Assembly (NCBI GenBank): GCA_963796275.1
Contig: CAWCKY010000003.1
Coordinates: 1,376,001-1,440,000, forward strand
Source: an uncultured Acidobacteriota bacterium
GTDB taxonomy: Bacteria; Acidobacteriota; Blastocatellia; RBC074
DNA length: 64,000 nucleotides
Reading direction: 5' to 3'
A program made the position numbers and the translations under genes. This document shows positions 1 through 64,000 of the stretch, in pieces. Within the stretch, counting starts at the first letter, position 1. Each line of letters begins with the position of its first letter. Below the pieces are notes generated by a model that was given only the letters and a program-made list of their open reading frames with translations, made no database searches and was not told the DNA's origin.

Positions 1-1045
1 AAGAACCCATCGTAGCAGATCATGATTCCCAGCTTGCCGAATCGAGTATCGAAGACCGGATAGTCGTCGCCGGGAGCGATGCCGGCTTCGATCTCAGACC
101 GCGGCAGGCTGACCTTGCGATACTTGCCGGCTATGCGGCCGTCAGGACCCAGCAGAACTGCGACGTTATAGATCAGATGCCGGTCGCGTTCCACCAGTCC
201 CGCTACTATATACAGATTGTGTTTCTTCGCGAGTTCGCCGAAATATTCGGTCGAGGGGCCCGGAATCGGCTCGGCCACATCGACGAAGCTGCGTCTGAGC
301 CCATAGTAGGTCAGCGTCTCGGGAAGCACCACGAGGTCAGCGCGCTGGCCGGCAGCATCCGCGATCAGAGGCGCAAACATCTGGCAGTTCTCCATCGGCG
401 TTTTGCCGCCCTTCGGACGGAAGTGCGCCGCCGCAAGTCTTACCTTGCGTTCCGGCAACGGCGCAGTTTCCCGAAAGAGACGGAGCCCCATTCGACCCTT
501 CCGCGGGGCGCCCAGCGCAGATAGAGTTCGACAACGGCGTGTGTCGCTTTAATCGGCACGCGATAGGTGTCGGAGACTTCGGTCCATCCCTGCGCATCGG
601 ACGATTTGTCCGTCGGGTATTCCGGTTCAGCCATCGCCGTCATAGCACTGAGATGATCGGTGACCACCTCGGTATCGCGCGGAACCTGTTTGCCTTTATC
701 GTCCAGCCAGACGATGCGCGCGACGACGCTGCGCCGCGGTTCTGCGACGTTCTCCGATTTGCGAAGAGCGAAGAATCGGTAATGCTTTCCCCCGCTTACG
801 GAAAAAGATTTCTTCCAGTGGCCATCGAGCCCCTCGCGTTCATCGGCTGCGATGGCGAAACTGCCCTTGCCGTCGCGCCCGCCTTTGGGCAGATAGTTGA
901 AGCGTGGGCTGATCTCTGCGCGCGGCGCGGCTGTTTGCCAGCCCTCTGGTGGCTGAGAATCGTCGGATCGTATGCCGATCGCTACAGCAACGCAAAACAT
1001 CGCGATCGATGCCGTCGATAGGGTTAATCGGATGATGTTGTTCAT
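1..1045 (-). CDS. Secreted carbon-nitrogen hydrolase (nitrilase/amidase family) with an extra N-terminal domain; 1-nt frameshift near 470; runs off the window edge
   Basis: ORF 440..1045 has a signal peptide. After a frame change at ~470 it continues ETAPLPERKVRLAAAHFRP...VLPETL...YRKVSLP...MICYDGFF, the E-K-C triad motifs of the nitrilase superfamily. Confidence 0.85.
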
Positions 1046-1065
1046 AGTCGTTGCTCCGGAAAAAT

Positions 1066-1131
1066 AGTTTTCAGTTTTCAGTTTTCAGTTGGATGGTCTC
1101 GATAGCAACCGAAAACTAAAAACTAAAAACT
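1066..1131. repeat. Inverted heptamer tandem-repeat palindrome (AGTTTTC)n ... (GAAAACT)n
   Basis: agttttcagttttcagttttcagtt, spacer, aaccgaaaactaaaaactaaaaact; same family at 2255-2292, 30525-30587 and 45918-46004. Confidence 0.85.
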
Positions 1132-1141
1132 AATATCATGG

Positions 1142-2102
<961 letters not shown>

Positions 2103-2126
2103 TTTTTCGTTTCTCCTCGGGAACTA

Positions 2127-2202
2127 GTTTGGAGTTCCGCCTTCAGGCGGTCAGAAAATCATAAACGGAAAGGAAAGACCGCGTAAACGCGGAACTCCAA
2201 AC
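2127..2202. repeat. REP-like inverted doublet (GTTTGGAGTTCCGCCTTCAGGCGG family)
   Basis: gtttggagttccgccttcaggcggtc ... gaccgcgtaaacgcggaactccaaac; same family at 38977-39100. Confidence 0.8.
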
Positions 2203-2340
2203 GCGTTCTCATTGTTTCAGATCGTCGCAGGCGACATTAAATGCTCCTCTTGAAAGTTTTCAGTTGCCGATCGAGACAGCCGAACTGAAAACAAAGTAAG
2301 ACGCAAAAATATTCAGATGATATCTAGTGTTGCGGTTCTG

Positions 2341-2547
2341 AGCCCCCAAGGGGCGCCGATATAGTAGCCAAGGGAGCAGCGAAGCGTAGCCCCTGGTAAG
2401 TATAAGTGAGTCGTCAAGCCCTGTTGTAGGGGCGCAATAAATCGTTTCGCTATCACGCCCTTCAGGGCTTTATGATTCTTGGCGATGTGTTCCAGGGGCT
2501 CCGCTTTGCTCCACCCCTGGCTATTATATTGGCGCCCCTTCGGGGCT
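2341..2547. repeat. ~207-bp nested palindromic REPIN/MITE-like element
   Basis: 56-bp imperfect inverted arms at 2341-2396 and 2492-2547, with an inner aagccctg...cagggctt pair. Confidence 0.8.
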
Positions 2548-2708
2548 TTGATCTGATCAATCTTTATCAAATAAATATTTGCAATCTACTTAAAAACTGA
2601 AAACTATTTATATTATTTCCGGCGTCGTCAACGACGATTTCACGTGTTATGCTGATCTTATTCATCGATCATTTCAATAGTATTTCAACAGGACGGAGGA
2701 GAAAAATT

Positions 2709-3491
2709 ATGCCGTCGAAATATGAAAACCTGCTTTTCGAAACCGATCTTCCGATCGCCCGCGTCACGCTCAATCGTCCCGAACGCCGCAATGCGCTCTC
2801 GCTGGCTTTGATGCAGGAGTTGATCGCGTGCCTGCGCGAAATCGGCGAATCGAAGGATATCCATGCCGTTATCCTCGGTGGCGCTGGAACCGTATTCTCT
2901 TCAGGCCACGATTTGAGCGAGCTACGCGGGCGCTCGATCAACGACTACCGGAAGATTTTCGATGTTTGCGTCGAGTTGATGACAACAGTTCAGAGCATCC
3001 CGCAGCCGGTCATCGCCGAGGTGCAGGGGATGGCGACTGCCGCCGGATGCCAGCTCGTGGCGACTTGCGATCTGGCGGTTGCAGTCGAAGAGGCGATGTT
3101 CGCCACGCCGGGTGTGCGCATAGGCCTGTTCTGCAGTACGCCGATGGTCGCGCTGACTAGGGCAGTGGGGCGCAAACGCGCGCTCGAGATGCTGATGACC
3201 GGCACGCCGATCAATGCGCATATGGCCGCTGAATGGGGTCTGATCAACAGGGTTGTTCCTGCCGCACAAATGCGCGAAGAGACTGAGAGACTGGCCAGTC
3301 AGATCGTCGAAGCGAGCCACCTCGTACTGGGGATCGGCAAACAGGCCTTCTACGCCCAGATCGATCTCGATCAGAAGAAGGCTTATGACTATACCAAAGA
3401 GATAATGAGCCTGAACGCGATGGCTCAGGATGCGCAGGAGGGAATCGGCGCGTTTCTCGAAAAGAGAAGACCAAGCTGGTGTGGGCAATGA
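2709..3491 (+). CDS. Enoyl-CoA hydratase/isomerase (crotonase) family protein
   Basis: LNRPERRNAL, FSSGHDL, AAGCQLVATCDL, FATPG and EGIGAFLEKR motifs; RBS ggagga upstream of ATG 2709. Confidence 0.9.
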   Translation: MPSKYENLLFETDLPIARVTLNRPERRNALSLALMQELIACLREIGESKDIHAVILGGAGTVFSSGHDLSELRGRSINDYRKIFDVCVELMTTVQSIPQPVIAEVQGMATAAGCQLVATCDLAVAVEEAMFATPGVRIGLFCSTPMVALTRAVGRKRALEMLMTGTPINAHMAAEWGLINRVVPAAQMREETERLASQIVEASHLVLGIGKQAFYAQIDLDQKKAYDYTKEIMSLNAMAQDAQEGIGAFLEKRRPSWCGQ

Positions 3492-3779
3492 ATATCTTTT
3501 ATTAAACTATTAGTATGGTTTATCGAGCTATTGACACAATTCATCCGGATGTCATAGAGTGACCCCTGCCTCGGTGCGTAACGGTTCCGGCAAACCAGCA
3601 TCGAGTTATTCTTCCAAACTATAATCAGTGAGAAACGTGACAAACCTCACTCAATTCTGGTCACGTTTGAAAAGCAATCAATCGACAGGCCCCTGGTTGG
3701 CAGAATAGTACGTTTTACTAGCGTTTCTTTACCCTCCTCCCCCTCACATGATCGAAGTACTATTTCAGGAGATTACACA

Positions 3780-4784
3780 ATGAGCAAAACCTTAGTCGCT
3801 TTGTGCGGGATAGCTGTGCTCACGATAGTAGTGGGCGTGGCGAGTTTTATGGTGCGCGGTGTCAACGCACAGGAGAGTGGAAAAGGACAGGATAGCCAGG
3901 ATGGCCAGGTCGTTAAACCTGGGCGGCAGACAAATGGCACTTTCGTCGGTCCTGATGGCACGGTTTACACATCGCAGAAAGCATTTGTGGATGCCGGGCG
4001 CCGGTGTCCGGTTAAGAATTTTGAACTCACAGATGACCGGGAAAGTTCGGGATTGGTTACTACTGCTGCACTAGCTCCTGGCAGTGTCACGATTAATACC
4101 TATTTCTGGGTAATTCAGGCAAACGGGACCGCAGGCGTTTCCGGAACCGGTTTTGTATCGGCCGCAGCGATAAACGCTCAGATCAACGTCTTGAATAATG
4201 CTTTCGCAGGAGCGGGACCTGGCGGAAATGGGGCAAACACACCCTTCAGGTTCCGACTCGCAGGCGGTGGTTATGTAGTTAATTCATCCTGGTATAACGC
4301 GGGTATCGGAACGGCTGCCGAGTTTCAGATGAAGAGTTCGTTACGGACCGGTAGCTTCGACGATCTCAATATCTATCTGAACATGGCCGACGGAAACCTC
4401 GGTTATGCGACTTTTCCCTCGGATGCGGATGCTAATCCTGAACTAGACGGTGTCGTTGCTTTCGGGCCCACATTACCGGGCAGCAACTTCGAGCCATATA
4501 ACCTGGGAGATACGATTACTCACGAAGTCGGCCACTGGCTCGGGCTCTTCCACACTTTCCAGGGCGGCTGTACTGGTAACGGAGATTTCGTCAGCGACAC
4601 GCCTGCCGAAGCTTCTCCCGCCTTTGGATGTGCGATCGGACGAGACTCGTGTCGTAACAACGCTGGGGCCGACCCGGTCACGAACTTTATGGACTATAGT
4701 GATGATTCCTGTATGTTCCGGTTTTCGTCAGGACAATCAGCGAGAATGGATAGCTTGTATACCACTTTTCGTCTGGGTCAGTAG
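3780..4784 (+). CDS. M43 (pappalysin/ulilysin-like) secreted zinc metalloprotease
   Basis: HEVGHWLGLFHTF zinc motif, NFMDYS Met-turn, DTP motif, signal peptide and prodomain Cys (RRCP). Confidence 0.92.
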   Translation: MSKTLVALCGIAVLTIVVGVASFMVRGVNAQESGKGQDSQDGQVVKPGRQTNGTFVGPDGTVYTSQKAFVDAGRRCPVKNFELTDDRESSGLVTTAALAPGSVTINTYFWVIQANGTAGVSGTGFVSAAAINAQINVLNNAFAGAGPGGNGANTPFRFRLAGGGYVVNSSWYNAGIGTAAEFQMKSSLRTGSFDDLNIYLNMADGNLGYATFPSDADANPELDGVVAFGPTLPGSNFEPYNLGDTITHEVGHWLGLFHTFQGGCTGNGDFVSDTPAEASPAFGCAIGRDSCRNNAGADPVTNFMDYSDDSCMFRFSSGQSARMDSLYTTFRLGQ

Positions 4785-4821
4785 CTCAGGGTCAAAAATC
4801 ACGTAGGCAATAGGAAATCAG

Positions 4822-4915
4822 AAGAGAGAACGCGAACAAGCGGGATAAGTAAAATATACGAAAGGTCGCATTTTTCGTTATGTTTTATTTATTCTACTTG
4901 TTCGCGTTCTCTCTT
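4822..4915. repeat. Long hairpin downstream of the M43 gene (possible terminator)
   Basis: Perfect 19-bp inverted repeat aagagagaacgcgaacaag / cttgttcgcgttctctctt with imperfect inner pairing. Confidence 0.75.
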
Positions 4916-5356
4916 TTGAACGGTAGATAATCGCAGAAAACACAGAGAAATCCGTAGAAATGTGTCTTCGTATTTATGAAATGAGCACTAAATTTAAATC
5001 ACGATGAATATAATTTACTGCCACGTCCCCCTCGTCGGGCGCTTTGGACAGTATCAATTAGCAGACAGGATTAGATGCGACCACCTGCACAGTTCAATAT
5101 CCCGCGACCGGGAGATGATTGAAGCCGTTATGATCAATCCCCAATTTGTAGCACCTTGAGTCCCTGATCCAACCATCGATATACAACGTTGGGATCGAAA
5201 CTTGGTTTCACATATATGACAATAACTAACAGGGGCCTGAATGATCGTCGTCATGCTATTCTTAATTAGTAACACTTTCGTCTTGAACGTGACCAGATAG
5301 AGAGAGTCAGCGCGCGCCGTACGTCGCCGGAATCACTCATACTGGAAGAGGGCGAA

Positions 5357-5439
5357 TCTCCCCACCTTTGACTTTCCACGTGCCCCAAGCATTCGCGATC
5401 TCTCCCATCGAATATTCCAGGATTGCCAGTTCGGGATAG
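5357..5439 (-). pseudogene. Relic fragment of a diverged copy of the neighbouring acylase gene
   Basis: Aligns to 6970-7050 ([24 protein letters not shown]) with 5 substitutions, all at codon position 3, plus a 2-nt insertion. Confidence 0.85.
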
Positions 5440-5493
5440 ACGTGAATTGATCATCATCGTCATGCTATGCTCGTTAATCTTTGAGGTGACTTT

Positions 5494-6093
5494 ATGCAAG
5501 AAGAGAAGAAACCGAAATTCCACGAGCTGCCCGCCGAGGAGCGGGAGCGCATCATTCGCGAAAGCCGTAAAGAACACGAGCGCTTGCTGGCCGAGCGGAA
5601 GGAGCAGTTGAAGGATGTCGAGATCTTTTGTGAAATCGAAACTTTCCAGGCGCAACCATCCTCCAGGTTGCCGGAAACCGAAGGGAAGTCGGGCGACGGC
5701 TGGGGGACTGTGCTCTTGCCGGTCTATGACGAACCTGAATCTTTCAGCTACTCATTCTTGAAAATCTCTTTGATCAATCATTCTGCGAAGTATATCGATA
5801 TGGGCTTGTTTGATCCGTGGGAGATTGTGGATGTGGCGGTCTCCGATCAGACGGGCAAACGATTGCCTGACCGCCCCCGCCCTCAACGCAAAGTTGGTGG
5901 CGGTTATTCGCAGGGGATCGAGCCGGGAGGGAGACTCAGCTGGCAGTTAGATCCAACTTCATGCGCCAAAATTAAATATCCAGGCGCTTACTGGATCGAG
6001 ATATCGACTGTGGGTGATGTCCACAGCCTGATGAAGATCACCAATCGGACACTGCAATACACCTTCGAAGAGAGAATGGACGCTCGTAAATAA
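5494..6093 (+). CDS. Hypothetical protein (charged N-terminal helix, probable beta-rich domain)
   Basis: 199-aa ORF with RBS gaggtg; no family recognised. Confidence 0.65.
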   Translation: MQEEKKPKFHELPAEERERIIRESRKEHERLLAERKEQLKDVEIFCEIETFQAQPSSRLPETEGKSGDGWGTVLLPVYDEPESFSYSFLKISLINHSAKYIDMGLFDPWEIVDVAVSDQTGKRLPDRPRPQRKVGGGYSQGIEPGGRLSWQLDPTSCAKIKYPGAYWIEISTVGDVHSLMKITNRTLQYTFEERMDARK

Positions 6094-6199
6094 TCACCTT
6101 CACTTGCGCGCGCATCCGCTCCATTGAGGGCGGACGCGCGCTTCCTCGGCTTTTCATTGGTATGGGAAGTCTTGCCCAAGCCGGCAATTGTCAGTTCTT

Positions 6200-8846
6200 T
6201 CAGTTCACCGGCGGCCGCCAATCGATCACCGGTTTCGATCCATCCATGCAAACCCACACCGTCGCGCGCATCTGCGGTTTGAGTTTCCCCTTGCTACTCT
6301 CGATCAGCTCCCAATCGCTCTCTTTGAATGGCTCGCCGCGCATTAAAAACCATTTCTTCGCATCATCTCCTTTGGCCAAGGAAACAGTGAAGCTTTCATC
6401 CGTTTCCTCATCGGTTCGCATTCGAATGAAGATGCGGTCTTCATTCCGTTCATAGGAGAGCACTGGCCCGGTGAATGAGGTGAGATTATCGCGCGAGCAT
6501 TTGAGAGATGACGGCGGCCTGAGCCGTTGGGTTCTGCCAGCATCACTACTCCCTGGATCTTTAGCCCCGCCATCCCGGCTGGATCCCGGCGCAGCTAATT
6601 GTCTCGGCTCGCCCGGATGGTAAGAGCTCTCCAGGTTGGCTTTGATCTCTTCCAGCGTGAACCACGCGGGTTTGAATTGCGTCTTCGAGTAAAGCTCCGC
6701 CTGGTCGAAATAGTGTTTCGATTGCGGATCGGCGCTCTGACCGAATTGCAGCAGCGACATTGCGCGCGGCTGTCGGGCCGAATTCGACCACGCTCACATA
6801 TGAGTGGCCCGCCACGCCGTAGCGCCTCTTCTGTCCGTTAGCGGCGGCGGGATAAAAATTGAATACGATGCCGGCAGTACCGGGCCCGCCCGCAACCGGC
6901 AGGCTGGGTTTTTCATCGCTGAACGGCTCGAGCTCGCCGCTCGTATGCACACGCTGGATGCGCGCAAGCTCTCCCCATTTGACCTTCCACGTGCCCCAAG
7001 CCTTCGCGATTTCTCCCATCGAATATTCCAGGATCGCGAGTTCGGGATAGGGATTGTTCTTGACCCTCGACTGGGCCTGCTGCAGTGAGCGCGTGTAGCT
7101 CCAGAGCGCGAAGAGCGACATCGCCTCCGATTCGAAGGCGCCGACTCCGTTCCACGATTTCAACAACTGGACCGCCTCCGCCATCTTTTCGGCCCTCGCG
7201 GGTTCGCTGGCTTTGAGCTTCTCCCACTCAGCCACGAGCTTCGGAACCAAAGTATCGATCTCGATGCAGCGCGTATCGAATGCGGCTTTGGACCAATCTT
7301 CGAAAGAGAACTTCTCGCGCTCGCTCAGCACGCGCCGTGAAATTCGGGATCGGCCGTTGTCTTTCTCACTGATCATATAACCGGGAAATGCGGCCAATGA
7401 AGGATTCTCTTTCGATCCCTCCGCGGTGGCCAGAGAGGGCGTGGCATTGCAGTTCTGGGTCCATCCGGTCGATGGATTGAAAATCTGCGGCAATTCTTTG
7501 ATTGAATGATAGCCCTTCCAGTCCGTCCCGGGATCGCTGCCGTCGACCGGGTTCGACCAATCGTACTTCGGATTTCGTTTGGGAACCGCGCCATTGTAAA
7601 GGTACCAGATGTTGCCCTCGCGGTCGGCGTACATAGTATTGAACATCGGCATGGCCAGGCGCGACATCGCCGCTTTGAACTCTTTGAAGTTGCGCGCCTT
7701 GCCCATCAGATAACGCTGCTCGATTACGCCGTAATCCTCGAACTTCGCCATTCGGACCGCGAGAGGCTTGCCATCGCGAAGCGCGACGATCGGGCCGTGA
7801 TGAGTCTTACGGAATCTGAAGCTCTTCGTTTCGATCCCCTTATCGGTTTTGATTTTGACCGTATCAGTCCAGGCGGTCGCGGTGCGATATCCGCCGCCGT
7901 ATTTATAGTTCAACGGGTTCTTCGGATCGTCGAATTTTTCTTCCCAGATGTCCGTGATGTCCGGCTCATTGACTGTATGGCTCCAACCGAGATATTCGTT
8001 GTGACCGAGGGAAGGGAAGGGCGAGCCCGGAAAAGTCGCGCCTGAGAGGTTCCATCCGGTATCGCTGTGAAGATGTCCCTCTATCCATTGGCCCGGCCCG
8101 AAGAAAGGCTGATGCGGATTGATGAAGAGCATGGCGTGACCGCTCGCGCTCTTGCTCGGGGTGATCGCCCACATATTCGAACCGATCACATCATCCCCCA
8201 TCTCGGCTGTGGCTCTATCGTCCGTCCGAATATTCAGATAACTGGTCGCTCCAGCTGCCCCGTCAGCTTTAACCTCGGGAATCGCCGCCAGCGTCTCCGC
8301 ATCCTTCAGCCCGTTGCGCCGGTATATGAAGAGTTGATATTGCGCGAAGCGGCCGAAAGCGAGCAGGTGCCAAGGCTCGAATCGCGTGATCAATCTCGGC
8401 TTGACCTGTGGATTCTTGGCGAGGAAATAGTTCAGCCCATCTGATGTCGCATCGCATATCTCTTTCATCTCCCGGCTGAGCTTCGCATAGTCGTCTTGCG
8501 ATATCCTGGTGATCTCCAACGCGCGATTGGTGATATCCGCCACGAGCCTCTTGTCACCATAGACTTCGGATGCGCGCCCGACCGCCTGGATGTAGCTGTC
8601 TTCGATCTGCCAGAAGTTGTCCTCGGCCTGCGCATAGATGAAACCGAACATGACGCTGTAATCGGTCGGCCCGTAGACGTGCGGCACGCCCCAGGTATCG
8701 CGATAGATCGTCACCGAGCGCGCGACTTTTTCGAGATCCTTGGATTGAGATTGCGCTTCCGTGCAAGCAGTGAACGAACCCTGCATCGCCAGCGAAAGAA
8801 GCAGAAACACATAGAGTGATGCGCGGATGAGAATGGCTTTTTTCAT
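6200..8846 (-). CDS. Penicillin/AHL acylase-family Ntn hydrolase (S45) with a C-terminal extension; frameshift near 6774
   Basis: [21 protein letters not shown] nucleophile and NPHQP motifs. Removing one base at CCG-A-CAG joins the ORF to 6200..6760 ([28 protein letters not shown], the normal family C-terminus). Confidence 0.9.
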
Positions 8847-8865
8847 GGGTATCTCCTGGGAAAGG

Positions 8866-9022
8866 TTGTCGGTAGGCAGTTTTCGGTTGTCGGTTCAAAT
8901 CTCATAGCTCATAGTTGAATCTACTTCCACCAAGTTATTATGGATTTAAATGCTAACCATCTACCGACAACAGCTTACCGGCTACCGCCTACTTACCGAC
9001 AACCGGCAACCGCCTACCGACA
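8866..9022. repeat. Degenerate inverted heptamer repeats (TGTCGGT / ACCGACA type)
   Basis: gttgtcggtaggcagttttcggttgtcggtt ... ctaccgacaacagcttaccggctaccgcctacttaccgacaaccggcaaccgcctaccgacaa. Confidence 0.7.
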
Positions 9023-9031
9023 ATTAAAAAC

Positions 9032-10003
9032 CTAAGCTGCTTCGCTCTCCTCTTTTTCGTCCAGCTTGCCGATCAACCCATTCCACGGTGGAATGACGAT
9101 CGTCACATTTCCATAAGCCTTCATCTGGCAGGCCAGGCGGATCGGAGAGTCTTCTTTGCCGGTGAAGCCTTCATAGCCGAAATAGACCCAGCGGCCGATC
9201 TCACGTTCGCTGGGCGGCGAGACTTTCTCGGTCGGCGATAGCACTCCGACCCAGCACGTTCCGCAGGAAGAGGTGCGGCACTCCACGGGAATCGGTCCCT
9301 CACCGGCCATACATCGTTCGTCCCGCAGGTGATGATTACGCTTATCGAATGATGCGGCCATCGTCACATCCTGCATATTCACGATGCGGAAAGAAGAGCC
9401 GGGCTCGCATTCGCGGAAGTTTACGCTGAACTCTTTGTCGACGGTTTTGAGGAACCCTAAGATGCCCTGGCCGTCGTCCCGAAGGCGCTCTTCGACTATT
9501 TTATCGGGCGATTGCTTCCAATTCTTGCCGTAAGCTCCTGGCTGCGCCGGTTGTTTGAAGAGGTCCGTACCCACTTGTTGCAGGGTCGCGAACGCGACGG
9601 CAGTGATTCCCGTCAGCAGTGTTTCATCGGCTTTCACCTTCCCGGCGATGCGGCGCGCGACATCGCGAATCTGCGCGGCCAGCAGCAAATCAGCCGGCGG
9701 CCGGGCTGCGTGTTCGGCTACCTCGCGCTTGACGTCGGGCCAGTAGCGGTGGCCGTAAAGGAATTGGGCGGAAGAGTCAACCTGATCGGCCAGCCGATAT
9801 TTACCTTTGAGCAGAAGACTTTTTGCTTTCTCTTCAGGATCTGTCGCGAGCGCCCGATTAAGTTTGAGCGGAAAGAAGGCGAACCAGATGCACGTAGCTC
9901 GTCGATCTACCGGGTGGATCGAAAGCTCATCGATGGCCTTAATCCAATCGGCGTCGTTGTGTTGGTTGAGAAAATGAGAAAATTGATTCCCGTTGTTCGT
10001 CAT
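9032..10003 (-). CDS. 2Fe-2S ferredoxin domain fused to a large N-terminal domain of unknown function
   Basis: CRTSSCGTC (C-x4-C-x2-C) and RLACQ; about 200 aa unrecognised N-terminal part; ATG 10003 with RBS gagg. Confidence 0.8.
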   Translation of the reverse strand: MTNNGNQFSHFLNQHNDADWIKAIDELSIHPVDRRATCIWFAFFPLKLNRALATDPEEKAKSLLLKGKYRLADQVDSSAQFLYGHRYWPDVKREVAEHAARPPADLLLAAQIRDVARRIAGKVKADETLLTGITAVAFATLQQVGTDLFKQPAQPGAYGKNWKQSPDKIVEERLRDDGQGILGFLKTVDKEFSVNFRECEPGSSFRIVNMQDVTMAASFDKRNHHLRDERCMAGEGPIPVECRTSSCGTCWVGVLSPTEKVSPPSEREIGRWVYFGYEGFTGKEDSPIRLACQMKAYGNVTIVIPPWNGLIGKLDEKEESEAA

Positions 10004-10116
10004 TGCTGAACTGACCTCATTTTTTCTAAATGATATTCTATTCGGTGCAGGTAGAATTCGATGGTAAAGATAACCGGAGGACGCTACTTCGGCAAGAGAC
10101 ACGAGAGGAGAGAACG

Positions 10117-11055
10117 ATGAAGAGACAGACACCATTGGGAGAGCTTGAAATCTTGGATGCTCATACGCATTTCTTTTCGCGAAAATTTATCGAGACATTA
10201 ATTAGCCAGTCGCCCCAGTTATCGAGCGACGCAGACCCGATCGGTCGAGTTGAACAGATGACCGGATGGACGATGCCGCCGGGCGATCCGGCGGAGCTGG
10301 CTGCCATCTGGAAGGCGGAATTGGATAGGCACAATGTATCGGCGGCGATGATGATGGCGAGCGTGCCGGGCGACGAACGATCGGTCGCCGATGCGGTCGG
10401 CGCTTTCCCGGACCGGATCATCGGCGGATTCATGTTCGACCCGACGAAACCCGAAGCCGAATCGCGAGCGCGGCGTGCCTTCGATGAATCGAAGCTTCGC
10501 GTGGCCTGCCTCTTCCCGGCAATGCATCATTATTCGGTGGCGGAGAATGACGGGGCGCGAACCGTCGCCGCGCTCGCCGGGGAGCGGCCGGGCGCCGCGG
10601 TATTCGTTCATTGCGGAGTACTCTCGGTCGGGGCGCGCAAAAAATTGGGTCTGCCGAGCCATTTCGACATGAGGCGCTCAAATCCGCTGGATATCTATAA
10701 ATTGGCCGCGGAGTTTCCCAGGACGAGTTTCATCGTTCCGCACTTCGGGGCGGGGATGTTTCGCGAGACCCTGATGCTCGCAGACCTCTGCCCCAACGTT
10801 TATCTGGACACGTCGAGCACCAACAGTTGGATGAAGTACGAATCGATCGATCTCACGTCGGTGTTTAAACGCGCGTTGGCCGTCGCCGGTCACGAACGCC
10901 TGCTCTTCGGCACTGATTCTTCATTCTTCCCGCGCGGATGGAATGCTCAGGTGTTTGAAGCACAGGTAAAGGTTCTTGCAGAAATCGGATTGAGTAACGA
11001 ACAGGCGGCGAAGATATTCGGCGGCAACCTTCGACATTTGTTGAAGCTTCAATAA
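10117..11055 (+). CDS. Amidohydrolase_2-type TIM-barrel metallohydrolase
   Basis: DAHTH, VHCG, PHFGAG, YLDTS, LLFGTDS and IFGGN motifs. Confidence 0.88.
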
Positions 11056-11120
11056 CTATTCATCACAGAAGAGTTCACCACAGAGAAAGCAAAAGAGAAC
11101 ACAAAAAGCACAAATCGCCC

Positions 11121-12032
11121 TTATTTAAGCTTCAAACCTTCAATAAAATCGCGGTCTTTTGTGCCCGCGTGACAGACCAGGCAGGACTGCTGGCCGCGCT
11201 CCTCAAGCTCCGAGACGAGCGCATAGGTCAGCCCTCGATCGGACCAGGTGATGACTTTCAGCCCGTTGATCGAGTCATAATGGAATTTCAAACCCTTCGA
11301 TACAATCTCCTCGCCGCCCGATGGCATCGCCACCGAATTGGCCGTAACGACGAGCGTGATCGCGTTCTGCTTCATCTTGTAAGCGATGTATGCCGCATAG
11401 TCGTTGTTGAAAGCGACCAGACGCGCGCCTTCCAGCCGGTAGAGTTTCTCCTGTCCTGAAGATTCCTGATAGTTCGGCAGCTTCAAACTGAATGAGACTT
11501 TCCCGGAGAACCAATCGGATATCATCGAGGGCGATTCCGAAATGATCTCCAGCGGGAGCTGCCCGCGTAGCCGCCGCAGGTGCGTCTCGACCGCCATCAA
11601 TGCGATTTGCGAAGGGCGCGGCATGTGGGGCGATTCGTTGCTCAACCTATTAATTACCCAGAGACCTGCCAGCGTGAAGGTGAGTAGGATGATTGCCAAC
11701 GAAAGCAGGCGGATCGGGCTCAGGTGAAAGATCGAGGTTGTGCCGTGATTGAATGTGTGTTGAATTCTGCGACGAAGATTGTGCGGAGCGGTTATCTGTT
11801 CCGGAATGGAATCGAGCAGCTGCTCTATCCGCGCACGCGTCTCTGCCGGAGCCTGGTAAAGAGGTTGCATGTCGCGCACGAGTGCCAGAAGAAGCCGCTC
11901 CTGCTCGGATAGATCGCGGCAGGTCGGACAGTCTTGCAGATGAGCCTCGAACTCATCGCGCTCGCCGTTGCGCAACTCATCATCCAGATAGAACACCATC
12001 TGAGTGCGGATTTGATTGCACGAGTTAGCCAT
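11121..12032 (-). CDS. Membrane anti-sigma factor: N-terminal ZAS/zf-HC2 domain, one TM helix, C-terminal CxxCH motif
   Basis: YLDDEL...HLQDCPTC; TM LLSLAIILLTFTLAGLWVI; CLVCH at 11169-11183; RBS ggagag before ATG 12032. Confidence 0.88.
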   Translation of the reverse strand: MANSCNQIRTQMVFYLDDELRNGERDEFEAHLQDCPTCRDLSEQERLLLALVRDMQPLYQAPAETRARIEQLLDSIPEQITAPHNLRRRIQHTFNHGTTSIFHLSPIRLLSLAIILLTFTLAGLWVINRLSNESPHMPRPSQIALMAVETHLRRLRGQLPLEIISESPSMISDWFSGKVSFSLKLPNYQESSGQEKLYRLEGARLVAFNNDYAAYIAYKMKQNAITLVVTANSVAMPSGGEEIVSKGLKFHYDSINGLKVITWSDRGLTYALVSELEERGQQSCLVCHAGTKDRDFIEGLKLK

Positions 12033-12048
12033 CTCTCCAGTCCTTAAT

Positions 12049-12600
12049 TCATTTGGTCGACGGGCCGGGTTGCCATTGGACGAGCAGCGTTCGCAGATTT
12101 TCCCTGGCACGTCCGAGCCGCGACATCACAGTCCCGGCCGGGCACTCCAGGATGCTGGCGATCTGCTGATAGCTGAATCCCTCGATATCGCGCAGCACGA
12201 CCACCTCGCGGTAATGGACCGGCAATCGTTCAATAGCAAGGCGCACCTGCTCGCGCTCCACTTTTTGCAGTAAAACGGTGTGCGGATCGCCCGCCGTGTG
12301 ATCCAACCACTGCCAGCGGCTCTCCTCCTCGGCATCGATTTCAACAAATTGCGGCCCGCTTCTGTCGTGACGCACCTGGTTGAGCCTGATATTGCGCATG
12401 ATCGCGAAGAGCCAGCTCTTCAAATTGCTGTCGGGCACGAGACGGCCGAAAGCGCGAGAAGCTCGCAGATAGGTCTCCTGCACTAGGTCCTCCGCTTCAT
12501 CTCGGTTGCGCGTCAGTACCATGGCGAATCCGTAGAGCGCATCGAGGTGCTCCAAAGCCGCCTGCTTGAAATTCATGACGCTTTCATCCGATCTATTCAT
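12049..12600 (-). CDS. ECF RNA polymerase sigma-70 factor (SigR/SigH-like)
   Basis: AEDLVQETYLRA, KSWLFAIMRN and SYQQIASILECPAGTVMSRLGRAR. Confidence 0.93.
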   Translation of the reverse strand: MNRSDESVMNFKQAALEHLDALYGFAMVLTRNRDEAEDLVQETYLRASRAFGRLVPDSNLKSWLFAIMRNIRLNQVRHDRSGPQFVEIDAEEESRWQWLDHTAGDPHTVLLQKVEREQVRLAIERLPVHYREVVVLRDIEGFSYQQIASILECPAGTVMSRLGRARENLRTLLVQWQPGPSTK

Positions 12601-12640
12601 AGATCTATCCCATACGCGATATAAATCCGAATAAAAGAAT

Positions 12641-12665
12641 AACACGCAAGTACGGAAAATATTCC
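12641..12665 (-). promoter_or_regulatory. Putative ECF promoter (GGAAT-N17-GTT), possibly autoregulatory
   Basis: Minus strand GGAATattttccgtacttgcgtGTT, about 40 nt upstream of the sigma ATG; matches the SigR/SigH-type consensus. Confidence 0.6.
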
Positions 12666-12811
12666 AAGCGGAAAATGTAATTTCCCGGCCGGTTATGGTC
12701 TTTGAGAAATAAATACAACGACGGATTGCGACCCATTCCACCGAAGGCAATCGGTGGGATTTAATAACTCCCCTGTTAAACGCGTGTTAAAAACGACTGT
12801 TAGATGTCTTT

Positions 12812-13822
12812 TTAGAGGTCCTTCAGCCCCACACTGACTGCCTTCGCTGGGTCACCCGACTTCAGGAAAGAAACCAGATCGAGCAACTGCTTGAGCGAAT
12901 ACCTGGCGGCATAATCTCCGGGCATCGCCGAGGTACTCAGCTTTTCGGTTTTCAATATTTCCGCTTTTACGAACGCGCGCGAAACCGGCGGCAGAGTGGA
13001 CGTATCGTAGAGCCGGACAATCTTTTCATCTTCATCTCTCTTGACACCGATGAATCGCGCACCGTCGCGCATCGTGATGGCGATCGTCGCGTATTTATCG
13101 GCAATGACCGCATGGGGCGCGGCGATGCTTTGCAGAATATCGCGCGCCGGTTTATTGGCGATGTTGCTCAGATCCGGCCCGATTTTGCCCCCGATGCCGC
13201 CAACTGTGTGGCATACACGGCAGTTTTGGGTCTGCGTGGCATCGAAAAACAGCTCTCTTCCTGCCGATGCATCTCCTCGTAGATCGGATGAATCACTGTT
13301 CACCGCTACTGTCTTATCCGTAACGGCTTTCTCAGGCTGATCTTTGGGACTTCCGCCGCTAAAATGCGGGTCGACGGGTGATGGTCGATTGTCTGCGCGC
13401 GCTTTCGTGTCGTTGGGCGAAAGCGAGATAACATAAGCGACTATTTGGGCGACCTGATCTTCCGTATAGCTCTTTTTGAATCCCGGCATCGTCGTGCCGG
13501 GGATCCCGTCATTGATCAGATGCGTCAGTAGTTCGGCGGTGAACTCGCGGTCTTTAAGTTTAGGGCCGCCGCCGCCGCTGCCCCCGCTTCCGTGGCAGTA
13601 GCTGTTGCTGCATGAGCTCGCAAACAGCCGGCGCCCGGCTTCGATTTGTGATTTATTATCTTGTAAATTTGTCGCGAATGAATTTGTCGCGAAAAAAGCG
13701 GAAGGATTCGCCACCGAGATCGCGAAAAAGCAAAAAGTCGCAATAGCTACACAAGCTATTTTTCGTTTTCTGGCCTTTTCTCTCGTTGATTTATGGTTGA
13801 TTGTACTGTGCCTATCTTGCAT
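12812..13822 (-). CDS. Exported or membrane-anchored c-type cytochrome with two heme domains
   Basis: CSNSYCH (CX4CH) followed by GPKL..MPGF; CRVCH followed by GPDLS..SAMP; hydrophobic N-terminal segment. Confidence 0.85.
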   Translation of the reverse strand: MQDRHSTINHKSTREKARKRKIACVAIATFCFFAISVANPSAFFATNSFATNLQDNKSQIEAGRRLFASSCSNSYCHGSGGSGGGGPKLKDREFTAELLTHLINDGIPGTTMPGFKKSYTEDQVAQIVAYVISLSPNDTKARADNRPSPVDPHFSGGSPKDQPEKAVTDKTVAVNSDSSDLRGDASAGRELFFDATQTQNCRVCHTVGGIGGKIGPDLSNIANKPARDILQSIAAPHAVIADKYATIAITMRDGARFIGVKRDEDEKIVRLYDTSTLPPVSRAFVKAEILKTEKLSTSAMPGDYAARYSLKQLLDLVSFLKSGDPAKAVSVGLKDL

Positions 13823-15575
13823 TTTCCGTCACCCCTTTGCTGTTCTTGCCGGCGGTTTCAGGCAGAGCGAAGACGAACAGTGTCGAGGTCGCTTCGGGAA
13901 GTTTATCTGCCGTTTCCGGCCAGATGACCGGGATCGCACCGCCCAGCAGCGAACCCATTCCGGTTGGGATGGCGATGTACTGCCGGCCATTCACGGCATA
14001 ACTTATGGGTGAGCCGCTGATGCCGCCGCCCGTATAATGCGACCATAAATGCTCGCCTGTCTTCGCATCGAGTGCGAATGCGTTCCCTTCGACATCTCCG
14101 GTGAAGAGCAGGTCGCTTCCAGTGACGAGCAGCGAGCCCAAATTTGCATATTTAGTGCGGTATCGCCACAGCTGTTTGCCGGTCAACGGATCGTAGCCAT
14201 CTATGTGACCGTATGGCCTCGTATCTTTCGGAGGCTTGAATTCGACCCCGCCCCCGAATAAGACCTGACCCTCTTTGATTTCCTGTTTCTCGGGTTTGAT
14301 GATGTTACAAAATTCCCAGCCGATGTTGTACCAGATCTTCGTCCGCGGACTGTATGCCGAGTGATCCCAATTCCGACCGCCGCAGATGCTGGGACAGACG
14401 AATGTCTCACCATCCGGCGGCACCGGCAGCATCCCCACAGGCTTGCCGTTCTTATCAACCCCCTTCAACCAATTGATGTTGTCGACGTGTTTGTATGCGT
14501 TGAGGTATTTGCCGGTTTCGCGATCGAGCACCCACGTCATCCCGCCTTTGTTGGGATGTACGAGCAGCTTCTGCTTCCTGCCTTCACGCTCGTAATCGAT
14601 CAGGACGCATTCGAATGAGGAATCGAAATCATAGAGATCGTGCGGGATCTCTTGATAGTACCATTTCAGTTTTCCGGTGTCGGGATCGAGCGCGATGATT
14701 GAATTGGTATAAAGGTTATCGCCTTTGCGAAATTCACCGTAAAAATCCGACGAGGGATTGCCGACTCCCCAGTAGAGCAGGTTCAGCTCCGGGTCGTATG
14801 ACCCCGTGAGCCAGGTCGGGGCGCCGCCGTACTTCCACATCTTTTCGCCCCATGTCTCGAATCCCGGCTCGCCCGGTCCGGGGATCGTGTAAAAGCGCCA
14901 GAGGTGTTTCCCCGTCTTCGCATCGAAGGCGTTGAGATAACCGCGATGCGAGTGTTCGCCCCCGGTGACGCCGGTAATCACCTTGTCTTTAACGACCAGC
15001 GGCGGAGAGGTGATGTTGCAGCCGCATTGGCGTACGTCTTCGACCTCGATGTCCCACAACTCGCGCCCAGTCTTCATGTCGAGCGCGACGACGTGATTAT
15101 CGACCGTGCCGAAGTAGACCATCCCGTGACCGATCGCCAGACCGCGCGAACCGCGCTGATAAGGAATCGACATCTCCGGCAGCTTGTAAAAGTATTTCCA
15201 GATAACTTTTCCGGTTTCAGCATTGATCGCGAAAATCCGGTTCATCGGTCCCATCAGATAGATGACACCATCCATAACCAGGGGCGTCGCATTCAACCCC
15301 CCACGCAGCTCCCCGGTATGGAATGTCCATATCGGTACGAGATTCTTGATGTTTTCGCGCGTGATCTGATTGAGGGCGCTGTATCGCCATGCGCTGTAAT
15401 TACCTCCATAGGTCATCCAGTTTTGCGGCTCGCTGTCAGAGCCGATCAGTCTTGACCATGTCGGTTCTTGTGCCAGGCAGGGGAACGATACGGAGGCAAT
15501 AAGAAAGACTAAATTGGTAAGCCCCGAGAGCCGCAACCCCGGTTGACACTGAGACTTTATACCACGCGATTTCAT
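13812..15575 (-). CDS. PQQ-dependent dehydrogenase (alcohol/methanol dehydrogenase-like beta-propeller)
   Basis: Repeated AxDxxTGKxxW motifs, ATPLV, GVGNP, HDLYDFD and GGRNW; signal peptide. Confidence 0.92.
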   Translation of the reverse strand: MKSRGIKSQCQPGLRLSGLTNLVFLIASVSFPCLAQEPTWSRLIGSDSEPQNWMTYGGNYSAWRYSALNQITRENIKNLVPIWTFHTGELRGGLNATPLVMDGVIYLMGPMNRIFAINAETGKVIWKYFYKLPEMSIPYQRGSRGLAIGHGMVYFGTVDNHVVALDMKTGRELWDIEVEDVRQCGCNITSPPLVVKDKVITGVTGGEHSHRGYLNAFDAKTGKHLWRFYTIPGPGEPGFETWGEKMWKYGGAPTWLTGSYDPELNLLYWGVGNPSSDFYGEFRKGDNLYTNSIIALDPDTGKLKWYYQEIPHDLYDFDSSFECVLIDYEREGRKQKLLVHPNKGGMTWVLDRETGKYLNAYKHVDNINWLKGVDKNGKPVGMLPVPPDGETFVCPSICGGRNWDHSAYSPRTKIWYNIGWEFCNIIKPEKQEIKEGQVLFGGGVEFKPPKDTRPYGHIDGYDPLTGKQLWRYRTKYANLGSLLVTGSDLLFTGDVEGNAFALDAKTGEHLWSHYTGGGISGSPISYAVNGRQYIAIPTGMGSLLGGAIPVIWPETADKLPEATSTLFVFALPETAGKNSKGVTENAR

Positions 15576-15659
15576 CGCTGATTCCTTTCACCGTGCTTGT
15601 TTATTCATGTGCCTTTTTTGAGCCGCGTTACTTTACCCTCGAGATAGATGTTTGACAAC

Positions 15660-15691
15660 AAAAAGAACTGTCATCAGTTGTGGACAGTTCT
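15660..15691 (-). terminator. Intrinsic terminator in the leader of the PQQ dehydrogenase gene
   Basis: Minus strand agaactgtc-cacaactgat-gacagttct-tttt: 9-bp stem plus U-tract. Confidence 0.6.
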
Positions 15692-15825
15692 GATGGAAGT
15701 AGCGGTTTCCCTTGTAAACAACTCGTGTCACCACCCTCGAAAAACGACCCGGATAGAAGCAAGATTATGCGCGTATCTATAGCTTTTGCAAGACTTAGCG
15801 GAATCTCAGATTTTTCGCCGTCTGA

Positions 15826-15841
15826 TGGCACAGCTATTGCA
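15826..15841 (+). promoter_or_regulatory. Sigma54 -24/-12 promoter with no downstream gene
   Basis: TGGCAC-agcta-TTGCA, exact consensus and spacing. Confidence 0.65.
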
Positions 15842-16189
15842 ATTTTTGTTTAAAGATAATACGAAACGATGGTTTCCCCATTGTTTTCGCTTTTTTACAC
15901 ATAGTTTTTTACTATTTGTAACACACGAGAAATAACAAAATACAGATAGCTTACAACTGATTACGGAAAAATCGAATAGACAAATAGGCGAGGATAAGCT
16001 GGGATATTATCAAGTTTGAGAACAACGTATAGTTGTTCTCGGTTTGCTCTCACGCTACACATTGAGGCCGCTCTCTGATACGTTTATTGACCGCAACCTC
16101 CTATAATCCGTCCTTCCCTTTTGACATTTTCCCCAAACTGAGGCCCTCTCTTAATTACCCAATGTGTAGCTGAGAGCTCATAAAGAAGC

Positions 16190-17185
16190 TCAATCAACCC
16201 GATCCGATACGCCGATCGCGGGAGCCGCGCTTTTAGGCCAGGGTATATAGCGGCGCAGCCATTTGAATAACAGCCAGCAGGGCACCAGAATCAAGAAGGC
16301 TATCGGTATCATCACCATAACAAAACGAATAACACCAATGACGATATCAGAAGCCGTTTCCAGGCCATCGCCGAAAGCCAGCTTCAGGCTATGTTGAAAA
16401 CCGCTTTTGGTAGCAACGAACAACGGGGCCGGAGTCTGCAAAGTAACAGAGATGGTCGAAAGTGCAGATTTGTTTTCCAGGAATCTACGTCGACCCTCGA
16501 GGCTTTCGATCTCTGTGCGGACATCAGCTAGTTGACTCTGCACCTCGAGCGCATCGGATATTTTGCGCGCCTGCCGCATGATTTCGAGAAACTGCATTTC
16601 GAGCGCGCGTTTTGTGCGGATGCGCGCTTCGAGGTCAATGTAATCTTCGGTCACGTCCATTCCAGTTATCTTCTCTACCGTAATATTTCCGTCTATGTGG
16701 CGAATGGCTTCCACTGCATCACCGAATCGAGCGGAAGGAACACGGGCGGTTATGGTAATGATTGTTGAAGACAGGTTTTGTTCGTTCGGATGATTCTCTT
16801 TGGATTCGGATGAGATGATAAACCCGCCATTCTTCTCCGCGATCGACGCAATTTTTTGCAGGCCTTTCCTGGGATCGTCGATCTCGATCGTCAGCTCCGC
16901 GTTACGTATGATCTTGCGCTCGGTGAGCTGCTCTGAAGCCTGGGATGCATTGGCCGAATCGAGAGAAATTTTTGTTAAAGCCGGTACGGTCTTCTGAGAT
17001 GACGTGGACAATTCTGCCGCTTCCGACACGGTAGCGAACTTCGCATTTGATTCAGCCAACATGCCTTGATCTTTTGCCTCGCCCGCGGGCTTACTAAGCT
17101 TATTTTCACCCCTGCCGCAACTAACGGTTGCGATCATGAAAAGTATCAACATAAGTATCAACACGGCCGCCATCCTTTTTCTCAT
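16190..17185 (-). CDS. DUF4349-like lipoprotein
   Basis: Lipobox TVSC, RKIIRNAEL, DVTEDYIDLEAR, coiled coil and C-terminal TM helix. Confidence 0.85.
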   Translation of the reverse strand: MRKRMAAVLILMLILFMIATVSCGRGENKLSKPAGEAKDQGMLAESNAKFATVSEAAELSTSSQKTVPALTKISLDSANASQASEQLTERKIIRNAELTIEIDDPRKGLQKIASIAEKNGGFIISSESKENHPNEQNLSSTIITITARVPSARFGDAVEAIRHIDGNITVEKITGMDVTEDYIDLEARIRTKRALEMQFLEIMRQARKISDALEVQSQLADVRTEIESLEGRRRFLENKSALSTISVTLQTPAPLFVATKSGFQHSLKLAFGDGLETASDIVIGVIRFVMVMIPIAFLILVPCWLLFKWLRRYIPWPKSAAPAIGVSDRVD

Positions 17186-17812
17186 AGCTCCTCCTTTGAA
17201 CTAACGTCTTCTGATAATAAATAGCTTACTGATACACGGCTGATACACGAGTCCGTAGTCCCGTTTGTATTGGCCGTTCCCATGATGAACGTCCCACAAA
17301 TAATCTTTTGCAAATATTCATCATCTGCCAGGCAAACAGACGCTTTGGAAATATTGAAAGTTCCAAGCCTTTTAATTAAGTACGGATTGACAACTGACCG
17401 CCGTATAAATATTCTTTGTACCGGCCTTTCACAAATGCCCCGAAAGCAGGCGTTTTTCTCACATTGAACCTCCCCCTTTTACCTCTGCCGCGAATAACAC
17501 CGCAGACAAAGGTGAATACTGTATTTTCGTGGTGTATTTGTGGTATATGAGGATACTAGAATACCTGCACGCCGAATCCAGTTACTAAGTTTGTTATTTG
17601 AAGACTCTCAGTTGTAATAGCGGAGCTGTGTCGACAACGAGGGGGGAAGGGGAGAGCGGGAGAGTAACCGAGTACAGGACATTGCCGGTGGTGACGCATT
17701 GAATAGGGGGACGTTGCGTTGCCAAACTTGTCCTGTCTCCGCGCTGCTCGCTCTCTCGCTCTCCCATTCTTCCACTCGTAAATACTACTCGCGCGGGAGA
17801 TACCCGAAAGAA

Positions 17813-18220
17813 TCAGGCGCGATCTTTCAATCTTTTCACGAAGCGTAATCCCGACCACACATCATTGATGGCACATACTTTGGTATCGACGAGCCCGGCT
17901 TCAAGGCCGATTCGTTGAATGTCGCCTTCAGTCAGGTCGGTCGGTACTCCCGACGCCTTTTTCGGCCACGATATCCATAACATTCCCGCGGGCTTGAGCA
18001 ACGCCGCGAGCTTTTCAAATCGCGAGAGGAGCTCTTTTTCGCTCTTGACGAAGCATAGGATCAGATCGAGCGGCGCGCGTTGCTGTTTAACTATCTCGAC
18101 ACCGGCTGGCAATACGCCCAATTCTTCAGTGAACTGGTCAGGTGCGTTTACCAATAGGATTCGATGCGAGACTTTGATGCCCAGCTTCTGCGGCAGGGGT
18201 GTTCCTGAATAACCAGACAT
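17813..18220 (-). CDS. DUF3052-like conserved protein
   Basis: GYSGTPLPQKLGIK, WISWPKKASGV and GLVDTKVCAINDVWSGLRF. Confidence 0.85.
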   Translation of the reverse strand: MSGYSGTPLPQKLGIKVSHRILLVNAPDQFTEELGVLPAGVEIVKQQRAPLDLILCFVKSEKELLSRFEKLAALLKPAGMLWISWPKKASGVPTDLTEGDIQRIGLEAGLVDTKVCAINDVWSGLRFVKRLKDRA

Positions 18221-18923
18221 AATTTCTCCCTCTTCGTTTCAAAGAAGAGTTGTTTGATTCAGAAGCGATCTTGATCTCCACTTTTGGACCTAATACCCTG
18301 GGTTGCTTTTGTAATATATAGACATCGATCACCGCCTTCACGCGCGCCAGCCATTCGCGAGGTATTTCGGCTCCCAACTTCGTAACCGGAAACCGTTCGG
18401 AGTAGAAGGCTACTGCGTCAATGTTATTCCCATTGCACAAAAAGAGGGCGCGGTAGGTGTGAAAGTTATTGGTGATGATGGTGAAGCGGGTCAGCCCATA
18501 GACTTCCTTGGCGCGGATTATCGAATCGAGAGTTCTGAAACCGGCGTAATCCAGCGTCATGGCCGATTCCGGCACGCCGAGCTCGAGCGCAAGGGTCTTC
18601 ATCTCAGCCGGCTCATTATAGCCGCGATTATTGCGCCTGCCGCTGAGCAGGAGATGCTTGACCTTTCCACTGTGATACAGCCGTGCGGCATCTTCCATCC
18701 GCGCGCGAAAAAGAGGTTTGATCTTCCTGCTTCTAAAGCGTGGAACGGCGCCCAATACGAGGCCGACGTCATTAGACGGCAACTTTTCCACGTCATTAAA
18801 AACGCACGATCCGCTGGAGAGAACAATCCACAGGTTGATGCCGGCTGGCGCCAGAAAAACCAGCAGGCACATGCCGGCAAATCCCCACCTATTCCGCCTG
18901 AGTAATCGCAGGAATGATTGCAT
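18138..18923 (-). CDS. sanA: SanA/YdcF (DUF218) family envelope protein
   Basis: GLVLGA, LLLSG, YNEP, DYAGFRTLDS, FHTYRA and REWLARVKA; the 3' end overlaps the next gene by 83 nt, so the true stop is uncertain. Confidence 0.8.
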   Translation of the reverse strand: MQSFLRLLRRNRWGFAGMCLLVFLAPAGINLWIVLSSGSCVFNDVEKLPSNDVGLVLGAVPRFRSRKIKPLFRARMEDAARLYHSGKVKHLLLSGRRNNRGYNEPAEMKTLALELGVPESAMTLDYAGFRTLDSIIRAKEVYGLTRFTIITNNFHTYRALFLCNGNNIDAVAFYSERFPVTKLGAEIPREWLARVKAVIDVYILQKQPRVLGPKVEIKIASESNNSSLKRRGRNYVWLFRNTPAAEAGHQSLASNPIGKRT

Positions 18924-19006
18924 AATTCAATCTCATAATAAGCTAAAAAATTTCGTATTTCGATTGTCTAGTCTCCTTCTCTGTACTAGAGTTTGATCGG
19001 ATCACG

Positions 19007-20038
19007 ATGCGACCCAATGTTTTCATCACGCGCCGCCTTCCACCGTCTGCGATAAACAGGCTGGGAGAAGTCTGCGATTACCGGGTGGGGGCTGAACAGG
19101 GCGATCTCAGCCGCGAAGGCTTACTCTCTGGAGTGCGCGACGCGGATGGGCTTATCTGTTTACTCACCGATCGAATTGACCGGGAGGTGATTGAGGCCGG
19201 ATCGAAGCTGCGCGTAATTGCCAACGTCGCAGTGGGATATAACAACATCGATGCTGGAGCGGCCCAAGAGCGAGGGATCTATGTTACAAATACGCCGGGG
19301 GTGCTGACTGATGCCACAGCGGATTTGACGTGGGCTTTGATACTCGCCGTGTCCCGTCGCATCGTCGAGGCCGATGCTTTTCTCCGGGCAGGAAAGTTCG
19401 CGGGTTGGGACTTCGATATGTTGCTCGGCACAGGATTGTCAGGAAAAGTCATAGGTATTATTGGGTACGGCAGGATCGGGCGGGCCGTGGCGAGACGCGC
19501 CACGGGTTTTGGTATGTCGATTGTTTACTGCAATCGGGATGACATCGCCTTTCGCGATGATCCGCAGCATAATTCGATGATGGAGCGTCAATCGATGGCC
19601 CGCGCGTCAGGCGCCTTAAATCAGAGCGCGCGGCTCGATGGATTGGCGGCGCGCCGCGTCTCGTTTAATCAATTGATCGGGATGGCCGATATAATCACGC
19701 TCCATGTCCCGTTAGCTGCCGCGACGCAGCACCTGATCGATCGCGGCGCGTTTACGCGGGTGAAGCCTTCGGCATTTCTGATCAATACCTCTCGCGGCCC
19801 GGTCGTCGATGAAACCGCATTGATCGAGGCGTTGAGCGCGGGAAAGCTAGCCGGCGCGGGTCTCGATGTCTATGAAAGCGAGCCGGAAGTGGGCGAAGCA
19901 TTACTGGCGATGAACAACTTAGTTTTACTCCCTCACATCGGCAGCGCCACTCGCGAGACTCGGACTGCAATGGCAACAGTAGCCGTAGAAAATGTTATCG
20001 ATCTATTTTCTGGTCATGTGCCGCGAAATGTTGTATGA
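19007..20038 (+). CDS. D-2-hydroxyacid dehydrogenase (glyoxylate/hydroxypyruvate reductase type)
   Basis: AVGYNNID, NTPGVL, GYGRIG, NTSRG, GLDVYESEP and PHIGSAT. Confidence 0.92.
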   Translation: MRPNVFITRRLPPSAINRLGEVCDYRVGAEQGDLSREGLLSGVRDADGLICLLTDRIDREVIEAGSKLRVIANVAVGYNNIDAGAAQERGIYVTNTPGVLTDATADLTWALILAVSRRIVEADAFLRAGKFAGWDFDMLLGTGLSGKVIGIIGYGRIGRAVARRATGFGMSIVYCNRDDIAFRDDPQHNSMMERQSMARASGALNQSARLDGLAARRVSFNQLIGMADIITLHVPLAAATQHLIDRGAFTRVKPSAFLINTSRGPVVDETALIEALSAGKLAGAGLDVYESEPEVGEALLAMNNLVLLPHIGSATRETRTAMATVAVENVIDLFSGHVPRNVV

Positions 20039-20208
20039 ATGAAATCTGAAAATCGGACACATTTGAAAAAGTTTGGCTTTGCTATTTTTCTCAAGTATCA
20101 GAAAGAATTGACATCAGAAACTGCCATATAAACCCTGCTTGTGTCAGGTGTAGATAGCATCTCTCCTCCCACCCTGTTTTAACTCCTCCCGTTCCAACAG
20201 GACATGCC

Positions 20209-20224
20209 TGGTATTGCAATTGCA
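20209..20224 (+). promoter_or_regulatory. Putative sigma54 promoter of the lipid kinase-TPR operon
   Basis: TGGTAT-tgcaa-TTGCA with correct GG-N10-GC spacing, about 30 nt before ATG 20253. Confidence 0.55.
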
Positions 20225-20252
20225 AGATGCATCGTAAGCATAATAGAGAGTA

Positions 20253-21173
20253 ATGAATACCAAGTCGAAGAGAGCCTCATTAATATACAATCCAACTGCC
20301 GGAAATCTGCGGCGTGATCCGAGACAGATCGAACGGTTGAGTGCCGATTTACGGGCGCATGGAATCGAAACATCCCTGTTGAAGACCTGCTATGCGGGAC
20401 ACGCAACCGAACTTGCGAGGCAAGCGGTGAAGGAGGGATCGGATGTCGTCATCGTATGCGGCGGTGACGGCACGATCAACGAGGCCGCGCAGCCCCTGAT
20501 CGGGACTGAGACGACCTTGGCCGTCTGGCCATGTGGCACGGCGAATGTTCTGGCCGAAGAGTTATGTCTTCCGCGCAGCACTAAAGCTCTGGCGCAGCTG
20601 ATTGCAGGCGACCACGCGCGTACGATCAGCGTCGGCCGCGCGCAGAAACCTGAGAACGGCTGGCAACGGTATTTCCTGTTGATGGCAGGGATAGGGTTGG
20701 ACGCGACGATCGTGCAGGGTGTGGATTTGAACCTCAAACGTATGACGGGTATAGGCGCTTACATCGCGTCCGGAATCGATTATCTGGCGCGGCTGCCGAT
20801 CACTCCTTTTTCCCTCGATTTCAATGGGCGGAGTTACGAGAGCACATTCGCCGTCATCGCAAACGCCGCGCATTACGCAGTATGGTTCAGGATAGCTCCC
20901 GGAGCTAAGGTGGACGATGAAAATCTCGATATCTGCCTATTCAATGCGCGCAGCAGGCTGGCGTATCTCGGATACGCGTTCCTGAGTATGTCGGGTAAGC
21001 ATACGCGCCGTTCGGGTGTAATATATCAATCGGCGCGCGAGGCAAAGGCAAACTCCAACGATGCCGCACTCGTGCAACTCGATGGCGATGTCGTCGGCAA
21101 CCTGCCGATGCAATTTGAAATCGTGCCGCACGCCTTACGCGTGATCGCGCCGGAAAAAATGAAAAAAGAATGA
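20253..21173 (+). CDS. Diacylglycerol/lipid kinase family (YegS/BmrU)
   Basis: NPTAG, GGDGTINE, PCGTANVLA, AGIGLDA and QLDGD. Confidence 0.92.
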   Translation: MNTKSKRASLIYNPTAGNLRRDPRQIERLSADLRAHGIETSLLKTCYAGHATELARQAVKEGSDVVIVCGGDGTINEAAQPLIGTETTLAVWPCGTANVLAEELCLPRSTKALAQLIAGDHARTISVGRAQKPENGWQRYFLLMAGIGLDATIVQGVDLNLKRMTGIGAYIASGIDYLARLPITPFSLDFNGRSYESTFAVIANAAHYAVWFRIAPGAKVDDENLDICLFNARSRLAYLGYAFLSMSGKHTRRSGVIYQSAREAKANSNDAALVQLDGDVVGNLPMQFEIVPHALRVIAPEKMKKE

Positions 21174-21189
21174 GAGGTCTATAAATAGG

Positions 21190-22464
21190 ATGTTATCTTT
21201 GCTGGAAAAAGTCGTTTTGGCGATCACATTATCTGTGATTTACCTTGTTATGATACCGGTTGCAGGCCAGGCCCAGACCGTCGCCGGCAACGGAGATACG
21301 GAGATCGGCGGCGCCTTGCCGCCGGATATCATAGAGTTGCGGCGGGAAGCCAGTGCGGCAACTTACAATATCAATTACGCGGCTGCGCGCGAGAAATACG
21401 AGGAGATCAGAAAGCGACTTCCCCAGCATCCGGCGGGCGATCTCTACATCGCGACGTTGATCTGGCTTGAGCACTTGTATAAGAGCCGTCGCCTGCAAAC
21501 GGGTCTCTACAAGAATGATTCGAGTTTTTATGCGGGCGCCGAGAAGGCCAGGGAAGAGAGCGAGGGCGACGTCGTCGATCCGGCCGTCGATCGCGCTTTC
21601 CGGGACCGCATGGCGGCGGCGAAGACCAAAGCCCTGGCGCTGGTCAGCCGCAACAAGAACGACGCTGATGCGCTCTTCTATCTCGGGTCTTATTACGGGG
21701 TAATGGCTGGTTACGAGGCCTCGGTCGCACGGAAATTCTTCAGCGCGATGCGCAACGGCTCCCGCTGCGTCGATGCGCATCAGAAGGTGTTGAAGCTGAA
21801 ACCGGATTATTACGACGCATATCTATCAGTCGGGATGTACGACTATATCGTCGGCAGCTTGCCCTTCGCTTACAAGGCTATCGCCGCACTCGCCGGGTTC
21901 CGCGGAAACAAGCAGCGCGGGATAGAGCGTCTGCAGACGGTTGTGGAGAAGGAGTCCGACAGCGCTGATGATGCGCGCGTCCTTCTGCTGGCAGTCTTTC
22001 AGAATGAGAGGCGATACGATGATTCGCTGATCATTCTCGAGCATCTGAGCGAGAAATATCCGCGCAGTTATCTGGTCAAGCTCGAAAAAGCTTCCACTCT
22101 GGTCACTCTTAAACGCAGCGAAGATGCTTATCAGGCATTTGAAGGGTTGTTGAAGGACCCTGGGGCGACGCCGGCGGCTGATCTCATCAATTACCAATAT
22201 GCCGAGGCGCTTGCTTTAAACAAGGATTACCAGCGCGCGGTCGGTCATTTCCTGGCGGTACCCAATTCCACCGGGGCCGATGAAAATCTGGCGACTGTGT
22301 CTTTGTTGAGGGCGGCTCAGGTATACGACCTCGGTGGCCAACGAGATGAAGCGATCTCGCAATACAAGGTGGTATTGTCGCGTCCGAATGTTTATGACTC
22401 ACGAGTGCAGGCTGAGCGCGGATTGAAAGAGCCCTTTTCCGTCAAGGATAAGAAGGGGGATTAA
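21190..22464 (+). CDS. Exported TPR-repeat protein
   Basis: Signal peptide and helical repeats (DALFYLG, PDYYDAYLSVG). Confidence 0.8.
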   Translation: MLSLLEKVVLAITLSVIYLVMIPVAGQAQTVAGNGDTEIGGALPPDIIELRREASAATYNINYAAAREKYEEIRKRLPQHPAGDLYIATLIWLEHLYKSRRLQTGLYKNDSSFYAGAEKAREESEGDVVDPAVDRAFRDRMAAAKTKALALVSRNKNDADALFYLGSYYGVMAGYEASVARKFFSAMRNGSRCVDAHQKVLKLKPDYYDAYLSVGMYDYIVGSLPFAYKAIAALAGFRGNKQRGIERLQTVVEKESDSADDARVLLLAVFQNERRYDDSLIILEHLSEKYPRSYLVKLEKASTLVTLKRSEDAYQAFEGLLKDPGATPAADLINYQYAEALALNKDYQRAVGHFLAVPNSTGADENLATVSLLRAAQVYDLGGQRDEAISQYKVVLSRPNVYDSRVQAERGLKEPFSVKDKKGD

Positions 22465-22521
22465 ATTTCCATTTTTCATTTGTCAGTTCGTTGCTCGCCT
22501 GTCCGAGTCAATGACAAATGT

Positions 22522-23577
22522 TCAGTCGGTCCGCACGAGCGCAGTCGCTTCTTCATTATCCCTGGTCCGCGGCTTGCCGAAGAACCAGACGATGCCGATG
22601 CTCATAAAATAGAGTGCGACCATCGGGGCGGCAAACATGATCATAGTGGTGGCATCCGGGGTCGGAGTCACTACAGCCGAGACTATCGCAATGATCAGGA
22701 TCGCGTAACGCCACGACTTGAGCATCATCCTGGGCGTTAATAGCCCGATGCGCCCGAGTATGAAAGAGACCGTGGGAATCTGAAAGACGATGCCCAGGCC
22801 GAGCATGATTAACATGATCAGATTCAGGTAATCCTCGGCGTTAAGAAGTATCTGAAAACCTCCGCTCTCTCCCCAACTGAGCAGGAAGTCGCAGGCCTGG
22901 GGAAATGCGATTTTATAAGCAAAGGACGCGCCGAGCGCGAAGAACAGGGTAGCCATTGCCAGCACCGGCACGACGTAGCGCTTCTCGTGCTTATAGAGAC
23001 CGGGAGAAATGAAAGCCCAAACCTGGTAGAAAAGAAAAGGTATGGCGAGTGCAATGCCGGCGTAGAGCGCAACGACCATATAGATCGTGAATGCGCCGGT
23101 CAGAGTGGTCAAAACCAGCCTGTCGTTCAGCCCGGCAAAGGTACTTCCACTTAGGATATCTTTAATAGGCGTATCGGGTGCAAATCGATGGTCGCCGATC
23201 ACCCAGGGATGCACAAGTACGAGAATCGCCTCATTATCTTTGGTGATCTTTTTGACGGGGATGGTTGTGCCGGCCGAAATTTTGTTATTGTTGAGAGTGA
23301 TATCCTGGGGGATGCTGATGTAGGTGATCTCATTTTCACCGAATTGATTCAGGCCCGCCTCTTTGGCGGTGGCATTTTGTCTACTTTTCGCCTTTTGGAA
23401 TTGAGCTTGTACCGGAATGGCTAGAAAGTTATAAATCTCCTGTGAGAAGTAGAAACAGATTGCGAATGCTATCGCGACAGTCGCCACGGAATACATCAAC
23501 CTCTTACGCAATTCGTCGAGGTGATCGAGGAAAGACATCTGTAGGCCTTCTTGTTGTTCTTCCACTTGGGTGCTCAT
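22522..23577 (-). CDS. tatC: Twin-arginine translocase TatC with an enlarged first periplasmic loop
   Basis: MSFLDHLDELRKRL, WAFISPGLYKHE, FQIP and TPTPD. Confidence 0.95.
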   Translation of the reverse strand: MSTQVEEQQEGLQMSFLDHLDELRKRLMYSVATVAIAFAICFYFSQEIYNFLAIPVQAQFQKAKSRQNATAKEAGLNQFGENEITYISIPQDITLNNNKISAGTTIPVKKITKDNEAILVLVHPWVIGDHRFAPDTPIKDILSGSTFAGLNDRLVLTTLTGAFTIYMVVALYAGIALAIPFLFYQVWAFISPGLYKHEKRYVVPVLAMATLFFALGASFAYKIAFPQACDFLLSWGESGGFQILLNAEDYLNLIMLIMLGLGIVFQIPTVSFILGRIGLLTPRMMLKSWRYAILIIAIVSAVVTPTPDATTMIMFAAPMVALYFMSIGIVWFFGKPRTRDNEEATALVRTD

Positions 23578-23603
23578 CCGGATACCTGGCGGGTCGTCTG
23601 CAT

Positions 23604-24002
23604 CTAAATCCAGTGCTGTTTCTCGGGCTCTTTGGCGGCATCAGTAGGCGATTCAACGGCTGCGCCGTCAGTCTGCTGGCCGGATGAAGTAGATGGATTC
23701 ATACCATTATCAGAGGCTTGTTCGGATGTCTGGGCCGTCTCCGAATCGCCGTACGGATTATACGGATCGTTTGATCCCGATGAGTTGTAATCGTAATTTT
23801 CAGATGTGCTCGGGCTCTCGTCTTTGCGGACCTTCTCGAACTCGACTTCCTGTTCCCATGTGCGTTTGAAGTCATCCGAAGCCTTGCGAAATTGAAACAT
23901 TGCCTGACCCATGGACTTCCCGAGCTCAGGCAACTTGCGGGGCCCGAATACGATCAATGCGATCACGAGAATGAGGATAACTTCTGTCATTCCCAAACCC
24001 AT
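23604..24002 (-). CDS. tatA: Twin-arginine translocase TatA/TatB
   Basis: LGMTEVILILVIALIVFGPRKLPELGKSMG; adjacent to tatC. Confidence 0.88.
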   Translation of the reverse strand: MGLGMTEVILILVIALIVFGPRKLPELGKSMGQAMFQFRKASDDFKRTWEQEVEFEKVRKDESPSTSENYDYNSSGSNDPYNPYGDSETAQTSEQASDNGMNPSTSSGQQTDGAAVESPTDAAKEPEKQHWI

Positions 24003-24108
24003 ATCTCTACTTCTCACTTTCTAAGGCGGAAATTTCCAGGCTTGCTGCAACCATCTCCTACATCCCAAAAATAGACTATAAGTGACGCTCAGAGGTGAGT
24101 CAAGTAAG

Positions 24109-24211
24109 CAATGAATAATGGATAATTGATAATGGATAATTGATAATGCGAATCCTCAGTGGCGACAATCTATTCGAATTATCAATTATCCATTATCAAT
24201 TATCCATTATT
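24109..24211. repeat. Inverted heptamer tandem repeats (ATAATGG/ATAATTG versus CCATTAT/CAATTAT)
   Basis: aatgaataatggataattgataatggataattgataatg ... aattatcaattatccattatcaattatccatt. Confidence 0.85.
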
Positions 24212-25151
24212 GTTTCTTCTTGTTCGCGTAATAACCTTGCTTGGTGCGAATGTTCAGTTGTGGGCGCGCGACGCGGACATCGATCGCCCGCCAGCGGCCG
24301 TCCAGTCGCTCGTTCGATGATGAGTAAGAGAGCGTGTACTGGTTGCGCAACTCAATGACGGTGTTAGCGAATGCCTCGCGAAGCTTCGCCCCCCCGGGAT
24401 TGCGGAAGAATCTGCCGCCGGACTTTTCGGCCATGGTCTTCATCACTTCCGCACTTTTTTCGCGAATATTCGTATGGTTAACTGCGGAATCGGTCATATC
24501 GATGGCATAGATCATCGCATTCGCCGCAATCGCTTTTTTGATCGCCTGATCCATTGATGCCCGGCTATCTGTATCTCCTCCATCGGAGGCGATGAGGATG
24601 GCACGGCGGCGCTCGGGTCGTTTCGCAAGGTCCTCGGAGGCTTGGACGATCGCATCATAGAGAGGAGTTTTTCCCTCTGCTTGCAGATCCCAGACCGAGT
24701 CGGGGACCTCGCGCACCTCGGTGAAATCCTGCATTTTCTTTACTTTTTTTTCTTTGGTTCCGCCGAAAGTGTAAATCGCGAAAGTATCGCCTTCGCGTAT
24801 GCCGTCGATGAAATTGACGCAGGCCGCTCGTCCGAGAGTCAGCTTATGCTCCATGCTTGCGCTGGCATCCAGTAAGATGGCGGCGGCAAATGGCGTCTCT
24901 TCGAAAGAGAAACTGAGAATCTCCTGCTGCTTGCTATCTTCGAGAATGCGGAAGTCCGCGGCTTTCAGGTCGGGTACGTAGCGATCGTTAAGATCGGAGA
25001 TTGTCACATTGAGGACAACAAGGTTAGTCTCGACAGAAATCGTATCATCGACGGCATCGGACTTTTTCTCCTGATCCTGCTGTTGCGCGTTTATCGGCGA
25101 CAGGACCAGAGCGAGAATCAGAACTAGTGTGGGGGCTAATCTGCGATGCAT
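24207..25151 (-). CDS. Exported VWA-domain protein (acidobacterial type)
   Basis: MIDAS DASAS, TPLYDA, SDGGD, SGGR and ELRNQYTLSY. Confidence 0.88.
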   Translation of the reverse strand: MHRRLAPTLVLILALVLSPINAQQQDQEKKSDAVDDTISVETNLVVLNVTISDLNDRYVPDLKAADFRILEDSKQQEILSFSFEETPFAAAILLDASASMEHKLTLGRAACVNFIDGIREGDTFAIYTFGGTKEKKVKKMQDFTEVREVPDSVWDLQAEGKTPLYDAIVQASEDLAKRPERRRAILIASDGGDTDSRASMDQAIKKAIAANAMIYAIDMTDSAVNHTNIREKSAEVMKTMAEKSGGRFFRNPGGAKLREAFANTVIELRNQYTLSYSSSNERLDGRWRAIDVRVARPQLNIRTKQGYYANKKKQ

Positions 25152-25154
25152 AGT

Positions 25155-25652
25155 TCAATTGAGGTACCTTCGAAGAAGTTTGGTGAGCTGTATGACCTCA
25201 GTCGCGTCGCCGACCACTGCGAGGGAAATTACACGTCTCGACGTTTTGGCCAGATTTTCATTCAGTCGTTCACTCACCACGCATAATTGCTTGATTGCCT
25301 CCTCCAGGTTAGCGGGATGCGAATCGAGCGGCTCATCCTCCGAGCCGCCGGAATCCGAACGGATCTGGCGGGCGAATTTTTCGATATTTTTGAGCCTCTT
25401 TTCAGTCGCGCGCGGCAGCTGAGTCCGGCCATGCAAATCTTTCAAAAGCAGATTGGCTTCCTCTTCGATCTGCTCCCCTTTTTCCAGAATCTTCTTATGC
25501 TCGTTCTCTTCACGCTTGATCTGCATGCGCTTGAGCGTATCGAGCATGGTTTCGTTCTGTTCCTCGGGTATTGTCTGTTCTGAACTGACTACTTGCCCGC
25601 TGGCGCTAGAAGCGAGGAAGAGAAGCATAAAGACGAGGAAGTATGTGATCAT
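25155..25652 (-). CDS. Hypothetical exported helical protein
   Basis: Signal peptide; in an operon with its neighbours. Confidence 0.7.
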   Translation of the reverse strand: MITYFLVFMLLFLASSASGQVVSSEQTIPEEQNETMLDTLKRMQIKREENEHKKILEKGEQIEEEANLLLKDLHGRTQLPRATEKRLKNIEKFARQIRSDSGGSEDEPLDSHPANLEEAIKQLCVVSERLNENLAKTSRRVISLAVVGDATEVIQLTKLLRRYLN

Positions 25653-25666
25653 AGCGCACCGCTCTT

Positions 25667-26242
25667 TCAATATTCGCAGTTCAGGATACGCCGCGATGGA
25701 CGCTGACTGCTCGTCTTGACGCTCATATCAATGCCCAGGACCTTGCCTGCTATACCCCGTAACACTTCATCTTCAACCCTGCCGTTTGACTGACAGGCGA
25801 CCCATTTATTGCCTTCGAACGCGTCGGCGATACGCCCGTCGATGCGGGCGAAGACGAAGAGATGCGAACGCTTTTGATCGATCGGAGTCACCGTTATCTC
25901 GAGGACAAACCGGCCCGCCGTCCAGTTCCGAACCTCGTCGGCCGGCAAAGTGGCTAGATATTCGAGGTCTGTTCGCGTCGTGATGCCTTTACTGAACACA
26001 ACCGGAAGGGTGACCATCTTACCTTCGCGCGGCTTGCTCAAAGCCTCATCGAGCTTGATGTCGCACGTCTTAAGAATATCGCGAACGCTTTCAAGAATCA
26101 GTTCGCGCGGAAGATTAATGGTGAATGGATTATCGAGCGGAGGTTCCGGTTTGGGCCGATCGATCTGGATCTGCGCCTGGCTGATAGTGGACAGAAAGCA
26201 AATACCGATGATGGTTAGCAAGCATAATCTCAATTTTTTCAT
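25667..26242 (-). CDS. Hypothetical exported protein
   Basis: Signal peptide ending SQA; in an operon with the VWA gene. Confidence 0.7.
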   Translation of the reverse strand: MKKLRLCLLTIIGICFLSTISQAQIQIDRPKPEPPLDNPFTINLPRELILESVRDILKTCDIKLDEALSKPREGKMVTLPVVFSKGITTRTDLEYLATLPADEVRNWTAGRFVLEITVTPIDQKRSHLFVFARIDGRIADAFEGNKWVACQSNGRVEDEVLRGIAGKVLGIDMSVKTSSQRPSRRILNCEY

Positions 26243-26436
26243 ACGAGACACAATAGCAGGTTAGCTCAGAACTCATCAAGCCCAGTCTCTGTAAATGTCA
26301 ATGGAAAATTTTTCATATACATTTTGTAAGAATTACCTGATGAGACCTGTTGGGTTTCTCGCAACTAAATCGTCGAAATCTGCAATGAGCCTGATTTTAT
26401 TGGGTTTTACGCGTATTTTCGGATCAGCTCGATCTC

Positions 26437-26452
26437 TGGCACCAAGGTTGCA
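26437..26452 (+). promoter_or_regulatory. Sigma54 -24/-12 promoter
   Basis: TGGCAC-caagg-TTGCA, exact consensus. Confidence 0.75.
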
Positions 26453-26462
26453 CTTACCTGTG

Positions 26463-26586
26463 TGGGGCAACGAGATACCAGGTGGTAAACTCCACTGACG
26501 GTGTCAGGTGGTTACCAGGGTGAGGTAGGTAACCACAGTTATTGGGCGCTGCAAACATCCCACGGGTGCAGCGCCTATTATTTTTT
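26463..26586 (+). ncRNA. Candidate sigma54-dependent small RNA (~125 nt)
   Basis: Starts at the predicted TSS of the sigma54 promoter; hairpins ctgac/gtcag and gtggttacc/ggtaaccac; ends in a terminator stem tgggcgctgca/tgcagcgccta plus ttatttttt; no sense ORF. Confidence 0.6.
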
Positions 26587-26595
26587 CCAGCCAAC

Positions 26596-26624
26596 TTGAC
26601 ACGCCTTCTTTCCATAGCTATGTT
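26596..26624 (+). promoter_or_regulatory. Sigma70-type promoter of the M3-like gene
   Basis: TTGACA-N17-TATGTT. Confidence 0.55.
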
Positions 26625-26663
26625 GCCTGCCTTGACTTCTAATAAATAATCCGAGTGTAAAAA

Positions 26664-28160
26664 ATGCTGAGCGAATACCGCCAAAGCTATGGCGAATACC
26701 ATTCCGACATCAACCGCGAAGAGTATCTCTGCCGCTCCGGCCGCAAGCAGTGGCGTGAGACGGCGCAGATAACAGCCGAGTACAGCGATCTCTTTCGCCT
26801 ATCGGCAATAAAAGAACTCGAAGAGCTGCTCAAGGGGGTAGCCGAGTACCGCGAGACAGAACGGGCGAGCATCAAACGGCTTATCTCCTTCGCGGTAACC
26901 GGCAACCTCGCAACTCGAATCAGGGAGGTCACGGAAGAGATCGAAAGAATAGAAGATGTTTCGCAGATCGAATGGGATGGCCAGCTGATCGGCTTTCCGC
27001 AGTCGGCCGAGGTTTTAGCCAATGAGCCTGACGTTGTGCGCCGGCGCGACCTGATTGCTCGCCGCAACGATGTGATTAAAAGCGCCCAAGATGTTCGGGC
27101 TGAGAGGTTCGCGATAATGCAAGCCGCAGCGGTCGATCTCTCTTTCCCAAATTACTGTGTCATGGAGGGCCAATTAAACGGGATCGACTATCAAAGACTC
27201 GGGGAAGCCTCGAAGATAGTCCTGTCTAAGACCGAAAGCGATTACGTCACGGCGCTCTCGCGGTTATTTACGCGTAGGGTTGAAATATCGATCGACGATG
27301 CATCTCAGGCTGATCTGGGCTATCTGCATCGGTTCGATGATTTCGATCATTACTTCACGCCCGCACAGATGTTCTCGTCCTATAGCGCGATTTTTGCCGA
27401 CCTCGGCTTCAAGACGGAGAAGCAAGAGAATGTCAAGATCGACTCAGAAATGCGTCAGGGTAAAAAATACTCGTCTTTCTGTTCGCCGATACGTGTTCCC
27501 GAAGAGATCAAGCTGGTGATCGGATTGGCGGGCGGGCAGTTGAATTACCGGGAATTCCTGCGCGCTGCGGGCCGGGCACAGAATTACGCCTGGACTTCCG
27601 CTCGTCTATATCCGGAATTCCGCATCGCGAAAGATCGAGCGGTGAAGGCGGGCTGGGGAATGCTGTTGGAAAACCTGTTTTATGACAGGAATTGGCTGTC
27701 GGGGACGTTCGGTTTTAAAGACAGCGAATGGTTCCGTCACGTACTCGGCGTGTTGCACTTGATGGCGGTCCGCACGGCCGCGGCGAAACTCGACTATGAA
27801 TTGGTTTTCCACTCCGGCAGCGGAAATACCGGCGCCCTCTATGCCGAATTGATGACCGACGCGGTGCGGGTGAAGTTCGATGAAACCGGGCATCTGCGCG
27901 ACGTGAGCGATCATTTTCATCCAGCCGACTACCTGAGGGCCTGCGCGCTCGAATCGCAATTGCGCGAGCATCTGAAATCGAAATTCGGTCTGCGCTGGTG
28001 GGCTTCACGCAAGGCGGGTGAGATGCTGATCGATCTGTGGAATACGGGTGATCGTTATACGGCGGAAGAGCTGGCATCCCTGATAGGATTGGGAAGATTG
28101 GATTTCGACTGGCTGGCGACAGAGTTGCTCGATCGCTTGCAAATGAGTAAGGAAGAATAA
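26664..28160 (+). CDS. M3/M32-like zincin homolog lacking HExxH (probable pseudo-peptidase)
   Basis: KKYSSFCSPIRVPEEIKL, GGQLNYREFL-RAAGR-AQNYA and DYLRACALESQLREHL...FGLRWW. Confidence 0.65.
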   Translation: MLSEYRQSYGEYHSDINREEYLCRSGRKQWRETAQITAEYSDLFRLSAIKELEELLKGVAEYRETERASIKRLISFAVTGNLATRIREVTEEIERIEDVSQIEWDGQLIGFPQSAEVLANEPDVVRRRDLIARRNDVIKSAQDVRAERFAIMQAAAVDLSFPNYCVMEGQLNGIDYQRLGEASKIVLSKTESDYVTALSRLFTRRVEISIDDASQADLGYLHRFDDFDHYFTPAQMFSSYSAIFADLGFKTEKQENVKIDSEMRQGKKYSSFCSPIRVPEEIKLVIGLAGGQLNYREFLRAAGRAQNYAWTSARLYPEFRIAKDRAVKAGWGMLLENLFYDRNWLSGTFGFKDSEWFRHVLGVLHLMAVRTAAAKLDYELVFHSGSGNTGALYAELMTDAVRVKFDETGHLRDVSDHFHPADYLRACALESQLREHLKSKFGLRWWASRKAGEMLIDLWNTGDRYTAEELASLIGLGRLDFDWLATELLDRLQMSKEE

Positions 28161-28320
28161 TAAACGCGAAAAACGCAGAAAACGAATTGCCGGAAGAGGA
28201 ACTTATGGTTCGCTCGGGTTGAGGACGCCCGGGCTAGATCAAAGGCTTAGGCGGCAACGAAACCGCATTTTAGAAATCCGGTTCGAACTGAGCGAACCGG
28301 GAGTAGGAAAGGGGGTAGCG

Positions 28321-29421
28321 GTGCAATCGAAGATTGTTCACGTTGCGCTCGGTGAGCGCAGCTATGATATCGCCATCGCCGGTGGCGCATTGTTGCGGGT
28401 CGGGGAACTAACGCGCGATGCGCTAGGTGACAAGGCGCGCCGGGTCGCGGTCATCACAAATCCCGTAGTCGACTCTTATTACGGCAAAGGAGTCGTCAAG
28501 AGTTTGAAACGCGCGGGATTCGTCGTCCTCACACATCTGATCGCCGATGGCGAGCCCGCCAAGTCGATCCGCACAGCCGAACGGCTCTGGGCCTTTTTAA
28601 TCTCGCATCGGTTTGAACGAGGCGACGGGATTATCGCGCTCGGCGGCGGCGTGGTGGGGGACCTTGCCGGATTTGCCGCTGCGACGTTTCTGCGTGGAAT
28701 GGATTACGTTCAGGTTCCCACCACCCTGCTTGCTCAGATCGATAGTTCGGTCGGCGGCAAAACGGGCGTCAATCACGCGCTGGGTAAAAACCTGATCGGC
28801 GCTTTTCATCATCCGCGGGCGGTCGTGATCGATCCGCTCACTTTAAGGACGCTTCCGGAACGCGAGCTGCGCGCTGGGCTTTACGAAGCGATCAAGTATG
28901 GAATCATCAGAGACAGAGACCTGGCTGTCTTCATACGCGATAACATAGGGGCGATCGATGCTCTCGACCCCCAGACGTTGATCCGTATCATCGCTCGTTG
29001 CTGCGAGATAAAGGTCGATGTGGTGGTGGCCGACGAACGAGAATCGGGATTGCGCCGCATCCTCAACTTCGGACACACCGTGGGCCACGCGCTCGAAGCG
29101 GTGACGTCATATCGGCGATTGAAACACGGCGAGGCGGTCGGCTATGGCATGAAGTGCGCCGCGGCGATCGCAGAGAAAGCCGGAGTAGTTGCGCAACCTG
29201 ATGCCGAGGCGATCAGAAGCGGCATCGATGCGCTCGGAAGGTTGCCGCGCATCTCTGATTTGAAGGCAAAGGATGTTATAGCGGCGATGGCCCACGACAA
29301 GAAAGTAGCACAAGGGAAACTCCACTTCGTCCTGCCTACCAGGGTTGGTGAGGTTGTGGTGCGTGACGATATCGCACCAGCAGTGATCCGCGCGGCCGTA
29401 CGGGAATTGATTGCGGATTGA
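28321..29421 (+). CDS. aroB: 3-dehydroquinate synthase
   Basis: GGGVVGD, PTTLLAQIDSSVGGKTG, KNLIGAF, LNFGHTVGHA, HGEAV and DKK. Confidence 0.97.
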   Translation: MQSKIVHVALGERSYDIAIAGGALLRVGELTRDALGDKARRVAVITNPVVDSYYGKGVVKSLKRAGFVVLTHLIADGEPAKSIRTAERLWAFLISHRFERGDGIIALGGGVVGDLAGFAAATFLRGMDYVQVPTTLLAQIDSSVGGKTGVNHALGKNLIGAFHHPRAVVIDPLTLRTLPERELRAGLYEAIKYGIIRDRDLAVFIRDNIGAIDALDPQTLIRIIARCCEIKVDVVVADERESGLRRILNFGHTVGHALEAVTSYRRLKHGEAVGYGMKCAAAIAEKAGVVAQPDAEAIRSGIDALGRLPRISDLKAKDVIAAMAHDKKVAQGKLHFVLPTRVGEVVVRDDIAPAVIRAAVRELIAD

Positions 29422-29637
29422 GATTGACTATATAAATTTAAAGACATTGTTTTGTCGCACACCTCAATTGGTAAACTTCTTGCCTTCATAAATCATTTTG
29501 TTTAGACTGGCTTTCTCCTGATTATCCCCCCAACAAGACCCAGTTATTTCAAGTTGTGATTCCCTTAGTCTTAGGGGATCGCACCGCACTTCCTCCATCA
29601 TTTTTTCGACTCATCACATGCCAGGGGAGGTATTGCA

Positions 29638-30012
29638 ATGGCTAATTTTAACGATTTGAAATCGAAGTATTCTGCTGTTCTGTCTAAGGGGCAGGAGATC
29701 GGTATGACTGTTCAAAATCTTCATATGGAGGGCGAGAAGATTCTCATTCGCGGCGTGGTTCCTACAGATTATGTGAAGAACCAGCTCTGGGATGAAGTCA
29801 AACGCATCGACCCGAGCGTCTCTGACGCGATCATCGATGTCAACGTACAGCCCGGTTTGATCTACAAGGTCGTTTCAGGCGATACGCTATCGAAGATCGC
29901 CAAACGCTTCTATGGTGATTCCGGCGCGTTTCAAAAGATTTTCGAGGCGAACCGCGATCAATTGAATGATCCGAATAAGATAAAAGTCGGCCAGGAGCTT
30001 AGGCTGCCGTAA
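29638..30012 (+). CDS. LysM-domain protein (Kbp/YgaU-like)
   Basis: YKVVSGDTLSKIAKRFYG...IFEANRDQLNDPNKIKVGQELRLP. Confidence 0.88.
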   Translation: MANFNDLKSKYSAVLSKGQEIGMTVQNLHMEGEKILIRGVVPTDYVKNQLWDEVKRIDPSVSDAIIDVNVQPGLIYKVVSGDTLSKIAKRFYGDSGAFQKIFEANRDQLNDPNKIKVGQELRLP

Positions 30013-30025
30013 AGCGATTGATCAT

Positions 30026-30520
30026 ATGGATTGGCTAGCAACAAATGGTGATTCGATGAAGCAGACGAGAGAGCGAGAGGGAATTAACGATATCGATCCG
30101 GGGCAACTTTTCGAGCAATTCGCCAGAGTGCTGAAAGGCGGCATTCTCCGTTCGGTGATCGGCCCGGCTCTGTCCTCACTCGGGACTGATGGTGTGAGGG
30201 AGCAGGTGGCTAACTCGGCGAGTTCGATGAACGAACAGCAGCGTACGGGTTTGGCCAAAACGCTGCTCAACGGCTTTGGCTCGCGTGGAATCGATCTCGG
30301 CCCCATCCTGAAAAGGCTCGGGATCAACCCTTCGGTCGCGGAAAACCCGGGCGAAGCAAATGCGGAAGACCTCGCAAAACTTGCGGCACACGCACACGAA
30401 CACGATCACAGCCTATTCAATAGAGCGATGGAGTTTTACACCGAATATCCGCTTTTGATTCGAACCCTCGGTGCGATCGCCATCGCGTCGATCATCACTT
30501 ACCTGACTCAGGAAGAGTGA
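30026..30520 (+). CDS. Hypothetical protein
   Basis: 164-aa ORF directly after the LysM gene. Confidence 0.65.
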   Translation: MDWLATNGDSMKQTREREGINDIDPGQLFEQFARVLKGGILRSVIGPALSSLGTDGVREQVANSASSMNEQQRTGLAKTLLNGFGSRGIDLGPILKRLGINPSVAENPGEANAEDLAKLAAHAHEHDHSLFNRAMEFYTEYPLLIRTLGAIAIASIITYLTQEE

Positions 30521-30524
30521 AAGC

Positions 30525-30587
30525 CAGTTTTCAGTTTTCAGTTCGCTGTACCTCGGTCTGTGGACAGCGAACGGAAACTGAAAACTG
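30525..30587. repeat. AGTTTTC-family palindrome between convergent genes
   Basis: cagttttcagttttcagttcgctgt ... acagcgaacggaaactgaaaactg. Confidence 0.8.
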
Positions 30588-30593
30588 ATCACG

Positions 30594-31643
30594 CTACGGC
30601 ATCGAGATTATGAGGTCTCGTCCGAAACTGAACTGCACGCGTTTGCGAGTGCGCATCGCTTTCGAGGCAGTCTGGGATAATGCTGTGACGAGGATCGGCA
30701 TGGCGATAGTGGCGTCGCATCGCACTGTCACCGAGCGGGCATTTCTGGCGAGCCGGCCGAATGCCTGAGCCTGATCGAATTCAGCGCCCGAATATCCGCC
30801 GTAATCAGCGGTATCGGTGACTATCTGCACGGCGTATTTGTGGCCGCGCACCGTATTATGCAGCATCGCTGCAGCCGTTTCGCTCTGCTGAATGAAGGTC
30901 TTGGTCGTGCCGCCGCCGAAGTAAACGACACCGGTCGAGCGAGACTTGGCCACTATCTGAGCCATCTCCACGACATCCTGAATGACATCGAACTGGAATT
31001 GATTCTTCTTCTCGATACGGCTGATGCCGATGGCGACGCCGAAGGCGCTGTCGGTGATCGCCGGGCAGAATATCGGGACGCGCGATTTGAAGGCTGACGT
31101 CAGAATGCCGTCTTCTGTTGCGATTTCGCTCAGTTCCCGCCCGAGCAGATGAAGGAACTCGCGCGTGGAGTAAGGATGAGCATTGTCGAGTTGAGCTGCG
31201 AAGCCGCCGATCCACTCATTGGCTTCGCGGAACTCCTCCTCCGACGCGAATGTATCGTAGATTCGGTCGACCTTTTCTTCGAGCAATTCCAGATCGCTGA
31301 TTTTGGGGTCGCCGATGTAATGATGGCGGCCCAGGGTTTCGTGCAAATCGTGAAAAATATTGGCGCCGCTGGCGACGAGCACATCGATGCAGCGGTTTTT
31401 GATGAGATAAGCGACCAGCCGGCGCATCCCAGCGGGAACGAGCGCGCCGCTCAATCCCATCATCACTACCGCATTTTCCGAGAGCATCTGCAGCCAGAGT
31501 TGATGGGCGATCGCGAGATTACGCCCCTGGAATGAGATGTGCTCCATTTTATCCAGCAGGCCAGGCACGCTGCGATCCCGGTCGATCTGCAGCGGTTGTG
31601 TCGGTTTTGTTAGGTACTTAGCCCCTTTGATTCTTCGCATCAT
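30594..31643 (-). CDS. Deoxyhypusine synthase-like / SpeY homolog with the catalytic Lys replaced by Arg
   Basis: FQGRNL, GLSGALVPAGMR, SGANIFHD, PIFCPAITDS and GGG; the SGA..EAxSWGK motif reads SGAEFDQAQAFGR. Confidence 0.88.
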   Translation of the reverse strand: MMRRIKGAKYLTKPTQPLQIDRDRSVPGLLDKMEHISFQGRNLAIAHQLWLQMLSENAVVMMGLSGALVPAGMRRLVAYLIKNRCIDVLVASGANIFHDLHETLGRHHYIGDPKISDLELLEEKVDRIYDTFASEEEFREANEWIGGFAAQLDNAHPYSTREFLHLLGRELSEIATEDGILTSAFKSRVPIFCPAITDSAFGVAIGISRIEKKNQFQFDVIQDVVEMAQIVAKSRSTGVVYFGGGTTKTFIQQSETAAAMLHNTVRGHKYAVQIVTDTADYGGYSGAEFDQAQAFGRLARNARSVTVRCDATIAMPILVTALSQTASKAMRTRKRVQFSFGRDLIISMP

Positions 31644-31706
31644 TGGTTTCAGTCTCGCCGACCGCAAGAATCTCGATCTCAATTGAACACTTCAAATCTG
31701 AGATCT

Positions 31707-33614
31707 TTATCTCCGCCCATTCGAATCGAGATAGGTATAACCCGTATAATGACTCTCATATTCTTCCATCAGGCGGTTCGACGCTTCTTCGGTCAGATGT
31801 CCTTTCTTGGTCTGTCTCTTGAGTAGAGTGCGGAAGCTGTCCTGTAAAAAATCTTTGTCGTATTTGGCGTAGGAGAGCATATCTCCAACCTGCGAACCGG
31901 GGATGATGCGGCTGATGTGATATTCACCCTCGCCATCGATAATGATGTGAGCCTCGTTGGTCGTCCCAAAAAGGTTGTGAAAATTGCCCATTACCTCCTG
32001 ATATGCGCCGATCAACATCACCGCCAGGTAGTAGGGCTCGCCGTCTTTGAGATCGTGAACTTCCAGAACCTCTTTCACATCATGGAGATCGACGAATTTA
32101 TCAACGACGCCGTCCGAATCGCAGGTGATGTCGACCAATGTCGCAGTGTCGGTCGGCGTTTCGTTGAGCTTATGAATGGGGATGATCGGGAAGAGCTGGT
32201 CGAATGCCCAGTGATCCGGAACGGAGCGGAAGACGGAGAAGTTACAGAGATATTTGGCAGAGAGAAGTTTGCGCAGATCGTCGAATTCTTCAGATTTGAA
32301 CTGCGATTGTTTGGCAAAGTTGTTGGCTTTGTCGCAGACCTCCCAGAAAAGAATCTCGCCTTTCGCCCGTTCCTCGAGGCTGATGAAGCCAAGATCGAAA
32401 AGCGTGAAGAGCTCTTCCTTGTGTTCCAGCGAGTCATGGTAGTACTCCAGGAAGTTCTTCGAGTTCATCGTCTTGTAGAGGTCGTAGAGCTCGATGACGA
32501 CCGGCGGATCGTCATCGGAGACCGTGATGTTCTTGATCCCCTGAACCGTTTCGATCTCGTCGATCAGATTGATGATGAGCATCGCATGATAGGCGACCAG
32601 TATCCGGCCCGATTCGGTGATGACATTAGGTTCCGAGACGTTCTCCTCTTCGCAGACGCTCTTGATCGTATATATGACGTCATTGGCGAACTCTTGCATG
32701 GTGTAGTTCGCCGACGATTCGAAGCTGGTCTTGCTTCCGTCGTAATCGACCCCGGCGCCGCCGCCGACGTTGAGGTGATCGACGTCGATGCCCATCTTGC
32801 GGATCTTGGCGTAGACGCGCGCGGCTTCCTTGACGCCGGCCTTGACGCGCTTGATCTGCGTGATCTGCGATCCGATATGAAAATGCAGTACGCGCAGGGC
32901 ATCGATCATGCCGGCATCGCGCAGCATCTTGACCGCCTGCAGCAATTCGGATGTGGTGAGCCCGAATTTCGACTGTTCGCCACCGGATTTCTCCCAGCGC
33001 CCCGAGCCGCGCGTATAAAGCCGGACGCGCATTCCGATCATCGGGCGCGTACCACTCGCGCGCGCGCGGTCGATCACCTTGCCCAGTTCGCTCAGTTTTT
33101 CGATGACGATGACGACGTTTTTTCCGGCCTTCGCACCGACGAAGGCGAGATCGATGAAGCTGTCATCCTTGAACCCGTTGCAAACCAGGAGCGAGTCGGG
33201 CGCCTGATCCATTGCGATCGCCGCGTAGAGCTCTGACTTGCTTCCGGCTTCCAGGCCATAGTTATATTTCGTCGCTTCCTCCAGGTAGGCTTCAATCACC
33301 TGCCGCCTTTGATTGACCTTCATGGGGAAGACGGCCCGGTGTTCGCCTTTATATTCGAATTCCTTCATCGCCGCGCGGAAAGACTGATTCATCTTGCGAA
33401 CCTGGCCGGCGAAGATTTGCGGAAATCGTAATTGGATCGGAAGCTTGACGCGTTTGGAGATGAGCTCATCCAGTAGCTTCTTGACATCGACGCTTCTCGG
33501 GTCGCCTTCAGCAGGATGGACGATCAAATGGCCTTGTGAATTGATGCCATAATATCCGGCTCCCCAGTTCTCGATGCCGTAGGTTTGTGCAACCTCAGCG
33601 ATGGCTGATTTCAT
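31707..33614 (-). CDS. speA: Biosynthetic arginine decarboxylase
   Basis: YGIENWGAGY, PMKVNQ (PLP Lys), EAGSKSE, HFHIGSQI, DITCDSDG and GAYQEVMGNFHNLFG. Confidence 0.96.
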   Translation of the reverse strand: MKSAIAEVAQTYGIENWGAGYYGINSQGHLIVHPAEGDPRSVDVKKLLDELISKRVKLPIQLRFPQIFAGQVRKMNQSFRAAMKEFEYKGEHRAVFPMKVNQRRQVIEAYLEEATKYNYGLEAGSKSELYAAIAMDQAPDSLLVCNGFKDDSFIDLAFVGAKAGKNVVIVIEKLSELGKVIDRARASGTRPMIGMRVRLYTRGSGRWEKSGGEQSKFGLTTSELLQAVKMLRDAGMIDALRVLHFHIGSQITQIKRVKAGVKEAARVYAKIRKMGIDVDHLNVGGGAGVDYDGSKTSFESSANYTMQEFANDVIYTIKSVCEEENVSEPNVITESGRILVAYHAMLIINLIDEIETVQGIKNITVSDDDPPVVIELYDLYKTMNSKNFLEYYHDSLEHKEELFTLFDLGFISLEERAKGEILFWEVCDKANNFAKQSQFKSEEFDDLRKLLSAKYLCNFSVFRSVPDHWAFDQLFPIIPIHKLNETPTDTATLVDITCDSDGVVDKFVDLHDVKEVLEVHDLKDGEPYYLAVMLIGAYQEVMGNFHNLFGTTNEAHIIIDGEGEYHISRIIPGSQVGDMLSYAKYDKDFLQDSFRTLLKRQTKKGHLTEEASNRLMEEYESHYTGYTYLDSNGRR

Positions 33615-33791
33615 TTTTAATCGTTTCTTGACCTCCCTTGAATGCAATTTCTATATGATGAAAAATGAACCATCCATTGAATAGATATGAGGCGTTATGG
33701 AGGACACCGATCTATTTACCCTAACCTCGACCGAGCAGACCTTCTCCGCTGAATCTGCCTACGAAATCTATAGTTATCTAATGAGAGGCGG

Positions 33792-33820
33792 ACTGTATCA
33801 AATTGGCGGATTGCTGTCAA
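33792..33820 (-). promoter_or_regulatory. Sigma70 promoter of speA
   Basis: TTGACA-N17-TACAGT on the minus strand, giving a ~170-nt leader. Confidence 0.6.
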
Positions 33821-34059
33821 AAACTATTTTTTTAGGGGTAAAGAGCCGAGATTGATGGCAAAAGAGGGAATGAATCAAGCGCTTTCCGTAATGAAGGAGG
33901 CAAGGCGCAATAGGTTCGTTTCAAAGAGTTATGTATCTCCGTTCGGAGCGGCGCATGAATTCACGGGAATTCATGCGTCGCTGCCTGAGGTGATGGCACA
34001 GGCTGAAACTACGAGTGGCCCGTTCTCCGGCCGCTATCGCATTTTTGGTTCCCATCCGC

Positions 34060-35763
34060 TTACAAATTTTGTCGCTTGAATTCATCGGCAATATGATCGC
34101 AAGCGCGTGCGGTGATCGCCATCATCGTCAGGGTCGGGTTCTGACAACCCTGCGACACGAAACACGCGCCGTCGGTCACGAAGACGTTCTTCACATCCCA
34201 CGACTGGTTCCATTTGTTGAGGACCGACGTCTTCGGGTCATCGCCCATGCGCGCGGTGCCGACCTCGTGGATGCAGAAGCCCGGAGGCGCCGCCTTGTCA
34301 TTCGCATAGAGCGTTCGGAATCCGGCTGCGTCAACCATCTCACGGATCGTCAATAGCGCGTCCTTAGCCATCGCCGCCTCGTTTTCACCGTGTGTGCATT
34401 CGATATGGAGGACGGGGATGCCCCAGGCATCGACCTTATTCTGATCGATAACGACGCGGTTCTCTTGGCGCGGCAGCATTTCGCACCAGGCTCCGAGCCC
34501 GAAACCGATCTCGTTAGGAAATTCGCGGACGAACTTTTTGAACTCGGCCCCGAACCCCGGCTGGAGTTTCGCCTGGGCGAACGTATATCCCATCCTGACG
34601 CTTCCCTGCATCCCGTAGCCGCGCATAAAATCGGGGTGCTTTTCCTTGATATTGCGAAAGCGCGGTATATAGATGCCGTTGGCCCGGCCGTCGGAGAAAT
34701 CGTACTTCATCCCCTGCAGCTCGGGCACATAGCCCGATGCGCTGATCTGGAACATATGATCCATCAAGTAATTGCCGAGCACGCCCGATGAATTCCCCAG
34801 GCCATGCGGGTATTGCCGCGATTTCGAATTGAGCAATATCCGCGTCGATTCGAGCGTGGAGGCGCAGAGGACAATCACTTTCCCGAACTCTTCATAGTCC
34901 TCTCTCGTCACCTGATTGACGATGCGCACGCCTTTTGCTTTCCCGGTGTTTGCGTCCACGATGATCTCGCGCACTACCGCATTGGGACGCAAGGTCATCC
35001 TCCCCGTCTTGGCTGCCGCGGGAAGCGTTGAACCGTTGCTGCTGAAATATGAATGCGTATCGCAGCCGCGGTCGCAATGGCCGCAGTAATGGCACGCGGC
35101 GCGGCCTTGATGGGGTTTGGTCAGGATCGCCGCCCGCCCGATGATCACGTTGCGGTCTTTCCAACGGCCCTCGACGGCTTTCTTCAATGTCTTTTCGCCG
35201 CACGTCATAGCCATGGGCGGCAGGAAATTGCTGTCGGGAAGCTGGGGCAGTTTTTCATATGATCCGCTGATGCCTGCGAAATCTTCAACTTTAGCATAGT
35301 ACGGTTCGAGGTCTGCGTAACTGATCGGCCAGTCTTTATCGTATCCATCGCGGCTGGCGGCTTTGAAGTCGTATTCGCTCAGACGGTAGGATTGCCGGCC
35401 CCAGGTGAGCGACCGCCCCCCGACCTGCCGCCCGCGAATCCACCAGAAAGGCTTGTCGTCGGGAGTGGTATAGGGGTTGTCGATGTCGTCGACGAATAGA
35501 TGCGCGCCATATTCATTGCAGGCATAACACCGGGATTGTATCGGCTGGCGCGGCGCGTAGAAACTGCCGGGGCTGATCCCGCGGTATTTCAGCTCGTAAG
35601 GCCACGTCATCATCCGGTAGTCTTTGTCCGGATCGATCTGCCTGCCCGCTTCGAGCACGAGCACCGACATCCCTCTCTCGGTGAGTACCTTGGCGGCCCA
35701 CCCGCCCGTGGCTCCCGATCCGACGACGATAGCATCGTAAATTCTGCGTCTGGACCTTTGCAT
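34060..35763 (-). CDS. GMC-family FAD oxidoreductase (sugar dehydrogenase type)
   Basis: [33 protein letters not shown] and QNPTLTMMA. Confidence 0.92.
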
Positions 35764-36035
35764 TACTGCTCCTCAGAGATTTGCATGGAGTTCCGAGTTC
35801 AGACGTTAACCCCCCCCCGCCCTTTAAACGGTTGAAACTGCCGCCGAAAGGTTGAACTGGTCGCCGAAAGTCTGTACTACATGCGCGTTCTCATCGTTTC
35901 GGAACGTCGCTCATAACCTGAGAGACTCCCTGGATTTTTATGTAGTTGTCAGGACGATTCGCGCTCAATCTAACGTAAGCGCGCGCGACTGTCCATTCAA
36001 AATCGAGGCAAATCACGACAACGTCCTCCCAGCTC

Positions 36036-36064
36036 TTGACTGCCTACTACGATTGTAGTAGGGT
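36036..36064 (+). promoter_or_regulatory. Sigma70 promoter with a BlaI-type operator palindrome
   Basis: TTGACT-N17-TAGGGT overlapping TACTAC-GATT-GTAGTA (36045-36060), resembling BlaI/MecI TACA..TGTA boxes. Confidence 0.7.
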
Positions 36065-36132
36065 TGGCCTCGGTTGTAGTTGTGGGATGGGCGAAGGAAG
36101 AGGGAACAGGAGCCAGAAAGGAAAGAGTAGCG

Positions 36133-36573
36133 ATGACAAGAAAGCGAACGGTAAAGCTGACCAGGTTCGAGATGGAGATCATGGATGCGCTCTGGGATCT
36201 GGGCAGCGCATCGATCCGCGAGATTCACGACAAACTGCCGGAGCGTAAGCGTCCGGCCTATACGACGGTGCAGACGATCATCCGCCGTCTCGAGGAGAAG
36301 GGGGCTGTCAGACAGACGAGGCAGATCGGCAATGCGCACATTTTCGAACCGGTGGTGACGCGCGATGCGGCGCACCGGCGATTGATCGACGACCTGCTCG
36401 ATCTTTTCGGAGGTTCAGCGCGCCCGCTCATGGCTCATCTCGCCGAATCAGGGAAGCTCAGCCTGGAAGACCTGCGCGAGCTCGAATCGATACTGGCGCA
36501 GCAGGGCGAGGATGAAGCTGCGGAGAGCGCAAGCGAACCCGCGCGACGCAACAAAGATCGGCGCTCAGGCTAA
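36133..36573 (+). CDS. BlaI/MecI/CopY family repressor
   Basis: LTRFEMEIMDALW, AYTTVQTIIRRLEEKG and LFGGS. Confidence 0.93.
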   Translation: MTRKRTVKLTRFEMEIMDALWDLGSASIREIHDKLPERKRPAYTTVQTIIRRLEEKGAVRQTRQIGNAHIFEPVVTRDAAHRRLIDDLLDLFGGSARPLMAHLAESGKLSLEDLRELESILAQQGEDEAAESASEPARRNKDRRSG

Positions 36574-36585
36574 CCGAGGGAGTAG

Positions 36586-38952
36586 ATGACTATGACGCTC
36601 CATCAAATTTTTTTCGAATGGTCGCAATGGTTCTGGCCTCTGTTGGCCAATCATCTCTGGCAGACTACGCTGCTTGCCTTGATCGCCTGGGTTGTCGTCT
36701 CGTCCCTCAGGCGTGCCACGGCACGCGCCCGCTACGTCATCTGGATGATCGCGTTCCTGAAAATTTTAGCGCCCTCAGCCTTGTTGATAGTCGCGCTCGA
36801 GAGCTCGGGATTCGATCTGGTGGAGCGATCGACTTACACCAGTGTCGAAATATTTTTCCAGATCGCGCAACCAATCTCCCTCGCCGGATCTGATCCGGAA
36901 ACAATCGCCATCGGCGAGTCGATCGTAACAGCTCCACGGTCAGCCCTTGAGGGACATAACGAATTCTATTGTCTGTTGGCGATCAGCTGGTTCTCCGGAG
37001 CGACGGTCTGGTGTTTGCGATGGCTGGGGCTGCGCCGCCGTTTTGTGCGCGCCTTGAAGGCCGGAAGCGAAATCGCAGAAGGGCCTGCGGCGGTGGCGCT
37101 TCAGCGGGCGACGCGGTGGTTATCGCTCACGCGCGCAATCGGCCTGGTCGAGTCGCCGCTGGTCAGGGAGCCCGGAGTTTGGCGCACCTGGCGCCCCGTC
37201 GTGGTTTTGCCGAAAGGGCTCGTCGGTAAGTTGAGCTCGGAAGAATTGGAAGCGGTGATGATGCACGAGCTGATTCATGTTTCACGGTTGGACAATTTAG
37301 TGGGGACGATGCAGATGATCATCTGTTGTCTGTTCTGGTTTCACCCGCTCGTCTGGATGATCGATCGCAGGCTGCTGGCGGAGCGCGAGCTGGTCTGCGA
37401 CGAGGATGTAATTCGATATATTGGTGAGCCGCGCGTTTATGCTGCGGGTTTATGGAAGGTCGCGCAGTTCGGATTGGGGTGGCATCTGGCCGGGGTCTCG
37501 CACGCTGCGGGATCGGACTTAAAACGGAGGATTGAATTAATGTTGGATGGTAAACACAGAACCAAACTTTCAGCGGCCGGCCGCGCGATGGCCGGGTCGG
37601 CAGTCGCCGCACTGCTCGTCGTCGCCTTTGCCCTGGCGATCTTCACGCGCGACAAAGTCGCGGCCTCGAAACTTACCGCCCCGCAGGATAACGGACCGGC
37701 CGTGATTTTGCCGATGCAGTTTGAGAATCTGCCCGGCATTCCGCTGATAGTCACTGCGCTGCAGGCTTCTCTCAGCGAAGCGAGACCCGTGAAATTCCCG
37801 GGCACAACTTCAGATGGGCAGATCGTCGATCTGACTCGCAAAGACGAGATGGAACGGGATCTGAATCTGACCGTGCAAGTGTTGAACCAGGGTGATCGCA
37901 CTGTTTCCGGAGTGGCGATACAGATTGAAAACCAATCATACAATGCTGGAAACCGAGTAATGGTCTTCTCGACTGCATTGCCGAAGGACGACGCGGGACA
38001 GACCGTAATCGATATCGAACCGCATCAAACGTTCACATTCAAACAAATAGAAAGAGTTATGGAGAGGAGTGATGGGGTGGAATTGATGAGTTCGATCAAC
38101 GATTTCCGGTTCAAGATACTCGGTGTCATGCTAGAACCCGATAAGAGTTGGATTTGGGCGAAAGACGCCATAGAGTCGATGGGGAGATCCTTGAACGATG
38201 AAGCTTTCTACGCTGATCTCGACAAAGCTGTTCGTCAGTGGGAGAGCCTGACGCGTGATATCCGCGAAGGTGAAGGGACGATCAAAAAAGAGGTCAAGAA
38301 ATCCGCCCAGGAAAAAAGGGAGGGCGCTGTCATCGAACCGATGAGCGCGAATTTGAGACCGACGATCCTCTACAAAGAGAGAGCTAGGTACACCGATCTG
38401 GCTCGCCAGAACGAAATTCAGGGCACCGTGGTGCTAAATGTTGTCTTCGGTGCCGATGGAAGGATGACGGAAATTCGGATCGTTCGCGGATTGCCTGATG
38501 GATTGACCGAGCAGGCCATTACAGCCTCGCAGGCAATTCGCTTTGAGCCCGCTGTTAAGGATGGCCGCAGGGTCAGTGTGCGCGGCAACCTGGAATTCAG
38601 CTTCAATCTGGACAAATCCGCCAGCGCATCGATATCAAACCGGAACGAATCCGAAACATCTGATGGGATTCATCCTATGTCGGTTACGATGCGACCGACG
38701 ATATTATATAAAGAGAAGGCTGGATACACGGAAGAGGCCAGACAGAAAAAGATAGAGGGAGTCGTCGTCCTTAACGCAATCTTCGGCGCTGACGGCAAGA
38801 TCAGTAACATCGAGGTCAAGCGCGGCTTGCCTTATGGGTTATCAGAGCAAGCCATAGCGGCTGCGCAAGCGATTCGTTTTGGGCCCGCGTTGAAGGACGG
38901 GAAACCGGTAAGCGTCAGGGGGAACCTGGAGTTCAAATTTAATCTATATTGA
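36586..38952 (+). CDS. BlaR1-like M56 peptidase fused to a periplasmic domain and two TonB C-terminal domains
   Basis: HELIH, WFHPLVW and ERELVCD; two repeats of RPTILYKE...QGTVVL...GLxEQA...RFxPA. Confidence 0.9.
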
Positions 38953-38976
38953 CCTCCTCTGTATTCGCATGTTGTG

Positions 38977-39100
38977 CCGCCTTCAGGCGAGTTAGCTCTG
39001 ACCGCCTGAAGGCGAGCAGGAAATCGTTTGGAGTTCCACGTTTACGCGGTCTTTTTCTTTTCGCATGCTTCCTGACCGGCTGAAGGCGTAACTCCAAACG
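38977..39100. repeat. REP-like cluster (CCGCCTTCAGGCG / TTTGGAGTTCC family)
   Basis: Two inverted doublets homologous to 2127-2202. Confidence 0.8.
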
Positions 39101-39385
39101 CGATCTCCACGCGCTTGGAGACATCGATTTGCCTCATTTTTGACTTAACAATAGACTTAACAATAATTGAGTACTCTGTAACTGCTCTTCCCGATTACCT
39201 CGCTGCTCAATGTAGCCGCTCGCTAATTTTCAGGTTTCGGTCTGCCGATCGGGAACCCCCGCTGAAATCTGAAAACTTTCATCAATCATTTGACTCAATC
39301 CAAGGCAGTTCAATCCTCAAAGGACCATCGAAAGTGCTATAATCCTTAGGCCCAAATTGGGTTCAAGAGGTGTGAAATTATTGGT

Positions 39386-41653
39386 ATGTTCAAAGAAAAA
39401 CTTCCCCTGATTGGCGGATTATTATCCCTATTACTTTTGGTCGGTACAATTACGGTAATCGTCTCGGCTTTCGTTCGATTGCGTGGGAAGCAGCCACTGC
39501 CAAAGCCACGCGAGGTCAACAAATTGAAGACCAACGTGCAGTCGGTGGTCGAAGGGTCCGAGTATGTAGAGACTAAAAGTGGGCGCAAGATATTTCGTCT
39601 ACTTTTCGCCAAAAATACGCAGTACGAAGATGGGCGGAACGAGCTTGAAAAGGTCGATCTGGTGGCATTCGATGACAAGCCCGGGAAGAACGTACAAATT
39701 ATCTCAGACAGGGGTACATATCTGCGCGAGCAGGGCATTTTGACATTTGCCGGCAATGTCAAGGTGACGAGCAGCGATGGGCTGGAGGTTACGACCGAGG
39801 CGCTGAAATTTGAACAGGCGGCCGAGGTAGCGAGCACCGATGTAGCGATCCAGTTCCGTCAGGGAGAGATCAGCGGTTCTGCTATCGGCGCCCAGCTTCA
39901 CACCAAAACACGCGTCATGACTCTCCTGAGCGATGCCCGCGTCATCAACACCAATTCCGATTTCAACAAACCGAATCCGGCGAAAAAGAGCGAGCCGCCG
40001 GTCGAGATACGCAGTGACAGGGCGAACTATTCCGAACTCGAAGGCTTGGTCCGTTTTGAGGGCAATGCCCGGGCGGTGAGCGGCGAGAAATATGCGCAGG
40101 CGGATATCATCACCGGCGTGATCAACAAAGACGCGGCAAACCCGCAGACGAAAAAACTGACTCGCATAGAATTTCGCGGCAACTCCTATTTGAAGTCGGA
40201 GGAGGCGGGTAAGACTTCGGAAATGAAGTCTCGCGACATGGATTTTTTCTTCGACGATAAGCAGCAGATCAAATCCGCTGTCGGCACAGGCGCTGCCTAT
40301 GCCCGATCGCTCGAGAAAGATTCACCGCGCGAGGTGACAGCCGAGAGGATCGAGGTGATCTACAAGCCGGCTGAACATGGAAGCGTCATACAGGAAATAA
40401 TCACGCAGGGGCGAACGAAGATGAAGATAGATGTCGCCGATGCGAAGGAAGTATCGGAACGAGTGATCGAGGCCGATGCGGTGCGGGCCTTTTTCCGTGA
40501 AGACGGCAAAAACTTTGCGCGCGCCGAAGCGAATGGAGATGCGGTTCTGACCATCACGCCCAAAAAGATCACCCCGGTGGCGGAAAGAAAGAACCTGCGC
40601 GCCGCGCGGTTCAACACGGTATTCCATGAGACCGGAAATACGATCAAGACATTCATCGCAGATGGCAAAGCAGTCGCCCATATCGAACCGATGCAAAATG
40701 ATAGCAAGCGGACGAAGAAGAGTCTGAGCGGCAATAGACTGACGGGAAATTTCGACCCGCAGACGCAGGACATCTCCGAGTTCTACGCCGAGGGCGGCGC
40801 GAAGTTCAACGACGGCGAGCGCAACGGGAGCTCGGTCCGGGCCACTTACAAGGCTTCGACTCAACTCGTCGAAATGCGCGGGAAACCGTTGCTCTGGGAT
40901 TCATCGGCGCGCGCAAATGCGGACGAGATCGACGCCAATGTCGAAACGGACGAGAGCTTCCTCCGCGGGCGGGTGCGCACGATCTATTACGATCGCGAGA
41001 CCACCGACAAATCGACTCCCTTCAAAGACAGGAAGTCTCCGGTGACGATCGTGGCGGATCGCGCAGTCACCAAACATAAAGAGGGGGCGGCCAGATATTT
41101 CGGCAATGTACGGGCGTGGCAGGAGGATGATTTCGTGCGTGCGGATAACCTGGAGCTCGACAAAGGTGAGCGGATGATGGTGGCGTGGGGAAATGCGCAG
41201 TCGGGCTTCTACGACTTCGAGCGCGAGGTCGAAAAGGGGCATAAAGAGATCGTGCCGGCCTTCGCCAAGGCGGACCGGATCACATACCGCGATGAGACGC
41301 GGACCGCGCATTACGAGGGATCGGTGAAAATCCGCCAGGGGACCGACCAAATCGATGCGGCTGTCGCGGATGTCGTGATGGATGAAGATAACAAACTCGT
41401 GAGCTGGACTGCTTCCACCGATGTCGTAATGACGCAACCATCTCGCCGTGCATCGGGCGATAACATCGTTTACACGGCGGCGACAGATACCGCAGTGCTC
41501 ACCGGTATCCCCGCTGTAGTAGTAGATAACGATCGTGAAGCGGTTACAAAAAGCTCAAAATTGACAATGCATCTTCGCGATGCTAGGATCGAATCCAAGA
41601 ATGAAAGCGGCATGCATAAACGTGTGAGAACTACGCACCGCATCCAGAAATAG
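39386..41653 (+). CDS. lptC: Fused LptC-LptA (OstA-repeat) LPS transport protein
   Basis: N-terminal TM helix, many beta-jellyroll repeats (FAGNVKV, FEGNARA, YFGNVRAWQ, YEGSVKIRQG); directly upstream of lptB. Confidence 0.8.
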   Translation: MFKEKLPLIGGLLSLLLLVGTITVIVSAFVRLRGKQPLPKPREVNKLKTNVQSVVEGSEYVETKSGRKIFRLLFAKNTQYEDGRNELEKVDLVAFDDKPGKNVQIISDRGTYLREQGILTFAGNVKVTSSDGLEVTTEALKFEQAAEVASTDVAIQFRQGEISGSAIGAQLHTKTRVMTLLSDARVINTNSDFNKPNPAKKSEPPVEIRSDRANYSELEGLVRFEGNARAVSGEKYAQADIITGVINKDAANPQTKKLTRIEFRGNSYLKSEEAGKTSEMKSRDMDFFFDDKQQIKSAVGTGAAYARSLEKDSPREVTAERIEVIYKPAEHGSVIQEIITQGRTKMKIDVADAKEVSERVIEADAVRAFFREDGKNFARAEANGDAVLTITPKKITPVAERKNLRAARFNTVFHETGNTIKTFIADGKAVAHIEPMQNDSKRTKKSLSGNRLTGNFDPQTQDISEFYAEGGAKFNDGERNGSSVRATYKASTQLVEMRGKPLLWDSSARANADEIDANVETDESFLRGRVRTIYYDRETTDKSTPFKDRKSPVTIVADRAVTKHKEGAARYFGNVRAWQEDDFVRADNLELDKGERMMVAWGNAQSGFYDFEREVEKGHKEIVPAFAKADRITYRDETRTAHYEGSVKIRQGTDQIDAAVADVVMDEDNKLVSWTASTDVVMTQPSRRASGDNIVYTAATDTAVLTGIPAVVVDNDREAVTKSSKLTMHLRDARIESKNESGMHKRVRTTHRIQK

Positions 41654-41697
41654 ACCGCTGGTAGTGTCAAACTGCAATCCGAAGGAGGCAAGTTGGT

Positions 41698-42483
41698 ATG
41701 GTGAGCGAAATGCTTGAGCGTGAAAGCGCTGAGCTGGTCATCAGCCAGACCGGAACAAGCATCGGGGCACTGCGAGCGGAAAACCTCTTGAAGTCTTATC
41801 GACGGCGTTGTGTAGTCAATAAGGTTTCAATAACTGTCAATCCATGCGAGATCGTAGGATTGCTTGGCCCGAATGGAGCAGGGAAGACCACGACATTTTT
41901 TATGGTCGTCGGTCTTGAGGAGCCTGATGAAGGCAGTGTTTGGTTAGGCGATCAGAATATTACGAAGCTGCCTCTCTATAGGCGCGCGCGGCTGGGGATA
42001 AGCTATCTGCCGCAGGAGGCATCGGTATTTCGTAAGTTGACGGTAGAACAGAATCTAATGGCTATTCTGGAGACGCTCAAAATGACGAGCGATGAGCGAC
42101 ACGAGCGGCTTGAGGAATTGATCGAAGAGTTTCGTTTGAGCCACGTCCGAAAGAACAAAGGCTACGCGCTATCTGGCGGTGAGCGACGTCGGACGGAGAT
42201 CGCGCGAATGCTGACTCTGAAACCGAATTACATTCTCCTCGATGAACCGTTCGCCGGGATCGATCCCATAGCGATCGATGATATTCAACATATCATAGCG
42301 CGGTTGCGCGATCGGGGGATCGGGATTTTGATCACGGACCACAACGTGCGCGAGGCATTGGAGATAACCGATCGCGCCTACATCATAAGTGAAGGCCAGC
42401 TTTTCCGGTCCGGAACGCCTCTTGAGTTGACTGACGATCCGGAAGTTCGTAGGGTTTATCTGGGAGAGAAATTTAGAATGTGA
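41698..42483 (+). CDS. lptB: LPS export ABC transporter ATPase
   Basis: [42 protein letters not shown] and YLGEKF. Confidence 0.97.
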
Positions 42484-42615
42484 ATTGATATGGGTAATTG
42501 GTAGTAGATAGATAGTAATAGATAGATAATTGATAATTGAAGATGGTTGAATAGTTGCAAACATACGGCAAACATCAAGCTCCGGCCATTATCAGTTATC
42601 TATTGGCAGTTACCT
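42481..42615. repeat. Degenerate inverted heptamer repeats
   Basis: gataattgataattga ... cattatcagttatctattggcagttacc. Confidence 0.6.
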
Positions 42616-42625
42616 TTTGGAGTTT

Positions 42626-44197
42626 ATGTCTTTTAAACCGACACTCACCACTCAACTATCGCAGCGTCTGGTACTGACGCCGCAGTTGCGCCAGCGGATT
42701 GAGATGTTGCAGATGACCAAGCTCGAATTGGGCGAACTGGTTACGCAACAGCTCGGTGAGAATCCCGTGCTGGAAGAGCTACCGCCTGAGGAGGTGGCGG
42801 TTTCCCCTGATCTTGCCAACGTCGACTTTCCCGAAACATCCAGTAATCTCATCAATGGCTCGGCCGAGGTCCCTGAAACCCAGTTGACGAGTGTCGAGCC
42901 CGGCTCCACTTATGAACAGAATATGGGGGAGTTTACGCAGGTTCCGGGTGAAGGGACTCGCGAGAGCGAAACCGTCGAGTCTCGTGAACCCGAGATCGGC
43001 GAACGCGATTCCTTCGAGGAGATCGATTTCGGCAGTACCTTTGAAGAATATCTCGATCCCGGCTATAGGACGCGCGAGACGGAGGTCAAGGACACACCTT
43101 CATTCGAGCAATTTCTCTCATCCGAGCAAAGCCTGGCCGATTATCTCAACTGGCAATTACAGTTGACGGTGACAACTCCCGAAGTCTTTGACGCAGCGGA
43201 GGCGATCATCGGAAGCATGAACGATGATGGGTTCCTCGACGAGCCGCTCGAAGAGATCGCTGCCATCGGTCCCTGGCCGATGGAGACGGTTGAGAAGGCG
43301 CTGAAGATCGTGCAGCAGTTCGACCCGGCGGGCATCGGGGGGCGCGATCTGCAGGAATGTCTGTTATTGCAATTGATACATCACGGTTATGGCGACAGGC
43401 TGGCCGCCCGGATCATCCGCGATTATCCAGTCTCGAAGCTGCAAAACCATAAATTGCCGGAACTGGCTAAAGAGCTGGGGGTTAGCGTCGAGCAGCTGGC
43501 TCAGGAGTTGAAATTGATCCGCCAGCTCGAGCCTCATCCCGGCCGCAAGTTTGCGCCGCGGGATGCGCAGTATATCGAACCCGAGGTTTACATCGAGAAG
43601 ATCGAAGATGAGTATGTCATCCGATTCAATGACGATGGGCTACCGCAACTGCGCATCAACAAGCAGTATCGCCAGATGATGGAGAATAAAGAGACGTCGA
43701 AAGAGACGCGCGATTACATCAAGGACAAGTTCCGCTCGGCCGTAGACCTGCTCAAAAACATCGAGCATCGCAAGCAGACGATATACAAAGTATGTGAACG
43801 GATTGTGGAGCGCCAGCGCGATTTCCTCGACAAAGGAGTTGAATTTCTCAAGCCGATGATGCTTAAAGACATCTCGGAAGACATCGGCATGCACCTTTCG
43901 ACTGTCTCGCGCGTAGTCAACGGCAAGTATGCGCACACGCCTCAAGGCGTGATCGAGTTGCGGCGCTTTTTCACCGAGGGGATGGTCAATGATGATGGCG
44001 AGGAGGTATCGACCCGCATCATCAAGCTCAAGATAAAAAAGATGATAGAAGCCGAAGACCCGCGCGAACCGTTGACCGACGACCTGATCGCCGCGCGTCT
44101 GGCTCAGGAAGGGCAAAAGCTTTCTCGGCGCACCGTCGCCAAGTACCGCGACCAGATGAAGATTCCCGGATCGCGCGAACGGCGTCAGGTAGTTTGA
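42626..44197 (+). CDS. rpoN: RNA polymerase sigma-54 factor
   Basis: [28 protein letters not shown] and the RpoN box SRRTVAKYR. Confidence 0.97.
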
Positions 44198-44519
44198 TTT
44201 AAGGATTAAGGATGTTGATTGCGGTTGGCGGATTTTGAAGTTGTCGGGGCTACAGAAAAATCCGCGGACCGAAGTTGTCAGCGCGACATTGGGCGAAGAC
44301 GCAACCGCGGATTTTCACTGATGAGACGGATCATCCCGAAGTGCAAACCGTGATTGCTCCGGTTCCATCTCGTATCTGATTAATTCAGAACCACGCAACA
44401 CTTTATTATGCGTTGCTTCCCACCCCACCTCATCGCTCAACCATTCATAGGGTCTGCCCGTCTGTCAGCCCCGCATGATGGGCAAAATGTTCAACGTTCT
44501 AACGATAAGGAGCCTCGGG

Positions 44520-45053
44520 ATGAAAATAGAATTCACAGGACGGAACTTCAACATTTCTCCAGCCATCAAAAAGCATGTGACAGAACATTTCAAGAAGATC
44601 GTGACGGTGCTCAACGGTGCGTCCAGGGCGCATGTAATATTGAGCATCGAAAAGCATCATCGCCACGTGGCGGAAATAGTAGTGAACTGGAATGAGCATG
44701 CGCTGACGAGCAAAGCTGATTCTAACGATATGTATGCATCAGCCTTACAGGCGATCGACAAACTGCGCCGGCAGGCGGTCAAGGTCAAAGGCAAGATAAT
44801 CGATCGGAAACATCATGCGCCATCCGCCAGCGCTGTCGCACCGAGCCCGATCCCGCCGGTTCAACCCGCCGCCCCTGACCCTCGGATTATCCGTTCAAGT
44901 CGATACTCCGTGAAACCCATGACGCCGGAAGAGGCGATACTTCAGGTCGAAGAGGCCTCGGAGCAGTTCCTCGTCTTCCGCGACGCCGAAACCGAGCGCG
45001 TCGGTGTCATCTACAAACGGAAAGACGGCAATTACGGTTTAATTGAACCTTAG
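44520..45053 (+). CDS. hpf: Ribosome hibernation promoting factor (long form)
   Basis: [23 protein letters not shown] and [15 protein letters not shown]. Confidence 0.95.
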
Positions 45054-45057
45054 GTAT

Positions 45058-45918
45058 ATGGTTCCACAACTCATCATCATAACGGGTCTCAGCGGATCCG
45101 GAATGTCTTCAGCGATGAATGTCTTTGAAGACATGGGTTATTTCTGCGTTGATAATCTGCCGGTGCAACTGATCAATAGTTTCGTGCACCTCTTCGAAAT
45201 GAAGGAGTCGGGGATTACGCGCGCGGCGCTCAGCGTCAACGTTCGGGAAGGGGATTTTCTCAATACTTTTCCGCAGGTTTATACGCAGCTCCGCGAGCGC
45301 TCCGATCTGGAGACGACTGTCATATTTATGGAGGGGCGGGACGCGGTTTTGCACCGCCGCTACAGCGAGACGCGGCGGCCTCATCCGCTGGGCGAGGGGA
45401 GCGTTCTTGAAGCGATCACTGAGGAGCGTAAAATGCTGGAGCCGATCAGAGCTCTGGTCGATGTGGTGATCGATACATCCGATCACACAGTTCATACGCT
45501 GCGCTCCTGGCTCAAAAATCGTTTCGCGCCCGAGAGCGCGGAGACGAAAACTGAAATCAGCGTGGTGAGTTTCGGCTTCAAATTCGGGGTGCCGCTCGAC
45601 GTGGATCTGCTGTTCGATGTTCGCTTCCTTCCGAATCCGCACTTCGTGCCGGAATTGAAAGGTTATACCGGAAACGATCAGCAAGTCGTCGAATATCTGA
45701 ATAAGAGCCCTGAGGTCGACGAGACGATCGGCCGCTTCAACGATCTGCTCGATTACCTCATGCCTCTTTATCAGCGCGAAGGTAAAAGTTATGTCACCGT
45801 CGGCGTCGGTTGTACGGGCGGTAAGCATCGCTCAGTCGCTGTAGCCAATGCCCTCGGCAAACATCTCAATCGCGAGGGCTATCACGCCCGCGTGATTCAT
45901 CGGGATGTGAAGAAATAA
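45058..45918 (+). CDS. rapZ: RapZ/YvcJ family protein
   Basis: TGLSGSG, CVDNLP, ETRRPHP, SFGFKFG, DVRFLPNP and GCTGGKHRSV. Confidence 0.95.
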   Translation: MVPQLIIITGLSGSGMSSAMNVFEDMGYFCVDNLPVQLINSFVHLFEMKESGITRAALSVNVREGDFLNTFPQVYTQLRERSDLETTVIFMEGRDAVLHRRYSETRRPHPLGEGSVLEAITEERKMLEPIRALVDVVIDTSDHTVHTLRSWLKNRFAPESAETKTEISVVSFGFKFGVPLDVDLLFDVRFLPNPHFVPELKGYTGNDQQVVEYLNKSPEVDETIGRFNDLLDYLMPLYQREGKSYVTVGVGCTGGKHRSVAVANALGKHLNREGYHARVIHRDVKK

Positions 45919-46004
45919 GTTTTCAGTTTTTAGTTTTCAGTTCGCTTGAACCTTGATGCCACAGCTCAAGCGAACGGAAAACTGAAAACTGAAAACTGAA
46001 AACT
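45918..46004. repeat. AGTTTTC-family palindrome inside the rpoN operon
   Basis: agttttcagtttttagttttcagttcgcttga ... tcaagcgaacggaaaactgaaaactgaaaactgaaaact. Confidence 0.88.
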
Positions 46005-46014
46005 TTGAGGTTTT

Positions 46015-46431
46015 ATGCCATTAGTAGGAGGCGTAGTAGTCACGCATGGGAATCTTGCGGCTGAGCTGTTAAGTGCCGCCGAAACGATAATCAACGAGGA
46101 CATTCGTCATATCACTGCTGTAACGATTGGTTGGCACGACAATATCGATGTGGCGCGCGAACAGATCAGCAAGGCTATTGAGCGCGTCGAGCAGGGAGCC
46201 GGAGTGCTTGTCTTGACCGATATGTTTGGCGGAACGCCGACGAACATCGCATGTACTTTTTTAGGTAATACACCGATAGAGGTAGTAACCGGAGTCAACC
46301 TGCCAATGATCATCAAACTCGCCGACCAACAGCCGGAAGAGCCGTTGCCGGTGATCGCGCGCCGCGTTCGCGATCAGGGGCAAAAGAACATCTATCTGGC
46401 GAGCGAAGTGCTATCACCGGGAAAGCAGTGA
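46015..46431 (+). CDS. PTS EIIA, mannose/fructose type
   Basis: VVTHG, LTDMFGGTP and GVNLPM. Confidence 0.93.
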   Translation: MPLVGGVVVTHGNLAAELLSAAETIINEDIRHITAVTIGWHDNIDVAREQISKAIERVEQGAGVLVLTDMFGGTPTNIACTFLGNTPIEVVTGVNLPMIIKLADQQPEEPLPVIARRVRDQGQKNIYLASEVLSPGKQ

Positions 46432-46446
46432 AACCACAAGAGAAGG

Positions 46447-46722
46447 ATGCAGCAGCGGAGATTGGTAATCAGTAACAGACTGGGAATGCACGCGCGCGCG
46501 GCCGCGCGTCTGGTCCGGCTTGCTAACAGGTTTCGCAGCGACATTCAGCTGGCTCGCTCTGACGCGCTTCATAGAACGATGAATGCGAAGAGTATCTTCT
46601 CGGTATTGCTGCTGGCCGCAACACAGGGGACGACGATCGATATCATCGTCGATGGCCCGGATGAGATCGAGGCGATGGAATCATTATGTCGGTTGATTGA
46701 AGAGCGGTTCGGAGAGGGGTGA
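46447..46722 (+). CDS. ptsH: Phosphocarrier HPr
   Basis: GMHARAA (His15), NAKSI (Ser46) and GPDE. Confidence 0.95.
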   Translation: MQQRRLVISNRLGMHARAAARLVRLANRFRSDIQLARSDALHRTMNAKSIFSVLLLAATQGTTIDIIVDGPDEIEAMESLCRLIEERFGEG

Positions 46723-48566
46723 TAGGAAAAAATAGATCATACAGGGCAAAGCGAAAAATGCGCACCCCGGCGAGAAAAATACAAGAAGAGAGACTGGAAG
46801 GTATCGGCGCCTGTCAGGGCGTAGCGATCGGCCCCGCATTTCTGGTCGACGATCCGCGCGGGCGGATAGTACGCGTCTTTTTGCCTTCCGAACAAATCGA
46901 GGGCGAGGTCGCTCGTTTCAGAGATGCCGTCCGAATTGCGCAGCAGCAGATTCAGGAAGCGACCGAGCGGCTGCGCGCAGCTATGGGTCCGGAACGCGCA
47001 TACATCCTCGAAGCGCATCTGCTGATGCTGCAAGACCGCAGCATCGGGGAGCAGGTCGAAAATTTCATTAGAGAAAATCAGGCTAACGCTGAATGGGCCG
47101 TTCGCGATGTGACGGTTCAACTTCTCAGAGTCTACGCGCAGATCACCGACGACTACCTGCGAGAACGCGGGAGCGACATTGCCGATGTCTCACATCGGCT
47201 TATCAAAATTCTTTCGGGAACTAAGACGCGCGATCTCAATGAACTGGCGGAGGGAGCGATCATCGTAGCCGATGATCTTTTGCCGTCTGTGGCGGCCGAC
47301 CTCGATCCCCGGCGCGTAATCGGTTTTGTCACCAACGTCGGGGGATGGACATCGCATACATCTATCATCGCCCGCAGCTTGAACATCCCGGCCGTGGTCG
47401 GGGCTCGTCATATCAGTTCGCGGGTGCGGTCTGGTGAATCGATCATCATCGACGGCGCCACCGGGACAGTCATCCTCAATCCATCTCCCGAAACCTACCG
47501 TTTTTATACCGAGCAGCGCGAGCGCCAGCAGCAACAACAGCTTCACGATATCGAAGAACGCGAACTGCCGGCGGTGACCCATGACGGTCATGAAGTGACG
47601 CTGCGCGCCAACATCGAATTGATAGAAGAGATCGACGTCCTCCAACGATTCAATGCCGCGGGAATCGGACTTTACCGCTCGGAATTCCTTTATTCGCAGG
47701 CCGCGGTGGGATTGCCGACCGAGCAGGAGCAATACGAAGCATACAAATTTCTGGCCGAAATGAGCGGTAAGGATGGCGCCGTCATCCGGACATTCGATCT
47801 CGGCGGCGACAAGTTAAATTTGGAGGGTTACAAACCTGAGCGTAATCCGGCCCTCGGGTTGCGAGCGATTCGCCTCTCGCTTAGCGTCCAGGATGTTTTT
47901 CGCACGCAGATTCGCGCGATCCTGCGAGCCGCCAAACACTCCGATGGAAGCGTGCGCTTGAGGATACTGCTCCCGCTTATTACAAATCTTGACGAGGTCC
48001 GCGAGGCGAAATTGATAATAGCGGACGCGGAAAAAGAATTGCAGAATGAGGGCGTGCCTCACGCGGAAGATATTGAGATCGGAGTCATGGTTGAAGTGCC
48101 GGCGGCGGTGATCATGGCCCAGGCACTGGCGCGCGAGGCTGATTTCTTCAGTTTGGGAACTAACGATCTGACTCAGAGTCTGCTCGCCGTCGATCGCGGA
48201 AACGAGAATGTCAGCGCTCTTTTCGATCCTATGCATCCGGCGGTCCTGCGGGCGATCAAATACGTCGCGGATGCGGCCGGACGGATGCAGATACCAATCA
48301 ATGTTTGCGGAGAGATGGCATCGAATCCTGCCCAGGTGATTTTGCTGCTCGGGTTGGGATTAACGGACCTCAGTATGACTCCGAGCGCGATTCCGGCGAT
48401 CAGGCGTCTGGTGAGGTCGATTAAACTCGATACCGCTCAAAACATCGCCTCACATGCGCTGGCCCTGACCACTCCGGCTGAAGTCCATCGCTATGTCCAG
48501 ACCCATCTTTCCGATCTGGGCGCTCAGTTTTTAGCTTCTACACCTTTCCCGCAGTTTATTATTTGA
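46719..48566 (+). CDS. ptsI: PEP-protein phosphotransferase (Enzyme I)
   Basis: TSHTSIIAR, GLYRSEF, NPALGLRAIR, GTNDL and CGEMA; the start may be ATG 46758. Confidence 0.95.
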   Translation: MIGKNRSYRAKRKMRTPARKIQEERLEGIGACQGVAIGPAFLVDDPRGRIVRVFLPSEQIEGEVARFRDAVRIAQQQIQEATERLRAAMGPERAYILEAHLLMLQDRSIGEQVENFIRENQANAEWAVRDVTVQLLRVYAQITDDYLRERGSDIADVSHRLIKILSGTKTRDLNELAEGAIIVADDLLPSVAADLDPRRVIGFVTNVGGWTSHTSIIARSLNIPAVVGARHISSRVRSGESIIIDGATGTVILNPSPETYRFYTEQRERQQQQQLHDIEERELPAVTHDGHEVTLRANIELIEEIDVLQRFNAAGIGLYRSEFLYSQAAVGLPTEQEQYEAYKFLAEMSGKDGAVIRTFDLGGDKLNLEGYKPERNPALGLRAIRLSLSVQDVFRTQIRAILRAAKHSDGSVRLRILLPLITNLDEVREAKLIIADAEKELQNEGVPHAEDIEIGVMVEVPAAVIMAQALAREADFFSLGTNDLTQSLLAVDRGNENVSALFDPMHPAVLRAIKYVADAAGRMQIPINVCGEMASNPAQVILLLGLGLTDLSMTPSAIPAIRRLVRSIKLDTAQNIASHALALTTPAEVHRYVQTHLSDLGAQFLASTPFPQFII

Positions 48567-48598
48567 AAAGAGGCCCGAACCCGGATTTCGGGATTACT

Positions 48599-50152
48599 TC
48601 AGCTGATCAGCTTAATCCCCTTTATCGGTTGGTTGATCTGTTGTGCCGAATGCACGCGCCATCTTTCGTCATCACGGACTGGGAAATCGGCGCGATAATG
48701 GCCGCCGCGGCTCTCCTCACGCCACAGTGCGGCATGAGTTATCAGCATCGCCAGTGTGGCAAAATTGCGTGTGCGCGTGTTCACGGCCTGGTTCGCGAGA
48801 GATGTAAGTTCAGCGAGAGCATTCTTCAGCTCTGCCTCTTCGCGGCCCAACCCAACCCATTGCCACATCAATTCCTGAACGCGATAGCGGATCTGCGGAT
48901 CGAACATCCAATCGGCAGGCGAGATTTCTACGGGCTCTGGGTCTTTTAAAGATCGCAGCGAGAGATCGCGCGTCTCTTTCAGCGCTGCCGCGCCGGCGCG
49001 CGCGCCGAAGACCAGACCTTCGAGCAATGAATTGCTCGCCAACCGGTTCGCGCCATGGACGCCGGTACAGGCCACTTCACCTGCGGCGTAAAGCCCGGCC
49101 GTCGTCGTCCTTCCTTCGGTGTCTGTTCGTACGCCGCCCATAATGTAATGGGCCGCCGGGCTCACTGGAATCTGATCCTTGGTGATATCCAGGCCGTAGC
49201 GCAGGCATGTCAGATGAATTTTGGGAAAACGTTCGCGTAAAAATTTCGCGTCGAGATGCGTGAGATCGAGATAGACCGATTGGCGAACGGTACGCCGCAT
49301 CTCCGCGGCGATCGAACGTGAGACGATATCGCGCGGCGCCAGCTCTTCACGCTCGTCATACTGCTTCATAAACGCTTCGCCCGCATCGTTGCGCAGGCGC
49401 CCGCCTTCGCCGCGCAGGGCTTCGGTCAGGAGAAATCGCGGTGCGCCGGGAGCCGCCAGCACCGTCGGATGAAACTGAACGAATTCGAGGTCGCAAACCA
49501 TCGCGCCCGCGGCATAGGCCATAGCGATGCCGTCGCCGGTCGCTATCTCCGGGTTCGTGGTCTGAGCGTAAATCTGTCCGGCGCCGCCGGCCGCCAGGAC
49601 GACGGCTTTCGCCCGCATCTCCCTGAGCAGGCTTTCATTCGGGTCGAGATATGCGACGCCCGCGAGGCGTTGATCCTCGACCAGCAACCCGAGAGTCGCC
49701 GCGTGTGCGAGAAAAGTGATGTTAGGATCTTGTTTTGCGCGAACGAGCAGCGCGCGCACGATCTCACGCCCGGTAGAATCGCCATGAGCGTGTAGAATGC
49801 GACGTCGCGAGTGGGCTGCTTCACGCGTGAATGAAAGCTCGCCGCCTTCACGATCGAACTCAGCCCCCCAATCAATCAATTCTTTGATGTAGCGCGGCCC
49901 CTCTTCGACCAGAACGTGGACCGCCCCCTCATCGCATAATCCCGCGCCGGCATTTAGCGTGTCCTCGACGTGTAGCGCGATCTCGTCGTCGTCCGACAAT
50001 GCGACCGCCACTCCACCCTGCGCATATTCGGTGTTCGACTCGTCGATCCGGTCTTTTGTCAGTACGATTACGCGACCGCCGCGCGACAGTTCCAGAGCGG
50101 CGCGCAGGCCGGCAACGCCGCTTCCGATCACGATGAAATCAGTTTTACTCAT
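48599..50152 (-). CDS. nadB: L-aspartate oxidase
   Basis: GSGVAG, AQGG, EAAHS, QFHPT, EALRGEG and GVHGANRLASNSLLE. Confidence 0.96.
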   Translation of the reverse strand: MSKTDFIVIGSGVAGLRAALELSRGGRVIVLTKDRIDESNTEYAQGGVAVALSDDDEIALHVEDTLNAGAGLCDEGAVHVLVEEGPRYIKELIDWGAEFDREGGELSFTREAAHSRRRILHAHGDSTGREIVRALLVRAKQDPNITFLAHAATLGLLVEDQRLAGVAYLDPNESLLREMRAKAVVLAAGGAGQIYAQTTNPEIATGDGIAMAYAAGAMVCDLEFVQFHPTVLAAPGAPRFLLTEALRGEGGRLRNDAGEAFMKQYDEREELAPRDIVSRSIAAEMRRTVRQSVYLDLTHLDAKFLRERFPKIHLTCLRYGLDITKDQIPVSPAAHYIMGGVRTDTEGRTTTAGLYAAGEVACTGVHGANRLASNSLLEGLVFGARAGAAALKETRDLSLRSLKDPEPVEISPADWMFDPQIRYRVQELMWQWVGLGREEAELKNALAELTSLANQAVNTRTRNFATLAMLITHAALWREESRGGHYRADFPVRDDERWRVHSAQQINQPIKGIKLIS

Positions 50153-50257
50153 ATGGTTAATTGAACGAGAAAATTCACCAAAAAAGATGCAGAAAGTACA
50201 AAGACGACTCTTCCATCATCGCGTTCATAGTTTTTTTGTGGAGAATCACAGCTCTCT

Positions 50258-51304
50258 TCATGCTTGAGCCCGCTGGCGCGCCGCCAGTTGCCCGCAGGCC
50301 GCAGAGATATCCAACCCGCGCGGACGGCGAATATAAGCTGGAACATCTTTACCTGCGAGAATCGTCTGAAAACTCAAGATCCGTTCCATGGGAGAGGCAG
50401 CGAAAGGTAGTTCCGGCGCGGGGTTATGTGGAATCAGATTTACCTTGGCGCGAATACCGGCGAGCAGTTTTACCAATCGCCGCGCGTCCTGATCCGAATC
50501 GTTGATGCGGTCGAGCATTACATATTCGAATGTCAATCTCTCACGATCGCCCAGCGGATAATCGCGGCAAGCCGTCATCAGTTCGGCGAGACTGTACTTT
50601 CTGGTGATCGGCATCAAATTTGTTCGCTGCTCTTCCGTCGTCGCTGAAAGCGAGATCGCGAGATGGGGGCGAACCGGCTCACCAGCGAATTGGTAAATTC
50701 GCGGTATTATTCCTGAAGTGGAGACAGTCATCCTTTTGGCACTGATGTCGAGCCCTCTGTCATCAGCCATTATCCGGATCGATTTCAGCACTTCATCGTA
50801 ATTCAGGAAACTTTCACCCATTCCCATAAAGACGAGGTTCGTTCCATGCGGAGGCTTGGTCCCGGCGCCATAAACTTCGTTCAGCACGATGATGACCTGC
50901 GATATGATCTCGCCCGCCGTCATATTTCGTTTGATGCCGAGTTGCGCCGTCATACAGAAAGTACAACCGACGGCACAGCCTACCTGACAACTGAGGCAGA
51001 TGGTGTCTCGACGTTCTTCGGGCATGAAAACGGCTTCAGCCTCAGACCCGTCGCCGAGTTTTAGCAGGTATCGCCGTGTCCCATCGATCGAATGGAAAAC
51101 TTCGGCGATCCGGGTTTCGGTCACGCCCACAGATCCACCTAATTTTTCGCGGAGGGTGAGACCGAGCTCGGTGATTTGGGACAGGTCGGCGATGCGGCGC
51201 GCATAGATCGCATTAAAGATTTGTTTACCGCGGAACGGGGCTTCGCTGGATTCCCGGGCCAACTCGATCAATTCATTTTCAGTTTTGCCCAATAAGAGCC
51301 TCAT
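50258..51304 (-). CDS. rlmN: Dual-specificity RNA methyltransferase RlmN (radical SAM)
   Basis: CAVGCTFC, MGMGE, FEYVML and ISAACGQL. Confidence 0.95.
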   Translation of the reverse strand: MRLLLGKTENELIELARESSEAPFRGKQIFNAIYARRIADLSQITELGLTLREKLGGSVGVTETRIAEVFHSIDGTRRYLLKLGDGSEAEAVFMPEERRDTICLSCQVGCAVGCTFCMTAQLGIKRNMTAGEIISQVIIVLNEVYGAGTKPPHGTNLVFMGMGESFLNYDEVLKSIRIMADDRGLDISAKRMTVSTSGIIPRIYQFAGEPVRPHLAISLSATTEEQRTNLMPITRKYSLAELMTACRDYPLGDRERLTFEYVMLDRINDSDQDARRLVKLLAGIRAKVNLIPHNPAPELPFAASPMERILSFQTILAGKDVPAYIRRPRGLDISAACGQLAARQRAQA

Positions 51305-51396
51305 AAAGAGATTGAAGCAGAATCAACGCAAAGACGCAAAAGGAGGAGAAGGAGACTATGAGAAGCAGTTGATAAACATTTACAAAAGCTTACTTT

Positions 51397-51744
51397 TCAT
51401 TCATCGGCTCTGACCTTCCCTCTGGCCTGTTTACGCTCGCTCTGTTTCGTCTTCTCCTTTTGCCGTTTGAGTTTTGCGGCAACGCTGGGGTTGGTCGGGC
51501 GGCGCGGTTTCCTGACGCGCTGCAACTGCTCGAGACGTTCAGCCATTCGCTCATAAGCTGCCTCACGATTAGCCGTTTGCGAACGCCGCTCGGTTGCGGT
51601 AACGACGATTCCGGTCGGCAGGTGTTTCAACCGCACTCCTGTTTCGACTTTATTGCGATGCTGGCCGCCCGGGCCTCCGGCAACAAAAAATTCTAGTTCG
51701 CAGTCACGTTCGAGCGATTCGCGGTCCCAGGGATGCTTCGTCAT
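51397..51744 (-). CDS. Stand-alone GGQ peptidyl-tRNA hydrolase domain (ArfB-like ribosome rescue factor)
   Basis: GGPGGQHRNK, ERRSQTANR and a basic C-terminal tail. Confidence 0.85.
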   Translation of the reverse strand: MTKHPWDRESLERDCELEFFVAGGPGGQHRNKVETGVRLKHLPTGIVVTATERRSQTANREAAYERMAERLEQLQRVRKPRRPTNPSVAAKLKRQKEKTKQSERKQARGKVRADE

Positions 51745-51843
51745 GTGATCAATCCTCTAACGGGTACTTGCCTTATCCGGGTCTCATAAGCGAAGATGCG
51801 CTCTAACATGCAAACCCCGGAGATATGATGATAGCCTATCTTT

Positions 51844-52596
51844 ATGCCGAAAATCTTAGTAACGAATGATGATGGATATTTCTCTGAAGGAATTATCGCT
51901 CTTACCGCAGCGCTTGAACCTATAGGCGATGTCACCGTTGTAGCCCCCGCGTCAGAACAGAGTGCTACCGCACATTCATTAACGCTCACGCGACCATTGC
52001 GCGTGCGGCGGATCGCCGACCAGCACTATTCGATCGATGGCACACCGACAGATTGCGTGACGCTGGCGCTGACGAAAATTATGTCCGAACGTCCGGATAT
52101 AGTGGTCTCCGGAATCAATCACGGAGCCAATCTGGGCGACGATGTGACCTACTCCGGCACGGTTGCGGGCGCGCTTGAAGCATCAATCTTCAAAATCCCC
52201 GGGGTCGCATTCAGCCTCACTAAGCGCGACGGCGATTTCACCGAAGCGGCGAAATTCGCCGCTGACCTGACCCTTCAGGTCTTGCGAGAGGGATTGCCGG
52301 AAGGCACTATCCTCAACGTCAATATCCCGCCGGGCGAGATTCGCGGTGCAAGGCTCACACATCAGGGTATAAAGGTCGCTCACGTTCATATAGTTGAAGG
52401 CGTCGATCCGCGCGGCCGCGGCTATTATTGGATCGGGGAACAGGAAGTATCATGGCAACTGGACAGCGGGAGCGACTATGAAGCCGTGCATGAGGGATTG
52501 GTATCTATCACACCATTACGAACCGATATGACGGACTATCGGACGCTGGAATCGCTGCGAAGCAGGAATGGATTCAAGTTTGATGGGCGGACTTAA
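51844..52596 (+). CDS. surE: 5'/3'-nucleotidase SurE
   Basis: LVTNDDG, GTPTDCV, SGINHGAN and YSGTV. Confidence 0.96.
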   Translation: MPKILVTNDDGYFSEGIIALTAALEPIGDVTVVAPASEQSATAHSLTLTRPLRVRRIADQHYSIDGTPTDCVTLALTKIMSERPDIVVSGINHGANLGDDVTYSGTVAGALEASIFKIPGVAFSLTKRDGDFTEAAKFAADLTLQVLREGLPEGTILNVNIPPGEIRGARLTHQGIKVAHVHIVEGVDPRGRGYYWIGEQEVSWQLDSGSDYEAVHEGLVSITPLRTDMTDYRTLESLRSRNGFKFDGRT

Positions 52597-53260
52597 CCAT
52601 GAAAATGGCAAGGAATGGAAGGCCTACTCGCGCGAGCGCGAAGAGATGGTCGAGCGTTTGCGCAAACACTACCGTATTCGCGACGAGAGCGTCCTCGCGG
52701 CTATGTCATCGACGCCCAGGCATCTATTCGTGCCCGAAGCGCTGCGGGGGAATGCCTACGTAGATTACGCCCTGCCTATTGAACATGGTCAGACGATTTC
52801 GCAGCCTTTCATCGTCGCCCGCCAGACGGAGTTACTCGAAGCGACGAAGCAGTCGCGTATTCTCGAGATAGGCGCGGGATCGGGGTATCAGACGGCTATT
52901 CTCGCACAGGTTGCGGGGAAGGTATTCGCACTTGAAAGGATCGCCGAACTCGCTCGCAACGCCCAGAACCTCCTACGCGAACTCAAGATATTCAATGCCA
53001 TCATAAAATGTTTTGACGGCACATTCGGTTGGAGCGAATTCGCTCCGTATCATGGTATTCTGGTCGCTGCCGCGGCCCCGGATATTCCGCAGCCTCTCGT
53101 AAATCAACTCACTATTGGCGGTAACCTGGTGATCCCGGTCGGCTCTGAGAAAGAGCAGCGTCTCCTTAGAGTAAAGAAGACGACTGAAGGCACGAAGGTG
53201 GAGGATTTCGGAGGATGCCAGTTCGTCAAGCTGATAGGGAGATTCGGCTGGGAACAATGA
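52568..53260 (+). CDS. pcm: Protein-L-isoaspartate O-methyltransferase
   Basis: PRHLFV, GQTISQP and LEIGAGSGYQ; synteny with surE. Confidence 0.95.
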   Translation: MDSSLMGGLNHENGKEWKAYSREREEMVERLRKHYRIRDESVLAAMSSTPRHLFVPEALRGNAYVDYALPIEHGQTISQPFIVARQTELLEATKQSRILEIGAGSGYQTAILAQVAGKVFALERIAELARNAQNLLRELKIFNAIIKCFDGTFGWSEFAPYHGILVAAAAPDIPQPLVNQLTIGGNLVIPVGSEKEQRLLRVKKTTEGTKVEDFGGCQFVKLIGRFGWEQ

Positions 53261-53370
53261 GCGATAGAAATAACGGAAAGGCCAGTAAAAATAGCGAACT
53301 GCCAGGGGTGAGTAGAGAAGTGCGAGACCAACGAAAATAAGCGAAACTACGAAAGCAGTCGCCATTGCAT

Positions 53371-54015
53371 ATGGACATTATCAATCAATTCATTGACCTC
53401 ATTCTTCATCTAGACAAGCATCTCGTCGAACTCCTTCAACAATACGGCACGTGGACATACGCGATATTGTTTCTGATCATCTTCTGTGAGACGGGATTGG
53501 TTATTACTCCATTCCTGCCAGGAGATTCATTGCTATTTGCGATCGGAACGCTCGCAGCGCAAGGCGGGCTCGATATCTTTTTAACTTTTATCCTGTTGAG
53601 TATTGCCGCGATAATCGGTGATACCGTCAATTACTGGATCGGTTATCACATAGGTCCTAAAGTCTTCGCGAGCGAAACCTCGCGCTGGCTCAACCGCAAG
53701 CACCTGCAGCGCACGCACGAATTTTACGAGAAATACGGCGGCAAGACGATCATCATCGCCCGCTTCATGCCCATCGTCCGCACCTTCGCGCCGTTTGTCG
53801 CAGGCATCGGGAAGATGAGCTACGGCAAGTTTGTTCTTTACAACGTGGTGGGCGGAATCGTCTGGATCGGCGCTTTTTTGATCGCGGGTTACTGGTTCGG
53901 GAATATAGAGATCGTGCGGCAAAATTTCTCGCTCGTCATTATCGCCATAATAATTATTTCGGTCATGCCCGCCGTGATCGAGTATCTGCGCGCCCGCCGC
54001 GCCGCCAGGGTTTGA
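53371..54015 (+). CDS. dedA: DedA family membrane protein
   Basis: [22 protein letters not shown] and [15 protein letters not shown]. Confidence 0.95.
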
Positions 54016-54022
54016 CTCCTCA

Positions 54023-54532
54023 TCAGTAGAATAAATATTTACGCCAGGCCGCGTCGCTGCGCCCGAGGTAACGCATGATCTGGCGGTTGACATGCAGACT
54101 GAATGCCTGCGGCCGTTTGATCAGCTTCATGCCCGCTTCATCGGGCTGTGAACTCCCCTTGCGGTTATTACATTTTTTGCAGCAAGCTACGAGATTGTCC
54201 CAGTTCGAACTTCCTCCGCGGGATTTCGGAACGACGTGGTCGAGAGTGAGGTCTGACGGGGAAAATATCTTTCCGCAATACTGGCAGGTGTTATGGTCAC
54301 GCAAAAGGATATTTTTACGCGACAGGCTCTTGCGCTCGAATGGAATGTGAACATATTCCATCAGGCGGATCACCGATGGGATGGGGATCGCGTGGCGCGC
54401 CGAATGATAGAAATGTTCATGACGTTCTTCCGCGCGCGCAATTCCCTTGAGTATAAGCACTATCGCGCGCCGCGTCGTACAAACGTTGATTGGTTCATAG
54501 GTTGAATTAAGGACGAGAACCCTTCCATTCAT
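54023..54532 (-). CDS. HNH endonuclease (McrA-like, stand-alone)
   Basis: [32 protein letters not shown] and [14 protein letters not shown]. Confidence 0.9.
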
Positions 54533-54904
54533 CTATATACCCTCATAAATAACAACGCACCGGCGTGATTGCCAGTGCGCGCGTTTATCCGTAACGGACG
54601 TTTGAATTATCAGGTCTTGAATTTCGGCGAAAGTAACTGCATCACAGCGCAAGTCGGAATGCCACATGCGCCGGAAAAGAGAATTTTGAAATTGGGCGTG
54701 CTTAAGCTTTATTGAATAACTGGAGAAGATCGCACCTCGTTAGACTTTGATTGATCTTACTGATCGTTAACTATATCTAAGCAATATCGTTAACCATATC
54801 CTCAGCTCCAAATTTAAGCTCCAAATTTGAGCCCAGTTAACACGAAAGATTATAACACAAGAAGAGTGGCGTGGTAGTTAAGTTGTTAACAGATAAAATT
54901 TTAT

Positions 54905-55942
54905 TTAATTTTGTTCGGACTTGATGATCGCTCTTCTGAGAGAGAGGGGGTTTTCGAAAAGCAGGCCGAGGCCGCGAATGACGGCTCGTTGCGGGCTTTC
55001 CGTAAGTTGCACGCCGAGTTCAGTTTCCTTGGACAATCGTTCATCGAAACCGGCGAGTAGAGACGCTCCGCCGCCGAGTATCATGCCCCGGTCGTAAATA
55101 TCGCCCGAGGCTTCGGGCGGGAGGGCTTCGAGGGCATCCTGAACCGAATTGACGATGCGTGCGACCATAGGTTCGATCGCTTCGTAAATCTCGATGCTGT
55201 TGACGACCGCCATCTCGGGGTTACCGCCGATAGTGCTGCGGCCTTTCACCATGGTGGTCTGTTCGTGATCGAGGGGGACGGCGCAACCGAGCTCGATTTT
55301 GACGCGTTCGGCAGTGCGGGGGCCGACCAGCAGGTTGTGGTTCTGCTTGATCATATCGATCAGGGCTGTATCCATATCATTGCCGCCAACACGAAGTGTA
55401 CGCGTGAAGATGAGGTGGTTATGCACCATCGCCGCGATGGTAGTCGTGCCGGCGCCCACATCGACAACCAGAGTTGCGCGTTGATCGTCGGGACTGATTC
55501 CCGAGCCCAGGATGGCGACTATTCCCTTATTGATGAAATGTACGTTACTGACGTTTGCTTCTTTGGCGGCGTACCGAAGCGCGTAATGTTCGATATCGCT
55601 GGCGTCTGCGGCAACCGAGATCAATACGCGGCGCGAGATAGTGGAGCGCCCGTCTCTCGCTTTGCGGATGTAATGTTCGAGCAATTTTCCGGCGAAAGTA
55701 GAATCGGCGACCACGCCGTCCTGCAGGGGGCTGATGATCTGGATATCCTCGGAAGCTCGCCCTTCGAGTTCGAGAGCTTCGAGTCCGACTGCGACAACCT
55801 CGCGCGTCGGCGTGTCGTAGGCCAGCAATGACGGCTCATTGACGACAATTCCGCGCCCGCGCGCATAGACCCGAGCGCGGGAAGTGCCAAGATCGACAGC
55901 CAGATCATCGGTCATCAGGTTGAGTAATGAGGGCAGTTTCAT
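54905..55942 (-). CDS. Divergent MreB-like actin homolog
   Basis: [44 protein letters not shown] and GGGASL; IEEP replaced by INKG. Confidence 0.88.
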
Positions 55943-56116
55943 GATTTTCTCTCACACCGTTGTCCTGGCGAGTTATCGCATCAGGTTTTTCAACCATTCC
56001 TGACCGCGCTAAAATTTTCGGGGATTGGTTGCGCCAACGATACCAATTCCATGTTACTCAGCCGCGCGTCAGGATAGCAAGCGGTTTTTTTTGCGATCAA
56101 GTTAAAGTTGCTGGTT

Positions 56117-56887
56117 TTATTGGACTATGAGGCTTACCGCGCGCGCCAGGGTCAGCACATTGACGGCCCTAGCCCCACCCTCGAGAAGAGTCTGGGCTGA
56201 TTCATGCGCTGTGCTCGAAGTTGTCATCACGTCATCGATAAGCAGAACCACACGATTTTCGATCGATCGTGGAGCACGGACTCGGAATGCATGGTGAAGC
56301 GAAGCGGAGCGTTCGCGGCCCCCCATACCCGCACGATGCATTTCGGTCTGCTTGACGCGCACCAGGCACGCCGTATCGAGCCGCAGCCCGGTCGAGGATG
56401 CCAGCGCGGATGCGATGATTTCAGATTGATTGTATGTTCGTTCAGCGAAGCGGCTGGGATGCAGCGGCATGGGGATGATCGATTCACTGCTGTGCAGCGC
56501 CGTCGCCGATGCGAAAGTAGCTGCCAGCAATCGGCGCAAGCGATGAGATATCTGGGGATGAGCTTTCAACCAGAGCACACTCTCACGCAGCGCTCCTTCG
56601 TACGGTCCGCACGCGCGCGCGCAGGCGAATGCGCGGTCGTCACAGCGACCGCAGCGTCTGGCGCTGATCGAAACGCTGGCGGGGAGCGGTTGAAGCGGCA
56701 ATCCGCATTTGGCGCAGAAATCTTCCAACCAGCTCGACTCCTCGATCTCTTCCCAGCATTTCGCGCATGCCGGGCCATCGCGCCAGGATTCGATCATTCC
56801 ATCGCAAACGCGGCAGGATGTCGGATAGATCATCGCCAGAGCAGCATCGCGCAGGTTGGCCAAAACGTTTCTCGTAATTGAGCGCAT
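56117..56887 (-). CDS. comF: ComF/GntX family protein (double zinc ribbon plus PRTase domain)
   Basis: Four CxxC motifs, PMPLH, RTYNQS and LIDDVMTT. Confidence 0.88.
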   Translation of the reverse strand: MRSITRNVLANLRDAALAMIYPTSCRVCDGMIESWRDGPACAKCWEEIEESSWLEDFCAKCGLPLQPLPASVSISARRCGRCDDRAFACARACGPYEGALRESVLWLKAHPQISHRLRRLLAATFASATALHSSESIIPMPLHPSRFAERTYNQSEIIASALASSTGLRLDTACLVRVKQTEMHRAGMGGRERSASLHHAFRVRAPRSIENRVVLLIDDVMTTSSTAHESAQTLLEGGARAVNVLTLARAVSLIVQ

Positions 56888-56980
56888 GATGAATAAGTAT
56901 ATCTTTCTATGAATGGCGGAGTGCGGAGGCTCGAGTCATCGCGCTCCCAAAGACCGCTCGGCCTGAACCATTGAATTTCT

Positions 56981-59464
<2,484 letters not shown>

Positions 59465-59585
59465 TACCTGACAGCTCCCAGTAATTCACCTAGGTGAAAT
59501 CGATTCTCGCGAGCTGACCATGCACGGTAGTATGTCCCAGCCGATTTCATGCGCAATCGTCCGCCGCAACTGGGCCAATCCGTGG

Positions 59586-60233
59586 TCACTTATATTTGAT
59601 TTCTATGAGCTCTTGCCGGGTGAATCTTACGGCGATTCGCTCAGCCAGACGGCACGAATAATCGAGCGCGTCGGCCCAGATTCCGTTGATCAATCCAATG
59701 CGAAGCGCTTCATCGGAGCCGATGGCTTCACCCGATACGAGCAATCGCCGCGTTGCGTCGACGCCGATCAACCCAGGCAATCTTTGTGTCCCGCCCCAAC
59801 CGGTTATGATCCCTCGCTTAACGCCCGGATGCTGGAACGACGAGCGTGGTGTGGCATAGCGCAGATCGCAGCTCAGCGCGAGGTCCAAACCGCCACCGAG
59901 ACAGAAGCCGTCTATCGCGGCGATGACGATGGGCGCGGCCCCGTTGAGTTGAGAGAGTACTGTTTGTCCGCGCCTTGAAAATTCATAAGCTGTGGTTGCG
60001 TCGAGCGCCGCTACCTCGTTGAGGTCCGCGCCGACAGAGAAGACCGCGTCGCGTCCGGTGATGATGAGGGTGCGCAGCGAAATATTATCATGCAGGGACT
60101 TAATTATCGACGATAGCTCGTCCAGTATCCCTAGGGTAAGACGGTTGAGCTGCGCAGGACGATTGAGCGTAATAATCGAATAGAATTCGCGTTCAGTCAG
60201 CAGAATGGGTGGGTTGTCGATCCGGTTACTCAC
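59586..60233 (-). CDS. Crotonase/enoyl-CoA hydratase family protein (short, atypical acidic residues)
   Basis: [24 protein letters not shown] and GWGGTQRL. Confidence 0.85.
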
Positions 60234-60630
60234 GCTCCTTCACGTTTTCGCGAATATATTTGATTATGTCTTCGGTCGATGTTCCGGGAAGAAAAACCTC
60301 GCCCACGCCGAACCCTTTCAGTTTCGGTGTGTCATCTTCGGGTATTATTCCACCGCCGAAGAGGATCACATCCACCATGCCTTTTTCGCGCATCAATTCG
60401 AGGACCCGCGGAAAAATGGTCATATGCGCGCCGGATAGGATGGAGAGGCCGATGATATCGACGTCTTCCTGCAGCGCGGCGCTGACGATCTGCTCGGGTG
60501 TTTGACGAAGCCCTGTGTAAATAACTTCCATGCCCGCATCACGAAGTGCGCGAGCGATCACTTTTACCCCGCGATCATGGCCGTCGAGGCCGGGTTTGGC
60601 TAACAGAACTCTGATCTTTGGATCCGGCAT
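60226..60630 (-). CDS. Methylmalonyl-CoA mutase B12-binding small subunit
   Basis: [10 protein letters not shown] (DxHxxG), SILSGAH and GGGIIP. Confidence 0.95.
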
Positions 60631-60705
60631 AATCTCAATAATTTTTATTTTTCAGGTTCCGTTAAAATCGCTGAAAACGAAAACCGAAAAGTTTCATCGA
60701 TCATT

Positions 60706-62244
60706 TCATCGATCGTTATCTCTACCGCGACTGGCTGCACCCGTCGATGAAGCCTGGGCTGTTTTCAGCTTGCCTTCAGTATCATAGACATCCACTTTTC
60801 CGAACTGCTCGAGCGTGCCTGCGATAGTCTTCGCATCGCCGACCACGACGATCTGCAGTTTGTTCAGATCCAGATACTTCCGCGCGACGCGCTGCGCTTC
60901 TTCAGGTGTCACTGCCGCGACTCTCTGCGGATAAGTATCCCAGTAGTCGGTTGGTAGTCCATAAAGTTTCCGCGTGATTGCATCCGACAGCATCGATTGC
61001 GGAGATTCGAGCTGCAGAGCCCAACCACCGATGATCGTGCGTTTGGCGCGCTCGAATTCTTCTACGGGAACTTTCTCATCGCGGATACGCTTTATTTCGT
61101 ACATCAACTCGTTCATCGCAGGCTTGAGGACATCCTGCCTGATCTCGGTGTTCGCTCGGAATGTGCCGCGATATTTGTAGGATAAGACGCCGCTATAGGC
61201 GCCGTATGTGTAACTTTTGTCTTCGCGCAAGTTAAGGAAAAGACGCGCGGCCGCGCCGCCTCCGAGCACCTGGTTCATCACCATGAGCGGAAAGTAATCG
61301 GGATCGGTCCGCTCGATGGAGAGCGTGCCGAGCACCACATTCGCCTGGGCGGAATTGGGGCGATCGATCAGGTAAATCCTGCTCGAAGCGGTATCGGTCA
61401 CTTTGGGGATCTCGGTCTTCGGGAAATCGCCCGGTTTCCACGAGGCAAAGGTCTTTTCCAGTTTGGCGATTACCTCAGCCGGTTTGACATCGCCTACGAT
61501 TGCGAAAATCGCGTTGTTGGGCCGGTAGTACGCGGCGTGGAATTTCTGCAGCATCTCCGGCGTTATCTGCTCGATCTCTTTCGCCGCCAGCGCGACGCGG
61601 CTCGCGGGGTGCGAGCCGTACATCACTTTTTGGAACCTCTCGTTTGAGAGGAAGGAAGGTTGCGACCGCTGAAAGCGGATTTGCGCCAGCGCGCGCGCCT
61701 TGAGCTTGTTGAGCTCATCCGCAGGGAAGGCCGGATTGAGAATGACGTCGGCGAAGAGCGCCAGTGTTTGATCGAAGTTGTCGGTCAGCCCCGATGCGGA
61801 AATATTGCTGGTGAGCGAGGAGTAGCTTGAGCTGGCGGAGAGCGAGGCTCCGAGCGTGTCCGTATCCTCGGCTATCTGTTTGCTCGTGCGCGTCTTCGTC
61901 CCTTCGCGCAACATCGATGCGACATACTGAGCGACGCCCGGCTCGCCCGCCGGATCGGCCAGGCCGCCGCTCAGAATTACCATCTGCATACTGAATGTAG
62001 GCAATTTGTGGTCTTCGAGGATCAGCACCTGCATGCCATTGCGGAGCTTCGTCTCATATGGCTTGGGCAATTTGACTTTGAGGACATCCTTGTTGACGGG
62101 AGCCTTGCCCTTGATTACTGCGCCCTTCATCGACGGGCGCTCTGGTTCCCCTCCCGGCGTTTGCGCCGAAGATGCCGGGGCTAGCGTGAGGCCCAGGAAC
62201 ACGGTCACCAGGATGCGAGAGATGATGGCTATTTGCTTACTCAT
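60706..62244 (-). CDS. M16 peptidase, non-catalytic partner subunit
   Basis: LRNGM, ARLFLNLREDKSYTY; HxxEH replaced by QYVAS. Confidence 0.88.
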   Translation of the reverse strand: MSKQIAIISRILVTVFLGLTLAPASSAQTPGGEPERPSMKGAVIKGKAPVNKDVLKVKLPKPYETKLRNGMQVLILEDHKLPTFSMQMVILSGGLADPAGEPGVAQYVASMLREGTKTRTSKQIAEDTDTLGASLSASSSYSSLTSNISASGLTDNFDQTLALFADVILNPAFPADELNKLKARALAQIRFQRSQPSFLSNERFQKVMYGSHPASRVALAAKEIEQITPEMLQKFHAAYYRPNNAIFAIVGDVKPAEVIAKLEKTFASWKPGDFPKTEIPKVTDTASSRIYLIDRPNSAQANVVLGTLSIERTDPDYFPLMVMNQVLGGGAAARLFLNLREDKSYTYGAYSGVLSYKYRGTFRANTEIRQDVLKPAMNELMYEIKRIRDEKVPVEEFERAKRTIIGGWALQLESPQSMLSDAITRKLYGLPTDYWDTYPQRVAAVTPEEAQRVARKYLDLNKLQIVVVGDAKTIAGTLEQFGKVDVYDTEGKLKTAQASSTGAASRGRDNDR

Positions 62245-63626
62245 TTTTCTGTCTCCTTCTCCTTTGGAATGGCGATGCCCACTGTGCGTTTCGCCGGTTG
62301 GAGATATTTCTGTGCGACGCGCTGCACATCTTCTTTAGTGACGGCCATAATACCCGCGAGACGCGTGTTGGCGTAATTCGGGTCATTCCAGGCGACGGCG
62401 CCTTCTGTGATATTGATGGCCAGGCCGAGCGAACTCTGGCGCGATGAGATGGCGGTGCGCCGGGCGAACTGCTTCGCCTTGTCGAGCTCCCAATCGGCGA
62501 TCTGCTCTTTCTGCAGCTTCTCGATCTCCTCATAAATCGCGGCTTCAACATCTTCGACCTTTTGTTTGGGCGCAACGGTCGAGATGATCTGGAAGGCGCC
62601 TGGTCCGCGCCTGACGCTCGCAAAGCTGCCCGCTGAAAGGGCCAGCTGTTTTTCTTTGACCAGTTTTTGATAGAGCCGTGAGCTGGTCCCGCTACCGAGC
62701 ACAGTGGAGAGCACCTGCAGGGCATAGACATCCGGCGGATTGCCCGCATAGCCTTTATATCCGATCCTGATCAATGGCAACTGCGCGAGCTGATCATCAA
62801 CCGTGAAACGGCGCTCCGACTTCTGCTCGGGTTCATTGATATCGACCTGAGGAGGTGATGGCTGCGATGGAATCGATTCGAAATAGTATTTGATTCGGGC
62901 CAGAGCCTGGTCGGCCTTGAAATCGCCGACCAGAGCCAGCGTCGCGTTGTTCGGCGCGTAATAGATGCGGAAGAAATCCCGCACGTCTTCGATGCTCGCC
63001 GCATTGAGGTCCTCCATCGAGCCGATGACCGAATGCTTGTACGCGAAATTGTCATAGATCGTCTCATCGAACTGCTCTTCCATCTTCCCATATGGTTGGT
63101 TGTCGACGCCGAGACGCCGCTCTTCCTGAACGGCGTGACGCTGGTTGTCGAGATTCGTTTTCGTGATGTCGAGGCCGCGCATGCGATCGGCTTCGAGAAA
63201 GAGCAGGAGATCCAGCTGATTGTTGGGCAGCGTCTCGAAGTAGAGAGTGCGCTCTTCATTGGTGGTGCCGTTCATCTCACCGCCGTTTGTCTCGATCGCT
63301 ATGAAATGCTCGCTCTTGCCCACGTTCTCCGAACCCTGGAACATCATGTGTTCGAAGAGGTGCGCGAATCCGGTGCGGCCCTTTCGCTCATCGCGCGAGC
63401 CCGCGTCATAGATCAGCGCGAGGGAGATGACGGGCGCGCTGTGATCCTCGACGAGAAAGACGCGCAGGCCATTCTTGAGTTTCACTTCTTTAAATTCGAC
63501 TCGGGGGATGCTCGCTGGAGATTTGCCAGTCGATGGCTGCTCTTTGCTCTGCGAGAACGTGATCCCCGACAGCGCGAGCGCAAACACGAAAAGCGCGAGC
63601 GAGATTCTGCTGAAATGCTTCATCAT
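62241..63626 (-). CDS. M16 (pitrilysin family) zinc peptidase, catalytic subunit
   Basis: GFAHLFEHMMF, NGTT, VQEERR and YYAPNNA; signal peptide. Confidence 0.93.
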   Translation of the reverse strand: MMKHFSRISLALFVFALALSGITFSQSKEQPSTGKSPASIPRVEFKEVKLKNGLRVFLVEDHSAPVISLALIYDAGSRDERKGRTGFAHLFEHMMFQGSENVGKSEHFIAIETNGGEMNGTTNEERTLYFETLPNNQLDLLLFLEADRMRGLDITKTNLDNQRHAVQEERRLGVDNQPYGKMEEQFDETIYDNFAYKHSVIGSMEDLNAASIEDVRDFFRIYYAPNNATLALVGDFKADQALARIKYYFESIPSQPSPPQVDINEPEQKSERRFTVDDQLAQLPLIRIGYKGYAGNPPDVYALQVLSTVLGSGTSSRLYQKLVKEKQLALSAGSFASVRRGPGAFQIISTVAPKQKVEDVEAAIYEEIEKLQKEQIADWELDKAKQFARRTAISSRQSSLGLAINITEGAVAWNDPNYANTRLAGIMAVTKEDVQRVAQKYLQPAKRTVGIAIPKEKETEK

Positions 63627-63682
63627 ATTACTCCTCGATAACTGGTATTCAGGTGCCGGTACTGATAAACGATGATTGCCTA

Positions 63683-64000
<318 letters not shown>

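Follow-up and report, generated by a model that had tools for sequence, protein, structure and literature searches.

A membrane-anchored anti-sigma factor with a conserved heme-attachment motif as a probable new kind of peroxide sensor

The window analysed here, a stretch of 64,000 nucleotides from an uncultured Acidobacteriota bacterium of soil, encodes an ECF sigma factor and a membrane-anchored anti-sigma factor which carries a CxxCH heme-attachment motif close to its C-terminus. It probably represents a peroxide sensor of a type new to science. With modest confidence, we favour a reading in which the two proteins form an autoregulated SigH/SigR-like ECF pair whose heme-bearing periplasmic domain senses peroxide or a redox change and induces a periplasmic heme peroxidase. 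Since CxxCH is invariant in the family and the promoter recurs upstream of the sigma gene, these features of the locus are beyond chance. No published description of such a heme-motif anti-sigma/peroxidase system was found.

Four co-oriented genes lie on the minus strand in the order given by the first-pass annotation, namely PQQ dehydrogenase (13812-15575), cytochrome c (12812-13822), ECF sigma factor (12049-12600, 183 aa) and anti-sigma factor (11121-12032, 303 aa). The dehydrogenase matches PF01011 (E 1e-95) and, as an alcohol dehydrogenase of the methanol/ethanol family, TIGR03075 (534 bits, cut-off 480). Its closest solved relatives are the quinoprotein ethanol dehydrogenases 6zcv and 6zcw (E 1e-102 to 1e-104), and in the comparison with these the aligned D-x-D segment reads HDLYDFD. 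The cytochrome c, which is membrane-anchored or secreted, matches Cytochrome_CBB3 (E 4.6e-19) and, above cut-off, TIGR02603 (86.8 bits). It has two heme sites, as described earlier; the second is CRVCH, and the first reads CSNSYCH (CX4CH) instead of CxxCH. The most likely start of the anti-sigma gene is the ATG at 12032, which has a ribosome-binding site (AAGGA/GGAG) and was preferred over the GTG at 12110.

The sigma factor has regions 2 and 4 only (PF04542, Sigma70_r2, and PF08281, r4_2) and scores 106.3 bits with TIGR02937 against a cut-off of 42.9, as an ECF (group IV) protein does. Its closest solved relative is SigH of M. tuberculosis, an oxidative-stress sigma factor (E 9.7e-29), and its scores lie below the SigH/SigR equivalog cut-offs (TIGR02947, 130.3 vs 251.55; PRK12533, 142.7 vs 248); judged by its sequence, it is SigH/SigR-like. 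The sigma gene is directly upstream of the anti-sigma gene in 47 of the 49 loci examined. The GGAAT...GTT promoter noticed earlier before the sigma gene proved to be a conserved ECF element. It reads GGAATATTTTCCGTACTTGCGTGTT at 12665-12641 on the minus strand, about 40 nt ahead of the ATG start of the sigma gene, and matches GGAAT-N15-GTGTT exactly, with GGAAT as -35 box, GTGTT as -10 box and a spacer of N15. Of 69 related loci, 57 have this 25-nt pattern upstream of the sigma gene, whereas a 450-nt stretch would contain it by chance in about 4 of 10,000 cases; in 49 of the 69, it also stands on the other strand, where it faces the divergent gene. The promoter at 12641-12665 is predicted to be autoregulatory.

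In the anti-sigma factor, the ZAS motif HLQDCPTC (11919-11942, minus strand; H31-x3-C35-x2-C38) falls inside a zf-HC2 match (PF13490, 38 bits, cut-off 22.2; E 1.8e-9), as had been claimed, and its H, C and C are each at least 90% conserved in an alignment of 74 sequences (A1). As in class I ZAS proteins, HxxxCxxC lies in an N-terminal helical domain and the gene directly follows that of an ECF sigma factor, and Cys5 upstream of H31/C35/C38 gives an RsrA-like spacing. In the AlphaFold2 model (mean pLDDT 89.7), the N-terminal domain aligns to the anti-sigma domains of RsiW, MucA and RslA (Z 6.5-7.2; best RsiW 5wuq_C, Z 7.2), and the range is Z 5-7.2 when RskA is included. The single transmembrane helix was likewise recovered at residues ~106-132 (11637-11717, minus strand), the sole Kyte-Doolittle segment above 1.6 and one continuous helix in the model (107-133, model numbering). 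Since the N-terminal domain must bind the cytoplasmic sigma factor and only one such helix is present, the C-terminus is predicted to be outside (N-in, C-out). The gene is single-copy in the genome. Assignment as RsrA proper was rejected, as the TIGR03988 score of 46.7 bits is under the cut-off of 62.5, and as RsrA is small and soluble whereas the present protein spans the membrane with one helix and continues into a periplasmic domain. The DUF1109 (NrsF/OsrA) type was also rejected, there being one transmembrane helix, not six, and no DUF1109 match. Some sources label the homologs 'anti-sigma factor RsiW'.

The predicted periplasmic sensor domain (residues 139-303; 11124-11618, minus strand) is modelled as a seven-stranded antiparallel sheet accompanied by two helices, with a tail at the C-terminus. 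It matched no Pfam or NCBIfam family at E<=0.01, and its sequence matched no solved chain; 628 cluster representatives matched at E<=0.001. Its fold is weakly similar to TM1622, the C-terminal domains of MucB and RseB, Tsi3 and PsbP (Z 4-7), with Z 5.9-7.1 and rmsd 2.8-4.1 over 87-104 residues for the RseB/MucB C-terminal-domain-like or Mog1/PsbP-like folds, and the Foldseek matches (E >= 0.004) are under the level for a safely shared fold. Neither cytochrome nor Cache nor PAS was listed among these weak matches. A class I cytochrome c fold was rejected on the missing cytochrome match (Pfam/NCBIfam, E<=0.01) and on the position of the motif, 15 residues from the C-terminus of a beta-rich domain; an sCache_heme (DUF3365) or PAS-like sensor domain was set aside as it gave no Pfam match at the same threshold.

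The CLVCH motif (Cys284/Cys287/His288) is encoded, as previously noted, at the end of this outer domain (11183-11169, minus strand), with ~15-17 residues after it. All 120 close homologs have CxxCH, as do 134 of the 136 cluster representatives covering the site, down to ~27% identity, so that the motif withstands the test of conservation which the first-pass annotation had set. In alignment A1, its Cys, Cys and His are the only invariant columns besides one Gly, and the two x positions vary among homologs. The motif is missing from more distant homologs that share the domain, which have a helix at their end in its place; its gain therefore defines the clade. The genome has ResB (PF05140) and CcsA-type (PF01578) genes above cut-off on contigs C4 and C6, and thereby encodes a System II cytochrome c maturation pathway. 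Hence the motif, a putative heme c site on the predicted extracytoplasmic side, likely carries covalent heme c. No residue emerged as a distal ligand peculiar to the CxxCH clade; the nearly invariant His151 is conserved in relatives without CxxCH as well.

The gene which accompanies the pair in relatives encodes mostly a periplasmic heme peroxidase. Immediately upstream of and divergent from the sigma gene, 32 of 46 relatives have such a gene (KatG 9, CCP 10, CCP-like 13), and the shared promoter faces the peroxidase in 29 of these 32. In a second survey, 69 of 80 loci could be evaluated, and in 47 of them the product of the divergent gene is a secreted KatG, a di-heme CCP or a protein resembling CCP/MauG; as the genomes are related and the two sets overlap, these counts overstate independence. 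The neighbour in the other 22 loci is sGDH-like (8), Metallophos (1), an esterase (1) or other (12). In the present genome, the promoter motif stands 251 nt upstream of a KatG gene with a signal peptide on another contig (C2:229494-231722). This motif is almost the same as the one facing KatG in a relative, and the KatG gene is adjoined by an integrase fragment. Because the loose promoter pattern shows no genome-wide excess (38 sites found vs ~33 expected), the assignment of a regulon in this genome depends on a single well-placed site.

The first-pass annotation had proposed that the heme-c anti-sigma factor responds to electron flow or a substrate signal coming from the PQQ dehydrogenase/cytochrome pair next to it and regulates accordingly; an absence of linkage to redox genes among homologs was to count against this. 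The four genes are indeed co-oriented and tightly spaced, read-through is possible as the interval from the cytochrome c gene to the sigma gene showed no terminator-like site, and an sGDH-like protein, of another PQQ-type family, is divergent from sigma in 8 of 69 loci (PF07995, a weak match in one relative group). However, the pair is beside the sigma/anti-sigma genes in 0/19, 0/46 and 0/69 related loci (three surveys, the last two overlapping), both same-genus genomes (L049, L050) included. Moreover, no ECF-type promoter motif was found upstream of the dehydrogenase, none of the three other PQQ-DH and cytochrome pairs of the genome has such an anti-sigma factor, and the integrase fragment by the orphaned katG promoter points to rearrangement. 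The dehydrogenase and the cytochrome c are neighbours and not conserved parts of the system, and functional coupling to them is highly improbable. What survives is the broader notion of a periplasmic sensor that uses heme to detect redox state or oxidants, because the homologs are linked to periplasmic heme peroxidases; the partner and the likely signal are different.

Two further explanations concern the sensing site itself. CxxCH may bear no heme and act instead in the periplasm as a thiol-disulfide switch, or as a Cys2-His(2) site for metal to which the nearly invariant His151 might contribute, and sense oxidants or metal directly. CxxC motifs are classic redox and zinc centres, the fold is not cytochrome-like, few residues (~17) follow the motif, and a peroxidase regulon would suit a thiol-based oxidant sensor equally well. 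We nevertheless regard this as unlikely, since the His directly following the second Cys is no less invariant than the two Cys residues themselves (134/136), which is the signature of heme c and not of a CxxC oxidoreductase, and His151, being kept in relatives without CxxCH, is not a motif-specific ligand partner. Moreover, maturation systems readily heme-load exported CxxCH peptides, and the genome encodes such a system. Alternatively, oxidant sensing might fall to the cytoplasmic, RsrA/RshA-like ZAS domain, which would release zinc and form a disulfide, with the periplasmic heme domain as a second input (possibly NO, O2, heme or iron availability) or a stability control. The Cys5...H31-x3-C35-x2-C38 spacing, the partial match to the RsrA model (46.7 bits), the closeness of the sigma factor to SigH and the likeness of the promoter to GGAAT-N18-GTT, the SigR/SigH consensus, are in its favour. 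On the other hand, RsrA and RshA work as soluble proteins without any membrane domain, the periplasmic domain and CxxCH are the most conserved parts of the anti-sigma factor, and the regulated enzymes (signal-peptide KatG, CCP) are periplasmic; this explanation therefore appears doubtful to us. Heme-c Cache sensors are reported to act as NO sensors in a 2026 preprint, which would fit a second input of this kind.

The best reading, and one we hold to be slightly better than even, is that heme c sits on a non-cytochrome fold in a SigH/SigR-like system that senses peroxide or redox state. The gene anatomy, the conservation of the motif, the shared promoter and the synteny are observed, whereas heme attachment, the nature of the signal and its route across the membrane are inferred. 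The anti-sigma factor would hold the sigma factor through its cytoplasmic zinc-finger (ZAS) domain, span the membrane once and expose a beta-rich domain of ~165 residues in the periplasm, where the C-terminal CxxCH would most likely be heme-loaded covalently by the System II pathway. We infer that this heme, exposed much like that of a microperoxidase, could react with periplasmic H2O2, a related oxidant or a redox change, and that the reaction may alter or destabilise the periplasmic domain. The anti-sigma factor would then be inactivated by conformational change or regulated proteolysis, and the freed sigma factor would induce the peroxidase and itself. The conserved output would be a heme enzyme that scavenges peroxide in the periplasm, be it secreted KatG, the product of a di-heme cytochrome c peroxidase operon or a di-heme protein resembling CCP/MauG, and its transcription would start from the GGAAT-N15-GTGTT promoter that also serves sigma. 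In this genome, the pair has apparently been parted from its katG, which lies on a different contig and has retained the promoter there; the pair now lies downstream of an unrelated PQQ dehydrogenase/cytochrome c operon.

Among the known systems, RsrA-SigR of Streptomyces and RshA-SigH of Mycobacterium (ECF12-type) share with the present pair a sigma factor nearest to SigH, the C...HxxxCxxC ZAS motif, an oxidative-stress type of output and an autoregulated promoter of the SigR/SigH consensus GGAAT...GTT. RsrA and RshA are small, soluble proteins, whereas the present anti-sigma factor is membrane-anchored, with a 165-residue periplasmic domain and CxxCH; their output genes are of thioredoxin type and the present ones encode periplasmic heme peroxidases, and the pair is under the curated RsrA/SigR cut-offs (TIGR03988, 46.7 vs 62.5; TIGR02947, 130 vs 251). 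RsiW-SigW of Bacillus and the single-pass ZAS anti-sigma factors (COG5662) have the same plan of cytoplasmic ZAS domain, one transmembrane helix and extracytoplasmic domain. RsiW is not known to carry a heme motif, whereas the present protein belongs to a CxxCH-defined clade and has an outer domain without a sequence match among solved chains.

OsrA-EcfF of Bradyrhizobium and NrsF-SigF of Caulobacter follow the same logic, in which a membrane anti-sigma factor frees an autoregulated ECF sigma factor upon oxidant exposure. OsrA reads the signal through the periplasm-exposed Cys179; like NrsF, it is a DUF1109 protein that crosses the membrane six times and lacks both ZAS and heme (PMC3420878). 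They are not homologous to the present anti-sigma factor, and their regulons centre on methionine sulfoxide reductases, not on KatG/CCP. In sCache_heme (DUF3365), an extracytoplasmic non-cytochrome sensor fold gained a single family-defining CxxCH, as described in a preprint (PMC12889525), and further periplasmic heme-c sensor domains of chemoreceptors and kinases are those of Geobacter GSU0582 and GSU0935 (cf. PMC3460858, PMC8396549). The likeness to the present domain is the one CxxCH acquired on a non-cytochrome sensor fold. Those domains have PAS or Cache folds and MCP, kinase or stand-alone outputs, whereas the present one has an ECF sigma output, no DUF3365, PAS or Cache match, and a weak resemblance to TM1622, the RseB C-terminal domain and PsbP. 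Finally, OxyR and PerR control the same enzymes, catalase-peroxidase and cytochrome c peroxidase, through katG and ccp. Both are cytoplasmic one-component sensors, whereas the present sensor is predicted to face the periplasm and to act via a sigma factor.

The four minus-strand genes of the window described in the first-pass annotation were found as stated, together with the ZAS motif of the anti-sigma factor, its one transmembrane segment, its CLVCH and the GGAAT...GTT promoter. The PQQ dehydrogenase (13812-15575, minus strand) matches PF01011 with an E-value of 1e-95 and TIGR03075 with 534 bits against a cut-off of 480. It scores 443 with the NCBIfam 'acido-empty-quinoprotein' model, which is below the cut-off of 650. 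Its HDLYDFD is aligned with HDGWDFD of 6zcv and 6zcw, the quinoprotein ethanol dehydrogenases which are the closest solved relatives; D-x-D in PQQ alcohol dehydrogenases is the mark of lanthanide-dependent enzymes. The neighbouring cytochrome c of 336 aa (12812-13822, minus strand) has Cytochrome_CBB3 and TIGR02603 heme-binding domain matches. Its first heme site, CSNSYCH (13594-13614, minus strand), is of the CX4CH and not the CxxCH type, an unusual spacing, and is followed by a Gly/Ser-rich GSGGSGGGG stretch, while the second is a normal CRVCH.

The promoter GGAATATTTTCCGTACTTGCGTGTT (12665-12641, minus strand) was read in the sequence upstream of the ECF sigma factor (12049-12600, minus strand), which contains regions 2 and 4, scores above the TIGR02937 cut-off and has Mycobacterium tuberculosis SigH as the closest solved relative (E 9.7e-29). 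A gap of 16 nt separates the sigma stop codon from the start of the anti-sigma factor (11121-12032, minus strand; zf-HC2, E 1.8e-9), whose ATG at 12032 is preceded by a ribosome-binding site. Residues are numbered here from this ATG (303 aa); in alignments A1 and A2, and likewise in the structural model, one extra N-terminal residue raises the numbers by one. The anti-sigma sequence shows HLQDCPTC with Cys5 further upstream, and CLVCH (Cys284, Cys287 and His288; 11183-11169, minus strand) lies fifteen residues before the C-terminus. On the 3' side of the anti-sigma gene, a 2Fe-2S ferredoxin-domain protein with a weak Fer2 match and an Amidohydro_2 protein are encoded in head-to-head overlap (9032-10135 and 10030-11055), and neither gene is kept beside the pair in the relatives examined.

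Hydropathy analysis gave a single membrane segment for the anti-sigma factor. As the anti-sigma domain must be cytoplasmic and only one transmembrane helix is present, the CxxCH is placed outside the membrane. The AlphaFold2 model, built with 74 homologs as input (mean pLDDT 89.7), has a cytoplasmic part of four to five helices and then one long helix (107-133 in model numbering), followed by two helices, a seven-stranded sheet and, at the CxxCH, a short helix before the terminal one. The N-terminal domain aligns with the anti-sigma domains of RsiW, MucA, RslA, RskA and RseA with Z scores of 5-7.2. The periplasmic domain, residues 139-303, gave only weak fold matches, with Z scores of 4-7 and Foldseek E>=0.004, to TM1622, the MucB/RseB C-terminal domains, Tsi3, PsbP and Mog1-like proteins, and Foldseek gave no match at E<=0.001. 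The sequence of this domain has no match in Pfam, NCBIfam or PDB sequences, and the search of the anti-sigma sequence against solved structures was also without a match. The periplasmic domain does not appear to be a cytochrome fold.

The CxxCH proved to be conserved in homologs, a point which the first-pass annotation had proposed to check, and its idea of a heme-c anti-sigma factor is strengthened. The motif stands at the same place in all 120 close homologs listed, which are 57-94% identical and for the most part carry Blastocatellia or Acidobacteriota labels. When only the periplasmic domain was used as query, 628 of the 1.84 billion cluster representatives searched matched at E<=0.001; among the best 150 of these, C-x-x-C-H is in register in 134 of the 136 alignments covering the motif, the other 14 being fragments or broken tails. 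The two exceptions, RVVCH and CLVCR, are one residue off each. In a full-length alignment of 74 members, picked by length and all having CxxCH, no column is invariant apart from one Gly and the C, C and H of the motif. Its two x positions change freely, and the stretch behind it has a median length of 17 residues. Distant relatives (21-30% identity) keep the fold-defining His151, Trp, Phe, Pro, Gly and Tyr residues and have, instead of the CxxCH, a helix at the C-terminal end. Since these carry the same domain without the motif, the CxxCH appears as a clade-defining gain. No fused or longer form of the domain scored among proteins of 533-2000 aa, which is weak evidence. Some family members of 350-380 aa (L012, a locus on contig C23 of genome G147, and proteins P0155, P0164, P0187, P0207 and P0223) are extended at the N-terminus, where a second HxxxCxxC or CxxC precedes the usual ZAS domain.

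The anti-sigma factor is single-copy in the 9.46-Mb genome. In a phylum-wide sample of 401 genomes the domain turned up in 24, and in a class-wide sample of 401 it turned up in 90, belonging to 42 of 88 genera and most often having a single copy. Flanks were collected for 19 loci, for 40 more and for 80 loci from species-representative genomes; the last set, found with a 27-sequence alignment, overlaps the others, and all genomes are kin. From the set of 46 relatives two further loci, which were cut and showed no sigma, were left out, and 69 of the 80 loci were evaluable after dropping ten with <1.5 kb of upstream sequence and one in which no sigma was seen. Some records of the loci L097, L108, L110, L116, L126, L145, L160 and L161 are titled 'uncultured Clostridia' or 'Heliobacteriaceae bacterium'. 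These titles look like mislabels, and the genomes concerned are placed in the acidobacterial class of the window itself (for example that of L116, genome G221, contig C23).

The nearest gene upstream of sigma, encoded on the other strand, was compared in the 46 relatives and in the overlapping 69 evaluable loci. Peroxidases are divergent from sigma in 32 of the 46 relatives and 47 of the 69 loci: a signal-peptide KatG in 9 and 9, a di-heme cytochrome c peroxidase (CCP) followed by a metallophosphoesterase and a SoxA-like cytochrome in 10 and 10, and a di-heme protein of ~470 aa in 13 and 28, respectively. The C-terminal half of the ~470-aa protein is related to CCP/MauG (BLASTP 1e-10 to 1e-14; matches to PDB CCPs 7e-8 to 9e-4). 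An sGDH-like protein takes this position in 3 relatives and 8 loci, and a metallophosphoesterase and an esterase in one each of both sets. The remaining 9 relatives and 12 loci have a gene matching none of the reference proteins; the 12 are mixed and include a subtilase, a LysR regulator, a transposase, an ABC protein and a LodA-like lysine oxidase.

Individual loci add some detail. The three-gene operon of a di-heme CCP/MauG-family protein, a calcineurin-like metallophosphoesterase and a SoxA/TsdA-like cytochrome c is conserved divergently from sigma at L032:5375-8673, L037:5663-8681 and 8 further loci. In a subgroup labelled Pyrinomonadaceae (L036:2298-3626, L082, L085; 8/69 loci), the divergent promoter-bearing gene encodes a 443-aa protein without CxxCH, with only a weak match to glucose/sorbosone dehydrogenase (PF07995, E 3e-6) or ScyE-like proteins. 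At L137:1177-3126 the divergent neighbour encodes a quinoprotein that produces H2O2, a LodA-like L-lysine epsilon-oxidase, and no strict promoter motif was found at this locus. Further, L034:2601-3874 holds a second sigma/anti-sigma pair 6 kb upstream of the CxxCH pair (sigma 41%, anti-sigma 25% identical), which is a paralog from the broader family.

The promoter connects these neighbours with sigma. GGAAT-N15-GTGTT was found upstream of sigma in 57 of the 69 loci and on the opposite strand, towards the divergent gene, in 49. When the -10 element is relaxed slightly, the motif faces the peroxidase in 29 of the 32 peroxidase loci among the 46 relatives (KatG 9/9, CCP 7/10, CCP-like 13/13). A loose-pattern scan of the window's genome gave 38 sites against ~33 expected and is hence uninformative overall; only the sigma promoter and a katG site were kept from it as candidate regulon sites. 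The latter, GGAATAAAACCTCTATTAGAGTGTT at 231998-231974 of another contig (C2, minus strand), precedes a signal-peptide KatG of 742 aa by 251 nt, and the motif facing KatG in the relative L059 differs from it only slightly. No motif was found within 600 nt of the CCP, CCP-like and sGDH-like orthologs in this genome. Beside the katG site (C2:229494-234099 of genome G000, locus L169) there is a degenerate, oppositely oriented, sigma-facing promoter copy, GGAATAATCC...GTTGT, and a fragment of an rve integrase core adjoins the site. The degenerate copy and the integrase fragment beside the KatG promoter suggest that an insertion-sequence-mediated rearrangement split katG from the sigma/anti-sigma pair, and the same event may have placed the pair behind the dehydrogenase/cytochrome operon.

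The first-pass annotation had coupled the anti-sigma factor to this PQQ dehydrogenase and cytochrome c, which the relatives do not support: the heme-c anti-sigma idea stands, with periplasmic peroxidases as the probable partner in place of the dehydrogenase and cytochrome. The two genes were beside the pair in 0/19, 0/46 and 0/69 evaluable loci, two same-genus genomes included, and no motif of the GGAAT-N15-GTGTT type was found before the dehydrogenase. Three other PQQ-dehydrogenase-plus-cytochrome pairs of the genome are without this anti-sigma factor. As no terminator-like site was found between the cytochrome gene and sigma, incidental read-through into sigma is possible; on the synteny and promoter evidence, regulatory coupling is rejected as highly improbable. 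The best explanation overall, which we consider somewhat better than an even chance, is a heme-c anti-sigma/SigH-like ECF sigma pair controlling periplasmic peroxidases. A SigH-like ECF sigma, a single-pass ZAS anti-sigma factor with an invariant periplasmic CxxCH and an autoregulatory promoter are observed directly, and the same promoter stands on periplasmic heme peroxidase genes. In the proposed sequence of events, heme c would be attached to the CxxCH and would react with periplasmic H2O2 or report the redox state, the anti-sigma factor would be inactivated through conformational change or regulated proteolysis, and sigma would then be released.

Covalent heme c on the predicted extracytoplasmic CxxCH is the most economical reading, owing to the conservation of the motif, its clade-defining gain, its placement outside the membrane and the maturation genes, as the genome codes for ResB and CcsA-type cytochrome c maturation proteins. 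Among residues found only in the CxxCH clade there is no evident sixth heme ligand, and His151 is common to the heme-less relatives also. The sole clade-specific change seen is Ala147, one turn ahead of His151 in helix 142-155, where 6/6 heme-less sequences have Leu or Ile; this hints that the heme may pack there. A heme-free thiol or metal site at the CxxCH is considered unlikely. In sigma, ZAS motif and promoter the system is like RsrA-SigR and RshA-SigH, but it falls below their curated cut-offs and is hence no member, and it is membrane-bound here; that its RsrA-like ZAS domain is the sensor, with heme as a second input for NO or O2, for example, is similarly doubtful. The fullest version of the peroxidase reading is held only tentatively: in it, no natural anti-sigma factor before this one would have had covalent heme, here carried as a tail heme on a non-cytochrome periplasmic fold and reacting directly with periplasmic H2O2 to induce secreted KatG or CCP via the ECF sigma. 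Its heme c would sit on the short C-terminal tail, exposed much like that of a microperoxidase.

Bacterial peroxide sensing is understood almost wholly through cytoplasmic OxyR, PerR and OhrR and soluble ZAS anti-sigma factors. Little is understood of peroxide detection in the periplasm, the site of cytochrome c peroxidases and secreted catalase-peroxidases. The present family offers a concrete candidate, in which the domain of 165 residues, its three invariant residues, the promoter and the output gene are all defined. If true, it would represent a dedicated periplasm-facing peroxide pathway, apart from the cytoplasmic OxyR/PerR paradigm, in the Acidobacteriota, an abundant and poorly studied soil phylum. 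Moreover, the trio of sigma, anti-sigma and promoter might be used as an orthogonal oxidant-responsive switch.

Full-text literature searches turned up no anti-sigma factor described as binding heme or having a CxxCH, and the word 'heme' does not occur in the main text of the 2021 ECF reclassification paper (PMC7826278), whose supplementary tables might list this group. OsrA-EcfF is a functional analogue: according to the account in PMC3420878, the Bradyrhizobium protein OsrA belongs to DUF1109, has six transmembrane helices and responds to H2O2 through a periplasm-exposed cysteine. This six-transmembrane build led us to drop OsrA as a homolog of the periplasmic domain. RsiW has the same build as the anti-sigma factor studied here, whose outer domain is different and is predicted to be heme-tagged. 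Chemoreceptors of Geobacter reportedly have heme-c PAS-like sensor domains. In the sCache_heme family, as described in PMC12889525, a CxxCH fragment is inserted into the Cache fold. These two are the nearest precedents for the sensor described here. It would be a second case in which a sensor fold has acquired a CxxCH fragment, and with the ECF sigma factors it would bring a new output class to the few extracytoplasmic heme-c sensors.

Follow-up and report, generated by a model that had tools for sequence, protein, structure and literature searches.

The window analyzed here, a 64,000-nucleotide stretch of the genome of an uncultured Acidobacteriota bacterium, contains an exact match to the sigma-54 promoter consensus (TGGCAC-N5-TTGCA) upstream of a gene for a 498-aa protein. 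The roughly 124 nt that follow it comprise three hairpins and a terminator, and the features of this region are collected in Table 1. A preliminary description of the locus, made from its sequence, had listed the promoter, the motifs CAGGTGGT (at 26479 and 26505) and CAGGGTGAGGTAGGT (at 26516), a GC-rich stem (about 26543–26553 with 26567–26577), the T-run behind it (26581–26586) and a promoter of the downstream gene; all of these elements are present. It had also placed rpoN and rapZ in the window, where they are found at 43712–44188 and 45067–45531, respectively, rpoN being the one copy in the genome. Its assignment of the DNA to an acidobacterium agrees with a neighboring VWA-domain gene (24207–25151) that matches TIGR03436 (acidobact_VWFA). 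Adjoining the VWA gene, the minus strand at 25155–26251 encodes two small proteins of 171 and 194 aa, predicted to be secreted and with no family match, homologues of which lie divergently upstream of the RNA in 18–21 loci of the window's family.

Table 1. Features of the RNA locus and further copies in the same genome (window positions unless a contig is given).
Feature	Position	Strand	Remarks
Distal enhancer-like box GGAAAATTTTTC	26303..26314	+	General form G-W-A-A-N3-T-T-W-C; recurs in all four families
Proximal enhancer-like box GTAAGAATTAC	26326..26336	+	Palindromic GTA-N5-TAC; candidate activator-binding site
A/T-rich block GCCTGATTTTATTGGGTTTTACGCG	26389..26413	+	Weak hairpin and T-run; between enhancer and promoter
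Sigma-54 (-24/-12) promoter TGGCACCAAGGTTGCA	26437..26452	+	Exact consensus; fixed spacing in 66/70 copies
Predicted small RNA	26463..26586	+	About 124 nt; -24/-12 spacing gives the inferred start, terminator U-tract the end
5' tail GUGGGGCAACGAGA	26462..26475	+	Unpaired, invariant, candidate seed; GGGGCAA and GAGA at least 97% conserved (72 copies, four families)
Hairpin P1, two-part	26474..26505	+	26474–26479/26500–26505 and 26481–26485/26492–26496; contains first CAGGTGG
Hairpin P2, 9 bp	26508..26536	+	Apical loop AGGGUGAGGUA (26517–26527); loop core GGUGAGG invariant
Intrinsic terminator	26543..26586	+	11-bp stem; near-invariant loop UCCCAC (26558–26563); U-tract 26581–26586
Sigma-70-like promoter TTGACA-N17-TATGTT of the 498-aa gene	26596..26624	+	10/12 matches; consensus match only
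498-aa protein gene	26664–28160	+	No Pfam/NCBIfam match
Dehydroquinate-synthase-like gene	28219–29421		Adjacency to 498-aa gene kept in at least two families
Copy B	C3:36330–36463	-	
Copy C	C4:701135–701267		
Copy D	C6:1984197–1984329		Most diverged of the four copies

The 128-nt stretch starting at 26463 is predicted to fold into three hairpins with an energy of -52.3 kcal/mol, as compared with -37.9 ± 3.8 kcal/mol for shuffled sequences (z -3.82; none of 200 shuffles was as good). Frequent G-U pairs in the 72-copy alignment described below fix the strand of the element as plus. Single-base insertions and deletions between close relatives exclude a coding frame, and no conserved reading frame runs through the element. 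A small open reading frame behind the Shine-Dalgarno-like loop of P2 was considered separately and discarded: no start codon is suitably spaced from it, and the linker differs in length among copies.

Three further copies (B, C and D) accompany the window's copy (A) in the genome. To survey relatives, a covariance model (A1/R1) was built from 30 copies, one per genome, one row coming from the unpublished genome G004; it matches the window at 26459–26588 with 145.5 bits. A second model (A4/R2) comprised 72 copies from all four families that carry the RNA and contained no unpublished rows. With the first model, 82 of 87 genomes in the window's own family were positive, covering all 17 genera and 53 of the 55 high-quality genomes, with 1–11 matches per genome. 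In a sample of the class, full-length matches were obtained in 100 of 151 genomes (a tally that takes in the unpublished genome G185) and in four of ten families: f1 (38/38), f6 (33/34), f9 (9/9) and f3 (19/38). No match was found in f2 (0/1), f4 (0/14), f5 (0/3), f7 (0/8), f8 (0/4) or f10 (0/1), nor, with the second model, in any of 139 genomes from other classes of the phylum, all of these samples having been searched with Infernal's stricter filters, under which "not found" is not equivalent to absent. That phylum sample also had 12 genomes from the own class, seven of which were positive. Tandem copies about 2.9 kb apart were seen in two relatives (G028:C330:37846–40848 and G036:C12:94128–97116), the latter genome carrying 11 copies in total.

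The structure was assessed by comparison of these copies. RNAalifold applied to the 30 copies of the window's family gave 31 base pairs, corresponding to the two-part P1, the 9-bp P2 and the 11-bp terminator stem. In the 72-copy alignment, 97.9% of the cells were standard pairs versus 82.9% in shuffles, and changes on both sides were observed at 29 of the 31 pairs, carried by 311 cells, versus 15.5 in shuffles (none of 500 reached the observed value) and 4–13 in slid controls. As the alignment used for these counts had been fitted to the model, it favors the structure; the slid controls and a plain MAFFT alignment agree with it on the structure. P1 is invariant in sequence inside the window's family, and across families both partners differ in 10 of its 11 pairs. 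Both sides also change in 8 of the 9 pairs of P2, where 99.4% of the cells are paired, and in all 11 pairs of the terminator stem. The fold predicted from the sequences is thus supported by covariation, and the comparative evidence very strongly supports a real and conserved RNA family. Conservation in relatives, a check that the preliminary description had named, extends in this way across four families.

Taken alone, the promoter says little. With up to one mismatch allowed, the window contains three matches versus 1.73 expected, a number reached by 29 of 100 shuffles, and there are 51 TGGCAY-N5-TTGCH sites in the genome. A lone sigma-54 match is therefore within chance, and the case rests on comparison with other genomes. 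Across the four families, GGCA[CT]-N5-TTGC is found 22–24 nt ahead of the conserved 5' block of the RNA in 66 of 70 distinct copies (one of the 70 being from the unpublished genome G004), and the remaining four deviate at one position each. A second exact consensus match, TGGCACAGCTATTGCA, lies at 15826–15841 (+) in the window, with no GTAAGAATTAC-type box upstream.

Upstream of the promoter, two and sometimes three 11-bp boxes of the form GWAA-N3-TTWC occur in all four families in family-specific variants. Relative to the -24 element, the pair lies upstream at distances of about 110 and 130 bp, the distal box being about 22 bp upstream of the proximal one, or about 32 bp in some copies of the window's family. 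Of 72 copies, 57 have GTA-N5-TAC between -175 and -95, with 48 of the boxes falling at -137 to -132; in the shuffle control, the number of such copies averaged 1.64 and never exceeded 6. The other 15 copies carry box variants, mostly one position off. In this genome, the combination of GTAAGAATT[AG]C with a sigma-54 promoter 96–99 nt downstream is limited to the four RNA copies. Enhancer-binding proteins classically use such a layout, in which palindromic sites come in pairs at a constant distance, here about 110 bp, from the -24 element. Two traits of a sigma-54-dependent small RNA gene were thus found here, namely a conserved promoter with -24 GG and -12 GC at the right distance and predicted activator sites upstream of it in all four families. 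The A/T-rich block between boxes and promoter is common to copies A, B and D and to many copies of the window's family, in some of which there is a clear GC hairpin with TTTT behind it; in other families, different blocks occupy this place. The A/T-rich block may represent a bend, an IHF-type site or an insulating terminator.

The multiple copies, and a sigma-54 consensus match that on its own is within chance, might also be expected from the remnant of a repeat or mobile element, or from a chance promoter beside a stable hairpin, with no RNA function. Compensatory changes in 29 of 31 pairs contradict this explanation, as do the conservation of the element across the class at syntenic positions and the conserved spacing of promoter and enhancer; neither transposase genes beside the genome's own copies nor terminal repeats were noticed on simple inspection. 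We regard such an origin as extremely improbable.

The candidate activator was sought among genes near the RNA and by distribution. No open reading frame for a GAFTGA-type enhancer-binding protein was found in 82 loci around RNA copies; the genome contains at least 35 such proteins. Presence and absence of activators were compared between G175 (RNA-positive, 10 activators) and G054 (RNA-negative, 11 activators). The one candidate singled out by this comparison, a 455-aa REC-AAA-HTH protein (C6:1875274–1876638), was rejected as activator on its distribution: relatives 58–69% identical to it occur in the RNA-negative families f4 (13/14), f7 (8/8) and f8 (4/4), and it was not found at E ≤1e-125 in 13 of the 38 genomes of the window's family. 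The GTA-N5-TAC palindrome may resemble the NorR box, GT-N7-AC.

The position of the RNA gene relative to its neighbors bears on whether it acts on its own or in cis. In three families, homologues of the 496–498-aa gene and/or of the dehydroquinate-synthase-like gene follow the best-scoring copy, as could be expected of a leader or attenuator of the downstream operon (498-aa and dehydroquinate-synthase-like genes), with the terminator serving as a riboswitch-like expression platform. However, copies B, C and D have unrelated neighbors, the gene downstream of B being convergent; DUF1385 and RF-1 genes follow the RNA at locus L063, and other lineages also differ downstream. Moreover, every copy conserves a strong terminator stem, no alternative antiterminator pairing was noticed in an unsystematic look at the alignments, and the downstream gene carries its own sigma-70-like promoter, which a consensus match supports as the preliminary description had proposed. 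Unrelated and convergent genes downstream of the paralogues argue against a leader, and the differing neighbors, the strong terminator everywhere and the separate downstream promoter together indicate a free-standing RNA. A cis-acting leader is hence quite improbable; a local role of the main copy, which keeps its place in three families, is conceivable. An independent, terminator-bounded non-coding unit behind a sigma-54 promoter, as first described, is thus what the comparison across genomes points to.

Some of these neighborhoods have features of their own. For the 498-aa protein, a protein atlas gave a lead to clusters named M3 oligoendopeptidase-F-like (score 0.98; Peptidase_M3 on 14–42% of the members). 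At the f3 loci L051–L060, the RNA gene is directly downstream of YbbR-domain and phosphoglucosamine-mutase-like (PGM/PMM) genes and upstream of the dehydroquinate-synthase-like gene.

Three unpaired elements are nearly invariant across the four families. The 5' tail, (G/A)(U/C)GGGGCAA(C)GAGA, begins exactly at the start given by the -24/-12 spacing (26463). The loop of P2, GGUGAGGA, has a core GGUGAGG(A) that is at least 97% conserved in the 72 copies. By reading of the alignment, 69 of the 72 have the terminator loop UCCCAC(G); L060, L075 and L077 are without it but retain tail and P2, and the f6 genomes in which L075 and L077 occur as second copies have a full copy too. On a possible pseudoknot that would pair the 5' GUGGGG with the UCCCAC loop, the alignment speaks neither for nor against: both are invariant, and the existing variants GCGGGG and AUGGGG are uncompensated.

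The preliminary description had pointed to repeated AGGUGG motifs and to a possible protein sponge. The repeats correspond to the 5' arms of P1b and P2, and they are fixed only inside the window's family; in the other three families covarying sequences replace them, which argues against a repeated protein-binding motif. The broader idea of a decoy, in which loops and P1 would bind an RNA-binding protein (a RapZ-like adaptor, Hfq or another) and titrate it as GlmY, CrcZ and CsrB do, draws on the loop and tail sequences invariant across four families, on the invariance of P1 in the window's family and on the UCCCAC-less variants L075 and L077, which keep tail and P2 and coexist with full copies, a situation that recalls the division of labor between GlmY and GlmZ. 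Invariance of P1 within the family and class-wide invariance of the loops would indeed fit recognition by a protein as well as base pairing. By contrast, each RNA has only a single GGA-type loop, no repeated binding motif is shared between families, and the GlmY, GlmZ, CrcZ, CsrB and Rsm models do not match. For a CsrA sponge of the CsrB/RsmX/Y/Z type, which was rejected, the single cross-family GGA loop and the lack of an Rfam match are joined by the lack of a PF02599 match, and thus of a CsrA gene, in the genome (94.7% complete). The proposal of a sponge with repeated AGGUGG finds no support, because these repeats are family-specific stem arms.

RapZ deserves separate mention, since a link to it had been raised as speculation. 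The gene lies 19 kb from the RNA in the window and about 4 kb from it in three relatives (G007:C45, G021:C185 and G031:C10), showing a loose synteny of the main copy with the rpoN–rapZ region. However, RapZ (RapZ-like_N) occurs in 150 of 151 genomes of the class, all RNA-negative families included, so that co-distribution with the RNA is absent and uninformative, and the link obtains no support. GlmZ-like targeting of glmS was also tested and rejected, because complementarity to the leader was not better in 18 RNA-positive than in 12 RNA-negative genomes (mean duplex energies, positive versus negative, -11.9/-12.3, -11.3/-13.0 and -7.4/-7.4 kcal/mol). In this genome, the glmS leader ranked at the 92nd percentile for the tail seed, the 94th for the P2 seed and the 5.7th for the terminator loop. 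The glmS gene itself (G000:C3:1188330–1190191, minus strand, outside the window) is matched in two pieces in different frames that overlap by 28 bases and cover profile positions 1–243 and 235–607, the result of a frameshift or else of a mistake in the assembly; glmU precedes it, as judged by a beta-helix-like C-terminus in the sequence. Taken together, we consider a decoy function unlikely.

Known RNA families were searched for relatives of the element. Rfam 15 gave no match in the whole window at gathering scores and, at E ≤10, only a chance match to CRISPR-DR22 in 26250–26700, outside the RNA. The best genome match to Acido-1 (RF01686) scored 20.2 bits and lies elsewhere than the RNA loci; Acido-Lenti-1 (RF01687) had 35 genome matches at E ≤1, five of them over the gathering score, and neither model matched any of the four copies in genome-wide scans. 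A sub-threshold Acido-Lenti-1 match (31.5 bits versus a gathering score of 37) is located at 2492–2547 (+) of the window. These two acidobacterial RNA motifs come from Weinberg et al. 2010 (PMC2864571) and are, like the RNA studied here, candidate non-coding RNAs with no tie to particular genes. No description of this RNA was found in the full-text literature searched, and the terms "Acidobacteri", "sRNA", "small RNA" and "non-coding" are all absent from the text of PMC12316311. With no known family or publication matching a conserved element, the novelty claimed for this acidobacterial small RNA stands, and what the sequences describe is solidly a new, widely distributed RNA family in a poorly studied phylum.

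Likenesses to characterized systems are instructive. The Qrr RNAs of Vibrio depend on LuxO and sigma-54, comprise 4–5 paralogues and require Hfq; they share a conserved 32-nt core, and the LuxO regulon consists largely of the qrr genes. Similarly, the acidobacterial RNA occurs as multicopy paralogues, each with a sigma-54 promoter and predicted upstream activator sites, is about 100–130 nt long with several hairpins, a terminator and invariant unpaired stretches, and has an arrangement of activator site and promoter limited in this genome to the RNA genes. Unlike Qrr, it belongs to a different phylum, does not match the Rfam Qrr model, has a GTA-N5-TAC box that differs from the LuxO site, and is not known to be tied to quorum sensing. 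GlmY and GlmZ of Enterobacteriaceae are a homologous pair that depends on sigma-54 and GlrR, uses the adaptor RapZ and targets glmS. The sigma-54 promoter with upstream activator sites, the three-hairpin architecture, the homologous variants with and without one motif in a single genome, and the presence of rpoN and rapZ in the same chromosomal region are shared with that pair. By contrast, the Rfam models GlmY_tke1 and GlmZ_SraJ do not match, the distribution of RapZ is unrelated to that of the RNA, and glmS leaders show no conserved complementarity. CrcZ and CrcY, sigma-54/CbrB-dependent sponges of Hfq/Crc, contain repeated A-rich CA motifs; A-rich repeats are absent from the sequence studied here, which also has no Rfam match to them. 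The Firmicutes RNAs LhrC1–5 (of Listeria), RsaE/RoxS and RNAIII use UCCC loops to pair with G-rich ribosome-binding sites. The RNA resembles these in its C-rich UCCC in hairpin loops, including that of the terminator, and, for LhrC, in copy number, but it is unrelated in sequence, phylum and promoter type, and exposed G-rich elements are conserved in it as well. By analogy, its mode of action would be that of Qrr, which are multicopy small RNAs dependent on sigma-54, or of homologous pairs such as GlmY/GlmZ, while it is a member of neither family.

The genome encodes Hfq (89.9 bits), and in every aligned copy the terminator U-tract is preceded by an A/U-rich linker. The hallmarks of the Hfq-dependent trans-acting class, a terminator U-tract, an A/U-rich single strand and an hfq gene, are thus found together, and binding of Hfq is predicted. 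Seeds formed by the C-rich loop of a terminator hairpin are known from other phyla. Potential targets were scanned with three seeds against 34,758 crude candidate start regions. No candidate stood out and the window's genes were not enriched; the antisense strands of the RNA genes themselves were the only loci complementary to tail and P2 loop together. GTGGGA occurred 190 times at ribosome-binding positions versus 94 in a control window, a count that is biased because the starts had been chosen by GGGA-like motifs.

Combined, these observations make it reasonably likely, on the basis of sequence comparison, that the locus encodes an undescribed trans-acting RNA, one of four paralogues, which is transcribed by enhancer-dependent sigma-54 RNA polymerase and base-pairs through exposed elements with the help of Hfq. 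An enhancer-binding protein seated on the pair of GWAA-N3-TTWC boxes that precede the -24 element by about 110 and 130 bp would activate the polymerase in response to some signal; transcription from TGGCAC-N5-TTGCA would start near 26463 and stop at the terminator (26543–26586). P1, P2 and the terminator hairpin would then form, leaving the GGGGCAA-GAGA tail, the GGUGAGGA loop and the UCCCAC loop exposed. The RNA probably makes use of these three invariant unpaired elements, one or more of which would pair in trans with mRNAs, and it is probably assisted by Hfq. Having several paralogues would raise its dosage or provide redundancy, as with other small RNAs that exist in multiple copies. A bolder extension of this trans-acting model, put forward here only tentatively, is that a dedicated enhancer-binding protein acts with sigma-54 on nothing but the 1–11 paralogous RNA genes throughout the class, so that, in a Qrr-like funnel, one signal from the environment or the population would be converted into post-transcriptional control, and that variants with and without the UCCCAC loop share regulator and decoy roles.

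Acidobacteria are among the most abundant bacteria of soils, and to our knowledge almost nothing is known about RNA-based regulation in them. In the table of one review, four annotated small RNAs are given for the phylum (PMC9029176). If true, the Qrr-like funnel would give this abundant, little-studied soil phylum its first defined regulatory RNA circuit. The family brings with it a complete conserved control region made of enhancer boxes, spacer and sigma-54 promoter. The RNA also constitutes a clean annotation marker for these genomes, with a covariance model ready for Rfam, and the activator of the GTA-N5-TAC box, the inducing signal and the genes controlled by the RNA become testable in cultured members.
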